Origin: Chthoniobacteraceae bacterium
GTDB taxonomy: Bacteria > Verrucomicrobiota > Verrucomicrobiia > Chthoniobacterales > Chthoniobacteraceae
NCBI GenBank assembly: GCA_037190965.1
Contig: JBBCKI010000032.1
Location: 1-62,783 of the forward strand
Direction: 5' to 3'
DNA length: 62,783 nucleotides
Shown here: positions 1 to 62,783 of the stretch, piece after piece
Numbering within the stretch: the stretch's first letter is position 1
How the letters are laid out: each line of letters opens with the position of its first letter
Position numbers and translations under genes: made by a program
Notes under the pieces: generated by a model
What the model was told of the DNA's origin: nothing
The model's input: only the letters and a program-made list of their open reading frames with translations
Database searches by the model: none

Positions 1-7
1 GATTACG

Positions 8-94
8 TCCGTCCTGCGGAGTTTTGCCCCCAATGCCACTTCTTGTCATCTCCCGCGCTCGACGGCGCGAGCGGGCTACCGGTGCTGCCGCACC
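8..94. repeat. REPIN-like element family A, partial/variant copy at window edge
   Basis: CCCGCGCTCGACGGCGCGAGCGGGCTACCGGTGCTGCCGCACC (52-94) is the reverse complement of the family-A left arm; internal hairpin variant TCCGTCCTGCGGA at 8-20. Confidence 0.85.
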
Positions 95-164
95 ATTCGG
101 CAAGGAAGAGCGAAACCCTTTTGCGCTTCCTTTTCGCCCGGTTCCTGCTTTTCTTTCCGGGTAA

Positions 165-1178
165 ATGGATTTCCCCAGCGAGTCGGAGATTGCGGCAGCG
201 GGCGCAAAACTGCAGCGGTTGCGCGCAGAACTGAATAGCGTTCTTTTCGGCCAGGAACGGCTGATCGAGGGTGTACTGACCGGGCTGCTGGCGCGGGGGC
301 ACCTTTTATTGGAAGGCCTTCCGGGCCTGGGAAAGACAGAACTCGTCAAGGCGCTCGCCCGCGCCATCGGGCTGGAGAGCAAGCGCATCCAGTTCACCCC
401 GGACCTCCTCCCCGGCGACGTCACAGGCAGCCCGATTTTTCAGGAAAATGCGGAAAACAACCGCCGGGAGTTCGTGTTCCAGCCGGGGCCGCTTTTCGCG
501 AATCTCGTGCTGGCGGACGAGATCAATCGTGCCTCGCCCAAAACGCAATCCGCCCTGCTCGAAGCCATGCAGGAGCGGCGCGTCACCGTCATGGGAGAAA
601 GCCACTGGCTTCCCGATCCGTTTTTCGTCGTCGCCACGCAGAACCCGATCGAGCTGGAGGGAACCTACCCGCTCCCCGAGGCGCAACTTGACCGCTTCCT
701 CTTCAAGCTCGATGTGCCGCGAGCGGGCGCGGGCGTGTTGGAAAGGATCGTCATCGGGCGAGAAATGGGAGTCGAGCCGACCGTTTCGCAGGTGCTCACG
801 CGCGAGGAGCTTTCCGACCTCGCCGCGCTGGCCCGGCGCATCTACATGCCTCCCGTGGTGGCCAACTACATCGCCCGGCTGGTGGACGCCACGCATCCAG
901 GCTGTTCCTCCGCCACGCAAAAGGTGAAATTCGGCGCGAGCCCCCGCGCCGCGCTTGGCCTTGCCGCCGCCGCCCGGGGCCGCGCCCTGCTGGAAGGCCG
1001 CCTCAATGCCAGCTTCGAAGACGTCGCCGCCGTGGCTCCGCCGGTGCTGGGCCACAGGATCATCCTCGACTATTCCGCGCGGCTGGTCGGGGAAACGAGC
1101 GCGGGCGTCGTCGAGCGGCTGCTTGCGGAAGTCCCGTTTCAGAGTCTCGAAACCCCCGGCATGCTAACTTCTGTCTGA
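165..1178 (+). CDS. MoxR-family AAA+ ATPase
   Basis: GLPGLGKT Walker A, RIQFTPDLLPGD, LADEINRASPKTQSALLEAM, ATQNPIELEGTYPLPEAQLDRF motifs. Confidence 0.95.
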   Translation: MDFPSESEIAAAGAKLQRLRAELNSVLFGQERLIEGVLTGLLARGHLLLEGLPGLGKTELVKALARAIGLESKRIQFTPDLLPGDVTGSPIFQENAENNRREFVFQPGPLFANLVLADEINRASPKTQSALLEAMQERRVTVMGESHWLPDPFFVVATQNPIELEGTYPLPEAQLDRFLFKLDVPRAGAGVLERIVIGREMGVEPTVSQVLTREELSDLAALARRIYMPPVVANYIARLVDATHPGCSSATQKVKFGASPRAALGLAAAARGRALLEGRLNASFEDVAAVAPPVLGHRIILDYSARLVGETSAGVVERLLAEVPFQSLETPGMLTSV

Positions 1179-1187
1179 CTTTCGCTT

Positions 1188-2960
1188 ATGATGAACCGAT
1201 TGCATCTCCCAAAGGGTTGCCTCGTCGCCATTTTCGGGTTGGCTGCCGTCAACCTGGCCCAAGCGCAGGTGATACAAACCGATCCGGCGAGCGGAATTGA
1301 TATCCAGGTCACTAACGATTTCGAAAATCCCCCCTGCACCGGTGCGGTTCCCTTGCGTGTACGGATTCGGAATCACTCGCCAAAGGATGGAAAATGGCAG
1401 TTCAATTTCGAGTCCCCGCCAAGAGGCGGATCCAGCGATGAGACCCGGGTGGATCTGAAGGTCGAAGCGGGGCAGACCCGGACCTTTTCCATCGTCGTCC
1501 CGGTCAGACCCTTCAATGGGCGATGGATGAACATTAATGCCTCCGCGACGGGGCCCGGCTCTCCCAAGGGAATGGCGCGATTCAGCTACTCCGCGCCAGG
1601 CTCGGGATCAAATCAGACCGCCATGCTGGCCATCAGCCGCGAACTGGCCATGCGTTCGCTGGAACCGTTGAGAGCGGCGCTCGATAAGGAGAGCTGGACA
1701 TTGAACGCCACCCAGTTTGCCCCGGGTGAGTTGCCGGAACAATGGCGCGGTTTTTCGGGGGCGAACTGGATCATGCTCTCAGATCGCGAGTGGGGGATCC
1801 TCACTCCGGGATCCCGGAACGCCATCCGCCAATGGGTCGGAACGGGCGGACGGCTGGTCATGATGTCCACCAATCCCGCCACCGTCTCGTGGACGGGATT
1901 CAGGTTACAAGGTGGCACAGGGCCTTTTCCTTACGGCTTTGGGGAGGTCAGATCGCTTGAATGGAACGGTCGGGAGGTCCCGCCCGAGACATTGAAGCCG
2001 TTAATGACGGAGACGAATTTCGATGTCGCCCTCCAAGCGCCTTCAACCTGGCTTCCCGTTGAAAAACTTGGCGAGATGGCTCCCGAGAGAGGCCTCATTC
2101 TCACCATCGTCGTCGTCCTGGCCGTCGCGCTGGGGCCCGTAAACCTCTTCTATCTGGCCCCGGCGGGCCGCCGCCATCGGCTCTTTGTCACCACCCCGCT
2201 GCTCTCGCTGGGAGGAAGCGCCCTGATGCTTGTCGCCATCATTCTTCACGACGGAGTGGGAGGCTCGGGAAGGAGATTGACCGTGCTTCAATTTCTTCCG
2301 GGAGCCCATGAAGCCGTGGTGCTTCAGGATCAGGTTTCCCGCAACGGCCTGCTTCTCTCGGGAGCATTCACGTTGAACGAAGAGACGGCCATCGACTACG
2401 TCACCATTGGAAGGTCTCTGAAACGTAGGAACTATACTGAGTATCCTGAAGCAGGAACTTTCGCCCTCCAGAACGGCGTCCATTCCGGAAGCTGGTTCCA
2501 GAGCCGTTCCCTAAAAGCGCACCAACTGACCTCCCTCCGTTCCACGCGGGCGGCGATCACCGTGGTCGGACATGATGCCTCAGGAGCGCCACAGGTGGTC
2601 TCCAGCTTCGCAAGTCCGCTCGCCAGCCTCGCACTAAAGGATGCGGACGGAAAATGGTGGAGGGGGGAGAATCTCAAGACAGGAGAACGGGTGGCTCTCT
2701 CGGCGGCAGCGGAAAAGGATTGCCGCGCCCTATGGCTAGTCGCCATGGAGGAAGCCCATGAAAAGAGCCGTTCTCTCATCGAGAAAGCCCACGGCAAAGG
2801 CAAAGAATTCGGACGCCCCAATCACTTCTACGCCACACTCGCGACCCCGGAGACCGAGACGATCCCCACGCTGAAATCCATTCGATGGAGTAGCAGGGCG
2901 GTCGCGCTCGGCCCTGTGGAGAGCGCGCCTGCCATGACCGGGGGAGGAAACGCCCAATGA
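1188..2960 (+). CDS. Exported/membrane protein of the MoxR-ABC operon (signal peptide, extracytoplasmic domain, internal TM pair)
   Basis: Signal-peptide-like N-terminus ending AQA; hydrophobic segments GLILTIVVVLAVALGPVNLFYL and LFVTTPLLSLGGSALMLVAIIL; stop overlaps next ATG. Confidence 0.8.
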   Translation: MMNRLHLPKGCLVAIFGLAAVNLAQAQVIQTDPASGIDIQVTNDFENPPCTGAVPLRVRIRNHSPKDGKWQFNFESPPRGGSSDETRVDLKVEAGQTRTFSIVVPVRPFNGRWMNINASATGPGSPKGMARFSYSAPGSGSNQTAMLAISRELAMRSLEPLRAALDKESWTLNATQFAPGELPEQWRGFSGANWIMLSDREWGILTPGSRNAIRQWVGTGGRLVMMSTNPATVSWTGFRLQGGTGPFPYGFGEVRSLEWNGREVPPETLKPLMTETNFDVALQAPSTWLPVEKLGEMAPERGLILTIVVVLAVALGPVNLFYLAPAGRRHRLFVTTPLLSLGGSALMLVAIILHDGVGGSGRRLTVLQFLPGAHEAVVLQDQVSRNGLLLSGAFTLNEETAIDYVTIGRSLKRRNYTEYPEAGTFALQNGVHSGSWFQSRSLKAHQLTSLRSTRAAITVVGHDASGAPQVVSSFASPLASLALKDADGKWWRGENLKTGERVALSAAAEKDCRALWLVAMEEAHEKSRSLIEKAHGKGKEFGRPNHFYATLATPETETIPTLKSIRWSSRAVALGPVESAPAMTGGGNAQ

Positions 2961-3943
2961 ACCAGCCACTAGTCGAAGTTTGCGATCTCTGCCGGACCTT
3001 TGGAAACATCGAGGCGGTCAACCATCTCTCGTTCACCATCCAACGCGGGCAGGTGGTCGGTTTCATCGGAGCCAACGGCGCGGGAAAAACGACCACCATG
3101 CGGATGATGGCCACGTTGGAGATGCCGACCTCCGGGTCGATCCGCATCGGCGGTTACGACGTCGTCAATCACCCCAACAAGGTGCGCCGCCTCATCGGCT
3201 GGATGCCGGACGCCTACGGCACCTACGACAACATGACGGTGGTCGAGTATCTCGACTTCTACGCGCGCGCCTTCGGCTTCAAAAAAGCCGACCGCGTGCA
3301 GCGCGTCGAGGAGGTCATGGACTTTGCGAACCTCCGGGGGCTTTCCGATCGCGCCATCAACAAACTTTCCAAGGGGATGGCCCAGCGGCTCTGCCTTGGC
3401 CGGACGCTCCTGCACGATCCCGATCTGCTGATTCTCGACGAACCTGCCGCCGGGCTGGATCCGAAAGCGCGCATTGAATTCAAGCACCTCGTAAGACTGT
3501 TGGCGGATGAAGGGAAGACCCTCTTCATCTCCTCTCACATTCTCTCCGAACTGGGGGAGATGTGCGACACCCTCCTTTTCATCGACGCCGGGCGGGTCGT
3601 GCATCACGGCTCGTCGGACAGTCTCCTGCGCGAGCGGCGGGAGGATGCTCCCTTCTCCATCGTGGAAGTCCGTCTCGCGGGAGGCGAGGAAGCTCGCACG
3701 GCGCTCCTCAACTGGGCGCCGCTACAACCGGGGACTTCCATCGTCGAGGCAACCCGCGAGGGAGCACGGCTGCGGCTGGAGCCCGACACGCCCGCGGCCA
3801 TGGCGGCGCTCCTGCGAAAGATGGTCCAGGATGGGATCGCCGTCGCCGAATTCCGGCGCGAAGACCGCAAACTGGAAGACGCCTTTGTTGAGATCCTCGG
3901 CAGAAAAGAGGCATCCACTCCACCACCGCTTCCCTCCCTATGA
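2957..3943 (+). CDS. ABC-2-type exporter ATP-binding protein
   Basis: GANGAGKTT, LSKGM signature, LILDEP, SSHIL H-loop. Confidence 0.93.
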   Translation: MNQPLVEVCDLCRTFGNIEAVNHLSFTIQRGQVVGFIGANGAGKTTTMRMMATLEMPTSGSIRIGGYDVVNHPNKVRRLIGWMPDAYGTYDNMTVVEYLDFYARAFGFKKADRVQRVEEVMDFANLRGLSDRAINKLSKGMAQRLCLGRTLLHDPDLLILDEPAAGLDPKARIEFKHLVRLLADEGKTLFISSHILSELGEMCDTLLFIDAGRVVHHGSSDSLLRERREDAPFSIVEVRLAGGEEARTALLNWAPLQPGTSIVEATREGARLRLEPDTPAAMAALLRKMVQDGIAVAEFRREDRKLEDAFVEILGRKEASTPPPLPSL

Positions 3944-5322
3944 ACGATTTCGCAGACTGGTTGAGCCCCATTGTGGTAAAGGAACTCCGGCAAGGAATGC
4001 GCTCCCGCGCTTTTGTCAGCATTTTCCTGCTGCTTCAGACCTTCATGATTTTTTGCGTCCTGAGCGCCTTGGGGGATGAATCGCGCAACGGCGCGAGCGC
4101 CTTCTTTTGGGCCGTCATCGGGATTACGCTTCTGCTGGGGATTCCCGCGCGGGGCACTTTCTCCGTCGCGAGCGAGATCAAGGGGAACACGATGGAACTG
4201 CTCCTGCTCACCCAACTTTCCGCGTGGCGGATCATCGCGGGAAAATGGGCCGCTCTCTTTCTCCAAAGTCTTCTTCTAGCCTGCTCGGTGCTTCCCTATG
4301 TCGTCCTCCGTTACTTCTACGGCGGGGTCGACCTTGCCTCGGAATTGATGACACTAGGCAGCATCCTTGCGATCAACGCCCTGCTGACGGCGCTCGCGGT
4401 TGGAATTTCTCCGTATCAACGTTCGGCCATAGGCCGCATCTTTATCGCTCTCGGCAGCGTCGCCATGATCCAGATCGTTCCCGCCGTATTGGTTGGGGCG
4501 GGAATCATGGGGAGAAGCAGCACCCTTTTCAGTTCCCCCGGTTATCTGATGCTTCTGGCCGTGGCCCTGATTGCGCCAATCCTGCTACTGGAATTTCTGG
4601 AATTCGGGATCGCCGGAGTCGCCCCGATGGGGGAGAACCATTCCACCCGCAAGCGACTGCTTGCCCTTACAGGCGTCGCCGCCGCCGCCGCGCTCGCGGC
4701 GTTCTCCGGCCACCGGGAGTTTTTCGCAACCCTCGCCGCCTTGCAGGCTGCGCCCATCTGCCTGATCGCGTTGATGGAAAAGAACCACCCCATTCCAAGC
4801 CTTTATGGCCCGGTCTGGCCATTCCCGCGCCCCTCAAGGATCGCAAGATTCGCCGGGAAGTTTCTTTACCCCGGCTGGACCAGCGCGATTCCCTTTTCCC
4901 TCCTGATCATCGTCGCCGTCGTGGCAATTTCCCCTTTCCGGTTCGATACCCTTCAAGGGAATTTTTATCTCTGTTGCCTGCTGGGCAGCGTCTTCCTGCC
5001 ACTCGCCCTGCTTCGCGTGATTAACCTGAAGAAGGCAGTTTTTCCATTCTTCATTGCCTTTCAGGGGTTCTGCTTCGTTCTGGCCGCTGTCCTCGCCGGG
5101 ACGCTTCCCGACCAGACCAACTTTTCACCCTCCATGTTGTTACCCACCACCGGCTTCCTGGTGAGCCTCTGGCGATCGGGAGACTTCCGCACCGTCCTGC
5201 CCGAAAGCATTGTTCTGGGCCTCCTCATGGTGCTCATCAGCCTCGCAACGTTGCTGGTTTTTTCAGTCCGGGAGTGGCGAGCCATTGCTGAACTGGAGCG
5301 GAAAGCAGGAGCGATGGAGTGA
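3940..5322 (+). CDS. ABC-2-type permease-like polytopic membrane protein
   Basis: PIVVKELRQ elbow helix, EIKGNTMELLLLTQLSAWRIIAGKW coupling helix, many TM segments; ATGA overlap with the ATPase. Confidence 0.85.
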   Translation: MNDFADWLSPIVVKELRQGMRSRAFVSIFLLLQTFMIFCVLSALGDESRNGASAFFWAVIGITLLLGIPARGTFSVASEIKGNTMELLLLTQLSAWRIIAGKWAALFLQSLLLACSVLPYVVLRYFYGGVDLASELMTLGSILAINALLTALAVGISPYQRSAIGRIFIALGSVAMIQIVPAVLVGAGIMGRSSTLFSSPGYLMLLAVALIAPILLLEFLEFGIAGVAPMGENHSTRKRLLALTGVAAAAALAAFSGHREFFATLAALQAAPICLIALMEKNHPIPSLYGPVWPFPRPSRIARFAGKFLYPGWTSAIPFSLLIIVAVVAISPFRFDTLQGNFYLCCLLGSVFLPLALLRVINLKKAVFPFFIAFQGFCFVLAAVLAGTLPDQTNFSPSMLLPTTGFLVSLWRSGDFRTVLPESIVLGLLMVLISLATLLVFSVREWRAIAELERKAGAME

Positions 5323-6032
5323 CCCTCGCCATGGCTAATCCTTCCGCCACCCCGCCGGGCCTCCTTGATTTCCCGGACTGGCTAAGCCCCGTTGCGGTGA
5401 AGGAACTTCGGCAGGCATTACGCGGGCGCGTCTTTATTTCGAATCTTCTGCTCATCCAGGCTTTGACGGTGCTGCAATTTTTCCTCACGCAATACCATGA
5501 ACAAGGCATCCCATTTTGGAGCCTCCTGTTCGTCCTCTTTCTTGGCATCCCCTTGCGCGGCCTTTTTTCCATTAGCCGCGAGTTCAAGGAGAACACCATG
5601 GAGGTTCTCGTCCTCGCAATTCCCCCCTTGCGGGTCGTGTTCGACAAATGGATTGCGCTGTTCCTTCAAAGCCTTCTCCTGATTTGCAGTATCCTGCCCT
5701 ATGTGATCCTCCGAAGTCTCGCCCATGGACTTGATTTCGGGGCCGAGTTGGCTTGCCTCGGTTGGCTCCTCTGGGGGATCGCTATCCTGACCGGACTCGC
5801 CATCAGTTCCTCCCCCTATATGCTATCCGCAATGGGCCGATCGGTCATTGGCGTCGGCGCGTTCATCCTTTTCATCGGCTTTGGCACCACCTATGGAATC
5901 ACTCTCTCTTCGGGGTCAGCCTTGGCGATTTTCTTCGTCGGCATTCTCCTGCTGCCTATTATTTTGGCTCTGACTCCCTTGCCGGGGTTTCTAAGCATGG
6001 CTAGTGATCTAGCTATGGATGATCGCGCCTAA
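5319..6032 (+). CDS. Second, shorter ABC-2 permease paralog
   Basis: DFPDWLSPVAVKELRQ and KWIALFLQSLLLICSILPYVILR closely match the N-half of 3940..5322; GTGA overlap. Confidence 0.75.
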   Translation: MTLAMANPSATPPGLLDFPDWLSPVAVKELRQALRGRVFISNLLLIQALTVLQFFLTQYHEQGIPFWSLLFVLFLGIPLRGLFSISREFKENTMEVLVLAIPPLRVVFDKWIALFLQSLLLICSILPYVILRSLAHGLDFGAELACLGWLLWGIAILTGLAISSSPYMLSAMGRSVIGVGAFILFIGFGTTYGITLSSGSALAIFFVGILLLPIILALTPLPGFLSMASDLAMDDRA

Positions 6033-6915
6033 CATGATTCCCCCTCCCGAAGAATTGAGCGCCCTTCAGGCCCGGATGCAGGCAGCTGCCCGGGCCGTTC
6101 GGCTGCCTTTGCGGAACCGGGCTTGGCGCGGGCTCCACGGGAGTTTTACAGGAACAGGCACTGGGAGCTCCATCGACTTCCAGGATCACCGCCCGTACTT
6201 CCCCGGCGACGATCCCCGGCATATCGACTGGCAGGCGTATGCCCGCTCCGGTCACTACTCCATGAAGCTCTACCGTGAGGAGGTCAGCCCGGGGGTGGAT
6301 CTCGCGCTCGACGTCTCCGAGTCGATGGCTCTCGATTCCTCCAAGGCCGAACGGACGCTGGAGCTTTTCTACTTCGCCGCCGCCAGCGCCATGCAGGCCC
6401 GCAGTCTTCTTAGGTGTTATTTGGTGGCAGGCGGATCGATTGTCCCGCTCGCGGCGGAGGCGATTTTCTCCGGGCCACGACTGGCCGAAGCCCGCGAAGA
6501 AGCGCTTAAAGTGGCAGCGGCTACCCTTCCCGCGTTGGACCGCATCCCGTGGCGGACGGGATCTTTGCGTCTCTGGATTTCCGACCTCCTCTATCCGGGC
6601 GAGCCTTCTACGGGCGCGCTGACGGGGGGCCGGGGTCGCGGGGTGATTCTCGTGCCGTGGAGCCGTGCCGAGTTGGAGCCCGCATGGGAGGGCAACGTAG
6701 AGCTGATCGATTGCGAGAGCGACCAACGCCGCCGCCAGCGGGTGGATGGCGGGTTGCTCGCCCGCTACCGGGATGCTTATATGCGACACTTCGATCTCTG
6801 GCGCGACCACGCCCGGCGCAGCGGCGCGGCCTTTGCGAGAGTTCCCGCCGGGCCCGCCTTTCTTGAAGCCCTGAGCGAGGAGGCGCTGCCCAACGGGGCG
6901 GTGGAACCGGCATGA
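6019..6915 (+). CDS. DUF58-family protein (vWA-like MoxR partner)
   Basis: GSSIDFQDHRPYFPGDDPRHIDWQAYARS and LDVSESM motifs; alternative start 6034. Confidence 0.92.
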   Translation: MIAPNMIPPPEELSALQARMQAAARAVRLPLRNRAWRGLHGSFTGTGTGSSIDFQDHRPYFPGDDPRHIDWQAYARSGHYSMKLYREEVSPGVDLALDVSESMALDSSKAERTLELFYFAAASAMQARSLLRCYLVAGGSIVPLAAEAIFSGPRLAEAREEALKVAAATLPALDRIPWRTGSLRLWISDLLYPGEPSTGALTGGRGRGVILVPWSRAELEPAWEGNVELIDCESDQRRRQRVDGGLLARYRDAYMRHFDLWRDHARRSGAAFARVPAGPAFLEALSEEALPNGAVEPA

Positions 6916-8660
6916 TGCCCGATCTCTCCTTCGCCCATCCGCTCGCCGGGGCGCTCGCGTTGCTCGGCATTCCCGCCGTCATCGCAATTCATTTTCTACA
7001 ACTCCCCTCCAGGCCCGAGCGGGTCAGCACGCTGTTCCTGTTGAACCATCTGGAACCGGAGAGCCGGGGCGGCAGAAGGCTGCAACGGCTCCGCCAGTCG
7101 GTGCCGCTCTGGTTGCAGCTTCTTGCCGTCCTCCTCATCGCTTGGCTGCTGGCGGAGCCGCGCTGGTTGCGGCCCGATTCCGCCCAGGCCGTGCTCGTCG
7201 TTCTCGACAGCTCCGTCTCCATGCGCGCGATCGAGCAGCCGCTGCGCACCCGGCTGCCCGATCGTCTCCGCGCCCTGGCGCGTTCCGCCGCGAAGACGGA
7301 ATGGCTGTTGCTGGAGACCGATCCCGCCGCCGGGCGGCTCTATTCCGGCGGCAGGCTGGAGGAGTTGGAAGCGACGCTTGCCCGGTGGCGACCACGACTA
7401 GGCTCGCACGATGTCTTCCCCGCGCTACGGCTGGCGCAATCGCTCGCGCGCGATAGGGGCCTTGTGATTTTCGTGACCGACCGACCCGCGCCGGGGGCAC
7501 TCCCCCCGGGCGTCGAACTTCTTGCTCTCGGTCAGCCGTTGGAGAACCTCGGCTTCTGCGGCGTCCGCGCCAGCTCGGAAGGGCTGGGGGGGTGGGAAGC
7601 ACTAGTCAGAAACTACGGCACCCGGCCTCAGACCCGCCGCTGGTGGCTGGAAGACGCCGCGGGACAGCGGCTAGGCAAGCCTGAGACGATCACCGTACAG
7701 GCGGGGCGCGCCGAAACATTGCGGGGCCGTTTCCCCGACGCCGGTTCCATCCAGCTCGTTTTGGAGCCCGGAGACGGCTTCGAGTTTGACGACAGGCTCC
7801 CGCTGGTACGCCCCAAGCCGAAACGCCTCCGTGTCCAGGTGGAGGGGACGGCGCACTTTGGCGAATGGCTGGAGACCTTCCTGGACGGCGCGCCCGCGTT
7901 GGACCGCGTGACGGAAGCGCCTGATCTGGTGATCGCCCATTACGACCCGCTCGCGCCGAAATTACCCGAGGGCCCCTCCTTGGTCTTCGTCCGCAACCCG
8001 GCACCCGCGACCAATCTGCTCAAAGGGATGGTGGTGGCCGAGCGCGATCCACTCACCTCGGGGTTGAGTTGGGACGGCCTTCTCGCCGCCGAAAGTTTCG
8101 CCTTTCCCGCCAAGCCTGGAGATATCGTTCTGCTCTGGCAGGGGACCCGCCCGCTCATCACCCGGAGAGGCCCGCGCCTGCTGATCGGCTTCGACCCCGC
8201 GAACTCGAATGCCTCGCGGCTCCCGGCTTTCGTCCTGCTCTTGCACCGGTTTACCGAGGCGGTTCGCGCGGAGGTCGTCGCCACTGAAACCGCCAACGTG
8301 GAGACCAACCAGAGCCTCCGCATTGCTTCGGGCGGCGCAGCGCTGCGAGTCTGGAGCGGCGAAAAGCCCGAAGGCCTCCCCGGTCTGCCACGAGCTCCGT
8401 TCGAACCCGGCTTTTTCGAAGTCCGCGAGGAAGCAGAAGGGCAAACCAAGGTCGTGCGGTTTACGGGCGCGGCGCATTTCGCTGACGCGCGCGAGGCCGA
8501 TTTTCGCGACGCCGCGAGCGCCGACGGGATCGCCACCGCCGCCCGCCGCCAGCGGGAACGTCACTCGCGGCAGGATGGCCTCACTCCGCTCTGGGTGCTC
8601 CTTCTGGGGGCCGTCATGATGGTTAACTGGGGTTGGCAGGAGAGGAGGAAATCGTCGTGA
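6912..8660 (+). CDS. vWA protein with BatA-type N-terminal double-TM and C-terminal TM
   Basis: FAHP..LLGIPAVIAIHFL..VSTLFL..LWLQLL..LLAEPRW N-terminus; MIDAS LDSSVSM. Confidence 0.85.
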   Translation: MMPDLSFAHPLAGALALLGIPAVIAIHFLQLPSRPERVSTLFLLNHLEPESRGGRRLQRLRQSVPLWLQLLAVLLIAWLLAEPRWLRPDSAQAVLVVLDSSVSMRAIEQPLRTRLPDRLRALARSAAKTEWLLLETDPAAGRLYSGGRLEELEATLARWRPRLGSHDVFPALRLAQSLARDRGLVIFVTDRPAPGALPPGVELLALGQPLENLGFCGVRASSEGLGGWEALVRNYGTRPQTRRWWLEDAAGQRLGKPETITVQAGRAETLRGRFPDAGSIQLVLEPGDGFEFDDRLPLVRPKPKRLRVQVEGTAHFGEWLETFLDGAPALDRVTEAPDLVIAHYDPLAPKLPEGPSLVFVRNPAPATNLLKGMVVAERDPLTSGLSWDGLLAAESFAFPAKPGDIVLLWQGTRPLITRRGPRLLIGFDPANSNASRLPAFVLLLHRFTEAVRAEVVATETANVETNQSLRIASGGAALRVWSGEKPEGLPGLPRAPFEPGFFEVREEAEGQTKVVRFTGAAHFADAREADFRDAASADGIATAARRQRERHSRQDGLTPLWVLLLGAVMMVNWGWQERRKSS

Positions 8661-11368
8661 TCCGTTTTGCCGCTCCCGAATGGTTCCTGCTGTTACCGGT
8701 GCTGGCCTTTGCGATCTGGCGCTGGAGAAAGAGCGCGCGCCCATTCCTCCGGGGCGCCTGTCTCCTACTTTTGCTGCTCCTGCTGGTACGACCACAGGTG
8801 CGAAAAACCGCGCGCGGGCTCGACCTCTGGGTCCTGGCGGACCGTTCCGGCTCGGCGGCCGCCAGCGTGGAGCCACACCTCGCCGAATGGGAGACCATTC
8901 TGGAGCGTTCCAAAAACCCGGAGGATCGCCTCTACTTCATCGACTATGCAGCGGAGGCCGCGTTGCGCGACCACTCGGCGGGTGTCGCGCTCACCGGGGA
9001 TCGCAATGGCACCCGCACCGCGCTGGCCGCCAATTACGCCCTTTCGCTTACCGACCCCGGGCGTTCCTCGCGCTTGCTGGTACTAAGCGACGGGTTTTCC
9101 ACAGAGCCTTTCGGGGCCTTGGAAGAACGGCTTCGGAAGGAAGGGATTCCGCTCGACTGCCGCCTTGCCACCGAAGGGAACGTGCGCGATTACCGGGTGG
9201 AATCGCTCGGGCTCCCAATGCGCGCCCAACCCGGCGAACCGTTCCTGATCGAAGTCCGCGTCAACGGGCCCGGCCCCGCGCAGGTGCCGTTTGAGATCAC
9301 GCGCGATGGCACGGAGATCGTGCGCGGGTCCGTTGAGATCCCGGCCAATTCCCGCATCGGTATGGGCCTGGGTTTTGGAGTGGCACGCTTCACCGACCGC
9401 GTGATCACGCCGGGCGGCCGCCGCTATGCCGTCCGGATCACTCCAGCGGAGGACGCGCACCCCGGCAATAATACCGCCGAACAGTGGATGGAGATCACCG
9501 GCGGGCCACGCGTGCTGCTCGTCACCGGGTATCAGGACGATCCTCTGGCGGAATCGCTGCGGGCGCAGGGCTTCGAAGTCGAAGTCGTCACCGACCCCGC
9601 CACGCTCAATGTCGGGAAACTGCAAGGCGCGCGCGCCGTCATTCTCAACAACGTCCCCGCATTCAAGCTCCCGCCCGGCTTTCTGCAGGCGCTCGATTTC
9701 TTTGTGCGCGATCAGTCGGGCGGGCTTCTCATGGCGGGCGGGAAGATGAGCTTCGGGTGCGGCGGGTACTTCGGCTCGCCCATTGCCGACCTGCTCCCCG
9801 TCTCGATGGAACTTCGCCAGGAACACCGGAAACTGGCCGTCGCCATGGCCATCGTGCTCGACCGCTCCGGCAGCATGGCCGCCCCCGCAGGAGGCCAGAC
9901 CAAGATGGACCTTGCCGATGCCGGGGCCGCCCGCGCCGTGGAGTTGCTTGGGCCGATGGACGAAGTGGCGGTCTTCGCGGTCGATACCAAGCCGCACGTG
10001 ATTGTGCCGTTGAGCAGCGTCGGCCAGGCTGCAAAAAGTCTTGGCGACACCATCCGGCGCATCACCAGCGGCGGCGGGGGCATTTTTGTCTATACCGGGT
10101 TGAAGGCGGCCTATGAGGCGCTCCAACAATCGCCGCGCGGCCAGCGGCATGTCATTCTGTTTGCCGACGCCGCCGACGCAGAAGAACCCGGCGATTACAA
10201 AGAATTACTCAAGAAGATGGAAGAAGAGGAGACGACCGTCAGCGTCATCGGCCTCGGCACGGAGAACGACAGCGACGCCGCCTTCCTCAAGGATGTCGCC
10301 GCCCGGGGCAAGGGGCGCATCTTCTTCACCAAAGACGCCACAGAGCTTCCCGCCATCTTCGAGCAGGAGACCGTGGCGGTGGCCCGCTCCGCGTTTCTGG
10401 ATCAGCCGACCCCGCTCAAGGCCCTGCCGGGCTGGGCGGAACTGGCCGCCCGCCCTCTCGGCTGGCTGGGCTCCGTGGAGGGCTACAACCTCAGCTATCT
10501 GCGCCCCGAGGCCACGGCGGCGGCCATCACCGGCGATGACGAAAGCGCGCCGCTGGTCGCCTTCTGGCAGCGCGGCACGGGCCGGGCCGCCGCTGTGTCG
10601 TTCCCGCTGGCGGGTGATTTCTCCGCCGGCACACGCGGCTGGGCAGGGTATGGCGACTTTGTGCAAACCCTCGCGCGGTGGCTCATGGGAGAAGCGCTCC
10701 TGCCGGGCATCGGCCTCCGCGCCACGGTCGAGGGCACCCAACTGAACGCCGATCTCCTCTTCGACCCATCCTGGGAAAACGCCCTCTCCCAAACGCCTCC
10801 CAGGCTGGTGCTGGCCGGTACGAAAGCGGACGAAAGAAATGAAATCATTTGGGAGCGAATGGAGCCGGGCCGCTACCGGGCGACCGCATCCCTCACCCCC
10901 GGCCAGACGGTCCGGGGGGCGGTGCAGATCGGAGAGTCGACGCTGCCTTTCGGTCCCTTACAGGCAGGGCTGGGCGCGGAGTGGGCAATGGATCCCGCCA
11001 AGCGCGCGGAACTTGTCGCCCTGGCTCATGCCAGCGGCGGCATGGAGAGGGGTGATCTCGCCAGCGTCTGGAACGCCCCGCGCCGCGCGGAGTTTGCCGA
11101 TTTGCGGCAATGGATTCTCCCGACGCTCCTGCTGCTCTTCCTGCTGGAATCGCTTCTGGCCCGGCTGGGCGGTACGGTCAAACTGCCGGACCCGGGTTCA
11201 CTAGCCAGCGCCGCCTTAAAAAAAGCCCGGCCCACGCGCAAAACAGCGCCCATTGCGGAAGCGATCGCCGTCCCCGTTCCGGAGCCCCCAAAAGAAGAGG
11301 AGCCCAAGCCCGAAGTCCCAGCCACCGATCGCCGCGACCGGTTCCGCCGTGCCAAGCGCGGGTTATAG
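8657..11368 (+). CDS. Large membrane-anchored protein with two vWA domains and a glutamine-amidotransferase-like domain
   Basis: MIDAS-like ADRSGS and LDRSGSM; FVRDQSGGLLMAGG..SFG.GGY..SPIADLLPV motif; GTG at 8657 overlaps previous stop and follows AGGAGG. Confidence 0.85.
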   Translation: MIRFAAPEWFLLLPVLAFAIWRWRKSARPFLRGACLLLLLLLLVRPQVRKTARGLDLWVLADRSGSAAASVEPHLAEWETILERSKNPEDRLYFIDYAAEAALRDHSAGVALTGDRNGTRTALAANYALSLTDPGRSSRLLVLSDGFSTEPFGALEERLRKEGIPLDCRLATEGNVRDYRVESLGLPMRAQPGEPFLIEVRVNGPGPAQVPFEITRDGTEIVRGSVEIPANSRIGMGLGFGVARFTDRVITPGGRRYAVRITPAEDAHPGNNTAEQWMEITGGPRVLLVTGYQDDPLAESLRAQGFEVEVVTDPATLNVGKLQGARAVILNNVPAFKLPPGFLQALDFFVRDQSGGLLMAGGKMSFGCGGYFGSPIADLLPVSMELRQEHRKLAVAMAIVLDRSGSMAAPAGGQTKMDLADAGAARAVELLGPMDEVAVFAVDTKPHVIVPLSSVGQAAKSLGDTIRRITSGGGGIFVYTGLKAAYEALQQSPRGQRHVILFADAADAEEPGDYKELLKKMEEEETTVSVIGLGTENDSDAAFLKDVAARGKGRIFFTKDATELPAIFEQETVAVARSAFLDQPTPLKALPGWAELAARPLGWLGSVEGYNLSYLRPEATAAAITGDDESAPLVAFWQRGTGRAAAVSFPLAGDFSAGTRGWAGYGDFVQTLARWLMGEALLPGIGLRATVEGTQLNADLLFDPSWENALSQTPPRLVLAGTKADERNEIIWERMEPGRYRATASLTPGQTVRGAVQIGESTLPFGPLQAGLGAEWAMDPAKRAELVALAHASGGMERGDLASVWNAPRRAEFADLRQWILPTLLLLFLLESLLARLGGTVKLPDPGSLASAALKKARPTRKTAPIAEAIAVPVPEPPKEEEPKPEVPATDRRDRFRRAKRGL

Positions 11369-11370
11369 CC

Positions 11371-12492
11371 TCAAAGATAAACCCGGGCCACGCGTCCGGT
11401 GAGCCGCGTAAAAATCTCCCATGGGATCGTCCCCGCCCGGGCCGCCAGTTCCGAAGCGAGAATCTCCTCATTACCTTGCCTCCCGATGAAAACGGCTTCA
11501 TCGGCGGTCTGCACCCCGGGCACCTGGCTGACATCCACCAAAAGCTGATCCATCGTCACCCTTCCCAGGACCGGGCAGCGACGCCCCCCGATCAACACTT
11601 CGGCCCCGGCGTTGGATAAATGGCGCGGGTAGCCGTCGCCATACCCGGCGGCGAGCGTGGCGATCCGCATCGGCTGCGGCGTAATGAACGTCCGCCCGTA
11701 ACTCACGCCCCGCCCGGCGGGCACGTCGCGGAGCAAAGCGATGCGGGTTTTCCACGCGAGCACGGGCCGGAGCCGGCTCTGGTACTCCGCCACCGGGGAG
11801 CTTCCGTAAAGCATCAGGCCAGGGCGGACCATGCTGCCCTCTTCCACCGCTCCGAACAGAAGAGTTCCGGCGCTATTGAGGGAATGGATGGAGGGAAGGC
11901 GCAGCCCTGCCGCCCGGAGACCGGCAACCACCCTGTGCCAGCGCGCCAGTTGTCCCAAGGTCCAAGCCTCGTCTTCGTCCGCCGAAGGAAGATGCGTGCC
12001 CGCGCCCGTCAGTCGAAGACCGGGAAGGGTGGCGATCTGCCGCGCGGTCTCCACCGCGTCGTCCTCCCAGACGCCGATCCGCCCCATGCCGGTATCGACC
12101 GCGAGATGAATCTCCAGAGGCGCTTCCCCGTCGAAGAGAGCCGAGGCATACGCGCGCGCTTCTTCCAAGGAGGAAACGACCGGGAGGAATCGCTCCCTGA
12201 TGATCACTTCGCGTTCTTCGGGAAGCGCGGGGCCGAGGATCATTACGGAAGACCCCGGTACGGCCGAACGAAGCGCCTGCGCCTCCATCACGTTGGCAAC
12301 GGCAAAAAGCTCCACCCTCCCGCGCAGCGCCGTCGCGAGCCTGGCCAGACCGTGCCCATAGGCGTCCGCCTTCAGAACCGCCGCCACGACGGTGCCTGAG
12401 GGAATAAGCTCGCGGACCTGCGCCAGATTATGGAGCAGGGCGGAGAGATCGATTTCGGCCCAGCAACGGCCATGTGGCGCGGAAGAATCCAT
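11371..12492 (-). CDS. alr: Alanine racemase
   Basis: WAEIDL, VLKADAYGHG (PLP Lys), DTGMGRIG, GVSYG, GRVTMDQ. Confidence 0.96.
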   Translation of the reverse strand: MDSSAPHGRCWAEIDLSALLHNLAQVRELIPSGTVVAAVLKADAYGHGLARLATALRGRVELFAVANVMEAQALRSAVPGSSVMILGPALPEEREVIIRERFLPVVSSLEEARAYASALFDGEAPLEIHLAVDTGMGRIGVWEDDAVETARQIATLPGLRLTGAGTHLPSADEDEAWTLGQLARWHRVVAGLRAAGLRLPSIHSLNSAGTLLFGAVEEGSMVRPGLMLYGSSPVAEYQSRLRPVLAWKTRIALLRDVPAGRGVSYGRTFITPQPMRIATLAAGYGDGYPRHLSNAGAEVLIGGRRCPVLGRVTMDQLLVDVSQVPGVQTADEAVFIGRQGNEEILASELAARAGTIPWEIFTRLTGRVARVYL

Positions 12493-12640
12493 GGAGAACG
12501 AATAAACCCGAACAATACGGTTGGAGCGAGTGGAATTGAACAAGGAAAGAAAGCGAGTATCCTCGGCCCATCCCTTATCCGTCGGGGTATTCATGCCCTA
12601 CTTGCTCCATCCGACTTCCTCTGCTATTCGTTCGGAGCCC

Positions 12641-13669
12641 ATGAAAATTCTTCCCCTCGCTCTCCTTCTGGTTGCAACACCCGCCTTTGCGCAGGTATCG
12701 ACACCGGCACTCCGGAGGGGATCACCCGCCGTTCCTCCGAAAACAGCGAAGGTGGCGAAGACTGCAGGACCCGCCGCCCCGGCGACAGCGGCTCCCGACG
12801 CAACGCCACGCCCCGCGGGTCGTACCAGCCGCGCTGCCGCGCCGAAGCCGACGCAAGGGCAAGGGCAGACCGCTCCAGCGGAAGCCTCGGCCTCCAAGCC
12901 GAAGAAGCGCGGATTTTTCGGATTTTTCGGCAAACTTTTTGGCGGCGGTAAAAAGAAAGCGGGAGAGGTGGTCGAGCCCAGCGCGACCCAAGGTTCCGAA
13001 GTTACGGCTGCAACGGCCAAGGCCCAGAAATCCGCCGCGCCCGGCGCGATAGCGGATCATCCGGGTTCCTCGATTCGCCCCACCTTCCGGGAACGGACGA
13101 AAAAGCCTGCGGCCAGCACCACCCGCCCCGCCATTGATGCAACCGCCGATATGACGGCTGACCGCTCCTCGACGATTCCTGCTGCACCCGCCAAACGTAC
13201 CGGGAACGTCACTCGCCCGCCTGCGGTCACCCCCGCCCCGGAATCCGCCAACCCACCGTCGCAATCGTCGATCAAGCCTGTCGTGAAAGCTGCCGCAAAA
13301 CCGGCACCAAAAGAATCCTCCACGATACCCAACGCGCCGTCGGGGGGCGCCTCCACGGGTTCCTCGCTCCTGCCCGGATCCACCGGCTCCGCCACCAGTT
13401 CCACAGGGACTGCCGGAACCGAGTTTGACAAGGCGCGTTACCTCAAAATCAAGCGCGAAGCAGCAGCCGATCCCGGAGTATTGGAGTTGAGCGCGAAGCT
13501 CAATGCCACCGCCCCCGGTTCCGCCTACAAGAAAGCGGCCCGCGCCTATTCCAACGCGCTTTTCTCCAAAATGCGGGAGATCGATCCTTCGCAAACGGAG
13601 TGGGTTAACCGGATGGAAGCGGCGACCGTTCGCCGGATTGATGCAGGGAAGGCGTTCGTCGCCGAATAA
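12641..13669 (+). CDS. Exported Pro/Ala/Lys/Ser/Thr-rich low-complexity protein with C-terminal helical domain
   Basis: Signal peptide MKILPLALLLVATPAFA; GGAG RBS; long low-complexity region. Confidence 0.8.
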   Translation: MKILPLALLLVATPAFAQVSTPALRRGSPAVPPKTAKVAKTAGPAAPATAAPDATPRPAGRTSRAAAPKPTQGQGQTAPAEASASKPKKRGFFGFFGKLFGGGKKKAGEVVEPSATQGSEVTAATAKAQKSAAPGAIADHPGSSIRPTFRERTKKPAASTTRPAIDATADMTADRSSTIPAAPAKRTGNVTRPPAVTPAPESANPPSQSSIKPVVKAAAKPAPKESSTIPNAPSGGASTGSSLLPGSTGSATSSTGTAGTEFDKARYLKIKREAAADPGVLELSAKLNATAPGSAYKKAARAYSNALFSKMREIDPSQTEWVNRMEAATVRRIDAGKAFVAE

Positions 13670-13719
13670 CGGAAAACTCCCCTTGTTCCCGGGGGATGAA
13701 AAAGTTTTAATCGCGGCCC

Positions 13720-14376
13720 GTGGCCGCGCCCTCATCCAAGTCTTTCAATCTGATCCATGTCGACGATCATCCCATCGTCAACTTCGGGGTCAAAGCCCTG
13801 CTTGAGGAAACGGAATCCATCAGGCTGATCGCCAGTGCGGCAACCGCAGCCGACGCGATCACCCTAGCACGGCAGCATCAGCCGGATCTCATTGTACTGG
13901 ACCTGGTGCTCGGAGGGCGCAGCGGGTTGGAATTGATTCCGGAACTGCTCAGCGTCGCGGAAAATGCCGGCATCATCGTCTATTCCGCCCTGGATGAAAG
14001 ACTCTACGCCCAAAGGGCTTTCGCAGCGGGAGCACGCGGGTATGTCATGAAGGAGGCCGGGTTGCTCGCCCTCCTCGAAGCCATTCGAACCGTGGCGCAG
14101 GGGGTTCCGTACGCGAGCGATGCCATCAAACGCGCGCTGCTGGAGAAATCCATCAAAGGAAAAGCGACTTCTTCTCCTCGCGGCATCGAAGCGCTCTCCA
14201 ACCAGGAGCTTTACATTTTCCGCCTGATCGGTTCTGGCCTCTCGTCATCGGCCATCGCGGAGCAACTGGGCATCAGCCCGAAAACCGTGAGCTCCCATCG
14301 CGAACGGATCAAAAACAAACTGGGGCTCCAGACAAGCCGCGAGTTGGAACGCATTGCCGAGGAAGCCTATCTTTAG
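13720..14376 (+). CDS. NarL/LuxR-family response regulator
   Basis: VDDHPIV, VLDL phosphoacceptor, LSNQE..IAEQLGISPKTVSSHRERI HTH. Confidence 0.93.
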   Translation: MAAPSSKSFNLIHVDDHPIVNFGVKALLEETESIRLIASAATAADAITLARQHQPDLIVLDLVLGGRSGLELIPELLSVAENAGIIVYSALDERLYAQRAFAAGARGYVMKEAGLLALLEAIRTVAQGVPYASDAIKRALLEKSIKGKATSSPRGIEALSNQELYIFRLIGSGLSSSAIAEQLGISPKTVSSHRERIKNKLGLQTSRELERIAEEAYL

Positions 14377-14537
14377 GGCGCGGTCACGAATTGAGAAATG
14401 AGGATAAAAGACCAATTTTCGAGTCAAAAATGTGCCGATGAAACTCGGCGAATCGAAATTCGTCGAGTTGAAGAGGGGCATTTTTGGCCGAAAAGTGGCT
14501 TTTATGCCGACTTCAGCAAATTCGTGAACACGTTCTA

Positions 14538-15884
14538 ATGCATCGTTGGAGCAACCCCATCGTCGACAAGGAGGAACGGGCCCTCTTCCTGCGGGAGATC
14601 ACCGCAGGCAATCTACGACGGATGCTTTGGTTGATCGCAATCTGCCTGCCGATCAGCATCGGAGTTTTCATTTACAACTTCCTGCACCTGCACGTGAGCG
14701 GGCTCATCCCGTGGTTGTTTCTCGACATCATTCCCGGGCTGATCTTCCTCGGGCTGACGCTGCTGGCTATCAGGCGCACCCTTCCGATCCGATTCCACCG
14801 CGGGCTGATCCTGACATATTACGTTTACTGTCTGACCATCATGGATGGTTACTACTTTTCCACGTTGGCCAATGTAGGGGAAAACGGAGCCCATACAATC
14901 GGCCTCATGATTGTGGCGGTGCTCTTTCGCCTGCCGCCGCGAGAGTTCCTTACCATTCTAATCGTCAACCATGCCTTGTTTACTGCGGGGATTCTAGTGA
15001 TGAAACGAAGCGTCACCGGGGCTTCGCAACTCCTCGTCATCGGACTCGACAGCTTCGTGATCGCTGTGCTGGCGGCCTGGTTTCTTTTCAACAAGGAGTG
15101 GGACGATTTCCAGAAAGGCCGCGTGATCGCCCAACGCAATCGGGAGCTTGCCGTCGCCAATGCCCGCCTGCGACTGCACAATGAGGAGATGAACGAGATC
15201 ATGGCCATCGCCGCCCATGATCTCCGTAGCCCGCTTTATAACGTCAAGGCGTTGCTGGATCTGTTCCTGACCCGCGAAGAATGGAAACGCCCCCCTTACG
15301 CGGCCGCACTGACGGAGGTTGGCCGAGCCTGCGGCGGAATGCTAACACTAGTGGGCCGACTGCTCGAAGCGCACGCGGCCGAACACGGGCGGGGCAAAAA
15401 CGACGGAGACCGCGCACAACGGATCGATGCCGACAAAGTGATCGAAAACGCCGTGGTAAAAGTTCGTAGCGCAGCGGAAACCAAGGAAGTCTGCATTGAA
15501 ACGCAATTTCCCCAACAGGGCGTCACCCTCGAGACCGATCCCGAAGTTCTCGAACAAGCGCTCGATAACCTTCTCTCAAACGCCCTCAAATTTTCGCCAC
15601 GCGGCACCCGGGTGCTCGTTCTCCTGGCAAAGAAAGAGGAAAGCTGCCACATCGAAATCCACGATGAGGGATGCGGCATTCCGGAGAACGAGCGGGCCAA
15701 ACTCTTCGGAAAATTCCAGCGGGGCACCAACCGTCCCGAGAACGGCGAACCGGGGACGGGGCTCGGCCTTTTCATCGTACGCCAGTTGATGGAAAACCTC
15801 GGCGGCAGCGTGCATTACGAGCCACGCTCACCAGCCGGTTCAATCTTCCGTTTACAATTACCCAGTGTGCCTCAATCCTCCTGA
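14538..15884 (+). CDS. Membrane sensor histidine kinase (HisKA + HATPase)
   Basis: About 6 N-terminal TMs, AAHDLRSPL H-box, NLLSNALKFS, DEGCG, GTGLGL. Confidence 0.93.
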   Translation: MHRWSNPIVDKEERALFLREITAGNLRRMLWLIAICLPISIGVFIYNFLHLHVSGLIPWLFLDIIPGLIFLGLTLLAIRRTLPIRFHRGLILTYYVYCLTIMDGYYFSTLANVGENGAHTIGLMIVAVLFRLPPREFLTILIVNHALFTAGILVMKRSVTGASQLLVIGLDSFVIAVLAAWFLFNKEWDDFQKGRVIAQRNRELAVANARLRLHNEEMNEIMAIAAHDLRSPLYNVKALLDLFLTREEWKRPPYAAALTEVGRACGGMLTLVGRLLEAHAAEHGRGKNDGDRAQRIDADKVIENAVVKVRSAAETKEVCIETQFPQQGVTLETDPEVLEQALDNLLSNALKFSPRGTRVLVLLAKKEESCHIEIHDEGCGIPENERAKLFGKFQRGTNRPENGEPGTGLGLFIVRQLMENLGGSVHYEPRSPAGSIFRLQLPSVPQSS

Positions 15885-15952
15885 GCTTCCGTCGCCACGA
15901 CGGCTCCCGGCATCAGCCGGAAAGCGCGCCTTCCCAAAAGCGATGCGCTAAT

Positions 15953-16927
15953 TTAGCTCGAACTCCGCCGGTAACGACTCAAACTCACGGCGAGGATGAG
16001 GATGGCCCCGGCGAGAATCTCCTGCGTGTAAGGCGGCCAACCCGCTTGTTGGGAGCCGTTGCGCAAAAGGGTGATCGCCAGTGCCGCAAACACCGCGCCG
16101 AAGACATTCCCCGTGCCGCCTTTAAGATTGGCCCCGCCCAGCAGGGCAGCGGCAATGATATCGACCGCGAGGCCCGAGATGGAAACCGCCGCCCCTTCGC
16201 CATGCACCCGCCCGGTATGCAACACCCCGGCAAAGCCAAACAGCGCCCCGGCGAGCGCATAGGCCAGCACGCGTGTGAGCGTTACCCGGACCCCGCAAAG
16301 CCTTGCGGCATCCTCATTGGAGCCGATGGCAAAAAGATGGCACCCGAACACACTGTTGCGAAGCACCACGGCCAACACGCCCGTCAGCAGAAGCGCAATC
16401 CAGATGCCGGGCGAAACGATGATGAGAGCCTCCTCAGGGAAGGGGGCCAGCAAGCGGTCGATCCAGGTACCGGGAAACGCGCCCTGTTTTTGCGTCAGCC
16501 ACTGGGCGATACCGCCCACCGCCCCTGCCATTCCGAGAGTAATCATGAAAGGAGCCACACGACAAAGGGAGATGAGCCCTCCATTGATCGCGCCAATGCA
16601 CGCCCCGACTCCGACGGCTGCCAGCAGAGCGGCACCCGGGCCGCCGCCGCCCTGCAGCAGAGTGGAAGCGATCACCCCCGTAAGGGCGATGACCGCGCCC
16701 ACGCTCAGGTCAATGCCTCCCGTCGCCATCACCAATGTCATCCCAAGCGCTCCGATCGCCACTACCGTGGCCTGCGCGACGATATACCGGAAGTTGCCGC
16801 CAGAAAAAAAGAACGCCCGTACCGGCTCCCCTTCGGGTGTTCGCAAAACGGAAAAGAGCAGGCAGGCAAACACGAGAACCGCGAATGGAATCGCCACGGA
16901 CAGAAGACGGCGGTTCATTGAAATCAT
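15953..16927 (-). CDS. Sugar ABC (CUT2/RbsC-like) permease
   Basis: GMTLVMATGGIDLSVG, PFMITLG, AIGSNEDAARLCGV, IAAALLGGANLKGG. Confidence 0.9.
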   Translation of the reverse strand: MISMNRRLLSVAIPFAVLVFACLLFSVLRTPEGEPVRAFFFSGGNFRYIVAQATVVAIGALGMTLVMATGGIDLSVGAVIALTGVIASTLLQGGGGPGAALLAAVGVGACIGAINGGLISLCRVAPFMITLGMAGAVGGIAQWLTQKQGAFPGTWIDRLLAPFPEEALIIVSPGIWIALLLTGVLAVVLRNSVFGCHLFAIGSNEDAARLCGVRVTLTRVLAYALAGALFGFAGVLHTGRVHGEGAAVSISGLAVDIIAAALLGGANLKGGTGNVFGAVFAALAITLLRNGSQQAGWPPYTQEILAGAILILAVSLSRYRRSSS

Positions 16928-18393
16928 AAGCTCGGGGTGAACCTCCGGTTCAAAACGCCCGATGTCGCCGGGATCATCTCCGCGAGGGTCCAATCTCGCG
17001 CGGGGCGAACTTCCGTCATGCGTCCCCGCCGCATTACCCCAACGGTGTCGCAGAGAGCCAAAAGCTCAGGAAACGAAGGCGTCGCGACCACAATCGATCT
17101 CCCCTCCGACACCAACTCGGCAATCCAGCCGTAAATCCGCTCCCGGGAGGCCGCGTCGATCCCGCTCACCGGCTCGTCCAGCAGAAGCAGCCGCGCCCGG
17201 CTTTGCAGCAGACGGCCTACGGCGACCTTCCGCCGATTGCCGCAGGAAAGCTCTCCCACAGGCTGCGAGGGCCGGGCACCCTGGATGTGCAGTTTCTCCA
17301 TCCAGTCGAGGGCGGCCATGGTCCTCTTTTCGCAAGAGAACCATCCCAGGATCCCGAAACCCGCCAGCCGGGAAAGGGTCAGGTTTTCCGCGACGCTCCG
17401 GCACGGCAAAAGCCCTTCGCCTCCCTCCGCGCCCTTATCGCCCACCATCCCCATCCGTTGCGGGATCCCCTCCAAAATACCGCTCGTCAGCGGGTCCAAC
17501 CCGAAGATCGCCCGGAGCAACGCCGAGCGGCCCGAACCCGGAAGACCCGCGACTCCGAAAATTTCGCCCTGGTGCAGAACCAGATCGACCGGCCCGGGCA
17601 GCCGCGCCGTCGAGACCCCGCGGAGTTCCAGCACCCGCCCGCCGACTCGGTGAGCCCGCCTCCGGCACAATGCGCCCGGCTCGCTTCCTTCCAGGAGAGC
17701 GAGCGCGCGGGCGCGATCAAGGCGATCCGCCCGCTCGGAGGCGACAATCCCGCCCTCTCGCAAAAGCAGCGTATGTCCACCAAGCTCCCGCGCCACTTCC
17801 AGGGAGCGGGTCAGGAGGAGAACGGCAGTCCCCTCCCGGGCCCGTGCCCGGAGTATGGCAAAAAGATTCCGCAGATCCACTTCCGCCAGCGGTCCCGGAT
17901 CGTCGATCACGACCATTCGGGGCCGCCCCATCAGCGTCCGGACGATCTCAACCCGCCGCTGCTGCGACGCACTCAAGAGTTCGGCGGGAATATCCAGCGG
18001 AATATCCTCGCTTTGCAATGCCGTCAGCGCACGTTGCGCCAATTCATTCCGCCGGGCCCGGTTGATCCATCCGCAACGGGCAGGCTCCATCCCCAGCGCA
18101 AGATTTTCGGCGGCGGTCAAGTGCGGCGCGAGCGCCGGGCCCGCCAAAAGAACGGAAACGCCCGCCCGTCTCGCTTCGTGCGGAGTGCGCGGATCAAAGG
18201 GACGGCCATCCAGCAAAAGCCGTCCCGCGTCGGGCTTCAGAATACCGGCCAGAATCGCCGTCAGGGTGCTCTTTCCCGAGCCCCGTCCACCCACCATCAC
18301 GGACACCGAACCCGCCGCAAGGGCAAGATCGACCCGATGCAGAGCCCGCTCCGCGCCAAACCTTTTGCCGATTCCTTGCAATTGCAAACGCAT
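16924..18393 (-). CDS. Sugar ABC (RbsA/MglA-like) two-domain ATPase with degenerate motifs
   Basis: Two NBDs: GGRGSGKST/VVIDDP and GLPGSGRS/LSCGNRRK/LLLDEP. Confidence 0.8.
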   Translation of the reverse strand: MRLQLQGIGKRFGAERALHRVDLALAAGSVSVMVGGRGSGKSTLTAILAGILKPDAGRLLLDGRPFDPRTPHEARRAGVSVLLAGPALAPHLTAAENLALGMEPARCGWINRARRNELAQRALTALQSEDIPLDIPAELLSASQQRRVEIVRTLMGRPRMVVIDDPGPLAEVDLRNLFAILRARAREGTAVLLLTRSLEVARELGGHTLLLREGGIVASERADRLDRARALALLEGSEPGALCRRRAHRVGGRVLELRGVSTARLPGPVDLVLHQGEIFGVAGLPGSGRSALLRAIFGLDPLTSGILEGIPQRMGMVGDKGAEGGEGLLPCRSVAENLTLSRLAGFGILGWFSCEKRTMAALDWMEKLHIQGARPSQPVGELSCGNRRKVAVGRLLQSRARLLLLDEPVSGIDAASRERIYGWIAELVSEGRSIVVATPSFPELLALCDTVGVMRRGRMTEVRPARDWTLAEMIPATSGVLNRRFTPSL

Positions 18394-18494
18394 GGGTGGA
18401 CAACCCGGGGTTCGGAGGAATCCGCGTTGGCGGACTTCTCTTCACGACCTGCTCCTTGACAAAACCCAAGCCGCTTGCCGAGATTGCGGTTTCT

Positions 18495-19472
18495 ATGCCT
18501 CGCATTCTTTCCGGAATCAAACCGACGGGCCGCCTTCACATCGGCAATTACTTTGGCATGATGCGCCCCTCCATCGACTGGCAGGAAAAGGGCGACGCGC
18601 TTTATTTCATCGCGGACTATCATGCGCTGACGACGGTGCACGACCCGGCCAAACTCCGGGCCGACACCCGCAACGTCGCCATCGATTTTCTGGCCTGCGG
18701 CCTGGACCCGGCCAAGGCGACTTTTTTCAAACAATCGGACGTTCCCCAGGTGACGGAATTGACCTGGCTTCTCTCTGTACTTACCCCGATGGGACTGTTG
18801 GAACGGTGCCACGCTTACAAGGACGCCATCGCCCGGGGGTTTTCCGCCTCCCACGGCCTCTTTGCCTACCCGGTGCTGATGGCGGCGGACATCCTCATCT
18901 ATGACGCCGACATCGTTCCCGTCGGCAAGGATCAGAAGCAGCACGTGGAGGTGACGCGGGACCTCGCCATCAAGATGAACGAGACCTACGCCTCTCCGAA
19001 AGAGCCCCTCCTGAGGCTGCCGGAGCCAAGCATTCTTCCCGAGCTGGCCACCATCCCCGGCCTCGACGGGCAGAAGATGAGCAAAAGCTACGACAACACG
19101 ATCGAGCTTTTCCTGGAAGAAAAGGCGCTCCGCAAAAAGATCATGGGCATCCAGACCGATTCAACCCCTGTCGAAGCTCCCAAGGATCCCTCCACCTCGG
19201 CCATCATCGGTCTTTATCGTCTTTTCGCCTCCCGCCAGGAGGTGGAGACCATGGAAGCCGAATTCCGGGCGGGCGGCGTCGGCTACGGCGACTTCAAAAA
19301 GCGGCTCTTTGGCGCCGTGTGGGAATACTTTGCCCCTGCCCGCGCCCGTCGCGCGGAGATCGAGCAGGATCCCGCTTACGTCGACGAAGTACTCCGGCGC
19401 GGGGCGGACCGGGCGGGTGCGCTCGCCTCGGAAACGCTCTTGAGAGTTCGCAAAGCGATGGGGCTCAGCTGA
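18495..19472 (+). CDS. trpS: Tryptophan--tRNA ligase
   Basis: SGIKPTGRLHIGNY, YPVLMAADIL, VPVGKDQKQH, KMSKS. Confidence 0.97.
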   Translation: MPRILSGIKPTGRLHIGNYFGMMRPSIDWQEKGDALYFIADYHALTTVHDPAKLRADTRNVAIDFLACGLDPAKATFFKQSDVPQVTELTWLLSVLTPMGLLERCHAYKDAIARGFSASHGLFAYPVLMAADILIYDADIVPVGKDQKQHVEVTRDLAIKMNETYASPKEPLLRLPEPSILPELATIPGLDGQKMSKSYDNTIELFLEEKALRKKIMGIQTDSTPVEAPKDPSTSAIIGLYRLFASRQEVETMEAEFRAGGVGYGDFKKRLFGAVWEYFAPARARRAEIEQDPAYVDEVLRRGADRAGALASETLLRVRKAMGLS

Positions 19473-19519
19473 TCCGGGACGCCTTCTTGGTTCTTCGCTG
19501 TTTTCAGTGGCTTTGCCGA

Positions 19520-19560
19520 GCCCGGAGGGCCACAGGAAATTAGCCCCAGTGGAGGATGGG
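19520..19560 (+). repeat. Family-B repeat fragment abutting family-A element
   Basis: GCCCGGAGGGCC..GGAAATTAGCC shared with the copy starting at 52592. Confidence 0.7.
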
Positions 19561-19562
19561 CG

Positions 19563-19723
19563 AGGTAGCCCGCTCTCGCCGAGAGCGCGGGATCGATGAA
19601 GAGTCGCGTTCGATGCCCATCCCCGCAGGACGGGTTGCTGGTGCTGGGATGCGGCTTTCATGAAGCCACGGGAGCCGATACCCGCGCTCGACGGCGCGAA
19701 CGTCCTACCGGTGTTCCCGCACC
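19563..19723 (-). repeat. REPIN-like element family A
   Basis: AGGTAGCCCGCTCTCGCCGAGAGCGCGGG ... CCCCGCAGGACGGG ... CCCGCGCTCGACGGCGCG..CTACCGGTG..CCGCACC. Confidence 0.93.
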
Positions 19724-19860
19724 GAGCAACCGCCCTCTTTTTCCAAAAAAATTCTTCAACCTGCGTAAATCTTCTCATTGCGCGCGGGGTGAAGCGACGT
19801 AGAGTAATCGCCTTCCGAGGAGTAAGGGAGGCCCTTACCCCTCTACGGGGGAGCTTAAAT

Positions 19861-20091
19861 ATGATAGATCATTCTGGAGAACGCCCAGTTAACGAACCGT
19901 TGGCATCCGAGAAAATCTCGGTGGATCGCAAAGTGTTTTTCCTCGATTTGAAGGAAAACAATCGTGGCCGTTTCTTGAAAATCACCGAGGACGTGGGGGG
20001 CCGTCGCGATACGATCATGCTTCCCGTTGCCGCTTTTCGCGATTTCGCGGATGCGCTCGGACGTCTCATCGACATCGAGCGGGATCTTTAA
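19861..20091 (+). CDS. PUR (Pur-alpha/BpuR/DUF3276-like) single-strand nucleic-acid-binding protein
   Basis: LASEKI.VDRKVFFLDLKENNRGRFLKITE PUR-repeat pattern; GGGGGAG RBS. Confidence 0.85.
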   Translation: MIDHSGERPVNEPLASEKISVDRKVFFLDLKENNRGRFLKITEDVGGRRDTIMLPVAAFRDFADALGRLIDIERDL

Positions 20092-20109
20092 TCGGGGTTA
20101 AGCCGGCTT

Positions 20110-21006
20110 CTACCGGTCTGCTCCGGCGGGTTTGCCCAGCACGGCACCTTGCCAGAGGGCCTGGATGGCTTCGGGCAGACTGCCCGCGCCCCAGGTCCTG
20201 AAAAACCGCCACAGGTTTCCCGGGAGGTTTTTTGCAATGCGGCGTCCATGCGGCAGCCGAAAACTGATATAAGCGGCGTTTCGGATCATCGCCAGGTGCT
20301 TGACCCGTTCGGCCGCCATCGCTTCGGGCGATTGGGTGACGGGCCGAGGCAGATGCTTCACCAGGGCGTCTGGAACGAAAATGGCCGGATGGCAGGCTGA
20401 AAAACGCAGGGAGAATTCGAGGTCTTCGCCGCGAATCCAGAAATCGTCCCGGTGAACGCCGAGCTGCTCGAAAGCGTCCCGGGCCACCATCAGGGATACC
20501 CCCGTTGCCCATGAAAAGCGGACAGGGCGCGGGCCGCACTTCTCCAGATATTCCGCCGGCGTCCGCAAGGTACGGATGGCGTCGAAGGGAATGCGTTCCA
20601 GAAGCCCGGGGAACCAGCCGATCCGCCCCGTGCCATCGACAATCATCGGGCAGGCAAGGCTGGCCTGTTCCTGCTTCATCGCGTTGAGAAGGCGCTCCGG
20701 CGCTTCCGGAGCGACCTCGGTGTCGTCGTCCAAAAGCCACAGATGCGTGAGGCGGTCGCCGTAACGCTCCAATGCCGCCCGTTCGCCGAAAGCCAGCCCC
20801 CCGCCGCAGCCGAGATTGCCGTCGGGGAGCAATCGCGCAACCTCAAGACAGGTTTCGCGCATTACCGCTTCAGTCTCCGGATCGCCGGCATTATCCACTA
20901 CGAGGACAGCCAGAGGAACCCGCACCCGCTCCAGCGACGCAAAAAGATTTTTGAGTTCCGGGGCGCGGCGATAGGTCGCCACGACGACCACAATGAAAGG
21001 GTTCAT
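20110..21006 (-). CDS. Glycosyltransferase family 2
   Basis: VVVATYRR, VVDNA, NLGCGGG, LLDDD, GEDLEFSLR. Confidence 0.9.
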   Translation of the reverse strand: MNPFIVVVVATYRRAPELKNLFASLERVRVPLAVLVVDNAGDPETEAVMRETCLEVARLLPDGNLGCGGGLAFGERAALERYGDRLTHLWLLDDDTEVAPEAPERLLNAMKQEQASLACPMIVDGTGRIGWFPGLLERIPFDAIRTLRTPAEYLEKCGPRPVRFSWATGVSLMVARDAFEQLGVHRDDFWIRGEDLEFSLRFSACHPAIFVPDALVKHLPRPVTQSPEAMAAERVKHLAMIRNAAYISFRLPHGRRIAKNLPGNLWRFFRTWGAGSLPEAIQALWQGAVLGKPAGADR

Positions 21007-21011
21007 GAAAA

Positions 21012-22094
21012 TCAGACGGCAATGGCCTCGGGCCTGAGCAACGCCCGGGGGAGAACACCCTCTCCGATTAAATGGTGAAGATGTTCCCTGATCTCCGGCC
21101 ACACCCGGTTGGGAAGCAATTTGGTCATGCAGTACGGCTCCGGAAAGGTGCAGTAGTCGAAACACGGCCGCCACGGGCAGAAATCGCGGATGATGACCTT
21201 ATGTAACGGACCCCAAGGGCGAAACCATGCCGGTTCGCTCGGCCCGAAGATCGGGATGGTCGGCCGGCCGAACGCCGCCGCGAGGTGAGCGGGCCCGGAG
21301 TCGTTGCACAAGAGAAGATCGACACGCCCCAGCACGTCGGCAAGCTCTGCGAGAGTAAGATCCGAGAGCACCCAGTCCGCCAGCGGTGCGAGCGAAGCTC
21401 CGTAGCCATCGGGGTCGGGGATCAGGAGGAGCTGGAAATCGAACTCCTGCCTAAGTTCGGCGACGATTCTCTCGAAATACGGCGCAGGCCAACGCCGCAC
21501 GGCGATCCGGGCTCCGGTATGAAGACAAATCACCGGCTTGCTTCGGCCCGGGAGCAGTGATTGTGAACGAAGAGTGCTGTAAGCTCCCAAGGCCAATTCC
21601 GGCTCCGCAGATTCCATCCCCGGCAGGCCCATCGCAGTTCCGAGATCACGCCAGTCCTCCACCTTGTGCTGTTTGCGGGGCAGGGAACGCTTGACGCTAT
21701 GGGTCAGGAAAAACTGACTCCCCTGTACAGGGAAGCCATATCGCTGGCGGGCGCCGATCAGCGCCATAAGCAAATGATCCCTGGGATCATTGCGAACACT
21801 GACGACCGCGTCGTAGCGTTCGCCTCGAAGCTGCCAGACCAAGGAGGCAAGCTGGGGCCAGTTCCAATTCCAAAGCTGGTATTTGCCCCGATACCGACAC
21901 CAAGGCATATCGACGACGATGAATTGCAGGTCAGGGAAAGTCGGCTGCAGCACCGCGCGGGCATAGTCTTTTCCCAGCACATGCACTTCGCATCCCTCTT
22001 CCAGTGCTCTTCGGAGGAGGGGGGTCGTAAACGTCAAATCGCCCATGCCCCATAGCTCAAGGACAAGGATTTTCCGCTTCATGGTTGGCTGCAT
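21012..22094 (-). CDS. Glycosyltransferase family 9 (heptosyltransferase-like)
   Basis: MGDLTFTTPLL, RRWP, LCNDSGPAHLAAA..PTIPIFGPS. Confidence 0.92.
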   Translation of the reverse strand: MQPTMKRKILVLELWGMGDLTFTTPLLRRALEEGCEVHVLGKDYARAVLQPTFPDLQFIVVDMPWCRYRGKYQLWNWNWPQLASLVWQLRGERYDAVVSVRNDPRDHLLMALIGARQRYGFPVQGSQFFLTHSVKRSLPRKQHKVEDWRDLGTAMGLPGMESAEPELALGAYSTLRSQSLLPGRSKPVICLHTGARIAVRRWPAPYFERIVAELRQEFDFQLLLIPDPDGYGASLAPLADWVLSDLTLAELADVLGRVDLLLCNDSGPAHLAAAFGRPTIPIFGPSEPAWFRPWGPLHKVIIRDFCPWRPCFDYCTFPEPYCMTKLLPNRVWPEIREHLHHLIGEGVLPRALLRPEAIAV

Positions 22095-22310
22095 TTTGAT
22101 CTGGATACCGGGGTTGGAGGCGACTTTCTATAGCAGATCGCGGGCCCGTTATTCTGTTGAATCTCCGGAATCAGCTCTCTAAATCACTGCACTTCCTTCG
22201 ACTTCGTTGTGGAGGTTAAACCTGAACTCCAAAATTGCCAGTGAATCTACATCGGGGAAAATCAAGGCCACAGCTTGCCGGAATCCCGAAAGCTCAGTGG
22301 GAGGAAACTT

Positions 22311-22868
22311 ATGAATAGAAAAACCCATTGGATAGCGGCCCTGATTCTCGCCGCAGGGGGAACGATGACAGCGTGGGCAGGGCCCGGGGTCGGGCCTTAC
22401 GGACCATGGAACAGCGGAGGCGCCTTTGGCGGCTTCGGCCCATACCAGCCCTATGTCGCACGCGGGTGCAACGTGAGCCAGGGGCTAAGCAACACGTATT
22501 TCCTGAAGCGCGCCACCTGCAGTTCGCCGGTGCGCATACGGACTATCGCGCCCGCGCCTGTGGCGGAGACGATCCTTGAGGCACCCGCGCCCATCGCGGA
22601 ACGGGTGGTGACTGTCCGCAGAAGCCGGTGCATCACGCCGGTGAGGACCGTTCGGGTGTTCACCAGCGAACGAGTGGTGCGCCCGACCACCTTCCGTCGC
22701 GTTGCGACGCGGTGCATTCCACGCCGCGACCTTGAAGTCGTAGGCGAGCGGGTCATCACCACCGCACCTGTTCTGGAACGGGTGATGGAGCCATCGTGCA
22801 ACACCCTCCAGAGGGCGGGAGCCCCGTATTCCGATGCCGATTGGGATTACGCGAACCCGTATCAATAA
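22311..22868 (+). CDS. Secreted hypothetical protein with repeated P(V/I)xERV-type motifs
   Basis: GGAGG RBS, signal peptide ending AWA, downstream terminator. Confidence 0.75.
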   Translation: MNRKTHWIAALILAAGGTMTAWAGPGVGPYGPWNSGGAFGGFGPYQPYVARGCNVSQGLSNTYFLKRATCSSPVRIRTIAPAPVAETILEAPAPIAERVVTVRRSRCITPVRTVRVFTSERVVRPTTFRRVATRCIPRRDLEVVGERVITTAPVLERVMEPSCNTLQRAGAPYSDADWDYANPYQ

Positions 22869-22883
22869 GATTGATGCAACTGG

Positions 22884-22924
22884 GCGGCCGGAGTGGAAAA
22901 TAAGTCCTTCCGGCCGCTTTTTTT
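22884..22924 (+). terminator. Rho-independent terminator
   Basis: GCGGCCGGA/TCCGGCCGC stem followed by T7. Confidence 0.75.
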
Positions 22925-23026
22925 GATTCCTGAAGCGAAAAAGGCGTGGACTTGCGGGGGCGGGTGTTCTAACAGAGCGGGAGCAGTTGGGGCCACCCCC
23001 CGGATTTCCTGAACAAAACATACTCT

Positions 23027-23743
23027 ATGAAATTAGCACTTACCGCCGGTTTCGCGCTGGCATTCGCGGGATCGCTTTTTGCGGAAGCCCCAAAAACTGA
23101 AAAAGACAAAGCGAGCTATGCCATCGGCATGGACATGGGCAATAGCTTCAAGGCGATGGACCTTGACGTGAATGTCGATTCCGTCGCCCAAGGCATTCGC
23201 GACGCGATCGCCGGCAAACCCGCCTTGAACGAGGAGGAGATGCAGGCCGCCCTGATGTCGCTCCAGAAGAACGTTCAGGCCAAGATGGAAGCCAAGCAAA
23301 AGGCCACGGGAGAAGCCAACGCCGCCGCTTCCAAGAAGTTCCTGGAAGAAAACGCCAAAAAAGAGGGCGTGAAAACCACCGCGAGCGGTCTCCAGTACAA
23401 AATTATCAAGGAAGGCAAAGGCCCCAAGCCGACGGCTGATGACACCGTCTCCGTCAAATACAAGGGCTCCCTCATCGATGGCAAGGAGTTCGACAACTCC
23501 GAAAAGCATGGCGGCTCCGCCACCTTCCCCATCAAGGGAATCATCCCCGGTTGGACGGAAGCTCTCCAGTTGATGCCGGTCGGCTCCACCTGGGAACTTT
23601 ACATCCCCGCGAACCTCGCCTACGGCGAAAGCGCTCCGCCCATGATCGGGCCAAACCAGGCGCTCGTGTTCACCGTCGAGCTTCTAGAGATCAAGAAGCC
23701 CGAAGCGGAAGAGAAGGCCGACGAAGGCAAGAAGGAGAAGTAA
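23027..23743 (+). CDS. FKBP-type peptidyl-prolyl isomerase (FkpA/Mip-like)
   Basis: Signal peptide, SYAIG N-domain, TASGLQY, YKGSLIDGKEFDNS, IPGWTEALQLM, IPANLAYG. Confidence 0.95.
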   Translation: MKLALTAGFALAFAGSLFAEAPKTEKDKASYAIGMDMGNSFKAMDLDVNVDSVAQGIRDAIAGKPALNEEEMQAALMSLQKNVQAKMEAKQKATGEANAAASKKFLEENAKKEGVKTTASGLQYKIIKEGKGPKPTADDTVSVKYKGSLIDGKEFDNSEKHGGSATFPIKGIIPGWTEALQLMPVGSTWELYIPANLAYGESAPPMIGPNQALVFTVELLEIKKPEAEEKADEGKKEK

Positions 23744-23776
23744 GCAGACCGCTTTACTCTGATTCTGATTTTTTCC

Positions 23777-23814
23777 AGACAGCCGGGGCTTCATTGCTCC
23801 GGCTGTTTGCTTTT
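23777..23814 (+). terminator. Rho-independent terminator
   Basis: ACAGCCGGGGC/GCTCCGGCTGT stem followed by T-rich tail. Confidence 0.7.
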
Positions 23815-23858
23815 CGGCGGGGTTTGCACCCGCCCCTTCCCCTTGGTAGACTACCCCA

Positions 23859-25139
23859 ATGTTTGAAATCAATGAGCGGGAGAAGATCGTCGAGCGCGCC
23901 CTGTTGGTGGGCGCTTACGTCGACACCGCCGATAAGGCTGACGCCGCGAGCCTGCTGGAGGAGTTGGAGGAGCTGGTCAACACCCTCGGCATTCCCGTGA
24001 TCGATCGGATGCTCGTGCATCACCGGGAGACGCACGCCAAGCTTCTGATCGGATCGGGTAAAGCCGAGGAGATCGCCGCGCTCGTCAAAGACAACAAGCT
24101 CGACGTGGTGATCTTCGACAACGAGTTGACCCCCGCCCAACAGCGCAACTGGGAGAAGCTGACCGGCGTCACCGTCGCGGATCGCCAGGAGATCATTCTC
24201 GATATTTTCGCCTCCCGTGCCAAGACACGCGAAGCACGGCTGCAGGTGGATGTCGCCCGCATGGAGTACTCGCTTCCCCGGCTCACTCGCGCCTGGAGCC
24301 ACCTTGGCCAGCAGGGTGGCGGCATCGGCTCAAAGGGCGAGGGCGAAAGCCAGCTTGAGCAGGACAAACGTAAAATTCGCGGGCAGATCGATCGGCTCAA
24401 GCGCGAGTTGCAGGAGGTCCGCCGCGCCCGCGCCACCCAGCGCAAAGACCGGAAACGCGCCCCGGTCCCCAACGCCGCCATCGTCGGCTACACCAACGCG
24501 GGAAAATCATCGCTCCTGCGGAAGCTGACCGGCGCGGATGTGCTCGTGGAGGACAAGCTTTTCGCCACGCTCGACACCACCACGCGCAAAATCGCCCTGC
24601 CGAACAAGCAGCCGCTTCTGATAACGGATACCGTCGGCTTCGTCCGCCGGCTACCGCACCAGTTGGTGGAATCCTTCAACGCCACGCTGGAGGAAGCCGC
24701 GCTTTCCGACTTCATGATCCACGTCCTCGACGCCTCGCAGCCAAGGGTGATCGAGTATTATAACACGACCCTCCGCGTCCTGGGAGACCTGGAGGCCGAC
24801 ACGCGGCAGATGCTCGTCGTCTTCAACAAGATCGACAAGGTGGATGACCCGGGCGTTCTCGCGGGCCTGCGGATTCATTTCCCCGAGGCTCTCTTTATCT
24901 CCGTCCACACCGGCGAGGGAATCGACGCGCTGGTGGATCGCATCTCCGATTTCGTCAGCAACGGCACCCAGACGATCGAGCTGCGCCTACCCGCGGCCCG
25001 GGCCGATCTCCTGGCCCGGGTGCATCGCGAAGGCACCGTCCTGCAACTCGACTACGAAGGCGACGTTGCCCATCTCCGCGCCGCGCTACCGAAACGCGCA
25101 AGGGAAGCGTTGGAGGCTTGGCGGGTGGGGGAGGAATAA
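23859..25139 (+). CDS. hflX: GTPase HflX
   Basis: IGSGKAEE, ELTPAQQRN, GYTNAGKS, LFATLD, DTVGF, NKID. Confidence 0.96.
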   Translation: MFEINEREKIVERALLVGAYVDTADKADAASLLEELEELVNTLGIPVIDRMLVHHRETHAKLLIGSGKAEEIAALVKDNKLDVVIFDNELTPAQQRNWEKLTGVTVADRQEIILDIFASRAKTREARLQVDVARMEYSLPRLTRAWSHLGQQGGGIGSKGEGESQLEQDKRKIRGQIDRLKRELQEVRRARATQRKDRKRAPVPNAAIVGYTNAGKSSLLRKLTGADVLVEDKLFATLDTTTRKIALPNKQPLLITDTVGFVRRLPHQLVESFNATLEEAALSDFMIHVLDASQPRVIEYYNTTLRVLGDLEADTRQMLVVFNKIDKVDDPGVLAGLRIHFPEALFISVHTGEGIDALVDRISDFVSNGTQTIELRLPAARADLLARVHREGTVLQLDYEGDVAHLRAALPKRAREALEAWRVGEE

Positions 25140-25183
25140 GCCCAAAAGCGACGATAGGAGGGGAGGTCGTAAAAGAAGGAATA

Positions 25184-25342
25184 GTGCGGCAGCACCGGTA
25201 GCCCGCTCGCGCCGTCGAGCGCGGGTATCGACTACCATGGCTTCATGAAGGTCGCATCCCAATGATAAAAGCCCGTCCTGCGGGGATGCGTGCCAAACGA
25301 GACTCTTCATCGATCCCGCGCTCTCGGCGAGAGCGGGCTACC
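25184..25342 (+). repeat. REPIN-like element family A
   Basis: GTGCGGCAGCACCGGTAGCCCGCTCGCGCCGTCGAGCGCGGG ... CCCGCGCTCTCGGCGAGAGCGGGCTACC. Confidence 0.95.
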
Positions 25343-25402
25343 CTCCCGTCCTCCACTGGCCAATTTCCATCCATTGCCATTTTAAGGATAAGAGAGAATC
25401 GT

Positions 25403-25458
25403 CTACGAACACCCTTGGCAGGTTCTGCACTCCGTGCAGCAGCCGCAGGCTCCGGCGC
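25403..25458 (-). repeat. Displaced duplicate of the last 17 codons plus stop of nrdJ (att-like)
   Basis: Minus strand reads AGACGCCTECRTCQGCS* vs AGACGCCTECGTSQGCS* in nrdJ. Confidence 0.9.
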
Positions 25459-25518
25459 CAGTGCTCTAAATTCTCCTGAAAACGTCGATGGTTCCTGGAA
25501 GCATCGAGCGATTTGCGC

Positions 25519-25776
25519 TCATGCCTTTTCAGACCGAAGGACTCTTAAAAATTCCTCGGGTGTAATTCCATAAACCTCGCAAAACCGAAGCCATTCCACC
25601 ACGTCAACTCGCCGTTCCCCGTTTTCGCATTTAGAAACAAAAGATTGAGGGCGTTTCAGGAGCTTGGCCGCGTCCCACTGAGTCAACCCAGATTCCTCTC
25701 GTACGAGCTTCAAAACGTCCAAAAAACGGTCATGAGCGGGAGAGAACAGGGATTTTTCAGGATTGCTGCGAGGCAT
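25519..25776 (-). CDS. XRE-family helix-turn-helix regulator
   Basis: LKLVREESGLTQ..AAKLL.RPQSFVSKCENGERRVDVVE; GGAG-like context not clear but ORF is family-typical length. Confidence 0.9.
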   Translation of the reverse strand: MPRSNPEKSLFSPAHDRFLDVLKLVREESGLTQWDAAKLLKRPQSFVSKCENGERRVDVVEWLRFCEVYGITPEEFLRVLRSEKA

Positions 25777-25800
25777 TCAATCGGAGCTTGCCATTAAGGT

Positions 25801-25829
25801 GAAGAATATCCCAATATGGGATATTCTTC
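25801..25829. promoter_or_regulatory. Palindromic operator upstream of the XRE gene
   Basis: Perfect 13-bp inverted repeat GAAGAATATCCCA-ATA-TGGGATATTCTTC, 24 bp from the XRE start codon. Confidence 0.75.
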
Positions 25830-25981
25830 TCAAGGCCCTGAGAAGCCACTGAGAGTGGGGCAACTACGAATGGGACAGATCCATCCGGGGTTGTCCCACT
25901 CTTACTTTGAGCTACCCCGTTATTCTCTACGCAGCCACATCAAATCCGGCCGCTCGGGAGCGGTTTCACTGCGGTTTCCTC

Positions 25982-28900
25982 CTAGGAACACCCCTGGCTG
26001 GTCCCGCACTCCGTGCAGCAGCCGCAAGCTCCGGCGCGGATCACCTTGTTGCTTCCGCAGTGGGAGCAGGTAATATCCATATACATATTGCCGAGCGCTT
26101 CCTTTACGCGGTCCGCATGGCTGGCCGGGGCTGGGGTACCTTCAGAGTTCGCACGGCTGGTGATCACATCGATCACCTCTTTCTCGCCGGTCCGTGAAAG
26201 ATCGGTCACCGGACGGTTAACCGATTTCTTCTCCAGCTCGCCCAACTCCTTCATCGGGAGTTCAGGCTGGGCGGCGGAACGATTCGGGGAGGTCGCCTCC
26301 TTGTACCCCTTGATGAACTGGCAGCCGAGCCAGCGGAACACGTAGTCGGTGATCGAGGTGGCATTGCGGATGTCGGGGTTCTTGGTGAACCCGGACGGCT
26401 CGAAGCGTTGATAGGCAAACTTTTTGACGAGGCTCTCCAGTGGCACTCCGTATTGCAACGAAATGGAAGTGAGCGTCGCGACGGTATCCATGAGGCCACC
26501 GATAGTGGAGCCTTCCTTCGCCATCTGGATGAAGAGTTCACCCGGCTGGCCGTTCTCATACAAACCGACGGTAACGTATCCCTCATGGCCCGCGATGTCG
26601 AACTTGTGCGTCAGGGAGACGCGCGTGTCGGGCATCCGGTGGCGCACCGGCTGGTTGATCTGCTCGCGAAGCGCGCCAAGCTCGGCTTCCAGCTCGATCA
26701 CGCGTGATTCCAGCTCTGCCTTGGCGGAAACAGTGCTCTCCACGCCTGCGATCCCTGTGCTCCCCATATCTGCGGTCTTCTTGGTGTTCAGCGGCGCGGA
26801 ACGCTTGGAGCCATCGCGGTAGATGGCGATGGCCTTGAGCCCCAGCCGCCATCCTTCCACGTACGTGTTGACGATATCGTCCACGGTCGCCTCCTCGGGA
26901 AGGTTCACCGTCTTTGAGATGGCCCCGCTCAGGAACGGCTGGGCGGCCGCCATCATCCGGATATGTCCCCGGTAATGAAGGCTCCGCTTGCCGCGATACG
27001 GCTTAAAGGCGCAGTCGAAAACGGGGAGATGCTCCTCGCGCAATCCCGAGCGGATCGGCTCGCCCGTTTGCTCGTCGAGCACATCCTCAATGGTGTCGAA
27101 CTGGTTGATGTGCGCGCTGATCTTCTCGATCTCCTCCGCGCGATAGCCGAGCCCGGCCAACGCGGGCGGCACCGTCTGGTTCACGATCTTGAGCATTCCG
27201 CCTCCCGCCAGCAGCTTGTATTTCACCAGCGCGATGTCCGGCTCGATCCCGGTCGTATCGCAATCCATCAGGAAGCCGATGGTGCCGGTTGGGGCGAGAA
27301 CCGTGACCTGTGCGTTCCGGTAGCCGTGCTTTTTCCCGAGGGTCAGCGCGCGATCCCAGCAACGCTGCGCCTCTTCCTGAAGCGAGGCGAAGCGCTCGGG
27401 CGATTCGATCTTCGCGACGTGGCTGCGGTGCAATGCGATCACCTCCAGCATCGGGGCGACGTTATCCTTCGCCACGGTCGTTTCGACGCCGCTTGCCTGC
27501 GCGTGATGGTAGCCGGGGAAGGGCCCCATGGCTTCCGCCATCCGGGCGCTTTGCTCGTAAGCATGCCCGGTCATGATCGCGGTAATCGACCCGGCCAGCG
27601 CGCGCCCTTCGTCACTGTCGTAACCGAGGCCAAGGCTCATGATGAGCGCGCCGAGGTTGGCATAACCAAGGCCGAGCGTCCGATAGATGTGCGAGTTCTC
27701 CGCGATCTCCTTGATCGGATAGCTGGCGTTATCGACCAGGATCTCCTGCGCGGTAATGAAAATCCGCACGGCCGCCTTGAAGCGCTCCACGTCAAAGCCG
27801 CCGTCGGCGCGCTTGAACTTCATGAGATTGAGCGAAGCGAGGTTGCACGCGGTGTCGTCCAGGAAGAGATATTCCGAGCACGGGTTCGTCGAATTCTGCC
27901 GGGCGGTGCCCTTGCAGGTGTGCCACGTATGGATCGTGGAGTCGAACTGCATCCCCGGGTCGCCGCAAACATGCGTCCCCCCGGCAATCTTGCGCAGCAG
28001 CGCGGCGGCATCCTTCTTCTCGCAAGGCTTGCCGTCGGTGACCCGCCGGGTCCACCACTCCTTCTCCTCCACCGCCGCCTGCATGAACTCGTCGCTCACG
28101 CGGACGGAGAGGTTTTCGTTCTGGTACATGATGGAGCCGTAGGCCTCACCGTTGAAGCTTCCGTCATACCCCTGCTCAATGAGCGCCCATGCCTTGCGCT
28201 CTTCCCTCTGCTTGGCCTCGATGAACTCCTCGATGTCCGGGTGCCAATCCTTGAGCGTGTTCATCTTCGCCGCGCGGCGCGTTTTGCCGCCGGATTTGAC
28301 CACGTTGGCCACCTGGTCGTAGACCTTCAGGAACGAGAGGGGACCGCTCGGCTTGCCGCCGCCGCTCAGTTTCTCGCGCGTGCTGCGAAGCGTGGAAAGA
28401 TCGCTCCCGGTACCCGAACCGTACTTGAAAAGCAGCGCCTCCGAGGCGGCGAGCTTCATGATGTCCTCCATGGTATCCTGGACGGACTGGATGAAACACG
28501 CGCTCCCCTGCGGGTACTCGTACTGGGTCGGCGCCTGTACCGCCGCACCGATCTCACGGTTGAAATAGTAGTTCCCCTTCTGGCCCCCCTTGCCGACCCC
28601 ATATTGATGATAGAGCCCGACGTTGAACCAGACCGGGCTGTTAAACGCGCCGTGCTGGTTGAGGCAAAGCCACGTCAGATCCTCGTAGAAGGTCTCCGCC
28701 GTCTCCGCGTCGGCAAAATAGCCGTCGGCAATCCCCCAATCGGTGATGGTCCGGGTAACCCGGTGGATCAGCTGCCGAACGGAATTTTCCCGCCCCCCCT
28801 TGAAAGGGTTCGTGCCGTTGGCGATATCTCCATAAAAATATTTTGAGACGGCGATCTTCGTGGCCAGCGGAGTCCAACTCCGGGGCACTTCCACATTCTC

Positions 28901-29134
28901 CTGCTTGAAAATCGTCTTGCCGCCGTCGTCGGTGATCTCCGCCGTCCGCCGGTCCCATTCCACCTGATCAAAGGGAGAAACTCCTGCGGTGCTGAAGGCA
29001 CGCTCGAAACGGAGACCCGTGTTGGAACGGCTCTTTGCCTTGCCCGGACGCGTGGACTTTGACGCTTTTCCAGGCAGGCGGCCTCCGGGGGATTTCAACT
29101 GAGCAGGGCGAACTCCGGACTTGAATTTGATCAT
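25982..29134 (-). CDS. nrdJ: Class II (adenosylcobalamin-dependent) ribonucleotide reductase with C-terminal TSCPD-like and zinc-ribbon regions
   Basis: FNSPVWFN, SACF, GGKTRRAAKM, STNPCSE, APTGTI, LSGAISKTVNLP, C-terminal CSHC..CTEC. Confidence 0.95.
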   Translation of the reverse strand: MIKFKSGVRPAQLKSPGGRLPGKASKSTRPGKAKSRSNTGLRFERAFSTAGVSPFDQVEWDRRTAEITDDGGKTIFKQENVEVPRSWTPLATKIAVSKYFYGDIANGTNPFKGGRENSVRQLIHRVTRTITDWGIADGYFADAETAETFYEDLTWLCLNQHGAFNSPVWFNVGLYHQYGVGKGGQKGNYYFNREIGAAVQAPTQYEYPQGSACFIQSVQDTMEDIMKLAASEALLFKYGSGTGSDLSTLRSTREKLSGGGKPSGPLSFLKVYDQVANVVKSGGKTRRAAKMNTLKDWHPDIEEFIEAKQREERKAWALIEQGYDGSFNGEAYGSIMYQNENLSVRVSDEFMQAAVEEKEWWTRRVTDGKPCEKKDAAALLRKIAGGTHVCGDPGMQFDSTIHTWHTCKGTARQNSTNPCSEYLFLDDTACNLASLNLMKFKRADGGFDVERFKAAVRIFITAQEILVDNASYPIKEIAENSHIYRTLGLGYANLGALIMSLGLGYDSDEGRALAGSITAIMTGHAYEQSARMAEAMGPFPGYHHAQASGVETTVAKDNVAPMLEVIALHRSHVAKIESPERFASLQEEAQRCWDRALTLGKKHGYRNAQVTVLAPTGTIGFLMDCDTTGIEPDIALVKYKLLAGGGMLKIVNQTVPPALAGLGYRAEEIEKISAHINQFDTIEDVLDEQTGEPIRSGLREEHLPVFDCAFKPYRGKRSLHYRGHIRMMAAAQPFLSGAISKTVNLPEEATVDDIVNTYVEGWRLGLKAIAIYRDGSKRSAPLNTKKTADMGSTGIAGVESTVSAKAELESRVIELEAELGALREQINQPVRHRMPDTRVSLTHKFDIAGHEGYVTVGLYENGQPGELFIQMAKEGSTIGGLMDTVATLTSISLQYGVPLESLVKKFAYQRFEPSGFTKNPDIRNATSITDYVFRWLGCQFIKGYKEATSPNRSAAQPELPMKELGELEKKSVNRPVTDLSRTGEKEVIDVITSRANSEGTPAPASHADRVKEALGNMYMDITCSHCGSNKVIRAGACGCCTECGTSQGCS

Positions 29135-29180
29135 GGCGTCTCTCCTTTAATTTGCGGCGTTTGAAGGGATTTGCGAAAGG

Positions 29181-29208
29181 TTTTCCACAAGTCTCAAATT
29201 GTGAATAA
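29181..29208. promoter_or_regulatory. Pair of inverted DnaA boxes in the nrdJ leader
   Basis: TTTTCCACA (29181-29189) and TGTGAATAA (29200-29208, rc TTATTCACA) both fit TTWTNCACA. Confidence 0.65.
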
Positions 29209-29267
29209 CCGGTGAATTGCCCGCCGATAAGCCGCGAGTTTCCTTGTCGGCATCGGTGAACAAAAAA

Positions 29268-29313
29268 CCACACCGTGTGGGGGGATGTGGCTCAAATACC
29301 ACTATATCTTGTG
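29268..29313. promoter_or_regulatory. NrdR boxes (strong at 29299-29313, degenerate at 29268-29282)
   Basis: CCACTATATCTTGTG matches acaCwAtATaTwGtg at 13/15; second box CCACACCGTGTGGGG starts 31 bp away. Confidence 0.8.
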
Positions 29314-29462
29314 GGATAGTCTCAAGTCGAAAAGTCGCTCAAACCCCTCTTTTTCCCCTTGCCAACAATTCCCAATTTTCGCCGGAAAGTCGAAACTCCC
29401 CGTGGCAGAAGAACTTCCGTCATTTGGGCTGGTCCCTCGCTGTTTTCCGGTGGAAGAGCGCA

Positions 29463-29621
29463 AGGTAGCCCGCTCTCGCCGAGAGCGCGGGATTGATGAT
29501 GAGCCACGTTTGACGCTCATCCCCGCAGGACGGGCTGCTGGGATGGGGATGCGGACCTCATGAAGCACGGAGCCGATACCCTCGCTCGACGGCGCGAGCG
29601 TGCTACCGGTGCTGCCGCACC
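29463..29621 (-). repeat. REPIN-like element family A
   Basis: Both arms and the CCCCGCAGGACGGG core present. Confidence 0.95.
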
Positions 29622-29702
29622 GGCTACTTCGGTTATATCTTCTTCATCGAGCGGTTGCTGACACGCTTGGATTTCATCGAAAACAGCGAAGAACCTTCGG
29701 GC

Positions 29703-30527
29703 TTACCGCATCCCGGCGAGGAGCCCTCGTTTGGGGGCGAAGATAAACGCCACGGCGAACACCGCCGCCTGCGTCAGCACGATGCAGGCACCGGTGGAGG
29801 CATTCAGAAAGAAGCTCGCGTAGGTTCCCGCAATGGAGGAAAAAACTGCCGTTCCCACGGCGATGCCGAGCATTCGCGAAAAGCGTTGCGTGAAAAGAAA
29901 AGCAACGCAACCGGGCGTCACCAACATGGCCACCACGAGAATCACGCCCACCGCCTGAAGCGAAGCCACGATGGTCAGCGCGAGGAGCGAGAGCATCAGG
30001 TAATGCAGGACGGTCGTGTTCAGGCCGACGCTCCGGGCGTGCCCGGGGTCGAAGCAAAAGAGGAGGAGGTCTTTACGCAACGCAAGGGTGATAGCGAGAG
30101 TGAAGAGGCCGATCCCCGCCGTCTGGAGCATTTGCGCGCGCGGGATCCCGAGAAGGCTGCCGAAAAGGATGTGGTTGAGGTGCTGGTCTGACTCGATTTT
30201 GGTGAAAAGGATCAGCCCCAGTGCGAAAAGACCGGTGAAGACAATACCCATCACGGTGTCCTCCTTCACGCGGCTGTTGTTCTTGATGAAGCCGACCCCA
30301 ACGGCGCAAAGCAGCCCTGAGAAAAACGCGCCGACCGGCAGCGGCACCCCGGCAACATAGGCCAGCACGATGCCGGGCAGAACGGCGTGGGAAATCGCAT
30401 CACCCATGAGCGACCACCCTTTCAAGATCAGGAAGCACGAAAAAACGGCGCAGACGGTGCCCACCAGCGCGCTCAAGGCGAGCGCGGCGAGCATGAAATC
30501 GTATTGAAACGGAGTGAGCCAGTTCAT
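29703..30527 (-). CDS. Mn/Fe ABC permease (SitD/YfeD-like)
   Basis: [40 protein letters not shown]. Confidence 0.93.
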   Translation of the reverse strand: MNWLTPFQYDFMLAALALSALVGTVCAVFSCFLILKGWSLMGDAISHAVLPGIVLAYVAGVPLPVGAFFSGLLCAVGVGFIKNNSRVKEDTVMGIVFTGLFALGLILFTKIESDQHLNHILFGSLLGIPRAQMLQTAGIGLFTLAITLALRKDLLLFCFDPGHARSVGLNTTVLHYLMLSLLALTIVASLQAVGVILVVAMLVTPGCVAFLFTQRFSRMLGIAVGTAVFSSIAGTYASFFLNASTGACIVLTQAAVFAVAFIFAPKRGLLAGMR

Positions 30528-31390
30528 GCGGATCGAAGGGGCAAAATCGCCCGCCGCCGTTGGGCCCGGGCGGCAAGCATCCCGTGTTTCGGCGCAAAGA
30601 CCAGGGCGGCAAGGAAAACGAGGGTCTGGAGGACGACGATGCAGCCGCCCGTGGAGCCATTCAGAAAATAACTCGCGTAGGCGCCAAGAAAGCTGGTCGT
30701 CGCACCCATCGCGGCGGCAATCCAGAGCATGACGCCGAAGCGATCGCTCAAGAGATAGGCCGTGGCCCCCGGCGTGACGAGCATCGCCACCACCAGCACT
30801 GCGCCGACGGTTTGAAGGGCCGCCACGGCCGTTGCCGCCAGCAATGTCAAAAGCGTGAAATGAAGCACGGTCGTGTTCAGGCCAATCGCGCGTGCCTGAT
30901 TCTTATCGAAACAGAAAAGCGCGAGGTCTTTCCATTTCAACCCGAGCACCCCCAGCGTCAGCGCGGAGATGATGACCATCTGCTTCACATCGGAATCGGA
31001 GATCCCGAGGATGTTACCGAAAACAATGGTCTTGAGACTGATCCCGCTCGGGAAGACTGAAATGAGGAGCACGCCAAGCGCAAAGAAAGTCGTAAAAACC
31101 ACGCCTATCACCGCGTCTTCACGTAGCGGCGTCTTCGCCTTCACAAACCCCATTCCCACCGCGGCCAGCAGTCCGGAGAGGAATGCCCCAAGGGCAAACG
31201 GCGCGCCCGCGTAGTAGGCCAGCGCGACCCCAGGCACCACTGCATGCGAAAGCGCGTCCCCCATCAGCGACCACCCTTTGAGCGTGATAAAGCACGAAAG
31301 AAACGCGCAGACGGCCCCCGTCAAGGCGCTCACCCACATCGCCTTGAGCATGTAGTCGTATTGAAACGGGATGAGAAGGGAATCCATCAT
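30524..31390 (-). CDS. Mn/Fe ABC permease (SitC/YfeC-like)
   Basis: [31 protein letters not shown]. Confidence 0.93.
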
Positions 31391-32334
31391 GGATGTTTCT
31401 TCTCGTTGTCCGGATCTTCGTGCTCCAGTTCCTCCCGGGATTTCACAATCTGCTCATGCTCGGCGCGCTGGCTGAACTCCAGATGCCCGCCTTTGCCGAA
31501 GACCAAGGGCCGCTCATCGTCGGTCAACACGGTCACGGTGCGGCCGTCGTGTTTTTGCACGGTTGATTCGTCAAAGCGGAAATGCCGCAGCACGCCACCG
31601 AACGCCTTGGTGAGGTTGCTCTCGGTGAATACCTCGCCGATAGGGCCGGCCGCCAGGACGGTGCGGTTGATGATGACGGCATGATCGCAGAACTCCGGCA
31701 CGGAACCCAAATTGTGCGTGGAGACGAGGATGATGTTCCCCGCGTCCCGCAACTCCCGCAGGAGGGCGATGATCGCTTCCTCCGTATTCACATCCACGCC
31801 GGTAAACGGCTCATCGAGGAGGATGATCGAGCCTTGCTGGGCCAGCGCGCGCGCGAGGAAGACCCGTTTCTTCTGCCCGCCGGAAAGCTCGCCGATCTGG
31901 CGGTCGCGAAATTCCCACATCTGCACACGGCGCAGGCTCTCTTCCGCCACCCGCTTGTCTTCCGGCTTTGGAATGCGCAGGAAGTTCATGTGCGCGTAAC
32001 GCCCCATCAAGACGACATCCCAAACACTGACGGGGAAGGACCAGTCGACCTCCTCGGACTGCGGCACATAGGCCACCCGGTTGCGCTTGCGCGCCATGGC
32101 GACCGGCTCGCTATTGATCGTTACCCGCCCCTTCGCGGGTTTCAGGAAACCCATGATCGCCTTGAAGAGGGTCGATTTCCCGCTGCCGTTTACCCCCACC
32201 AGCGCGCAGATCGACCCCGCGCCCAGTTGAAAAGTGGCGTCGGAAATAGCGACCGTGCCGTTGTTGTAAGTCACGGTCACTCCCTCAACGGTCACTTCCG
32301 AGGGGGTCGCGGATCTGGCAGGGTCGGGTTTCAT
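31387..32334 (-). CDS. Mn/Fe ABC ATP-binding protein (SitB/YfeB-like)
   Basis: [43 protein letters not shown]-terminal DDERP. Confidence 0.94.
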
Positions 32335-33230
32335 TTCGAATCAAAAAATCCACTGACTATCAGCGCCGCATTGGCTTCCAACAGCTTTAAATAAGTCGGC
32401 GCAGGTCCGTCCGGGCCGGTGAGCGAATCGACATAAAGCACGCCACCATACCGCGCGCCCGTCTCCTTGGCGACCTGCCGCATCGGCTTGTCGCTAATCG
32501 TGCTTTCCGAAAAAACCACCGGGATCTTATTCGCGCGAACAAGATCGATCACCTTGCGAACCTGCCGGGGCGTTCCCTCTTCGTCGGCGTTCACCGGCCA
32601 AAGGTAAAGCTCCTTCATTCCGTAATTGCGGATGAGATAGGAAAACGCCCCCTCGCTGGTCACCAGCCAGCGCTGATCGGCGGGAATCTCCTCCAGCTTT
32701 TTGCGAATCGGTCCATCAATAGCTTTGAGCTTCTCCGAATAGGAGGCGGCGTTCCGGTCATAGATAGCGGCGTTATCGGGGTCGAGCTTCACCAGAGCCT
32801 TGCGGATGTTCTCCACGTAAATAAGCGCGTTGGCCGGGGACATCCAGCTATGCGGGTTCGGCTTGCCATTATACGGACCCTCCGTGATCCCCATCGGCTC
32901 GATCCCTTCCGACAGAACGGCGCTGGGAATTCCTTTCACGTTGGCAAAGAACTTCTCAAACCACCGTTCCAACCCGAGACCGTTCCAAAGCACCAGATCG
33001 GCGGACTGTGCCTTTACGATATCGAGAGGCGTCGGCTCATATTCGTGAATCTCCGCGCCCGGCTTGGTGATCGATTCGACAATGGCCGCGTCGCCCGCGA
33101 CGTTTTGGGCCATGTCACGAATAATCGTGAAAGTCGTCAGAACGCGTTTGGGTTTGGCGTCGGCAACATGAACCGAAGCCGCCAGAAAGGCCATCGCCAG
33201 GACACCGCGCAGAATGGAAAGCATAGTCAT
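32331..33230 (-). CDS. Mn/Fe ABC substrate-binding protein (SitA/YfeA/PsaA-like)
   Basis: [27 protein letters not shown] metal ligands. Confidence 0.95.
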
Positions 33231-33246
33231 TGAAAAAATAGGTTAG

Positions 33247-34110
33247 CTAGAACCGCCAGGTCAGCCCGGCAAAGGGGTTATAGTCATCGGCGGCACGGGT
33301 GACGCCGATGTTGACGCCGCAATCGAGTTGAAGATTCTCCGTCACCAGGTAAGTAAGCCCGCAATCGACAGTCCCGACCCAATCCTGGCCGGACTCCGTG
33401 CTGATCGCGCTGAAGAACTCCAGAAACCCGCTCAACTTGCCCACGATGGAATGACTGAAGGTGATCGAATTAACAAACTCAGCATGATACCCGCCACCGC
33501 CGCTGTTCCTGAGAAAATCGACCTCCGTCATCATCCCCATCTCCCACTCCAGAGGCAATTTGACGGCAAGGGGCAGGATCAACCCGCCCTCGACACCGGG
33601 GCTTCCAAGACCGGCGGTATGAGTGGGGAATTTGACAAAGGGCATCAGCGCAAACGCCGTCTCGCCCTCGTCGTTCCCCCAAAGGTTGACCTTGAGCCTC
33701 ACCAAAGAATCGCCCACCCCCGTCCGCTTGACCACGGAGGAACCCTCGCGGGTGCGAGAATGCAGGGTGTTGTCGAAAATCAGTTGCAGATCGACATTGT
33801 TGAGCAGGCCCGCCTTGAAGTTGATCGGCGCGAAGTTCCAGGTTTGCTCGCCCGCGGAGCGGTTGCGCGAATAGTTGGCGAAGTCCATCTCGATCTGGAA
33901 GTGCCCGGCATCGACCGTATGCGGGCTCTCGGTTTTGTCGGGCCGGTCGGGGGAAAGCTCCCGCATCAACTCACGCGGGGTGGGGTTAAAAAGAGTGTAC
34001 CCGGACTTATCGGCCTTGGGAGTCTCGGGCTCGGCAGGATTGGCTGCTCCCATGGTCGAAAAGGCGAGAACTGGCAAAGCCAGCCGTCGCAGGGCGGAAA
34101 ATAATTTCAT
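33247..34110 (-). CDS. Putative outer-membrane beta-barrel channel (MetA-pathway/phenol-degradation 'transporter' family-like)
   Basis: Signal peptide, DRPDKTESPHTVDAGHFQIE motif, alternating strands, C-terminal Phe (GLTWRF). Confidence 0.75.
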   Translation of the reverse strand: MKLFSALRRLALPVLAFSTMGAANPAEPETPKADKSGYTLFNPTPRELMRELSPDRPDKTESPHTVDAGHFQIEMDFANYSRNRSAGEQTWNFAPINFKAGLLNNVDLQLIFDNTLHSRTREGSSVVKRTGVGDSLVRLKVNLWGNDEGETAFALMPFVKFPTHTAGLGSPGVEGGLILPLAVKLPLEWEMGMMTEVDFLRNSGGGGYHAEFVNSITFSHSIVGKLSGFLEFFSAISTESGQDWVGTVDCGLTYLVTENLQLDCGVNIGVTRAADDYNPFAGLTWRF

Positions 34111-34242
34111 TATTTGAAGATCTGACATCGTCTGCAATGAGTTTGCCGGTTTGGGGGAATCCGGATGCCGGGGAGACTTGAAAAATAAAAATTGGAAGGC
34201 AATCGTCCTTCAAGCCACCGCTACAAACCGAACCCACAGCCC

Positions 34243-34268
34243 AAATGTGTAGCACAGGCTACAAATTT
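34243..34268. promoter_or_regulatory. MntR operator
   Basis: AAATG-TGTAGC-ACAG-GCTACA-AATTT; TAGC-N4-GCTA core of enterobacterial MntR boxes; lies between mntR and the Mn import operon. Confidence 0.8.
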
Positions 34269-34303
34269 TCGCGACGTTGTCAACGGGCTTTCTTTATGTT
34301 TTC

Positions 34304-34843
34304 ATGGGAAAAGTGAATCGCCCGGCCTCCAAATCCAAAAAATCCAAAGATAAGTCGTCGAAACCTTCGAAAGCTTCCACCCAGAAAGCGCAGAAGGCCC
34401 AGAAGCCCCCTACCGGCAAGCTGCAAACTCCCGCAAGTTCCCCCCGGCCAGCCACTCGCGAAGAGCATTCCCAGGAGACCGCCCAGGATTATGTGGAACT
34501 AATTGCCGACCTGATCGCCACAACAGGCGAAGCGCGAGTTATCGAGATTGCCCGCCGGCTGGGTGTCACGCACGTCACCGTCAGCCGCACCATCCAGCGC
34601 CTCAAGCGGGAAGGGCTCGTCACGGCCCAGCCGTACCGCTCCATCTTCCTGACCGATCTCGGCAAAGAGCTCGCCGAGGAATCGCGGCGACGACACGAGA
34701 TCGTCGTGGAATTTCTCCTCTCGCTCGGCATCCCGGAGAGCGTCGCACAATCCGACGCCGAGGGAATCGAGCACCACGTCAGCAAGGAGACGCTGGAGGC
34801 TTTTCTGCGGCATTTGGGGAAAGCCAAGCCTCGGAAAAAGTAG
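34304..34843 (+). CDS. mntR: Manganese-binding DtxR-family repressor
   Basis: QDYVELIADLI..GEAR..IARRLGV, PYRSIFLT, RRHEIV, DAEGIEHHVS; Lys/Ser-rich N-tail. Confidence 0.9.
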   Translation: MGKVNRPASKSKKSKDKSSKPSKASTQKAQKAQKPPTGKLQTPASSPRPATREEHSQETAQDYVELIADLIATTGEARVIEIARRLGVTHVTVSRTIQRLKREGLVTAQPYRSIFLTDLGKELAEESRRRHEIVVEFLLSLGIPESVAQSDAEGIEHHVSKETLEAFLRHLGKAKPRKK

Positions 34844-34862
34844 ATCTACCCGAACTTCAAGG

Positions 34863-36266
34863 ATGATGAAACGCTTTCTCAAGGCCGCTCGTTACATTGG
34901 TATCGCCATCGTCTCGCTGGGATTGCTGGCTGCAGCATGGGGCGCATTCGAAAGCAACCGGAGCAAACGCGCATGGGAGAGTTACCGACGCGAAGCAGCG
35001 GCACAGGGAATACAACTCGATTTTTCCACGAGGTCGCCGATTCCCGAAGCGGACAATTTTATAAGCACCCCTCTCTTCAAAAAACTTTTTGAAGGAGCGC
35101 AAAATGAGACAGCCGGGTATCAAAAGGAGCTCGAGAAACGCCTCTCTTTCAACCGCGATTCCAAAGCCAAACCACCTGCCGCAAGCTGGGTGGAAGGAGA
35201 ACGAACTCCGCTTGAACAGTGGGCTACCTATTTCGGCAACGCGGACATTCTGGAGGCGCTCAGAAAATTTGATCCGGAACTGGCGGAAATCAGCGAAGCG
35301 GCCAAACGCCCCAAGCTTCGGTTTCTTTTGGGTTCTACAGAAACTGAATTTCCGAAGGGGTTTTCGTGTTTCTCCTCGTTGCGATCGCTCGCGCAGCTTT
35401 ATCGATTGCGCGGTGCGGCCGCTTTAGCGCAGGGGCAAACGGATCTGGCCCTCGCGGATACGGAAACGCTCCTGCAAATGGCTGGCGCGTTATCGAGGAG
35501 CGACAACTTTCTCGGCGAAATTCTCTTTACCCCCGCACTGATCATGCCCGGGTTGCAGATCGTTTGGGAAGGCGTCGAGAGAAACCAATGGTCAAAAGAT
35601 CAACTTGTGAGGTTGCAAAACCTCCTGCAAGGCATTGATTTGTTGGAGATGAAACGCCGCGCGGTTCAGCTGGAGCGTGCGTTTTTCAATCACCGAATAG
35701 AGGAAGAACCCTGCATTTTTTCCAAAACCTTTTTGCATCGCTTACAAAAGCATTGGGTTCTTCTCGAAGTAAATCGCGCCTATGATCGCGATATTTCTTC
35801 GATGATCGATCCCGGGCGCCATCGGGTTTATCTTAAACCAAAAGCCGAGACCGAGCCGCCCACAGGTCTCTCTTCCTATTTTAAGGCCGGTGAACTGATG
35901 ATCCATCAGGCCATATCTACTTTTCAGAAGACCAATCTTTCCATTGCATCGACGCAGGTTTACCTCGATGAAGCTGTGATTTCCTGCGCATTGGAGCGTT
36001 TCCGCATTGATCATGGGAAATATCCCAGCCAGTTGGAGGCATTGGTTCCGCAATATCTCGTCAGGCTGCCCCATGATGTCATCAGCGGGGAACCTTTGAA
36101 ATACCGCCTGAAAGACGAAGGCGGATATTTCCTCTATTCAATGGGAGCAAATGGAACCGACGAAGGCGGCCAGGTTGTGATGAAGAAAGAGGGTTGCAAA
36201 GGGCCGGATTTGGAACAAGGAGATTGGGTCTGGAAGATCCCCAGCTCTCCATCAGCCATTCAATAG
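34863..36266 (+). CDS. Membrane-anchored hypothetical protein with C-terminal GspG/pseudopilin-like segment
   Basis: N-terminal TM; ALERFRIDHGKYPSQLEALVPQYL..PHDVISGEPLKY..LYSMGANGTDEGG. Confidence 0.7.
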   Translation: MMKRFLKAARYIGIAIVSLGLLAAAWGAFESNRSKRAWESYRREAAAQGIQLDFSTRSPIPEADNFISTPLFKKLFEGAQNETAGYQKELEKRLSFNRDSKAKPPAASWVEGERTPLEQWATYFGNADILEALRKFDPELAEISEAAKRPKLRFLLGSTETEFPKGFSCFSSLRSLAQLYRLRGAAALAQGQTDLALADTETLLQMAGALSRSDNFLGEILFTPALIMPGLQIVWEGVERNQWSKDQLVRLQNLLQGIDLLEMKRRAVQLERAFFNHRIEEEPCIFSKTFLHRLQKHWVLLEVNRAYDRDISSMIDPGRHRVYLKPKAETEPPTGLSSYFKAGELMIHQAISTFQKTNLSIASTQVYLDEAVISCALERFRIDHGKYPSQLEALVPQYLVRLPHDVISGEPLKYRLKDEGGYFLYSMGANGTDEGGQVVMKKEGCKGPDLEQGDWVWKIPSSPSAIQ

Positions 36267-36279
36267 CGAAAAGAAACTT

Positions 36280-36618
36280 CTACCATCTCGGATCTGCCAG
36301 CGCTTTTTCGACGTTCTCGAAGGCCTGGAAGAGATCGAGGATCCCGCCGATCAGGAACATGTTTTTGCACTCAGGGTTAAGGCCTGCAAGAACCATGCGC
36401 CCTTTCACTTTCGCCAGCTCCTGCGCGGGAATGAACAATGCGCGAATGCCCATACTGGCAATAAAGGTAGTAGCTGAAAAATCGATGATCAAAGATCGAG
36501 TTCCCGACTCGATATGACGGAGCGTTTGTTCCCTGAAAACATCCGACGCGACGTTATCGAGACGTCCTTCGATGGCGATGACGAGAATGGAACCTTCGCG
36601 GCGTTCTGAGAGTTGCAT
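36280..36618 (-). CDS. STAS-domain anti-anti-sigma factor
   Basis: IEGRLD, IIDFSATTFIASMGIRAL. Confidence 0.88.
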   Translation of the reverse strand: MQLSERREGSILVIAIEGRLDNVASDVFREQTLRHIESGTRSLIIDFSATTFIASMGIRALFIPAQELAKVKGRMVLAGLNPECKNMFLIGGILDLFQAFENVEKALADPRW

Positions 36619-36703
36619 GGGGAGCGAGAAGTTCCTGGACAATAGCGGGCTGGTGAAAGTTGCAAAAGGAAACAGAAAGAAATTCGGTACTTTTCTGCCA
36701 AAA

Positions 36704-36866
36704 GGTGCGGTAGCACCGGTAGTCCGCTCGCGCCGCCGAGCGCGGGTATCGGCTTTCTTGGCTTCCTGAAGACCCCATCCCAACGGCTATCAGCCCGTTT
36801 TACGGGGACGGGAGTCAAACGCGTATCCAGGTCATGTCCCGCTCTCTCGGCGAGAGCGGTCTACCT
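36704..36866 (+). repeat. REPIN-like element family A (diverged)
   Basis: GGTGCGGTAGCACCGGTAGTCCGCTCGCG ... CTCTCGGCGAGAGCGGTCTACCT. Confidence 0.92.
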
Positions 36867-36889
36867 TTGCCGGTCTTCTAAACCACGTC

Positions 36890-37864
36890 CTATTCCAAAA
36901 AAAGCCGCTTTGCCCTGCGGCGGGCATGCCGGTTCCCCGGGAGATTCACCTTGGCCCTATCTCCCTCCAACAAAGAGCGGACGGTTTCCACTTCGCCAAA
37001 ACCGACATCCTGCACGCCATGACTTCGAAGCCAGGCCAAAATCCGGCGGCGTTGCAGGGCGAGCGGCTGGGCGATGAGTTCCGGGACTGATAAAAACGCT
37101 TCCTGTTCGCTCCCCGTCGTGTTCGACACCAAAGCATCCAGCCATTCTTCTTCGGCACGAATAATCTCCGAATTTCGCCAGACCGCGCCGCGAACGTCGC
37201 GCCCGAAGAGTTGCTCCAGCATCGGCAAAAGCTCATGCCGGATGCGGTTGCGCGTATAAGCAGGGGAAAGATTGCTGACGTCCTCGCGATGGCGAATCTT
37301 GCGCGCGGCGACGTACTGATCGATTTCCGCCCGCCAGATCCCGAGCATCGGCCTCACGAGACGCAGCGCAACCCCCTCCACTGTGCGCTCGCTTTCCGGG
37401 CTCATCCCACCAAGACCTGCCCGGCCTGCACCGCGAAAGAGATTGAAGAGAAAAGTCTCCACCTGATCGTCGGCATGATGGGCCAGAATCACCGTGCGAC
37501 AGCGGCGGCGTTTTGCAACAGAGGCAAAAAACCGGTAACGGGCTTCGCGCGCGGCAGTTTCAATCGACCGCCCTTCGGCGGCGGCGAGGGTGGTCACGTC
37601 GGCAGTTCCGACCTCGCATTCCAACCCAAGCCGTCGGGCCAGTGCCGCCACAAAACGGGCATCTCCCGTTGAAGCCCGCCCACGCAATCGGTGATTGAGA
37701 TGGCAGACAATGAGCTTCTTAAACCCCGCGGCCACCAGCGCATCCAGAAGCGCCACCGAATCTTTCCCTCCCGAGACGGCCACCAGCGCACGGGCTGTTC
37801 TGGAAAGGCCGTCCAGCCGCAGCCTCCTTTCGAAAACGGCGGCAGGGTGAGGGTTCGTTTTCAC
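36890..37864 (-). CDS. tilS: tRNA(Ile)-lysidine synthetase
   Basis: AVSGGKDS PP-loop, HLNHRLRG, AREARY, AHHADDQVET, RNRIRH; GTG start estimated. Confidence 0.93.
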   Translation of the reverse strand: MKTNPHPAAVFERRLRLDGLSRTARALVAVSGGKDSVALLDALVAAGFKKLIVCHLNHRLRGRASTGDARFVAALARRLGLECEVGTADVTTLAAAEGRSIETAAREARYRFFASVAKRRRCRTVILAHHADDQVETFLFNLFRGAGRAGLGGMSPESERTVEGVALRLVRPMLGIWRAEIDQYVAARKIRHREDVSNLSPAYTRNRIRHELLPMLEQLFGRDVRGAVWRNSEIIRAEEEWLDALVSNTTGSEQEAFLSVPELIAQPLALQRRRILAWLRSHGVQDVGFGEVETVRSLLEGDRAKVNLPGNRHARRRAKRLFLE

Positions 37865-37878
37865 GGGAGAAACCCCGA

Positions 37879-39150
37879 TCAGCGGATCTCGGCCGCGCCG
37901 AAATAAGGCTGAAGCGGTTCGGGAATCCTGATGCTGCCGTCGGGCTGCTGATAGGTTTCCAGCAGCGCCACAAAAAGCCGGGGCATCGCGGTGCCGGATC
38001 CATTGAGGGTATGGCAAAAGCGGTTTTTGCCCTCCGCGTCCTTGAACTTGAGGTTCATCCGGCGTGCCTGAAAGTCGGTGTAATTCGAACAACTCGACAC
38101 TTCCAGATACCCGTTCTGACCCGGAGCCCAGACTTCGATGTCGTAAGTCTTGGCCGACCCAAAGCCCATGTCGCCCGTGCAGAGTTCGATGACTCGGTAA
38201 TGCAGCCCGAGAAGCTGAAGCACCTTTTCCGCATTGGCGGTCAACGCTTCCAACTCGTCCCAGGAAGTTTCCGGTGTGGTCACTTTGACCAGTTCCACCT
38301 TGTCGAATTGATGAACCCGGATGATGCCGCGCGTCTCACGCCCGGCGGAACCCGCCTCACGACGAAAACAGGGGGTGTAAGCCGTCAATTTTTTCGGCAG
38401 ATCGCCCAAAGCAACGATTTCTTCCCGGTAAAGATTGGTCACCGGCACCTCGGCGGTCGGAGCGAGGAACACGGCGCCGTCTTCGAGGCCGTACATATCG
38501 TCCTCAAATTTGGGAAGCTGCCCGGTGCCGATCATGGAATCCCGCCGGATCAGGAACGGCGGGCTGACTTCCAGATAACCGTGCTCCCGCGTGTGAAGAT
38601 CGAGGCAAAAATTGATAAGCGCGCGTTCCAACCGGGCTCCCGCTCCGGTGAAACAGACAAACCCGCTGCCGCTGATCTTTGCAGCGCGATCGGGATCGAA
38701 CAGCCCAAGGCTCATCCCCAACGCAACGTGATCCTTCGCTTCGAAATTGAGAGTCGGCTTCTCGCCCCAGCTCCGCACAACCGGGTTGGCGTCGGCATCC
38801 GCGCCCACCGGGACGGAGTCCGCGGGGATATTGGGAAGCTGCAGGAGGAGATCCCGCTGGAGTTCATCCGCCTGGGTCACCTGCGCGTTGAGCCCGGCAA
38901 TCTCGTCGCCCATCGCACGCACCTGATCCTCGATTTCCGAGGTCGGTTCGCCCTTGGATCGCTTCATCCCGATCTCTTTGCTGAACCGCTTGCGGTCGCC
39001 GTTGAGCTGCTGAAGACGGGTTTCCAACTCGCGACGGTTGCGGTCGCAGGCCAGAATTTCGTCAATCTTCAAAGAGGCGTCCCCCCCGCGGCTCGCGATT
39101 TTCTCGCGAACAAGGCCGGGGTTCTCGCGAATGAGCCGGATGTCGAGCAT
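37879..39150 (-). CDS. serS: Serine--tRNA ligase
   Basis: MLDIRLIREN, LAPTAEVP, CFRREAG, HQFDKVE, EVSSCSN, TLNGSG. Confidence 0.97.
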   Translation of the reverse strand: MLDIRLIRENPGLVREKIASRGGDASLKIDEILACDRNRRELETRLQQLNGDRKRFSKEIGMKRSKGEPTSEIEDQVRAMGDEIAGLNAQVTQADELQRDLLLQLPNIPADSVPVGADADANPVVRSWGEKPTLNFEAKDHVALGMSLGLFDPDRAAKISGSGFVCFTGAGARLERALINFCLDLHTREHGYLEVSPPFLIRRDSMIGTGQLPKFEDDMYGLEDGAVFLAPTAEVPVTNLYREEIVALGDLPKKLTAYTPCFRREAGSAGRETRGIIRVHQFDKVELVKVTTPETSWDELEALTANAEKVLQLLGLHYRVIELCTGDMGFGSAKTYDIEVWAPGQNGYLEVSSCSNYTDFQARRMNLKFKDAEGKNRFCHTLNGSGTAMPRLFVALLETYQQPDGSIRIPEPLQPYFGAAEIR

Positions 39151-39261
39151 GGCTGCGAACCTTAGCGGGTCGGCGGCACGGGACAAATTGAAAAATATGC
39201 CTTTTCGTCAGCCGGCATCAGACGACCGCCAACCCGCAGTGCGCCGAAACCTAGAGCACTT

Positions 39262-39879
39262 ATGAAACGATCCGTATTCGGCCTTTTGAAAACCCGGGAA
39301 GACGCGGAAGCCATCGTGAACCGCCTGAAAACCTCGGGATTCTCCAACACCGACATTTCCGTCCTCTTTCCGGATGTCGATACCACGCGCGACTTCACCC
39401 AGGAACAAGCGACAAAGGCCCCTGAGGGCGCTGCAACCGGTGGGACAACTGGTTTCGTGGTCGGCGGGGTGCTAGGCTGGCTGGCGGGCATCGGTTCACT
39501 GGCAATTCCGGGGGTCGGCCCATTCATCGCGGCCGGGCCGATCATGGCAGCCCTGAGCGGCGCAGCCGTTGGAGCCGCCGTGGGCGGAATTGCGGGCGCT
39601 TTGATCGGGATGGGAATTCCTGAATTCGAAGCCAGGCATTACGAAACGAAGCTCAAGCAGGGGCATGTTCTGATTTCGATTCACGCCGATGACGACGTAA
39701 AAGCCAATCAAGCCAAGGAGATTCTTCTGGCAGCTTCTGCCGAAGACGTCGCCACGAGCGGGGAACCGGGCCTGAAAGGCGAAACGACGCCTCCTCCCTC
39801 CACCCCCCCGACATCGAAGGGGAATGTCAATCCTCTGACCGGTCGGCCTGATCCGCGCCGGGAAATTGGGCAGGGATAG
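39262..39879 (+). CDS. General-stress/YflT-like glycine-zipper membrane protein
   Basis: EGAATGGTTG..GGVLGWLAGIGSLAIPGVGPFIAAGP..GMGIPEFEA. Confidence 0.85.
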   Translation: MKRSVFGLLKTREDAEAIVNRLKTSGFSNTDISVLFPDVDTTRDFTQEQATKAPEGAATGGTTGFVVGGVLGWLAGIGSLAIPGVGPFIAAGPIMAALSGAAVGAAVGGIAGALIGMGIPEFEARHYETKLKQGHVLISIHADDDVKANQAKEILLAASAEDVATSGEPGLKGETTPPPSTPPTSKGNVNPLTGRPDPRREIGQG

Positions 39880-40101
39880 CTGAATGCCTGTTTTGTTCAC
39901 ACGCTCTTCTGATGAAGAGATAATTTTTTAAAGCCATTCTCTTCATATTATGCGTGTGAATAGTTTCGAGAAAGCGTGTTCCACATTGCCGGCAAAAGGG
40001 TTCCATGAGCTTTGGTGGCTGTGAAGAACCTTGGGATGAGAAGCGAGTGGCTGGGAGGAAACCGGAGCCGCTCGTAGTTTTGGGAAGTTATTCGGGAGAA
40101 A

Positions 40102-40863
40102 CTAAACGTTATTCCCAAAGTCATTCCCATCGTTTCTCCACCGTTCCGCATTGAGCGCATGGATGGCGGCGTTGACTTCCGCTTCCTTCTTGCTTTTGCC
40201 GGAACCACGGCCGAGTTCGATATCGCCCCAGTGAACCACCGACTCAAAATGTTTGAGATGTTCGGGGCCTGACTGGCTGGTGATGGAGTAAACCGGGCTG
40301 CGTGGCGAAAGCGCCTGGAGGAGTTCCTGAAGGCGACCTTTGGGGTTCACGTGCATCGGCTCATGCAGGAGGTTCTCGATGTCAGGCTCGGCTTCGCGCA
40401 GGACGAACCGACGAACTGAATCGAGGTCGCTATCAAGGTACATCGCGCCGATCAATGCCTCGAAGGCATCGGCGAGCGCCGAAGCCCGGACGCGGCCGCC
40501 GCTCGATTCCTCGCCCTTGCCCATCATGAGGTATTCTCCCAGACCGATGGCAATGGCATGGACCTTCAATCCCTCGCGCGAGACAAGGCGGGAACGCATT
40601 TTCGTGAGTTCCCCTTCGGAAAGCGTCGGGAAACGTTCGAAAAGATGCTCCGTAAAGACAAGCTGAAGCACAGCGTCTCCCAGAAACTCGAGGCGCTGGT
40701 TGTCGAAATGATGGCGCTGGGTCTCGTGCCCAAGGCTCGGGTGGGTGAGCGCTTCGGCAAGGAACAGCGAGTTGCGAAATTTATACTGAATCCGCTTCTC
40801 GAGCGGATTCATGAAGCTCGGAGGCGGAAGATCAGGAGGGGGAGGTGCGGGCTGATCGATCAT
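40102..40863 (-). CDS. rnc: Ribonuclease III
   Basis: ALTHPS, NQRLEFLGDAVL, ADAFEALIGA, dsRBD NPKGRLQE..SKKEAE; ATGA overlap with upstream gene (alternative start 40812). Confidence 0.97.
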   Translation of the reverse strand: MIDQPAPPPPDLPPPSFMNPLEKRIQYKFRNSLFLAEALTHPSLGHETQRHHFDNQRLEFLGDAVLQLVFTEHLFERFPTLSEGELTKMRSRLVSREGLKVHAIAIGLGEYLMMGKGEESSGGRVRASALADAFEALIGAMYLDSDLDSVRRFVLREAEPDIENLLHEPMHVNPKGRLQELLQALSPRSPVYSITSQSGPEHLKHFESVVHWGDIELGRGSGKSKKEAEVNAAIHALNAERWRNDGNDFGNNV

Positions 40864-41600
40864 TGAACGGCAGGCTCGGGGACAATCCCTGAGCTTTTCG
40901 CGAATTCTTGCACGGCCCCAAGCATGGCGTTGAAAAACAGGGAAACGGTGGTGAAAACCGCTGCATGTTCCTGGCGGGAAAGGAGGATTCCTTCCCCGGC
41001 CTTCCAGCTTCGCTCATAGTTGGCGAGCCGGGCCTCGGTTTCCCCTTCGGCGGGGGGCTGAACGACTTTGAGGTTAAGGGTAAGCGTTTCGCCTTCTCCG
41101 ACGACACCATTGCGGTGGAAAAGAGTACGGGCGAGGGCGACAAGCGAAAGAATTTCGGCTTCCAGCGGGATCTCCGCGCCGATTCGCTGCCGAAGCTGCT
41201 GGAAACGGCCGGGAAAATCGGGGGGCGGCGCCGCATTGAGTTCGGCGGCTAGGGAAGCCAGGTTGTTGGAAGCCTTGGCCCGGGCGACGTTGAAAACAAC
41301 CAGTCCGGAGAGTTTCCGGATGTCTTCCAGGAAAACCGCAATCAAGCCGAGGGCTTCGTTGACGCTGTGTTTGAGGGCGGAACGTTCGGCCGCTTCCTTG
41401 GCGACTTCGAACGGGAGGCGAAACTGGGTGACCGGGAGGCCGGGGATACTTCGGGCCATTTCATCGTACCCTTGCTCGCTGACGGTTCGTGCCCCTGCCC
41501 AATCGAAAACGGCGAGGTCGCTAAGGTGCTGGATCGCTTCGGTATACTTGAGGGCGATGTCGTTGAGGCTGATCGTGCGGGAGGGAGAGGCTTCGGTCAT
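40860..41600 (-). CDS. Hypothetical protein coupled to rnc
   Basis: Protein-like composition and stop/start overlap with rnc. Confidence 0.75.
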   Translation of the reverse strand: MTEASPSRTISLNDIALKYTEAIQHLSDLAVFDWAGARTVSEQGYDEMARSIPGLPVTQFRLPFEVAKEAAERSALKHSVNEALGLIAVFLEDIRKLSGLVVFNVARAKASNNLASLAAELNAAPPPDFPGRFQQLRQRIGAEIPLEAEILSLVALARTLFHRNGVVGEGETLTLNLKVVQPPAEGETEARLANYERSWKAGEGILLSRQEHAAVFTTVSLFFNAMLGAVQEFAKSSGIVPEPAVQ

Positions 41601-41663
41601 AACAGGCAATAAAAGCTAGCGATACGGCACAGGAGTGGGGAGGTCAAGCGGCGACGGCTAAGC

Positions 41664-42059
41664 TTAAGACGCCTCATCGATGTTTTTTTTATGCGCCTCC
41701 AGCATCTCGTCGTGAAGGGCTTCGTCCATTCCTTCGGTCACAAGCTGTTCGTCGACGGTTGCTTCGTCTTCCGGTCCATGAGTGATCGTTTCCCTGCCGG
41801 TGGTGCCGGTCGTTTCGCTCCATGAGGACACTGTTTCTGTATCCTCCTCAGCGTCAGGAGGCTCCACCGTGGGAGCGGCGTGGCCGGTCAATTCCCGGCG
41901 CGCCTGTTCGCGGTCATCGTCCCGAACTCTGCCGGCCCTGCCTGCGATTTTCGCAAGCTCGACCGCACGCTCTTCGACCTGCTCGGGCGAAGGGACCCCA
42001 AGGCCCAAAGCATTTTCCTCCATTTTGCCGGGGGTCGGTGATTTGTAAGTCTCTTTCAT
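41664..42059 (-). CDS. Small acidic hypothetical protein (DUF2934-like N-terminal motif)
   Basis: PSPEQVEERAVELA...DDDREQARREL pattern. Confidence 0.7.
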   Translation of the reverse strand: MKETYKSPTPGKMEENALGLGVPSPEQVEERAVELAKIAGRAGRVRDDDREQARRELTGHAAPTVEPPDAEEDTETVSSWSETTGTTGRETITHGPEDEATVDEQLVTEGMDEALHDEMLEAHKKNIDEAS

Positions 42060-42152
42060 GGAGTAAAATACTCCCGAAAAGAGAACGGATCACGCGGGGT
42101 TTTACCCTAGGGTTGCTTCTTCCGTGTCTGCTTATCCCGGAGCGGGCGTGGG

Positions 42153-42560
42153 TCAGGCGGAACAGAATGCGTTTTCTTCCGCGAGGGTGGCAACCCGTTC
42201 CATCACGCTTTCGAACTCCTTCAGGTGGAGGGGTTTGCTCAAGTAGTCATTCATCCCGGCGGCGAGGCAGCGTTCCCGTGAACCGTTGCCGACATCCGCC
42301 GTCACGGCGACGATGTAAACAGGGGGGAGGTTGGCGGCGATTTCCCGGCGGCGGATGGCCGCGGTGGTTTCAAATCCGTCGATGCCCGGCATATGGCAGT
42401 CCATCAGAATGACGTGGTACTTTCGGCTTTTGGAAAGTTCCAGGGCGTCTTCTCCGCAAAGAGCGGTGTCCGCAGTGTGGCCGAGCTTGGCAAGGAGGTA
42501 CGAGGCCACCTTGATGTTGATCTCATTGTCTTCGACAACAAGCGTTCGGAGCGTTTTCAC
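42153..42560 (-). CDS. Single-domain receiver (CheY-like) response regulator
   Basis: VVEDN, ILMDCHMP, AVTA, AGMNDYLSKP. Confidence 0.9.
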   Translation of the reverse strand: MKTLRTLVVEDNEINIKVASYLLAKLGHTADTALCGEDALELSKSRKYHVILMDCHMPGIDGFETTAAIRRREIAANLPPVYIVAVTADVGNGSRERCLAAGMNDYLSKPLHLKEFESVMERVATLAEENAFCSA

Positions 42561-42679
42561 GGCGTACAGGGTTTAGAGGTTCGGGGAAGGTTAATCCTCT
42601 ACAGAAGCAACTTTCATTCCAGTGTTGATAAAACAATGGACATACGTCACACCCGAGTATCCGCCCTTCTGCTTCAAAC

Positions 42680-43876
42680 CTAATGATTCAGAAGGCGTGC
42701 GTAGCAGGCCCGGAGGTTCAATAAATGTTGCTCAGGCTGAAAACGGGCGTTCCACCGCTCGGCGGCCTGTTTGCCCAGTTTCAGAAGGCGGGATTGGTCG
42801 GCGAGCAACGAGACGATAGCTTGGACAAAGGCATCCCGTGCCCCATTGGGAACCGTGATGCCGGTGTGACCGTCTTCCAGCCATTCATGAATGCCGCTAC
42901 CCCGAAACGCGACGACCGGTTTCCCATGGGCCATGGCGTAGAGGCCCCCCAGGCCAAGCGGTTCGTTCCAAAGCGATGGCATCGCCACTAGGGAGGCTTG
43001 GGCAAAAAGCTGACGCCATTGAGCCGGGCTGACTTCGCCCATGATGCGGACCCGCTTGCTCAAGGCATGCCGGGCTACATATTTTTTCAGAGGACGTTCG
43101 AGTTCACCCCCGTCACCCGCAAAAACGAGATCGACATCCTCCGGCAGTTTCCCGATTTCGCGAATCAGAAGCCATATTCCCTTTCCGGGGTCGAGGCCGC
43201 CTGGCTGAAGAATAAAGCGGCGTTGGGTGAGAGGAGCTTTGCGCGATTCGGAGGCGGGTGTCGGTGCGGCGTAGAGGGGAATCTGCTCGATCCGGGAGGG
43301 ATCAATGCCGTTGCGCACGAGGTTTTCCTTCATCAGGCCGCTGGTCACCTGAAGGAGCGGCATCGTGCGGAGATGGGAGATCGCGGAGGAGACGCGCCGA
43401 TAGCCGATGAGGTTTTGCAGGGGATTTGGCGAGCCGCAGCCGCGAAGGGCATGCAACGCGAGGCAGGCCGCACCGTGAGCCCGGCGGCAGGCGCGCGAAC
43501 GGCCGGGCCAGATCAGGGTCATCGAACCGCCCGAGCAATAAAGTCGATGGTTATGAACCCAGCGGACCGTGGGAGCCCGGGCGGAAAGCCATGGATCGAG
43601 CGCAAGATTGGGAACGCCGTGGATCTGGATCACATCGGGCTTGAAATCATCGACGATGGCTTCCAGCCGGATGCGGACCTCCTCGGTGGGAGCCTCCATT
43701 TTCCGGAGATGATCGAAGATATACCCCGAACCCTTGAACTCCGATTTAGGCAGCCGGCTATGGACGAGCGCGACCACATCGCCCGTGGCCCGAAGTCGCG
43801 CGGTCACGTCGGAGACGTAATGGTTCATCTCGCCGCCCACGGGAGCCGCCGCTTCGTTGAGCATCAGAATTCTCAT
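42680..43876 (-). CDS. Glycosyltransferase family 4
   Basis: KPDVIQIH, KGIWLL, PSLWNEPLGL..AMAHGKPVVA. Confidence 0.88.
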   Translation of the reverse strand: MRILMLNEAAAPVGGEMNHYVSDVTARLRATGDVVALVHSRLPKSEFKGSGYIFDHLRKMEAPTEEVRIRLEAIVDDFKPDVIQIHGVPNLALDPWLSARAPTVRWVHNHRLYCSGGSMTLIWPGRSRACRRAHGAACLALHALRGCGSPNPLQNLIGYRRVSSAISHLRTMPLLQVTSGLMKENLVRNGIDPSRIEQIPLYAAPTPASESRKAPLTQRRFILQPGGLDPGKGIWLLIREIGKLPEDVDLVFAGDGGELERPLKKYVARHALSKRVRIMGEVSPAQWRQLFAQASLVAMPSLWNEPLGLGGLYAMAHGKPVVAFRGSGIHEWLEDGHTGITVPNGARDAFVQAIVSLLADQSRLLKLGKQAAERWNARFQPEQHLLNLRACYARLLNH

Positions 43877-43923
43877 GGAAGAGACTGGGGGTTAGGGGTG
43901 AAGTGACGTCGCGAATAAGGGAG

Positions 43924-45588
43924 TCAACCCGCCAACAGTTCCCGGGCGTGCGCGAGGGCGGAATCACTCTTGCCGCCGAGCATTCGGGCGATTTCCCCGG
44001 CGCGGTCTTCTCCCGAGACTTCGGTGAGCCGGGAAACCGTCCGGTTATCCTTGAATTCTTTGCTGACGACGAATTGCGCGGCGGCGGCGGCGGCCACCTG
44101 CGGGAGGTGAGTGATGCAGAGCACCTGATGGCGGCTGCCGAGGGAACGCATTTTCGCCCCTACGGTATGGGCGATTTCGCCCCCGACGTTGGCGTCGATT
44201 TCGTCGAAAACGAGCAGGGCGATGTTGTCCTGCCCCGCGAGGGACGACTTAACCGCGAGCATGACGCGCGAAATTTCGCCGCTGGAGGCGATCGCCTTGA
44301 GAGGTTTGGCCGGTTCGCCCGGGTTGGGGGCGAAGAGAAACTCCGTGCTTTCGAGCCCATGGGGGCCCGGCTTCTCAAATTCGCAAAGGGCAATCTCAAA
44401 TTCGCTTTTCTTGAAACCGAGATCGCGAAGTTGCTTGCGGACATCCGCTGCCAGCTTCGGGGCGCCTCCGGCGCGTTTGGCGGAAAGCTCTTTCCCCTTT
44501 TTCAGAAGGGCGCACCGGGCGGCCTCGATCTCTCCCGCGAGTCTTTCGAGTTCTTCCCCGCGCGACTCGATCTTACGCAGTCTTTCCGCGGCCTGATCGC
44601 CGAAAGCGATGACCTCTTCGAGCCCCGGGCCGTACTTCCGTTTGAGCGTTTCGAGCAGCGTGACCCGTTCCTCCATTTCGGCAAGCTGGGCCGGATCGAG
44701 ATCGAGCCGGTCGGCATAGCGTTGCATCCCTTGGGCCAGGTCTTCGAGTTCCGAGAGCGCGCCGACGTGCCGTTGGGCGTACTCGGCGGTGGCGGGGTCG
44801 AGTTTCTCCAACTCCCGGAAGAGACGGGTCAACTCGCCGAGGCCGGGCAGGATCGCGTCATCGGCTTCCTGCAGCCGCGTGGTGATCTGGACGGAAAGCT
44901 CGATCAATCTGCGGCTGTTGCCCGCGACCTGGTAGCGGCCCATCAGTTCGGCTTCCTCATCGGCGCGAAGCTCGGCGGCCTCGATTTCCTGAACCTGATG
45001 GCGGAGGAGATCGAGTTCCCGCTCCAGAGCGGCTTCGCTGCTCGAAAGCGTTTCGTGCTCCGTGACAAGGGCGTTGAGGTTGCGGTAAAGCGTCTCGTAA
45101 TCCCGGCGAAGCGTCCCCGCCCCCGCGAAGGCGTCGAGAAGATCGAGCTGTTTTTCCACCGAGAGAAGCGATTGGTGATCGTGCGGCCCGTGGAGGTCGA
45201 TCAGCGAATCGCCCAGTTCCCGGAGCACGGCGAGCGTGGTGGGGCTGGCGTTGATGAACTGGCGGTTGGTGCCCGTGTGGGCGAAGGTACGTTTAATGAT
45301 GAGTTCCCCGCCTTCGCACGGTTCGACCCCCTGCTCTTCCAGCCATCCATTGAGCGCGGCGGTGTCGGCGAGGTCGAAGACGGCCTCCACGGTGCAGGCG
45401 TCCGCGCCGGTGCGGATAAGCGTTTTATCCGCGCGTTCGCCGAGGATGAGTTTCAACGCGCCGAGGATGATCGATTTGCCGGAGCCGGTCTCGCCGGTCA
45501 CGGCGATGAAACCGCCGCCGAGACGCCATTCCAGTTCCTCGACGAGCGCGAGGTTTCGAATGCGCAGGGAAGTGAGCGTTGCGGGCAC
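43924..45588 (-). CDS. recN: DNA repair protein RecN
   Basis: TGETGSGKS, DLHGPHDH, coiled coil, ASSGEISRVML, FDEIDANVGG, ITHLPQVAA. Confidence 0.97.
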   Translation of the reverse strand: MPATLTSLRIRNLALVEELEWRLGGGFIAVTGETGSGKSIILGALKLILGERADKTLIRTGADACTVEAVFDLADTAALNGWLEEQGVEPCEGGELIIKRTFAHTGTNRQFINASPTTLAVLRELGDSLIDLHGPHDHQSLLSVEKQLDLLDAFAGAGTLRRDYETLYRNLNALVTEHETLSSSEAALERELDLLRHQVQEIEAAELRADEEAELMGRYQVAGNSRRLIELSVQITTRLQEADDAILPGLGELTRLFRELEKLDPATAEYAQRHVGALSELEDLAQGMQRYADRLDLDPAQLAEMEERVTLLETLKRKYGPGLEEVIAFGDQAAERLRKIESRGEELERLAGEIEAARCALLKKGKELSAKRAGGAPKLAADVRKQLRDLGFKKSEFEIALCEFEKPGPHGLESTEFLFAPNPGEPAKPLKAIASSGEISRVMLAVKSSLAGQDNIALLVFDEIDANVGGEIAHTVGAKMRSLGSRHQVLCITHLPQVAAAAAAQFVVSKEFKDNRTVSRLTEVSGEDRAGEIARMLGGKSDSALAHARELLAG

Positions 45589-45642
45589 GGCTGGAGTATG
45601 TAGAGTGATCGCGTTTTTTCAATCATCCTCTCAAGCGTTATC

Positions 45643-46419
45643 ATGGCCGATTTTCAAATCACCTTTCTGGGTACGGGAACTTCTCAGGGAATTCCGATGA
45701 TCGGCTGTGACTGCCCGGTCTGCCAATCCCCGGATCCTCGCGACACCCGGTCCCGCTCCTCCATCTACGTGGAGACGCCGGAGGCAGCCCTGGTGGTCGA
45801 TACCGGCCCTGACTTTCGCGCCCAATGCCTGCGGGAGAATGTGCGGCGGCTCGACGCGGTGGTTTACACTCATTCGCACACCGACCATATCCTCGGCTTT
45901 GACGATCTTCGCTCGTTCTGTTTCGACCGTTCCATGCCCGTCTATGCCAGCCGGGAGACGATGGCGGATCTCGCCCGCGTCTTCATGTTTGCGTTTCATG
46001 CTCCCGAGCACATTCCGGGTTATGTGAAGCCGGATCCCAGGATCATCGAAGGGCCGTTCCAGATTGGCGAGACGACGCTCGTGCCGCTGCCTGCGGAGCA
46101 TGGCCGGGCCCATCTGTTCGGTTACCTGTTCAAGCGGAAAGGTCGTCTCCTTGCGGCCTACCTGAGCGACTGCAAGCGCGTCAGCGATACGGTGGTGAAG
46201 GAAATCCAGGGGGTGGATCTGCTGATCATCGACGCATTGCGGCATCGCCCCCACCCCACTCACATGAATATCGAAGAAGCCCTGACTCTGGCCGACCGGG
46301 TTCGGCCCGGGCAGACCTGGTTTACGCATCTCTGCCATGAACTGGGGCATGCGGAGACCGAGACCGGGCTTCCCTCGGAAGTCCGGATTGCCTACGATGG
46401 ACTTCGGTTGGAACTTTGA
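45643..46419 (+). CDS. Metallo-beta-lactamase-fold hydrolase (PhnP-like)
   Basis: LGTGTSQG.P..GC.C..C, DTGPD, THSHTDH, HLCH, AYDG. Confidence 0.92.
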   Translation: MADFQITFLGTGTSQGIPMIGCDCPVCQSPDPRDTRSRSSIYVETPEAALVVDTGPDFRAQCLRENVRRLDAVVYTHSHTDHILGFDDLRSFCFDRSMPVYASRETMADLARVFMFAFHAPEHIPGYVKPDPRIIEGPFQIGETTLVPLPAEHGRAHLFGYLFKRKGRLLAAYLSDCKRVSDTVVKEIQGVDLLIIDALRHRPHPTHMNIEEALTLADRVRPGQTWFTHLCHELGHAETETGLPSEVRIAYDGLRLEL

Positions 46420-46439
46420 GCCCTCACTCTCTTGCCACC

Positions 46440-48074
46440 ATGAAGTTTGCTGCAAAACTCCTGACCGTTCTGTCGATCCTGCCCATCGCTCTGACCGGAC
46501 CTCGGGCGGTAGCTCAAGGGAAGCAGAAGCAAACGAGCCCCGACGCGGCCGCAACGGTCGTGGTCTTCAACCAGAGCGATCCTGCCTCGGTAAGCCTTGC
46601 CGCCTCTTATGCCGAAAAGCGGGGAGTGCCTTACGATCACTTGGTCGGTCTTTCGTGCCCGGTGGACGAGACGATCAACCGCGCTACTTACAACGCTTCC
46701 ATCGCCGAACCGTTGCGGAAGATTTTTGCCGATCGCGGCTGGTGGCAGATGGAGCCTCACCCGGCTCGTTCCGGGGATCTGCGCGTCGTGGAGAGTTCCA
46801 TCCGGTATGTCGCGATCATGCGGGGAGTCCCGCTGAAGATCGCGCCGGAACCGCAGATGATCCCCGGCGATCACCCCGAGGCAGTCGCTTCTCCGCTCAA
46901 CCGCAATGAGGCTTCGGTGGACTCCGAACTGGCGCTGCTGGGACAGGGAAACCGGCAGGTCAGCGGGCCGCTGGAGAACCCGTATTTCCGCAGTCTCTCC
47001 CGGGCCCAGAAATCCGCTTTTCCCCCCGGCCTGCTGCTGGTCTGCCGGCTCGATGCGGCGGCGCAGCGGACCGTCCAACGGATGATCGACGATGCGGTGA
47101 TGGCGGAGAAAACGGGGCTGTGGGGATTTGCGTATATCGACTCCCGCCGGATCATGACGGGAGGGTTTGCGATGGGAGACGAGTGGCTGCGGTCCATCGT
47201 CAGCGCCACGCTTCGCAACGGGATCCCCGCCGTGCACGAAGACACGCCGGAGTTGTTCCCGGGAGGTTACCCGATGCGTCAGGCGGCTCTTTACTTCGGC
47301 TGGTACACGGAGAACGTGGCGGGGCCGTTCAGGAACCCCGGGTTCAGGTTTGTCCCCGGTGCGGTCGCCGTCCATATTCATTCCTTCAGCGCCTCGACGT
47401 TGCGCGATCCCCTCAAGAACTGGTGCGCTCCGCTGCTGGACCTTGGGGCGGCGGCGACGATCGGGAATGTTTACGAGCCGTATCTTCATCTCACCTCGCA
47501 CCTCGATGTCTTTGAAGACCGGCTCCGCAACGGTTTCAATTTTGCGGAGGCGGCCTATGCCTCGCAGCCGGCGCTGTCGTGGATGAGCACTTTCCTAGGG
47601 GACCCTCTCTATCGGCCTTTCAAGGTTCAGCGGGATGGGTCATTCCCAAAGACGGGCCGGGTGGCGGAATGGGCGGCTTACCGGGAGGGCGCGCAACTCT
47701 GGTTTTCCAAGAAGCGGGCCGCGGGCGAAGCAGCGCTCCAGGCCAAGGGTAACGCGCTCAAAAGCGGGGTCATCTTTGAAGGGCTGGCGAGCCTGCAAAT
47801 CTCGGTGCGCGATTCCGGCGCGGCGGTGCAATCTCTTTTGCAGGCGCGGCAACTTTACTCCGACGACGAGGACAAGGCGCGGTGCGCGTTGCACGCGGCC
47901 GGGATGCTCTTTAATAGCGGGAAAAAGGAGCAGGCTCTGGCGTTGGTTCGCGAACAGCTCGCGGCGGCACCTCATGGCGTGGCCGTTCCATTGTTGAAAA
48001 TGTTGGTCAGCCGGCTTTCGCCCCCTCCCCCGGCGGCTCCAGGCAAGCCGCCCACTAATGCCGCCTCGCGTTGA
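46440..48074 (+). CDS. TIGR03790-like exported protein
   Basis: Signal peptide, VVFN..S..LA..YA..RG.P, ASVDSEL, CRLD, YFGWY, GAVAVHIHSFSA, GNVYEPYL, GDPLYRPF. Confidence 0.8.
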   Translation: MKFAAKLLTVLSILPIALTGPRAVAQGKQKQTSPDAAATVVVFNQSDPASVSLAASYAEKRGVPYDHLVGLSCPVDETINRATYNASIAEPLRKIFADRGWWQMEPHPARSGDLRVVESSIRYVAIMRGVPLKIAPEPQMIPGDHPEAVASPLNRNEASVDSELALLGQGNRQVSGPLENPYFRSLSRAQKSAFPPGLLLVCRLDAAAQRTVQRMIDDAVMAEKTGLWGFAYIDSRRIMTGGFAMGDEWLRSIVSATLRNGIPAVHEDTPELFPGGYPMRQAALYFGWYTENVAGPFRNPGFRFVPGAVAVHIHSFSASTLRDPLKNWCAPLLDLGAAATIGNVYEPYLHLTSHLDVFEDRLRNGFNFAEAAYASQPALSWMSTFLGDPLYRPFKVQRDGSFPKTGRVAEWAAYREGAQLWFSKKRAAGEAALQAKGNALKSGVIFEGLASLQISVRDSGAAVQSLLQARQLYSDDEDKARCALHAAGMLFNSGKKEQALALVREQLAAAPHGVAVPLLKMLVSRLSPPPPAAPGKPPTNAASR

Positions 48075-48103
48075 CGAGCGGGTTGGTCGAACTGGAATTT
48101 TCG

Positions 48104-49513
48104 ATGAACCTTTCCGATCGCTACGCTAAGTGGCTGGAAGACGGTGGCCGCAGCCGGGTCTGCGAGACTCCGCCCCCAATGTCTCTTCAGGTGGCCCGGG
48201 AAATTCCCGAAGCCGAACTGCAAGCGCGCTGGTTCGCGGGAGAGTTCGGGCAAGAGTTCGTGACGATAGCCGGCGAGCCGGTGACCATCGTCAGTTTTGG
48301 CGAGTGGAACCGGGAGCCGGGCTCGGTATTCGCACAAGCACAGATTTCTTTTCGCGGAGAGCGCCCCGTGCGCGGCGGGATTGAAGTGCAGGCCGATCCC
48401 TGTGAATGGGAGCGTCGGATTAGCCCCGAATACGAAGAAACGCTGCTTCATGTTTTTGCAGGAGGGGGCGTCGGTGGCTTTGGTGGTATTAGGGGCGGCC
48501 GGAAGGCTTCCGCAGGCGCGAAGACCGCCGCAGGCCGGGTTGTCGCGCAGGTCGCCCTTGACGTGACGCCGTTGGAATTCGGTAAGACGGAGGGTTCCGG
48601 AAATTCAGCCTGCTGCGCGCCGTTATCCTCGCTTGGCGAGGAGGTTGTGGAGGAATTGCTGGAAGCGGCGGCGCAATATCGGCTTTGCCGCAAGGCGGCC
48701 CGGCTGGCGAGGCTTTGCAGGCAGTCGGGGGCCGGGGAAGGGCTTTACCAGGCGCTCGCGGAGACGCTTGGCTACCGGTATAACAAGCTTCCCTTCACCC
48801 TGTTGGCGCAACGCTTTCCCCTCGCCTTGTTGAGAAAGCGGATCGGCGAGATCGAGCCGCTCCTTTTTGCGGGCAGCGGGTTTCTTCCCTCCATGGATCT
48901 CGGCGCGATGCCCGATGATACCCGGGGTTACCTGCGCGACATCTGGGCCCGATGGTGGCCGCAGCGCACGGAATTTGAGCGGCTGAGTCTTCCCGCGTCG
49001 CTTTGGACCCTCGGGGGAGCGCGGCCCGTCAATCACCCGCAGCGGCGTGTGGCGGCCCTCGGCGAAATTGTCCGCAATTGGCCGATCATCGAGAGCCTTG
49101 CATCGTCATGCGATGTCGCCGCAATCAGGGGGTTTTTCGCCGGGCTGCGGCATGGCTATTGGGACGCGCATTACACCCTGACTTCACAACGTTCCCGTAC
49201 TCGGATGGCGTTGGTCGGGGAGACCCGCGTCACCGACATGCTCGCCAACGTTTTCTTCCCGGCGGCCATCGCCGCCGCGCCGCAGCGATGGAAGGTCTAC
49301 CGCAAACTTCCCGCTCTCGATTCCAATCAAAAACTGGAGGAGGCGGCCGGGCGGCTTTTTGGTCCGGCCCGGTCTCCGCAGGTGGACAAGCTTCTCAAAC
49401 AGGCCGTTTGTCAGCAGGGGCTTCTGCAGCTTTACGAAGACCATTGCCTGGATTGCGCGCTGGAGTGCGCCCGGTGCAGGCTTCCCGAGCGGCTTGAGCG
49501 GTGGCGGGGCTGA
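48104..49513 (+). CDS. DUF2851-like protein
   Basis: EAELQARW, G.WN.EPG, LAETLGY..NK.PF, RPVNHPQRR, QGLLQLY, C-terminal Cys cluster. Confidence 0.75.
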   Translation: MNLSDRYAKWLEDGGRSRVCETPPPMSLQVAREIPEAELQARWFAGEFGQEFVTIAGEPVTIVSFGEWNREPGSVFAQAQISFRGERPVRGGIEVQADPCEWERRISPEYEETLLHVFAGGGVGGFGGIRGGRKASAGAKTAAGRVVAQVALDVTPLEFGKTEGSGNSACCAPLSSLGEEVVEELLEAAAQYRLCRKAARLARLCRQSGAGEGLYQALAETLGYRYNKLPFTLLAQRFPLALLRKRIGEIEPLLFAGSGFLPSMDLGAMPDDTRGYLRDIWARWWPQRTEFERLSLPASLWTLGGARPVNHPQRRVAALGEIVRNWPIIESLASSCDVAAIRGFFAGLRHGYWDAHYTLTSQRSRTRMALVGETRVTDMLANVFFPAAIAAAPQRWKVYRKLPALDSNQKLEEAAGRLFGPARSPQVDKLLKQAVCQQGLLQLYEDHCLDCALECARCRLPERLERWRG

Positions 49514-49591
49514 GCCGCGTTACTGCGTTAAACCCGAGTTGTTCGCCGGTGAGCAACACGCTCGATGAAGAAGACATCGCTTGGAGTAGCC

Positions 49592-49753
49592 GGTGCGGCA
49601 GCACCGGTAGCCCGCTCGCGCCGTCGAGCGCGGGATCGACTCCTTGGCTTCATGAGGGCCGCATCCCCAACAACAGGCAGCCCGTCCTGCGGGGATGGAC
49701 GTCAAACGCGGCTCGTAAACCCATCCCGCGCTCTCGGCGAGAGCGGGCTACCT
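49592..49753 (+). repeat. REPIN-like element family A
   Basis: Both arms and the CCCGTCCTGCGGGG core present. Confidence 0.95.
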
Positions 49754-49857
49754 TGCGAAAACAGAGAGGTTCTTTTCGCCATGATTTCCACCGCCCCTCC
49801 GGGCTGAAGAAAAGTTTCGCCCCTCGCCAGTCTAACCTGACGCAGTAATACTAAACT

Positions 49858-49906
49858 ATTTGCGGTTCAGATTGCCGCAAAGGATGCGACAGAATGAACC
49901 GCAAAT
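49858..49906. terminator. Long hairpin downstream of leuD (probable terminator/stabiliser)
   Basis: Perfect 12-bp inverted repeat ATTTGCGGTTCA/TGAACCGCAAAT, 22 bp past the leuD stop. Confidence 0.55.
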
Positions 49907-49928
49907 GCTCTAAATTCTCGGACCGGTG

Positions 49929-50474
49929 TTACGACTGTCCGATCATGCCGCTCTGGCGGGCGTAGTTGAAGAGCCCTCCGGCATCAATGACCGGGCGGAC
50001 GTCGCCCAGCGGCTTGAGGCTGTAGCAGGTGCCGTTGACCGTGAGCGTGTCGTTGTCGAAGTCGAGGGTGCCTTCGTCGCCCGTCTTGAGGATGTCGCAG
50101 AGCCGCTCGCCCGTGTCATAGGGATAGAGCTCGCCGGTGGCCACGCAGTTGCGGAAGTAGATACGGGCGAACGATTCGGCGACGACCGCCTTCACCCCGG
50201 CGGCTCCCATGGCGATGGGGGCGTGCTCGCGGGAAGATCCGCAACCGAAGTTGCGCCCGGCGATAACGATGGTGTACTCGGTCTTGAGTTCTCCCTCGCG
50301 CACGAACGGCTGGGGATAAAGATCGTTGGGCAGGCCGATCAGCGCGTAGCTGCCGAGCTTCTCGTACTCCTCGGCGATGGTCGGCACGAGGGTCAGGTAT
50401 TGCGCGGGGATGATCTGGTCGGTGTCGATGTTGTCGCGGACGACAAAAATTTTACTGGTGATCGTTTTGGCCAT
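49929..50474 (-). CDS. leuD: 3-isopropylmalate dehydratase small subunit
   Basis: DNIDTDQIIPA, GRNFGCGSSREHA, AESFARIYFRN, AGGL. Confidence 0.9.
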   Translation of the reverse strand: MAKTITSKIFVVRDNIDTDQIIPAQYLTLVPTIAEEYEKLGSYALIGLPNDLYPQPFVREGELKTEYTIVIAGRNFGCGSSREHAPIAMGAAGVKAVVAESFARIYFRNCVATGELYPYDTGERLCDILKTGDEGTLDFDNDTLTVNGTCYSLKPLGDVRPVIDAGGLFNYARQSGMIGQS

Positions 50475-50484
50475 GGGAATCGGG

Positions 50485-50913
50485 TTAAAGAGGTTGGATA
50501 TTTTCTCCGGCGCCCACGGGGAGCGCCGGTTCTTCAAGCATCTGGTCGAGCGGAACGACCTTGAGCCATTCGCTGTCGGCTGGGCTGTCGACCCGCAGCG
50601 GGATCGCGACCGACGGCTCCGGCGGCGCGGGTGCGAGCCGGTCGTTGGAGACGTACCCCTCCTCGCCCATTTGGGTGCGCACCAGGCTGAAGCCCGAGGA
50701 GCGCTTGACCAGCGTGACGACGACTCCCTTCTTCAGGTTCAAATCGGGCCCTTGCGCCTGGGCGGGCCCGTATTTGAAGAAGGGAGTGTGAGGGGCGGTG
50801 ATCGCGTAACGCTCGGTGGCTTCAGGCTGATCGGTCTGCGCGGCTTTCTTGCCCGGGGCGGCGCAACCGGCCAGGGCGAGTAACCAGAGACAGAATGGGA
50901 GCCTGAAACGCAC
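50485..50913 (-). CDS. SH3-domain lipoprotein
   Basis: Lipobox LAGC; LKKG..VTLV...GFSLV....GEEGYV SH3b-like pattern. Confidence 0.75.
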   Translation of the reverse strand: MRFRLPFCLWLLALAGCAAPGKKAAQTDQPEATERYAITAPHTPFFKYGPAQAQGPDLNLKKGVVVTLVKRSSGFSLVRTQMGEEGYVSNDRLAPAPPEPSVAIPLRVDSPADSEWLKVVPLDQMLEEPALPVGAGENIQPL

Positions 50914-50925
50914 GAGATCGTGTTT

Positions 50926-52296
50926 TTAGCTGATGAACTCGCGAGGGTCGGTGACGCGGCCGGTCAGCGCCGAGGCGGCGACGGTATAAGGGCTCGCGAG
51001 GAAGACCTGCGATTCCTTGTTGCCCATCCGGCCCGGGAAGTTGCGGTTGGTGGCGCTGATGCACTTCATCGGCGTGTTCATGCGGCCGAAGGTGTCAACC
51101 GGCCCGCCGAGGCAGGCGGCGCACGAGGCGTTTTCCGTCATGCGGACGCCCGCGCTCTCCAGGATGGACCAGACGCTCTGGCCTCCCCATACCGTTTCCT
51201 TGAGCTCGCGCACGACTTTCGTGGTGGCGGGAACGCCGAAGGTGTCGATCTTGACGGACTTGCCGCGAACAACTTCGGCAAACGCGAGGAAGTCGCTGGT
51301 CTTGCCGCCGGTGCAGGAGCCGATGTAAGCGCGGTCGAGCGAGACATTGCTCATCTCCTTGGCGAGCTTGCGGTTGCCCGGGTCCGGGTGGCAGGCGACG
51401 GTCGGTTCGAGCTTGGAGAGATCGAACACTTTGTCGTAGACGAACTTCTGGTCCGCATCGATTTCGGCGGGTTCGAAGGTGCTCTTGGTGCCGTTTTCCA
51501 GCACGCGTTCGTTGACGTAATCAATCGTCTTTTGGTCGCAAGGGAAGATGCCGTTTTTGCCGCCCGCTTCGATGGCCATGTTGGCAATCGTCATGCGGTC
51601 GTCCATGTTCATGGCGTAAACGCCGGAGCCTTCCCACTGCATCGCGCGGTAGGTCGCGCCGTCGAAGCCGATCTCGCCGATGACGTGGAGAATCACGTCC
51701 TTGGCCATCACCCCGGCGGGAAGCGCGTCTTCGAGGTAGAAGCGCATCGTCTCGGGGACTTTGACCAGCAGCTTGCCGGTGCCGAGGATGAAGCCCGCGT
51801 CGGTGTTGCCGATGCCGGTGGCGAACTGGTTGAAGGCGCCCGCCATACAGGTGTGCGAGTCGGTGCCGAAAAGGATTTCACCGGGGCGGGTGTGGCCCTT
51901 CCACGGGAGCGTGGTGTGGCAGACGCCGGTGTATTTGGAGCCGTACTGACGGGAGAGCTGGCCCTTCGAGGCGTCGAACTGCCAGTGGCCGTTGGGATCG
52001 TCGATGACGTCGTAGAAGTACTCCAGCCCCTGCTCTTTAACAAACTCGCGGAGGATGTCGACGTTGCGGTTCGACATGGAATCCGCCGTGAAAATGTAGT
52101 GGTCGGGAATGATGACCACCTTCTTTTTGTCCCATACCTTGGCGGATTTTCCGAACTCACGTTTGAATACGCCAATCGTGCCCGGGCCGCAGACGTCGTG
52201 AGTCATGAGGACGTCCACGTTGACCCACACGTTGTCGCCAGGCTGCACGTGCGCCTTTCCACTGGCGCGGGCAAGGATCTTCTCGGTCAAAGTCAT
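50926..52296 (-). CDS. leuC: 3-isopropylmalate dehydratase large subunit
   Basis: MTLTEKIL, HDVCGPG, PDH, GTDSHTC, YIGSCTGG, SCAACLG, TNRNFPGRMG. Confidence 0.9.
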   Translation of the reverse strand: MTLTEKILARASGKAHVQPGDNVWVNVDVLMTHDVCGPGTIGVFKREFGKSAKVWDKKKVVIIPDHYIFTADSMSNRNVDILREFVKEQGLEYFYDVIDDPNGHWQFDASKGQLSRQYGSKYTGVCHTTLPWKGHTRPGEILFGTDSHTCMAGAFNQFATGIGNTDAGFILGTGKLLVKVPETMRFYLEDALPAGVMAKDVILHVIGEIGFDGATYRAMQWEGSGVYAMNMDDRMTIANMAIEAGGKNGIFPCDQKTIDYVNERVLENGTKSTFEPAEIDADQKFVYDKVFDLSKLEPTVACHPDPGNRKLAKEMSNVSLDRAYIGSCTGGKTSDFLAFAEVVRGKSVKIDTFGVPATTKVVRELKETVWGGQSVWSILESAGVRMTENASCAACLGGPVDTFGRMNTPMKCISATNRNFPGRMGNKESQVFLASPYTVAASALTGRVTDPREFIS

Positions 52297-52426
52297 AGAG
52301 GATTTGACTATGACATCGCGGGCGGGCGAGGCAATCGCATTTTTGTGCCTCGGTTGAATGCCGAAGGTCTCTTTTTATACCGAAATTTGGTGCGGTGCTT
52401 CGACCATTTGTAATTTGACGAATTTT

Positions 52427-52442
52427 ACGATCTATAGATCGT
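52427..52442. promoter_or_regulatory. Perfect 16-bp palindrome upstream of leuC (candidate operator)
   Basis: ACGATCTA/TAGATCGT in an AT-rich region 130 bp upstream of the leuC start. Confidence 0.5.
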
Positions 52443-52591
52443 TGTTTCTCTTCCTCATTTTGGGCAGAATTCCTCTCAACGCGGCGAAGTCCAACGCGCC
52501 GCCCGAAGGCCCTGGGAAGCCAGACTGAGGCAACTCTTGATGATGGGAATCATTGGGAATTGTCTCAGTCTTGCTGAGGTTGCCTATCGCG

Positions 52592-52686
52592 GCCCGGAGG
52601 GCCGTCCGGAAATTAGCCGGTGGTGGAGCGAAGCGGAACCACCGGAACCCACCGCCCTGCCAAATCCGCCCCGGAGGGGCGGTGGA
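52592..52686 (+). repeat. Family-B palindromic repeat
   Basis: GCCCGGAGGGC, CCGGTGGT..ACCACCGG and CCGCCCC-GGA-GGGGCGG hairpins; fragments recur at 19520 and 49787. Confidence 0.75.
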
Positions 52687-52731
52687 TCACAGAAACCGCA
52701 GCCCGTTTGGTATTGATGGGGAAATCGGCGA

Positions 52732-52897
52732 AGGTAGCCCGCTCGCGCCGCGAGCGCGGGAAAGGGCGTGGTAGCGCGTTTTGCATTCATCCCCGCCGGA
52801 AACGGACTGCTCCTTGTTGGGATGTGGAGTGGATGGGGGCCACGGGAGCCGATACCCGCGCTCGACGGCGCGAGCGGGCTACCGGTGCTCCCGCACC
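52732..52897 (-). repeat. REPIN-like element family A (diverged core)
   Basis: Both arms present; begins 5 nt after the alaS stop on the minus strand. Confidence 0.92.
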
Positions 52898-52902
52898 ATT
52901 GG

Positions 52903-55614
52903 CTAAAGCAGCTCTTTGACTTTCGCCAATGCTTCGCCCAGTTTGCCCGCTTCCTTCCCCGCGCCGCGTGCAAAGTCAGGGCGTCCGCCCCCTTTGCCGC
53001 CGACAATCGGGGCGAGTTGCTGGATGATCTTTCCGGCCTGCAACTTGGAGACAAATTCCGGCGAGACGACGGCGGCTAGCGCGACGCTTCCCCCGGTGGC
53101 TCCGCCGAGGACGGCGACGCCCTGGAATTTCCCCTTCAAGGCTTCACCAATCGCTTGGAGGCTGTCGCCGTCGAGCGCGCCGAGATCGGCAATGATGGCC
53201 GGGATGCCGTTGATCGTTTCGGCCTTGCCGATGAGCGATTGCGCGGTTTCGGCGGCCTGCCTTTGCTGCACGGCTTTCAACTGCTTCTGAAGCTCCTTCT
53301 GGTCCGCGAGGAGGGCGTCGAGTTTCTTCTCCAGCTCACCCACGGGGGTATTGAGTTTTCCGGCGATGGCGGTGAGCCGGTCGGAAGCGGCCCGTGCCTG
53401 ATCATACGCTTCGAGGCCTGAGACGGCTTCGATGCGTCGGACCCCGGCGGCGATGGCAGCTTCGCTGACGATACGGAAGAGGCCGATCTCTCCGGTGGAA
53501 CGGGCGTGCGTGCCGCCGCAAAGCTCCATGGAGTAGCCATTGAACGCACCACGTTCCCCGCCGATCTGCACGACGCGCACGGTGTCGCCGTATTTGTCGC
53601 CGAAGAACTGCATCACCTCGGGACGGTTGCGGACCTCGGCGAAGGGAACTTCCTGCCACAGGACCGGGGCATCTTCGAGAATGCGTTCGTTGACGAGCCG
53701 CTCCACGTCGCGGAGTTGCGCGGGCGTGAGCGCGCCGCTGTTAAAGTCGAAGGTGAGTTTATCCGGGCCGACGAACGACCCCTTTTGCGTCGCCTCGCGG
53801 CTGACGACCTCGTGCAATGCCCAGTGGAGGAGGTGCGTGACGGTGTGGTGGCGCTGGATGGCGGCGCGGCGGGCGGTGTCCACGCGGACGGTGACGGTGG
53901 AGCCGGGAGCCGGGGCGTCGCTCTCCGCGAGGAAATGTAGCCAGGTCGCGCCTGCCTTCTGCGTGTTGACGACTCGCCAGAGCTTGCCTTCTCCTTCAAT
54001 CTCGCCGGTGTCGCCCACCTGGCCGCCCATCTCGGCGTAGAGCGGCGAGGCATCGAGGATCACGGCGGTTTTGCCTTTGACCTCCACGACATCGAGCACG
54101 CGGGCGGTATGGACCAGCGCGTCGTAGCCGACGAACGGGGTCGGAGCGGCGTCGATGCTGGAGACACTGATGATCTCACGCTTCTGCGCCTTGCGGGCGC
54201 GCTCGCGTTGTTCGTTCATGAGCACGTCGAACCCGGCGACATCCACGGAGAGGCCGCGTTCGCGGGCCATCAGTTCGGTAAGGTCGAGCGGAAAGCCCTG
54301 CTCATCGTAAAGGCGGAAGGCAAAAGCCCCGCTGATCGTGTTGCCCTGAAGGGCGGCGGCTTCGGCTTCGAAGAGGGCGATTCCCTTGTCGAGCGTCCGG
54401 TTGAAGGCTTCCTCCTCGCGCTTGATGGTCTCGGTCACGTGAGCCTGCCGGGTGCGGAGTTCCGGGAAGACGTCGCCCATCATACGGGCGAGCACATCCA
54501 CCAGCTCGTAGAAGAACGGTTTTTCGAAGCCGAGGGAGCGCCCATAACGGACGGCGCGGCGCAGGATGCGGCGCAGGACGTAGTTGCGGTCGCTGTTGCC
54601 GGGCTGGATGCCGTCGGCGATGGCAAAGCTGAGGGTGCGGATGTGATCGGCGATGACCCGGAAGGCGACGTCGATCTTCTCCTGCTCCGTGTGCCCGGTG
54701 CTCCCGGCGACGGGGAGCGTGGAGCGATACTGTTTGCCACTCATCCGTTCCAACTCGTCGAAGATCGGCCGGAAGATGTCGGTCTCGTAATTGGAGACGG
54801 CGGTGGTGAAATCGGTGAACCGCTTGGTGCACTGGAGGATCGAGGTGACGCGCTCGAAGCCCATGCCGGTATCGACGTGCCGCGCGGGAAGCGGGGTGAA
54901 GGTGCCGTCGGGGTTCGCGTTGAACTGGATAAAGACGAGGTTCCAGATCTCGATGCACTCGGCACTCCCCTTGTTGACGAGCGCGCCACGGGTGTCGCCC
55001 TGCGGGGTGAGATCGACATGGAGCTCCGAGCACGGGCCGCAGGGGCCGGTGTCGCCCATCATCCAGAAGTTGTCCTTTTTGTTGCCGTTGACGACATGCA
55101 CCGCCGGATCGAGCCCCACCGAGCGGAAAAGCGTCGCCCAAAGGTCATAGGCTTCCTGATCGAAATCGGAAGGGTCGCCCAGCGATTTGTCGGGGGAATA
55201 AACCGTGGCGTAGAGCCGTTCCGCCGGGAATTTCCAGCGGTTGATGATGAGTTCCCACGCCCACTCGATCGCTTCCTTCTTGAAGTAATCGCCGAAAGAC
55301 CAGTTGCCGAGCATCTCGAAGAAGGTGTGGTGGTAGGTATCCAGCCCCACGTCGTCGAGGTCGTTGTGCTTGCCGCCCGCGCGGATGCACTTCTGGGTGT
55401 CGGCGGCGCGGGTGGGGCTGCCGGGGATCGCGCCGGACCAGCGGTTCACATCGGGCGCGCTTTCACCGAGGAAAATCGGGACGAACTGATTCATTCCCGC
55501 GTTGGTGAAAAGGAGGTTCGGCGAACTGGGCATCAGGCTCGACGACGGGACAAGGGTGTGCTCCCTCTCTCGGAAGAAATCGAGGAACGACTGGCGAATT
55601 TCAGAACTGGTCAT
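52903..55614 (-). CDS. alaS: Alanine--tRNA ligase
   Basis: LLFTNAGMNQF, QKCIRAGGKHND, HTFFEMLGN, HTVTHLLH, ELCGGTH, GGKGGGRPD. Confidence 0.98.
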   Translation of the reverse strand: MTSSEIRQSFLDFFREREHTLVPSSSLMPSSPNLLFTNAGMNQFVPIFLGESAPDVNRWSGAIPGSPTRAADTQKCIRAGGKHNDLDDVGLDTYHHTFFEMLGNWSFGDYFKKEAIEWAWELIINRWKFPAERLYATVYSPDKSLGDPSDFDQEAYDLWATLFRSVGLDPAVHVVNGNKKDNFWMMGDTGPCGPCSELHVDLTPQGDTRGALVNKGSAECIEIWNLVFIQFNANPDGTFTPLPARHVDTGMGFERVTSILQCTKRFTDFTTAVSNYETDIFRPIFDELERMSGKQYRSTLPVAGSTGHTEQEKIDVAFRVIADHIRTLSFAIADGIQPGNSDRNYVLRRILRRAVRYGRSLGFEKPFFYELVDVLARMMGDVFPELRTRQAHVTETIKREEEAFNRTLDKGIALFEAEAAALQGNTISGAFAFRLYDEQGFPLDLTELMARERGLSVDVAGFDVLMNEQRERARKAQKREIISVSSIDAAPTPFVGYDALVHTARVLDVVEVKGKTAVILDASPLYAEMGGQVGDTGEIEGEGKLWRVVNTQKAGATWLHFLAESDAPAPGSTVTVRVDTARRAAIQRHHTVTHLLHWALHEVVSREATQKGSFVGPDKLTFDFNSGALTPAQLRDVERLVNERILEDAPVLWQEVPFAEVRNRPEVMQFFGDKYGDTVRVVQIGGERGAFNGYSMELCGGTHARSTGEIGLFRIVSEAAIAAGVRRIEAVSGLEAYDQARAASDRLTAIAGKLNTPVGELEKKLDALLADQKELQKQLKAVQQRQAAETAQSLIGKAETINGIPAIIADLGALDGDSLQAIGEALKGKFQGVAVLGGATGGSVALAAVVSPEFVSKLQAGKIIQQLAPIVGGKGGGRPDFARGAGKEAGKLGEALAKVKELL

Positions 55615-55729
55615 GACGGGCGATGATTTAGCGGGGTTTGGAAAATAGAGGGTGGCCGTCTCCTTTGCAAGACAAGGCAATTCCCTGACGGATAGCCGCA
55701 AATCCGGCCCCTCAAGCGGATTGGATTTT

Positions 55730-56746
55730 ATGGAGCTCTACCGCATCCGTAATCGCGACGGGCGTTATCATCTCAATCTCGAGCATCAATCGCCCCCTCA
55801 GCCCGGGCCGGGGCAGATCGCCGTGCATGTGAAGGCGGTGTCGCTCAACTACCGGGATCTTCTGGTGATGCGGCGCGAATACGGGGGCATCGATCCCGAA
55901 GGGTTGATTCCTGCTTCCGATGCGGCGGGAGAAGTGGTGGCGGTGGGCGAGGGTGTGACCCGTTTTGCAACCGGCGACAGGGTGGCGGGTTGCTTTTTTC
56001 AAAACTGGAGCAGCGGTCCGGCGAGCCGGAAGGCGGCGCAATCCGCGTTGGGCGGATCGATCCCGGGGGTGCTGGCCAAAGAGGTCCTCTTTGAAGAGGG
56101 AGGAGCCGTGATGGTGCCCATGCATCTTAGTTTCGAAGAAGCGGCCACCCTCCCTTGCGCCGGGTTGACGGCATGGAACGGGCTTTTTACCCGGGGCGAT
56201 CTTCACGCCGGGGAAACGGTGTTGCTGCTCGGAACCGGAGGTGTCTCGGTCTTTGGTCTGCAATTCGCCATTGCCGCCGGGGCTGGGGCAATTGTGACCA
56301 GCAGCAGCGATGAAAAACTCGCCCGCGCGCAGGCGTTTGGAGCGTGGGGTGGAGTGAACTACCGCGCGATGCCGGAGTGGCAACAGGAGGTGCTTCGTCT
56401 GACTGACGGGAAGGGGGTGGAACAGATTCTCGAAGTCGGCGGCACCGGGACGCTGGCCCGGTCACTCGAGGCTCTCGCCTATAATGGCCATATCGCGTTG
56501 ATCGGCCTTCTGGCGAGATCCGGGGCCGGGGTGGATCCGTTTCCGCTGGCGATGAAGAGCGGTACGATGTCGGGGATCTTTGTCGGTTCGCGGGAGAACT
56601 TCGAGGCGATGAACGCGTTCATCACCCGGCATGGGATTCACCCGGTGATCGACCGGGTCTTCCCTTTCAATGAGGCGGCTGAGGCTTACCGATATCTTGA
56701 GGCTGCGGGTCATTTCGGAAAGGTCGTTATTCAGGCAGGGGGATAG
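55730..56746 (+). CDS. NAD(P)-dependent medium-chain dehydrogenase/reductase
   Basis: AVSLNYRD, PASDAAGEV, AATLPCAGLTAW, GTGGVS, HFGKVVI. Confidence 0.9.
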   Translation: MELYRIRNRDGRYHLNLEHQSPPQPGPGQIAVHVKAVSLNYRDLLVMRREYGGIDPEGLIPASDAAGEVVAVGEGVTRFATGDRVAGCFFQNWSSGPASRKAAQSALGGSIPGVLAKEVLFEEGGAVMVPMHLSFEEAATLPCAGLTAWNGLFTRGDLHAGETVLLLGTGGVSVFGLQFAIAAGAGAIVTSSSDEKLARAQAFGAWGGVNYRAMPEWQQEVLRLTDGKGVEQILEVGGTGTLARSLEALAYNGHIALIGLLARSGAGVDPFPLAMKSGTMSGIFVGSRENFEAMNAFITRHGIHPVIDRVFPFNEAAEAYRYLEAAGHFGKVVIQAGG

Positions 56747-56869
56747 CCCGTCACCGGGGACCATTCTTGTCGCGGAATCCGAAACGGGATTGACCTGAAT
56801 TCCGAAGTTGCTCGCGGCGGACTTGCGCAATTCCACTCGCTCCAACATCGGAATTCAGGATTAATTCGC

Positions 56870-58555
56870 ATGGAAGCGACGGAGATCTATTATCGGATGG
56901 GCGGACCCGTGAGCCGGGGGAAATGCATCGAGGGGCCGCGGCAAGGGCCCTTTCTGATGAATGGCCGGTTTGCCGACCGCCGCGCTCTTTCCTCTGCGGT
57001 GGCGGAGCGGCTGCTGCCGGCGATTTACCGTTGTTGCGGGCTGGGGTTTCACGCGCCATGGTTTGCCGTGCGCGAGAACGACCTTGCGCCATGGCCGGAC
57101 GCCTGCGCCATCCTTCGGCATGGATCGGGCAACGCGGTGGCCCGGGTGACCTGCGGCGGAAGCGGAAAAGTGACCGTCTCCTTTCTTACACGGCTGCGTT
57201 GCGGCGGCGGCATTCTTTCCTTCAACCGGCCGCTTGGCGATCCCGGGGGGGCGAAAGAGTGCGCCTGGCCGCGGGGGATTCACGCTTATGTGCAGCAGGG
57301 AGCCGCGCCCGATGGGCTGTGGGACTTCCACAAGCGGCAGGTGGCGCTCCTTGAGGAAGCGATTCCCGAGCCGCTCGCGGATGACGTGGAAATGGTGGCA
57401 TTTTGCGATTCGTTGGAAAAAACACTCTTCGAATGGCGATTGCGAAGCGGCGTTCTGATTCCCCTAACCGCGCATGAGGTGATGGAAACGCGCGAGTGCG
57501 CCCGGGCGGCCCGGGATTACGCGGCCCGGGTGGAGTCGGCGAAGTTGGCGGGCGAGGAGACGATGATTGCTCTCGCCCGGCTCACACGACAGCCCCCGCT
57601 TCGATCCCACAGCCTCTGGGCGTTCCTACTGACGGCTATCGCTTTGATCGTATTTGGCTTCGCCCAGCCCTTCGATCCGATATTCCTGGCGATGGCGGCG
57701 GGGGCGTTTTTCTTTCATGAACTGGGGCGACGGGTGGCGGAATGGGCTTTCCGGAAGGATGGAACGACGGGGGGGCTCCAGTGGAAACAAGCGGTGATTT
57801 CGATGATGGGACCTCTGCCGGGGATTCTGGCGGGAACGCTGGTAGCGACGTTCGCGGTGAGCGCTGCTTCTGATTCCACCCGCGCCGGGCAATTGAGTCT
57901 CCTGCTTTTAGTGTCCAATTTTCTGACATTGCTTCCCCTTTCCTCCCTGAGCGGCGGGCGCTTTTTCGACGCCGTTCTATTTTGTCGGAATGCATGGCTT
58001 GAACCGATGTCGCGGGCGGCGGCGGGCGTTGCGGTGGCGCTGACGGCGTGGGAGTTGCAATGGTCCTTTGTGAGCTTCCTGGCGCTTTGGATTGCCCTCT
58101 CCCCATGGTCCAAACCCCGGTATCTGGGCCTGGCAGGGCGGCTTCGCCGGGCGATTCCTCCGCTGGAGACGAGAGGCGGGGATGCTGGCCTGATTGCGCC
58201 GGAAGTCGTCGCGGCGGTCGTTCGCGCGGTAAAGATAAGGCACCCGCGTCTGCGCGATCGGGGGCAGATCGTGGACATCGCCTGCCGTATTTACGAGACG
58301 ATGACCGCCCGGCCACCAAGCACTCGGGTGACCTGCTGCCTGCTGGCCCTTTATGGGGTGGCGCTTTTGCTTCCGCTGGCTCCTCTCAAGCTTTATGTGG
58401 AGCGCTGCCCGGTCCTGAAAGAATGGGCCAGGATCGGGAATCTTCAGGACGGGAACCTTCAGGAGACCGGCGTTTTGCCTGCGGAAGTCTCCGAGCAGAC
58501 TGATGACGAAGCCGGTGAGGAATCAAACGGTTGGGAGTTGCCCGAAACAATTTAG
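56870..58555 (+). CDS. Site-2 protease (M50)-like membrane protein with degenerate zinc motifs
   Basis: FFHELGR in place of HExxH; ISMMGPLPG; NFLTLLPLSSLSGGR in place of NLLP..PLDGG. Confidence 0.65.
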   Translation: MEATEIYYRMGGPVSRGKCIEGPRQGPFLMNGRFADRRALSSAVAERLLPAIYRCCGLGFHAPWFAVRENDLAPWPDACAILRHGSGNAVARVTCGGSGKVTVSFLTRLRCGGGILSFNRPLGDPGGAKECAWPRGIHAYVQQGAAPDGLWDFHKRQVALLEEAIPEPLADDVEMVAFCDSLEKTLFEWRLRSGVLIPLTAHEVMETRECARAARDYAARVESAKLAGEETMIALARLTRQPPLRSHSLWAFLLTAIALIVFGFAQPFDPIFLAMAAGAFFFHELGRRVAEWAFRKDGTTGGLQWKQAVISMMGPLPGILAGTLVATFAVSAASDSTRAGQLSLLLLVSNFLTLLPLSSLSGGRFFDAVLFCRNAWLEPMSRAAAGVAVALTAWELQWSFVSFLALWIALSPWSKPRYLGLAGRLRRAIPPLETRGGDAGLIAPEVVAAVVRAVKIRHPRLRDRGQIVDIACRIYETMTARPPSTRVTCCLLALYGVALLLPLAPLKLYVERCPVLKEWARIGNLQDGNLQETGVLPAEVSEQTDDEAGEESNGWELPETI

Positions 58556-58586
58556 CAAGGGCGCGCTCCTTCTCTTGGCAGCGGAG

Positions 58587-59036
58587 TTACCCTGCCAACC
58601 GTGGGGAGAATCCCCCGGAAACACTGGGAGAGAGCTTTGCGCTGGGGCGGAAACGGCGGATCGGGCGGTCCTGCTCTTCGTCGCAGAGTGAGTCGAGCAT
58701 GCGGATCCAATCCCTCCAGGCATCTTCGGAAATGAGCGGGTTCTCGGGATGGACCCAGTCGGTGGGCGTGGAGTGACATCCTCGCGTGGGGCAGTGGAGC
58801 ATGGTGGCTCCCCGGCGGTCCGTTGAAACGCGGATTGTCCGGCCGCTGATGATCTTTTCGCAAAGAATGCAGTGTCGGGTATCGTCCAGTGATTGCCATG
58901 GCCGATTCTGATCGGCTTCTCTCAAAAGTTTTAGTTTGGTTTCACCGGCAAGATCCTCGAATTGATTCTTCATGAGTCTGTTTTTCCTTCTTTGATCTTC
59001 GGCGGAAAGTGCCTTGAAGCGCTTCCCGGATTGCAT
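58587..59036 (-). CDS. Small hypothetical protein with four-Cys zinc-ribbon-like motif
   Basis: W.SLDD.RHCILC...CPTRGC; start uncertain (58973 or 59036). Confidence 0.65.
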   Translation of the reverse strand: MQSGKRFKALSAEDQRRKNRLMKNQFEDLAGETKLKLLREADQNRPWQSLDDTRHCILCEKIISGRTIRVSTDRRGATMLHCPTRGCHSTPTDWVHPENPLISEDAWRDWIRMLDSLCDEEQDRPIRRFRPSAKLSPSVSGGFSPRLAG

Positions 59037-59780
59037 TTTCGATGATGCAGGTTCCCTAATCGCCGCGCAATCGGGACGCCCCCTGCTCGCCTGTTCCTGC
59101 AATCCCCGAATGTGATTCGGTAATCCAGCCGGGGAATCGCGGCCCTGAATGAGGCCAGGGAAAACGAGCGATCTCGTCAGCCGGTCATTTTTGACGCATT
59201 GCTCCAGTAAAACGGCCTGCATTTTCGCCAAACCGCGATTTCTTAGGGGATTCCACCAGTGGCGGAACGGGGGTGAACCGATTGTCGTCATGCTTGTGCA
59301 GCCCTAGCCTCCCCTTACGCAAAAACGTCCCCCCCGGCGTCTGAAAGGGCGAAGGGTTGGGAGGTTGAGCTTCTACGGCGATGTCGGCACGATAGGGAAT
59401 GTTGGGGCTGCTGCGTCGCTGTAGTCTTTTAACCCGAAAACCCGAAACCTGATGCTGATCTTGTGTAAGATACTGGAAATAAACGACCTGATCACGGTGC
59501 GGCTCTATCGACAGATAGAGCTTTGCTTTTTCCCAGCCGTTTCAATTCCAGTATTACGGCCAAAATTGGCCGGGATCAGTGGCGGCACTCGGGTTTTGTC
59601 ATTTCAACCATGATACCGAACCCCGCGATTCTTTCTTACTGGGAAGGAAGATCACGGATTGTTTTCCACCCGGGGAAAAGATTAAGTGGGTGACTTGGAA
59701 CCATTTGTAATTTCCCGAGAGAAAAAGGAACCGATTCCCGGAGGAATTTCGATAGTCGTTATCGCAGCTCCCGAGCGCCA

Positions 59781-60446
59781 ATGAAAAAGCCCGATATCAA
59801 AGCGAAAGTCCTAATTGTCGATGACCATCCCATCGTCCGCCAGGGATTGGCTCAGCTTCTCAACGGAGAAACTGATTTTATGGTTTGTGGCGAGGCCGAT
59901 AACGCCCGAAAGGCGATGGCCGCCATTACCGACCTGAAACCCGACCTGGCGATTGTCGATATTACCCTTCAGGGGACCAACGGCATCGAGTTGATCAAAA
60001 ACATCGTCGCGCAATGGCCCGAGTTGCCGATCCTGGTGCTCTCCATGCACGACGAGTCTCTCTATGCCGAGAGGGCCTTGAGAGCGGGCGCGAAAGGATA
60101 CGTCATGAAGCAGGAGGCGACGGAGAAGCTCACGGGAGCATTGCGCCGTATCCTGAATGGCCAGATTTACGTTTCCGAAAAGCTGGCCGACAAAATGATG
60201 CGCAAGGCGATCGACGGGAAATCCGTCCAGGATACTTCGCCCGTTGCCGTTCTCTCCGATCGCGAGCTGGAGGTGCTTCAACTGATCGGCCAGGGGCACG
60301 GTACCCGGCAAATCGCGGAAGACCTGAGCTTGAGCGTGAAGACGATCGAGAGCCATCGCGCGCACATCAAGGAGAAGCTGAATCTTAAAACCGCGCCGGA
60401 GATGGTCCGCTTCGCGGTGCAGTGGGTCAATCAAGGCGCGCTTTGA
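59781..60446 (+). CDS. Orphan NarL/LuxR-family response regulator
   Basis: VDDHPIVRQG, VDITL, LSMH, LSDRELEV..IAEDLSLSVKTIESHR. Confidence 0.94.
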   Translation: MKKPDIKAKVLIVDDHPIVRQGLAQLLNGETDFMVCGEADNARKAMAAITDLKPDLAIVDITLQGTNGIELIKNIVAQWPELPILVLSMHDESLYAERALRAGAKGYVMKQEATEKLTGALRRILNGQIYVSEKLADKMMRKAIDGKSVQDTSPVAVLSDRELEVLQLIGQGHGTRQIAEDLSLSVKTIESHRAHIKEKLNLKTAPEMVRFAVQWVNQGAL

Positions 60447-60723
60447 TCCGCCGGGTCGAAGGAACCGATCAGGGCGGGTGTTCCCTTGTGACCCGGGCCG
60501 AGCGTGCTCACAAATCTCGCACGCGAGGTGTGCGAGATCGGGCAATTCGATTTTTCATCTGATTCCATTTTGTCGTAATCAGTATTAACGGAACTCGAAT
60601 TTCCAGACGCGTTTCTTTGCTTCACGCTAGTCGTTTGAAACATGAGCAGATTCGGCTTTTCTTCGTAGGCACAAAATCGCGACGGAGAACCGCAACTCCG
60701 CGAGAGCGTGATCTCCGGAGTTT

Positions 60724-61737
60724 ATGCATCATGAGCAGGTGTCATTTCACCTGCCTTCCAACTCCCGATGGGCATCGCGTTCGCTATCCTTTTCAAATCG
60801 GATCGCGACGGTCAACGCGCGCTATTCTCATTCAGGATGCAATTGCCAGAAGTATCGGGATATTATCCTAAAAAGCCCATTGGCAAAAGGAATCCGACCC
60901 GGGAACTTGAGTGTCTGCGGAGACGGAACTCTGCGGGTGATTTTGAATAGTGAATGGAAGGAGATGCTGGCAGGTCTTCGCGATATTGGGAAGGTGCTTG
61001 TCATATCGCGCAATGGGTCTGCAGTAATCGCGCGATATATGGTTTATCCGGAACTGATCTTCGACCAGGGAGAACGGAAGGGAAGCGATGCGGATGATCA
61101 AATCAACCTTGACCTGCGGTGGTGGCGATTTGCTCATGCCCGGCATTCGCGGATGCCGAATGGGGAAGGTTATGCCATTGATTTCCACGATGCACACCGG
61201 CAATCTTTTCACTCGGTGGTGCTGACGCCCGATTCAAGCATGTCTTGCTTGTCCGAATGGGTGCAAAAACATCAGATGCGGACGGAATGCACCCGTGAAG
61301 AAACTGAGAGTCCGGCGAGGAAAACCGGGAGCGTCGACAATTTACCCCCCGACCTATCGCATCACTGTTGCCGTCGCGTTTTGATTGATCGCGCGGAGTT
61401 GCTTCCCTTGTTGAGATGGATGACTGAACTGGCGATTCCCATCCGGGCGGTAGTGGGCCATGAGGCGATCGCTCAGGGGCATATCTTTACTCCTCGCAGC
61501 ATCCGGGAAAGCGGTTCGTGGATTTTTTGTTCGGATGACGATACGGGCTTTCACTTTGATCTTGGAGGCGTTTCCACAGTCCGTCTCGATGGGTTTGAAT
61601 TGCAGGGGCACGAATGCTGGGCTTTGAAGGGTTTCAGCGCCGAAGGGCGATTGCTCTTCTTTCTCGCCCCCGGAGATTTTGCATCTCTCAACCAATGGAA
61701 CACTCTCTTGAGAGAGGTTGCCGACGAGGAATGCTGA
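60724..61737 (+). CDS. HemS/ChuS/PhuS-like heme-utilisation protein (diverged, start uncertain)
   Basis: W.EML..L..IG.V..ISRN..AV, INLDLR, IDFHD......HSV, IPI...VG......QGH, FHFDL two-domain pattern. Confidence 0.6.
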   Translation: MHHEQVSFHLPSNSRWASRSLSFSNRIATVNARYSHSGCNCQKYRDIILKSPLAKGIRPGNLSVCGDGTLRVILNSEWKEMLAGLRDIGKVLVISRNGSAVIARYMVYPELIFDQGERKGSDADDQINLDLRWWRFAHARHSRMPNGEGYAIDFHDAHRQSFHSVVLTPDSSMSCLSEWVQKHQMRTECTREETESPARKTGSVDNLPPDLSHHCCRRVLIDRAELLPLLRWMTELAIPIRAVVGHEAIAQGHIFTPRSIRESGSWIFCSDDDTGFHFDLGGVSTVRLDGFELQGHECWALKGFSAEGRLLFFLAPGDFASLNQWNTLLREVADEEC

Positions 61738-61789
61738 GCATCTGGTGCCCCCGGCAACCGGTGAATCGTTGACTGTAATCTAAGCTATT

Positions 61790-62251
61790 ATGAGCCGATC
61801 CATTCTTATTCTTTATGCGACTTTGACGGGCAACTCCGAGGAAGTGGCCAAATCTGTCGCCGCCGCTGCAAGCAAGCGTGGCTATGAGCCAACGACGACG
61901 AACATCGGTGACTATCGCTTCGAATTGCATGCCCTGGAGGGAAGGGTGCTATTAATCGCAAGCACCCAAGGCGACGGAGATCCGCCTCCGGACGCGGAAG
62001 AGTTTTACGAATGGTTGAAAGCCCGCACGACGCCTCTGGCGAAGGTGCATTACTCCATCTACGCGCTCGGAGATACTAGCTATGATGACTTCTGCGGGTT
62101 CGGAAAGGCGCTGGATGCAGAGTTCGAGCGGTTGGGCGCGACGCGGGTTGCGGAGCGTTCGGACAATGATGTCGACTATGAGGCCGGGCTTGCCGATTGG
62201 CTGGACGCGGTTTTTGCCGGATTCGAGAAGGCCGAAGCGGTTCCTGCATAG
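61790..62251 (+). CDS. Flavodoxin (MioC/CysJ-type short chain)
   Basis: YATLTGNSE, STQGDGDPP, ALGDTSYDDFC. Confidence 0.92.
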   Translation: MSRSILILYATLTGNSEEVAKSVAAAASKRGYEPTTTNIGDYRFELHALEGRVLLIASTQGDGDPPPDAEEFYEWLKARTTPLAKVHYSIYALGDTSYDDFCGFGKALDAEFERLGATRVAERSDNDVDYEAGLADWLDAVFAGFEKAEAVPA

Positions 62252-62339
62252 GCAGGCATCGTCTTAAATTTGGACGCGGTTTGTCGGCCACGAATGCCTT
62301 TTCGTCCGAGGCACGAAGGGGGAGCGATACAAGAAGAAT

Positions 62340-62500
62340 GGTGCGGTAGCACCGGTAGACCGCTCGCGCCGTCGAGCGCGGGTATTGGCTCCTGCGACTT
62401 CATGAGGGTCTCATCCCAATACAAACAGGCCGCCCTGCGGGGATGGGCGCCAAACGCGACTCTTCATCGATCCCGCGCTCTCGGCGAGAGCGGGCTACCT
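62340..62500 (+). repeat. REPIN-like element family A
   Basis: GGTGCGGTAGCACCGGTAGACCGCTCGCG ... CCCGCGCTCTCGGCGAGAGCGGGCTACCT. Confidence 0.95.
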
Positions 62501-62783
62501 TTTTTCCTCGTTGCCAATCTCCAGATTGGTAATGCCAATGTCCTCGAATCTCTGATTCGGAAGCCTTGTCATTGCGTGCAGGGGGCCGGAACGAACAGGG
62601 TTGCGAAACTGGAGTTGCGAAGACGCGGGCGTTCCCAAACAAAGAGACTGTGTGAAAACACACCTACGTCATTGAAAGCCTGAGAGAGGGAGATCAGGAT
62701 GAAGGGCGATGAGATTCATTGCCGGAGTAGACCGCTCGCAACGCCAGCTTCTGCCGGAGAGCCTTGAGGATTACGTGACCAAG

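Follow-up and report, generated by a model that had tools for sequence, protein, structure and literature searches.

Displaced nrdJ tails point to probable homology-driven 3′-end displacement at a defence-gene hotspot in Chthoniobacterales

Introduction

How does the end of a housekeeping gene come to stand a second time, without a start, behind its own intact copy, and what brought in the DNA between the two? This question is raised by the gene nrdJ in the genome of a Chthoniobacteraceae bacterium (GCA_037190965.1; in the following called G000). The window, i.e., the whole stretch of DNA analysed, comprises 62,783 nt of contig JBBCKI010000032.1 (C32). An earlier note on this DNA had read the locus as an nrdJ 3′ end used for the integration of an element. 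Here we describe the locus, its counterparts in related genomes and metagenomes, and the search for an enzyme that might serve it.

The duplicated nrdJ tail and the DNA it encloses

The gene nrdJ (25982–29134, minus strand) encodes a class II (B12-dependent) ribonucleotide reductase of 1050 amino acids (PF02867, PF08471 and PF12637; NF005122 over cut-off). Its final 56 nt, including the stop codon, constitute the working copy of the tail (25982–26037, minus strand; AGACGCCTECGTSQGCS and stop). Downstream on the same strand lies a second copy without a start (25403–25458; AGACGCCTECRTCQGCS and stop), which is likely a displaced tail and is called the orphan tail below. An ungapped alignment confirmed the identity of 50/56 bases described in the earlier note. 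The mismatches fall at third codon positions (repeat positions 11, 35, 44 and 53) and at first codon positions (33 and 39); as also described there, the orphan carries the exchanges G to R and S to C relative to the working tail. Because positions 33 and 35 share one codon, three codons are changed synonymously and two non-synonymously. A blastn search of the genome placed the repeat far beyond coincidence (E 9e-14) and detected no third copy of the tail.

The islet had been given as 579 bp. This length stands as the distance from start to start and hence as the excisable unit, but the enclosed DNA is a unique insert of 523 bp (25459–25981). Its GC content of 0.505, compared to 0.61–0.63 in the flanking genes and 0.59 in the genome, lies within the lowest 3.5% of all 523-bp segments of G000, and its non-coding parts match nothing elsewhere in the genome or in the fetched loci. 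On the far side of the orphan follows the convergent host gene hflX (23859–25139, plus strand), and between the two lies a palindromic repeat (25187–25345), which we take to be of the REP type. This repeat occurs genome-wide (~230–310 blastn hits per position) and is located outside the direct repeat and not in the insert.

Misassembly of the repeat region was ruled out by a 4170-nt contig of sequencing run X1, possibly the source sample, which spans 25314–28500 with 0 differences (Logan contigs). Contigs from another sample of that study match 25542–25868 and 25888–26038, again with 0 differences. An excised 579-bp circle or a restored junction skipping the islet, as suggested earlier, did not appear in the contigs of the two runs, which drop rare variants.

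The insert had been described as AT-richer DNA holding only an XRE regulator and its palindrome, and this description holds. The regulator gene (25519–25776, minus strand) encodes an XRE-family helix-turn-helix (HTH) protein of 85 amino acids (HTH_31/HTH_3 match). Its closest homologues in the order are 38–55% identical, have a patchy distribution and in some cases adjoin methylases and nucleases; the gene was not found 3′ of any other nrdJ examined. Upstream, a 13+3+13 palindrome (25801–25829) overlaps a sigma70-like promoter with an extended −10 element (25833–25805, minus strand). Since similar palindromes precede several XRE homologues, this one is likely the autoregulatory operator of the XRE gene, a role assigned from sequence. 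C-protein-type controllers of restriction-modification combine a small XRE gene and an upstream palindrome with a coupled nuclease gene; in G000 the palindrome and the promoter are present and the partner gene is absent. An 18-codon stub (25466–25522, minus strand), the ATG of which overlaps the XRE stop codon (ATGA), might conceivably be what is left of a deleted partner gene; a long coupled partner gene occurs in only 2/29 loci with XRE homologues, and short overlaps of this kind arise by chance as well. Similarly, a 9-codon stub (25940–25969, minus strand), which follows a ribosome-binding-like GGAGG overlapping the nrdJ stop codon, might just represent a second cargo remnant. Two further ORFs (25816–26073 and 25262–25573), which overlap nrdJ or the REP-like repeat and lack a Pfam match, were treated as shadows.

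Orphan nrdJ tails recur in related genomes

A degenerate pattern of the nrdJ tail matched 28/401 genomes of the class and 193/401 genomes of the order. Among the double matches, G000, G264 and G282 contain true orphans, G590 shows a tandem duplication, and in G458 and G632 the second match belongs to another long nrdJ gene. We then surveyed family f14, the sister family of the one G000 belongs to, by blastn. Matches were obtained in 223/251 genomes, in 28 of them twice, and all 28 were located. Orphan tails exist in at least nine of the 223 matching genomes (G264, G282, G768, G779, G775, G711, G876, G781 and G784). The loci L083 and L192 share one sequence and entered the count once. Four unpublished genomes (G535, G751, G756 and G853) enter only the denominators of the pattern (193/401) and blastn (223/251) counts. 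In the family of G000 itself, 108 of 151 genomes matched, with G000 as the single one carrying an orphan. Of 120 metagenome loci, 72 extend 500 nt or more beyond nrdJ on the downstream side; in these we found one clear orphan (L230/L292, a single sequence) and one weak one (L283). The exact junction pattern of G000 had no match in metagenomes, and the nrdJ tail had no exact match among the phages of IMG/VR, where only exact matches were sought.

The arrangement of these tails is uniform. They are always located 3′ of an intact nrdJ on the same strand, in the related genomes and metagenome contigs at a distance of 0.1–2.7 kb, and none was detected upstream of nrdJ in 493 kb. The duplicated portion is confined to residues 1001–1050, i.e., the last 50 codons, and a survey of 114 downstream regions detected no internal fragments of nrdJ. 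The final ~130 nt of the gene are conserved as a block and follow a variable linker.

Several candidates for the far ends of large islands were rejected. G458, G632, G942 and G015 carry second long nrdJ genes, and the duplication in G590 is a 7-kb tandem duplication including the whole nrdJ. Second hits on other contigs were fetched for G784, G720, G742, G876 and G893; none is a tail, all being full nrdJ genes or chance matches, and the hits beyond these five are matches of 19–31 nt.

Empty and filled sites and their cargo

In 45 loci nrdJ is followed by a gene for an acyl-CoA dehydrogenase (named by eye), in 23 cases after a gap of at most 305 nt and in 22 after an insert of 0.5–3 kb. Six of the 22 filled loci came from the follow-up of orphans, and an orphan is visible in few filled sites, 16/22 being without one. 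No orphan 5′ end of the acyl-CoA dehydrogenase gene was detected in the 22 occupied sites. The comparison of empty and expanded sites proposed in the earlier note thus yielded both states in relatives, but neither an empty allele of the exact G000 locus nor an integrase-bearing island. Among five congeners of G000, nrdJ was matched with the query used in one, with a different neighbour, and the neighbours of hflX differ in three congeners.

The cargo between the tails, of lower GC content in several cases, varies widely, and the largest insert is 2.7 kb. G876 carries a phospholipase of a CBASS system with a CD-NTase-like gene, G784 TcmP and DUF5131, and G779 a DUF433 toxin-antitoxin pair, of which G781 has a similar, decayed version. 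The cargo gene of G711 (TIR-like by eye) is interrupted by a DDE transposase. G264, L230 and L283 contain unnamed ORFs, one of them in L230 being GIY-YIG/T5orf172-like (by eye), and G282, G775 and G768 have next to nothing between the tails. At nrdJ sites lacking an orphan we found HNH and TIR/SEFIR genes as well as genes for a pPIWI-associated nuclease and for methylases. The TcmP/DUF5131 cassette links both kinds of site: it lies 3′ of nrdJ in G784, where an orphan is present, and in L144, where none is, and the two versions share 74% identity over 1766 nt. We regard the arrangement in L144 as donor-like.

Working and orphan tails differ mostly at synonymous positions

To compare working and orphan tails, we used five pairs, counting G282/G775 once. 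Of 43 changed codons, 35 are synonymous and eight non-synonymous (3:2, 13:1, 5:2, 6:1 and 8:2 per pair), a synonymous excess with P = 1e-6 for the pooled pairs and 7e-4 without G282, given an expected fraction of 0.45 and bearing in mind that pairs found via similarity to the working tail are biased towards synonymous differences. The synonymous recoding suggested earlier is therefore borne out by the pooled pairs but not by the G000 locus alone, where 4/6 third-position differences are not significant (P = 0.26). This mostly synonymous divergence suggests that working and orphan tails are likely two alleles rather than products of local duplication.

The pair in G282/G775 indicates which tail is the newcomer. 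The orphan is native-like, with 3–4 changes from the tails of other genomes, whereas the working tail is foreign, with at least 11 changes from all tails but its sister. Its recoding has a sharp onset ~75 nt before the end, and it resembles no sampled chromosome. Together with the reuse of the site in relatives, this supports the earlier proposal of an insertion that provided nrdJ with a substitute tail and pushed another aside. Low GC3 as a general trait of working tails was unsupported (P = 0.35).

The left edges of the orphans, given as profile positions, are −37, −55, −56, −59, −59, −60, −62, −72, −105 and −126. With G781 added as the seventh, 7/11 edges fall within −62 to −55. In simulations with the 6/10 edges then known, this cluster had P = 0.0006 under a uniform prior and 0.005 under a short-skewed prior. 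It adjoins a 10-bp GC-rich palindrome in the tail consensus, and the DNA left of the orphans has no motif in common. One and the same toxin-antitoxin cassette has its left edge at −102 in G779 and at about −56 in G781, which indicates that edges erode.

No recombinase was found in association with the site

The earlier note had advised a search for duplicated nrdJ 3′ ends near recombinases. The orphans exist, yet no recombinase was found with any of the 12 orphan-bearing genomes or contigs, and none is tied to the nrdJ site in ~875 kb of downstream DNA, the sole hit lying at a tRNA-Pro. When eight tyrosine-recombinase domains of G000 were compared by tblastn with 120 downstream regions (507,528 nt), only L092 matched, with an integrase 3′ of nrdJ that belongs to this tRNA-Pro island. 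A Pfam scan of 135/185 representative downstream ORFs returned the same single match, and tblastn of the metagenome downstream DNA (367,762 nt) gave no tyrosine-recombinase match; serine recombinases were covered by the Pfam scans only. In G000, contig C32 contains no recombinase. Its ten PF00589 matches are confined to contigs other than C32, with four adjoining tRNAs, there is no PF07508 match in the genome, and the integrase islands of this genome retain their integrase beside the tRNA repeats. Neither the integrase-type attachment site nor the new island family of the earlier note is supported by these data; in addition, the largest insert measures 2.7 kb, and the left edges vary.

Scanning the 2832 predicted long ORFs of G000, we detected comparable orphan ends at three unrelated genes: an Hsp70/HscA-like gene (by eye) with an insert of 5.9 kb, a WcaJ-like gene (by eye) with 1.7 kb, where the repeat extends ~30 nt beyond the stop codon, and a gene on contig C38. 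No recombinase was found on the contigs of these three scars, and their similarity suggests that the process is not specific to nrdJ. G000 also encodes Ku and has a match to ComEC.

Discussion

We consider integrase-free, homology-driven 3′-end displacement at a defence-gene hotspot the probable explanation of the nrdJ site, with the islet of G000 as a decayed remnant. As the scar recurs around varied cargo and no integrase was found with it, gene capture driven by homology appears likely, and not a new island family. DNA from a related lineage, bearing an nrdJ tail of its own together with the genes that follow, would recombine by homology, presumably dependent on RecA, into the last ~130 nt of nrdJ. 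The incoming tail would become the working end, and the old tail would stay behind as a dead direct repeat. This could happen in one crossover, if the fragment had been circularised, or in two exchanges, if the donor already carried an orphan tail to act as the right-hand anchor; both routes fit the data equally. An orphan tail used in this way would allow scars to propagate and to swap their cargo. Cargo that stands flush behind the stop codon may be read from the nrdJ transcript, and this could turn the site into a hotspot for genes of defence and of toxin-antitoxin systems. In G000, a later deletion likely removed all but the XRE regulator and its operator. Hallmarks of homology-anchored displacement are present at the site: a co-oriented orphan downstream, different alleles in the pooled pairs, variable cargo and no dedicated recombinase found. 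Other observations sit less easily with it. The clustering of edges would be expected of a fixed crossover site, the sharp onset of recoding in G282/G775 is as expected of an element-borne tail, the duplicated stretch of at most 50 codons is shorter than most laboratory single-crossover duplications, and the symmetry that an orphan 5′ end of the acyl-CoA dehydrogenase gene would provide is missing. Likewise, an orphan is lacking in the majority of filled sites, G000 is the single carrier detected among the 108 matching genomes of its family, low GC3 is not a general trait of working tails, and the search for an empty allele of the G000 locus yielded none.

The clustering and the sharp onset of recoding bear on site-specific integration, for which islands at the ends of protein genes are an established precedent. 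An integrase element would cross over near the codons for ‘IRAG’, ~60 nt before the stop, supply a recoded tail and then decay or be served in trans, leaving islets as att-bounded remnants. A decayed or trans-served element of this kind retains some probability owing to the 7/11 clustered edges beside the consensus palindrome, and the strongly recoded tail of G282/G775 and the compact, defence-rich cargo suit it as well. We nevertheless judge it unlikely: no recombinase was found with the orphans or in the ~875 kb downstream, no insert exceeds 2.7 kb, the second copies fetched from other contigs are not far ends, a site at −60 would leave out the edges at −72, at −102 and from −119 outwards, the DNA left of the orphans shares no motif, the tail pattern is absent from IMG/VR by exact match, and the true integrase islands of the same genome have kept their enzyme.

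Less probable still is insertion driven by a nuclease, in the manner of yeast WHO elements or of restriction-modification genes that duplicate their target. A restriction or homing nuclease on the incoming DNA would cleave the nrdJ tail of the recipient; repair would then introduce a tail that withstands the enzyme, together with cargo, and the old tail would stay in place. It would account for the recoding in G282/G775 and for nuclease-like cargo such as HNH in L122 or the GIY-YIG/T5orf172-like ORF in L230; XRE homologues in L057 and L059 stand directly before a long coupled gene adjoining a DNA methylase, Ku is encoded in G000, and a 56-bp repeat that encloses fewer than 20 kb with no gene for mobility agrees with the size limits in the excerpted account of restriction-modification (RM) insertions (PMC2853133). 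Against this, the examples in that excerpt have near-identical repeats (43–47 of 46–47) and not alleles (PMC2853133), the insert of G000 contains neither nuclease nor methylase, the cargo comes from many unrelated families with no common endonuclease, and the working tails of G768, G711, G876 and L230 retain an intact copy of the palindrome that is the candidate cut site. We consider it very improbable that the nrdJ end was duplicated in tandem on the spot and later altered by deletion and drift, with the XRE gene arriving separately. The third-position pattern of G000 taken alone would permit it, and the 7-kb duplication in G590 illustrates the process; the pooled synonymous excess, the foreign working tail in G282/G775, the lower-GC cargo between the copies and the missing internal nrdJ fragments speak against it.

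Hotspots that work without an integrase are hard to study since they usually leave no boundary marks. The displaced nrdJ tail marks both ends of the insertion and records which allele entered, and in this abundant soil lineage the site can be followed through a series of states, empty, filled and decayed, that can be counted. It also provides a rule for mining defence genes, namely to search between nrdJ and an orphan tail; CBASS and several unnamed cargo genes were found in this way. The islet of G000 itself is only a remnant.

We found no description of nrdJ as an insertion site in the open-access full-text literature. What is new here is this site with its series of defence cargo; 3′-end displacement itself is already known. 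Integrase islands at the ends of tRNA, ssrA or protein genes supply a replacement 3′ end and leave the displaced original, the two forming direct repeats. The nrdJ repeats likewise match the 3′ end of the target gene, but such islands depend on a recombinase, of which none was found at nrdJ, and on one crossover position, while the left edges at nrdJ partly cluster and partly vary. Displacement of C-terminal (3′) ends has been described for Rhs, CDI and Vibrio cholerae T6SS effector-immunity loci, with homology-facilitated illegitimate recombination as the proposed route (PMC5361080). As at nrdJ, a conserved upstream anchor receives new modules that push the old 3′ end downstream, and the excerpt of that report implicates no integrase (PMC5361080). 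The difference is that a variable toxin tip and its immunity gene are displaced there, whereas nrdJ has an invariant housekeeping tail, exchanged for a synonymous allele, and a cargo unrelated to the anchor. In Escherichia coli, 56/60 recombinants carried a partial duplication of the anchor gene, of 109–950 bp in the 14 sequenced, which was ascribed to the integration of a circularised molecule through one crossover (PMC3240628). These, too, are direct repeats of variable length from an anchor gene around foreign DNA, formed without an integrase; they arose in laboratory conjugation at an identical anchor (PMC3240628), while the duplications at nrdJ measure 37–126 nt and involve diverged alleles.

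RM-system insertions accompanied by long target duplications, which are reported chiefly for naturally competent species, resemble the nrdJ islets in their repeats of more than 30 bp, inserts below 20 kb, lack of a mobility gene and defence-type cargo (PMC2853133). They contain R and M genes between near-identical repeats; the insert of G000 has only the XRE gene between allelic repeats, and the nrdJ site recurs with many types of cargo. At FBA1 of yeast, WHO elements leave the old gene end as a fragment, at which recombination is proposed to take place in the following round (PMC7282813). There, as at nrdJ, the working gene acquires its 3′ end from a donor and the former end persists. The WHO elements are eukaryotic, have an intein-like endonuclease and leave fragments of ~400 bp with a common start (PMC7282813); the nrdJ cargo has no common nuclease, and in G000 no WHO-like endonuclease gene lies between working end and fragment. 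By these comparisons, the islet of G000 falls outside integrase islands, RM insertions and homing elements. We tentatively raise a further possibility, which we would not yet call probable: the nrdJ tail may act in Chthoniobacterales as a self-renewing, enzyme-free cassette site, at which a unit of working tail, cargo and orphan inserts into the nrdJ of any relative by homology alone, the orphan serves as a second anchor refreshed in each round, and anti-phage systems such as CBASS are swapped across genera with neither integrase nor nuclease. If so, it would be a bacterial counterpart of WHO homing minus the homing enzyme.

Sequences behind nrdJ

Immediately downstream of nrdJ, which encodes the class II (B12-dependent) ribonucleotide reductase, an intact ORF of 66–82 amino acids is found at three of the fetched nrdJ loci, L026 (genome G026; ORF at 1237–1467), L304 and L317. 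Each of these ORFs ends in a complete copy of the four-cysteine ribbon of the NrdJ C-terminus, at ~50–60% identity, and possibly represents a displaced nrdJ tail that turned into a gene.

At another locus (L193:3593–6200, from G876), a CBASS-like operon of three genes, encoding a phospholipase, a CD-NTase and an E2-like protein (the latter recognized by eye), starts at most 30 nt from the nrdJ stop codon and ends ~20 nt ahead of an orphan tail, a non-working copy of the gene's 3′ end.

Within the genus of the window's own genome, G000, nrdJ itself is patchy, because the query used matched no nrdJ in four of the five congeners (G001, G002, G003 and G005), three of which are 94–96% complete. In the assembly of L034 (contig C39 of G590), an apparent tandem duplication of 7,065 bp takes in the whole nrdJ gene, with two near-identical copies.

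Other displaced gene ends and repeats

On contig C68 of G000 (~35300–41300), an Hsp70/HscA-like gene has an orphan copy of its final ~60 nt 5.9 kb downstream, and the stretch between the two holds genes for a LacI-type regulator and secreted proteins; no recombinase was found on this contig. Two further displaced gene ends, on C1 (59–1952) and C38 (13934–15466), have inserts of 1.5–1.7 kb, and at both the repeat overruns the stop codon.

A REP-like repeat at 25187–25345 of the window yielded ~230–310 blastn matches in G000, with similar copies in the window near 19600, 29300–29560 and 36500; a RAYT-like transposase ORF, identified by eye, lies on C43. At L092 (1900–3260), a tRNA-Pro site holds a frameshifted integrase island, whose integrase is related to that on C29 of G000.
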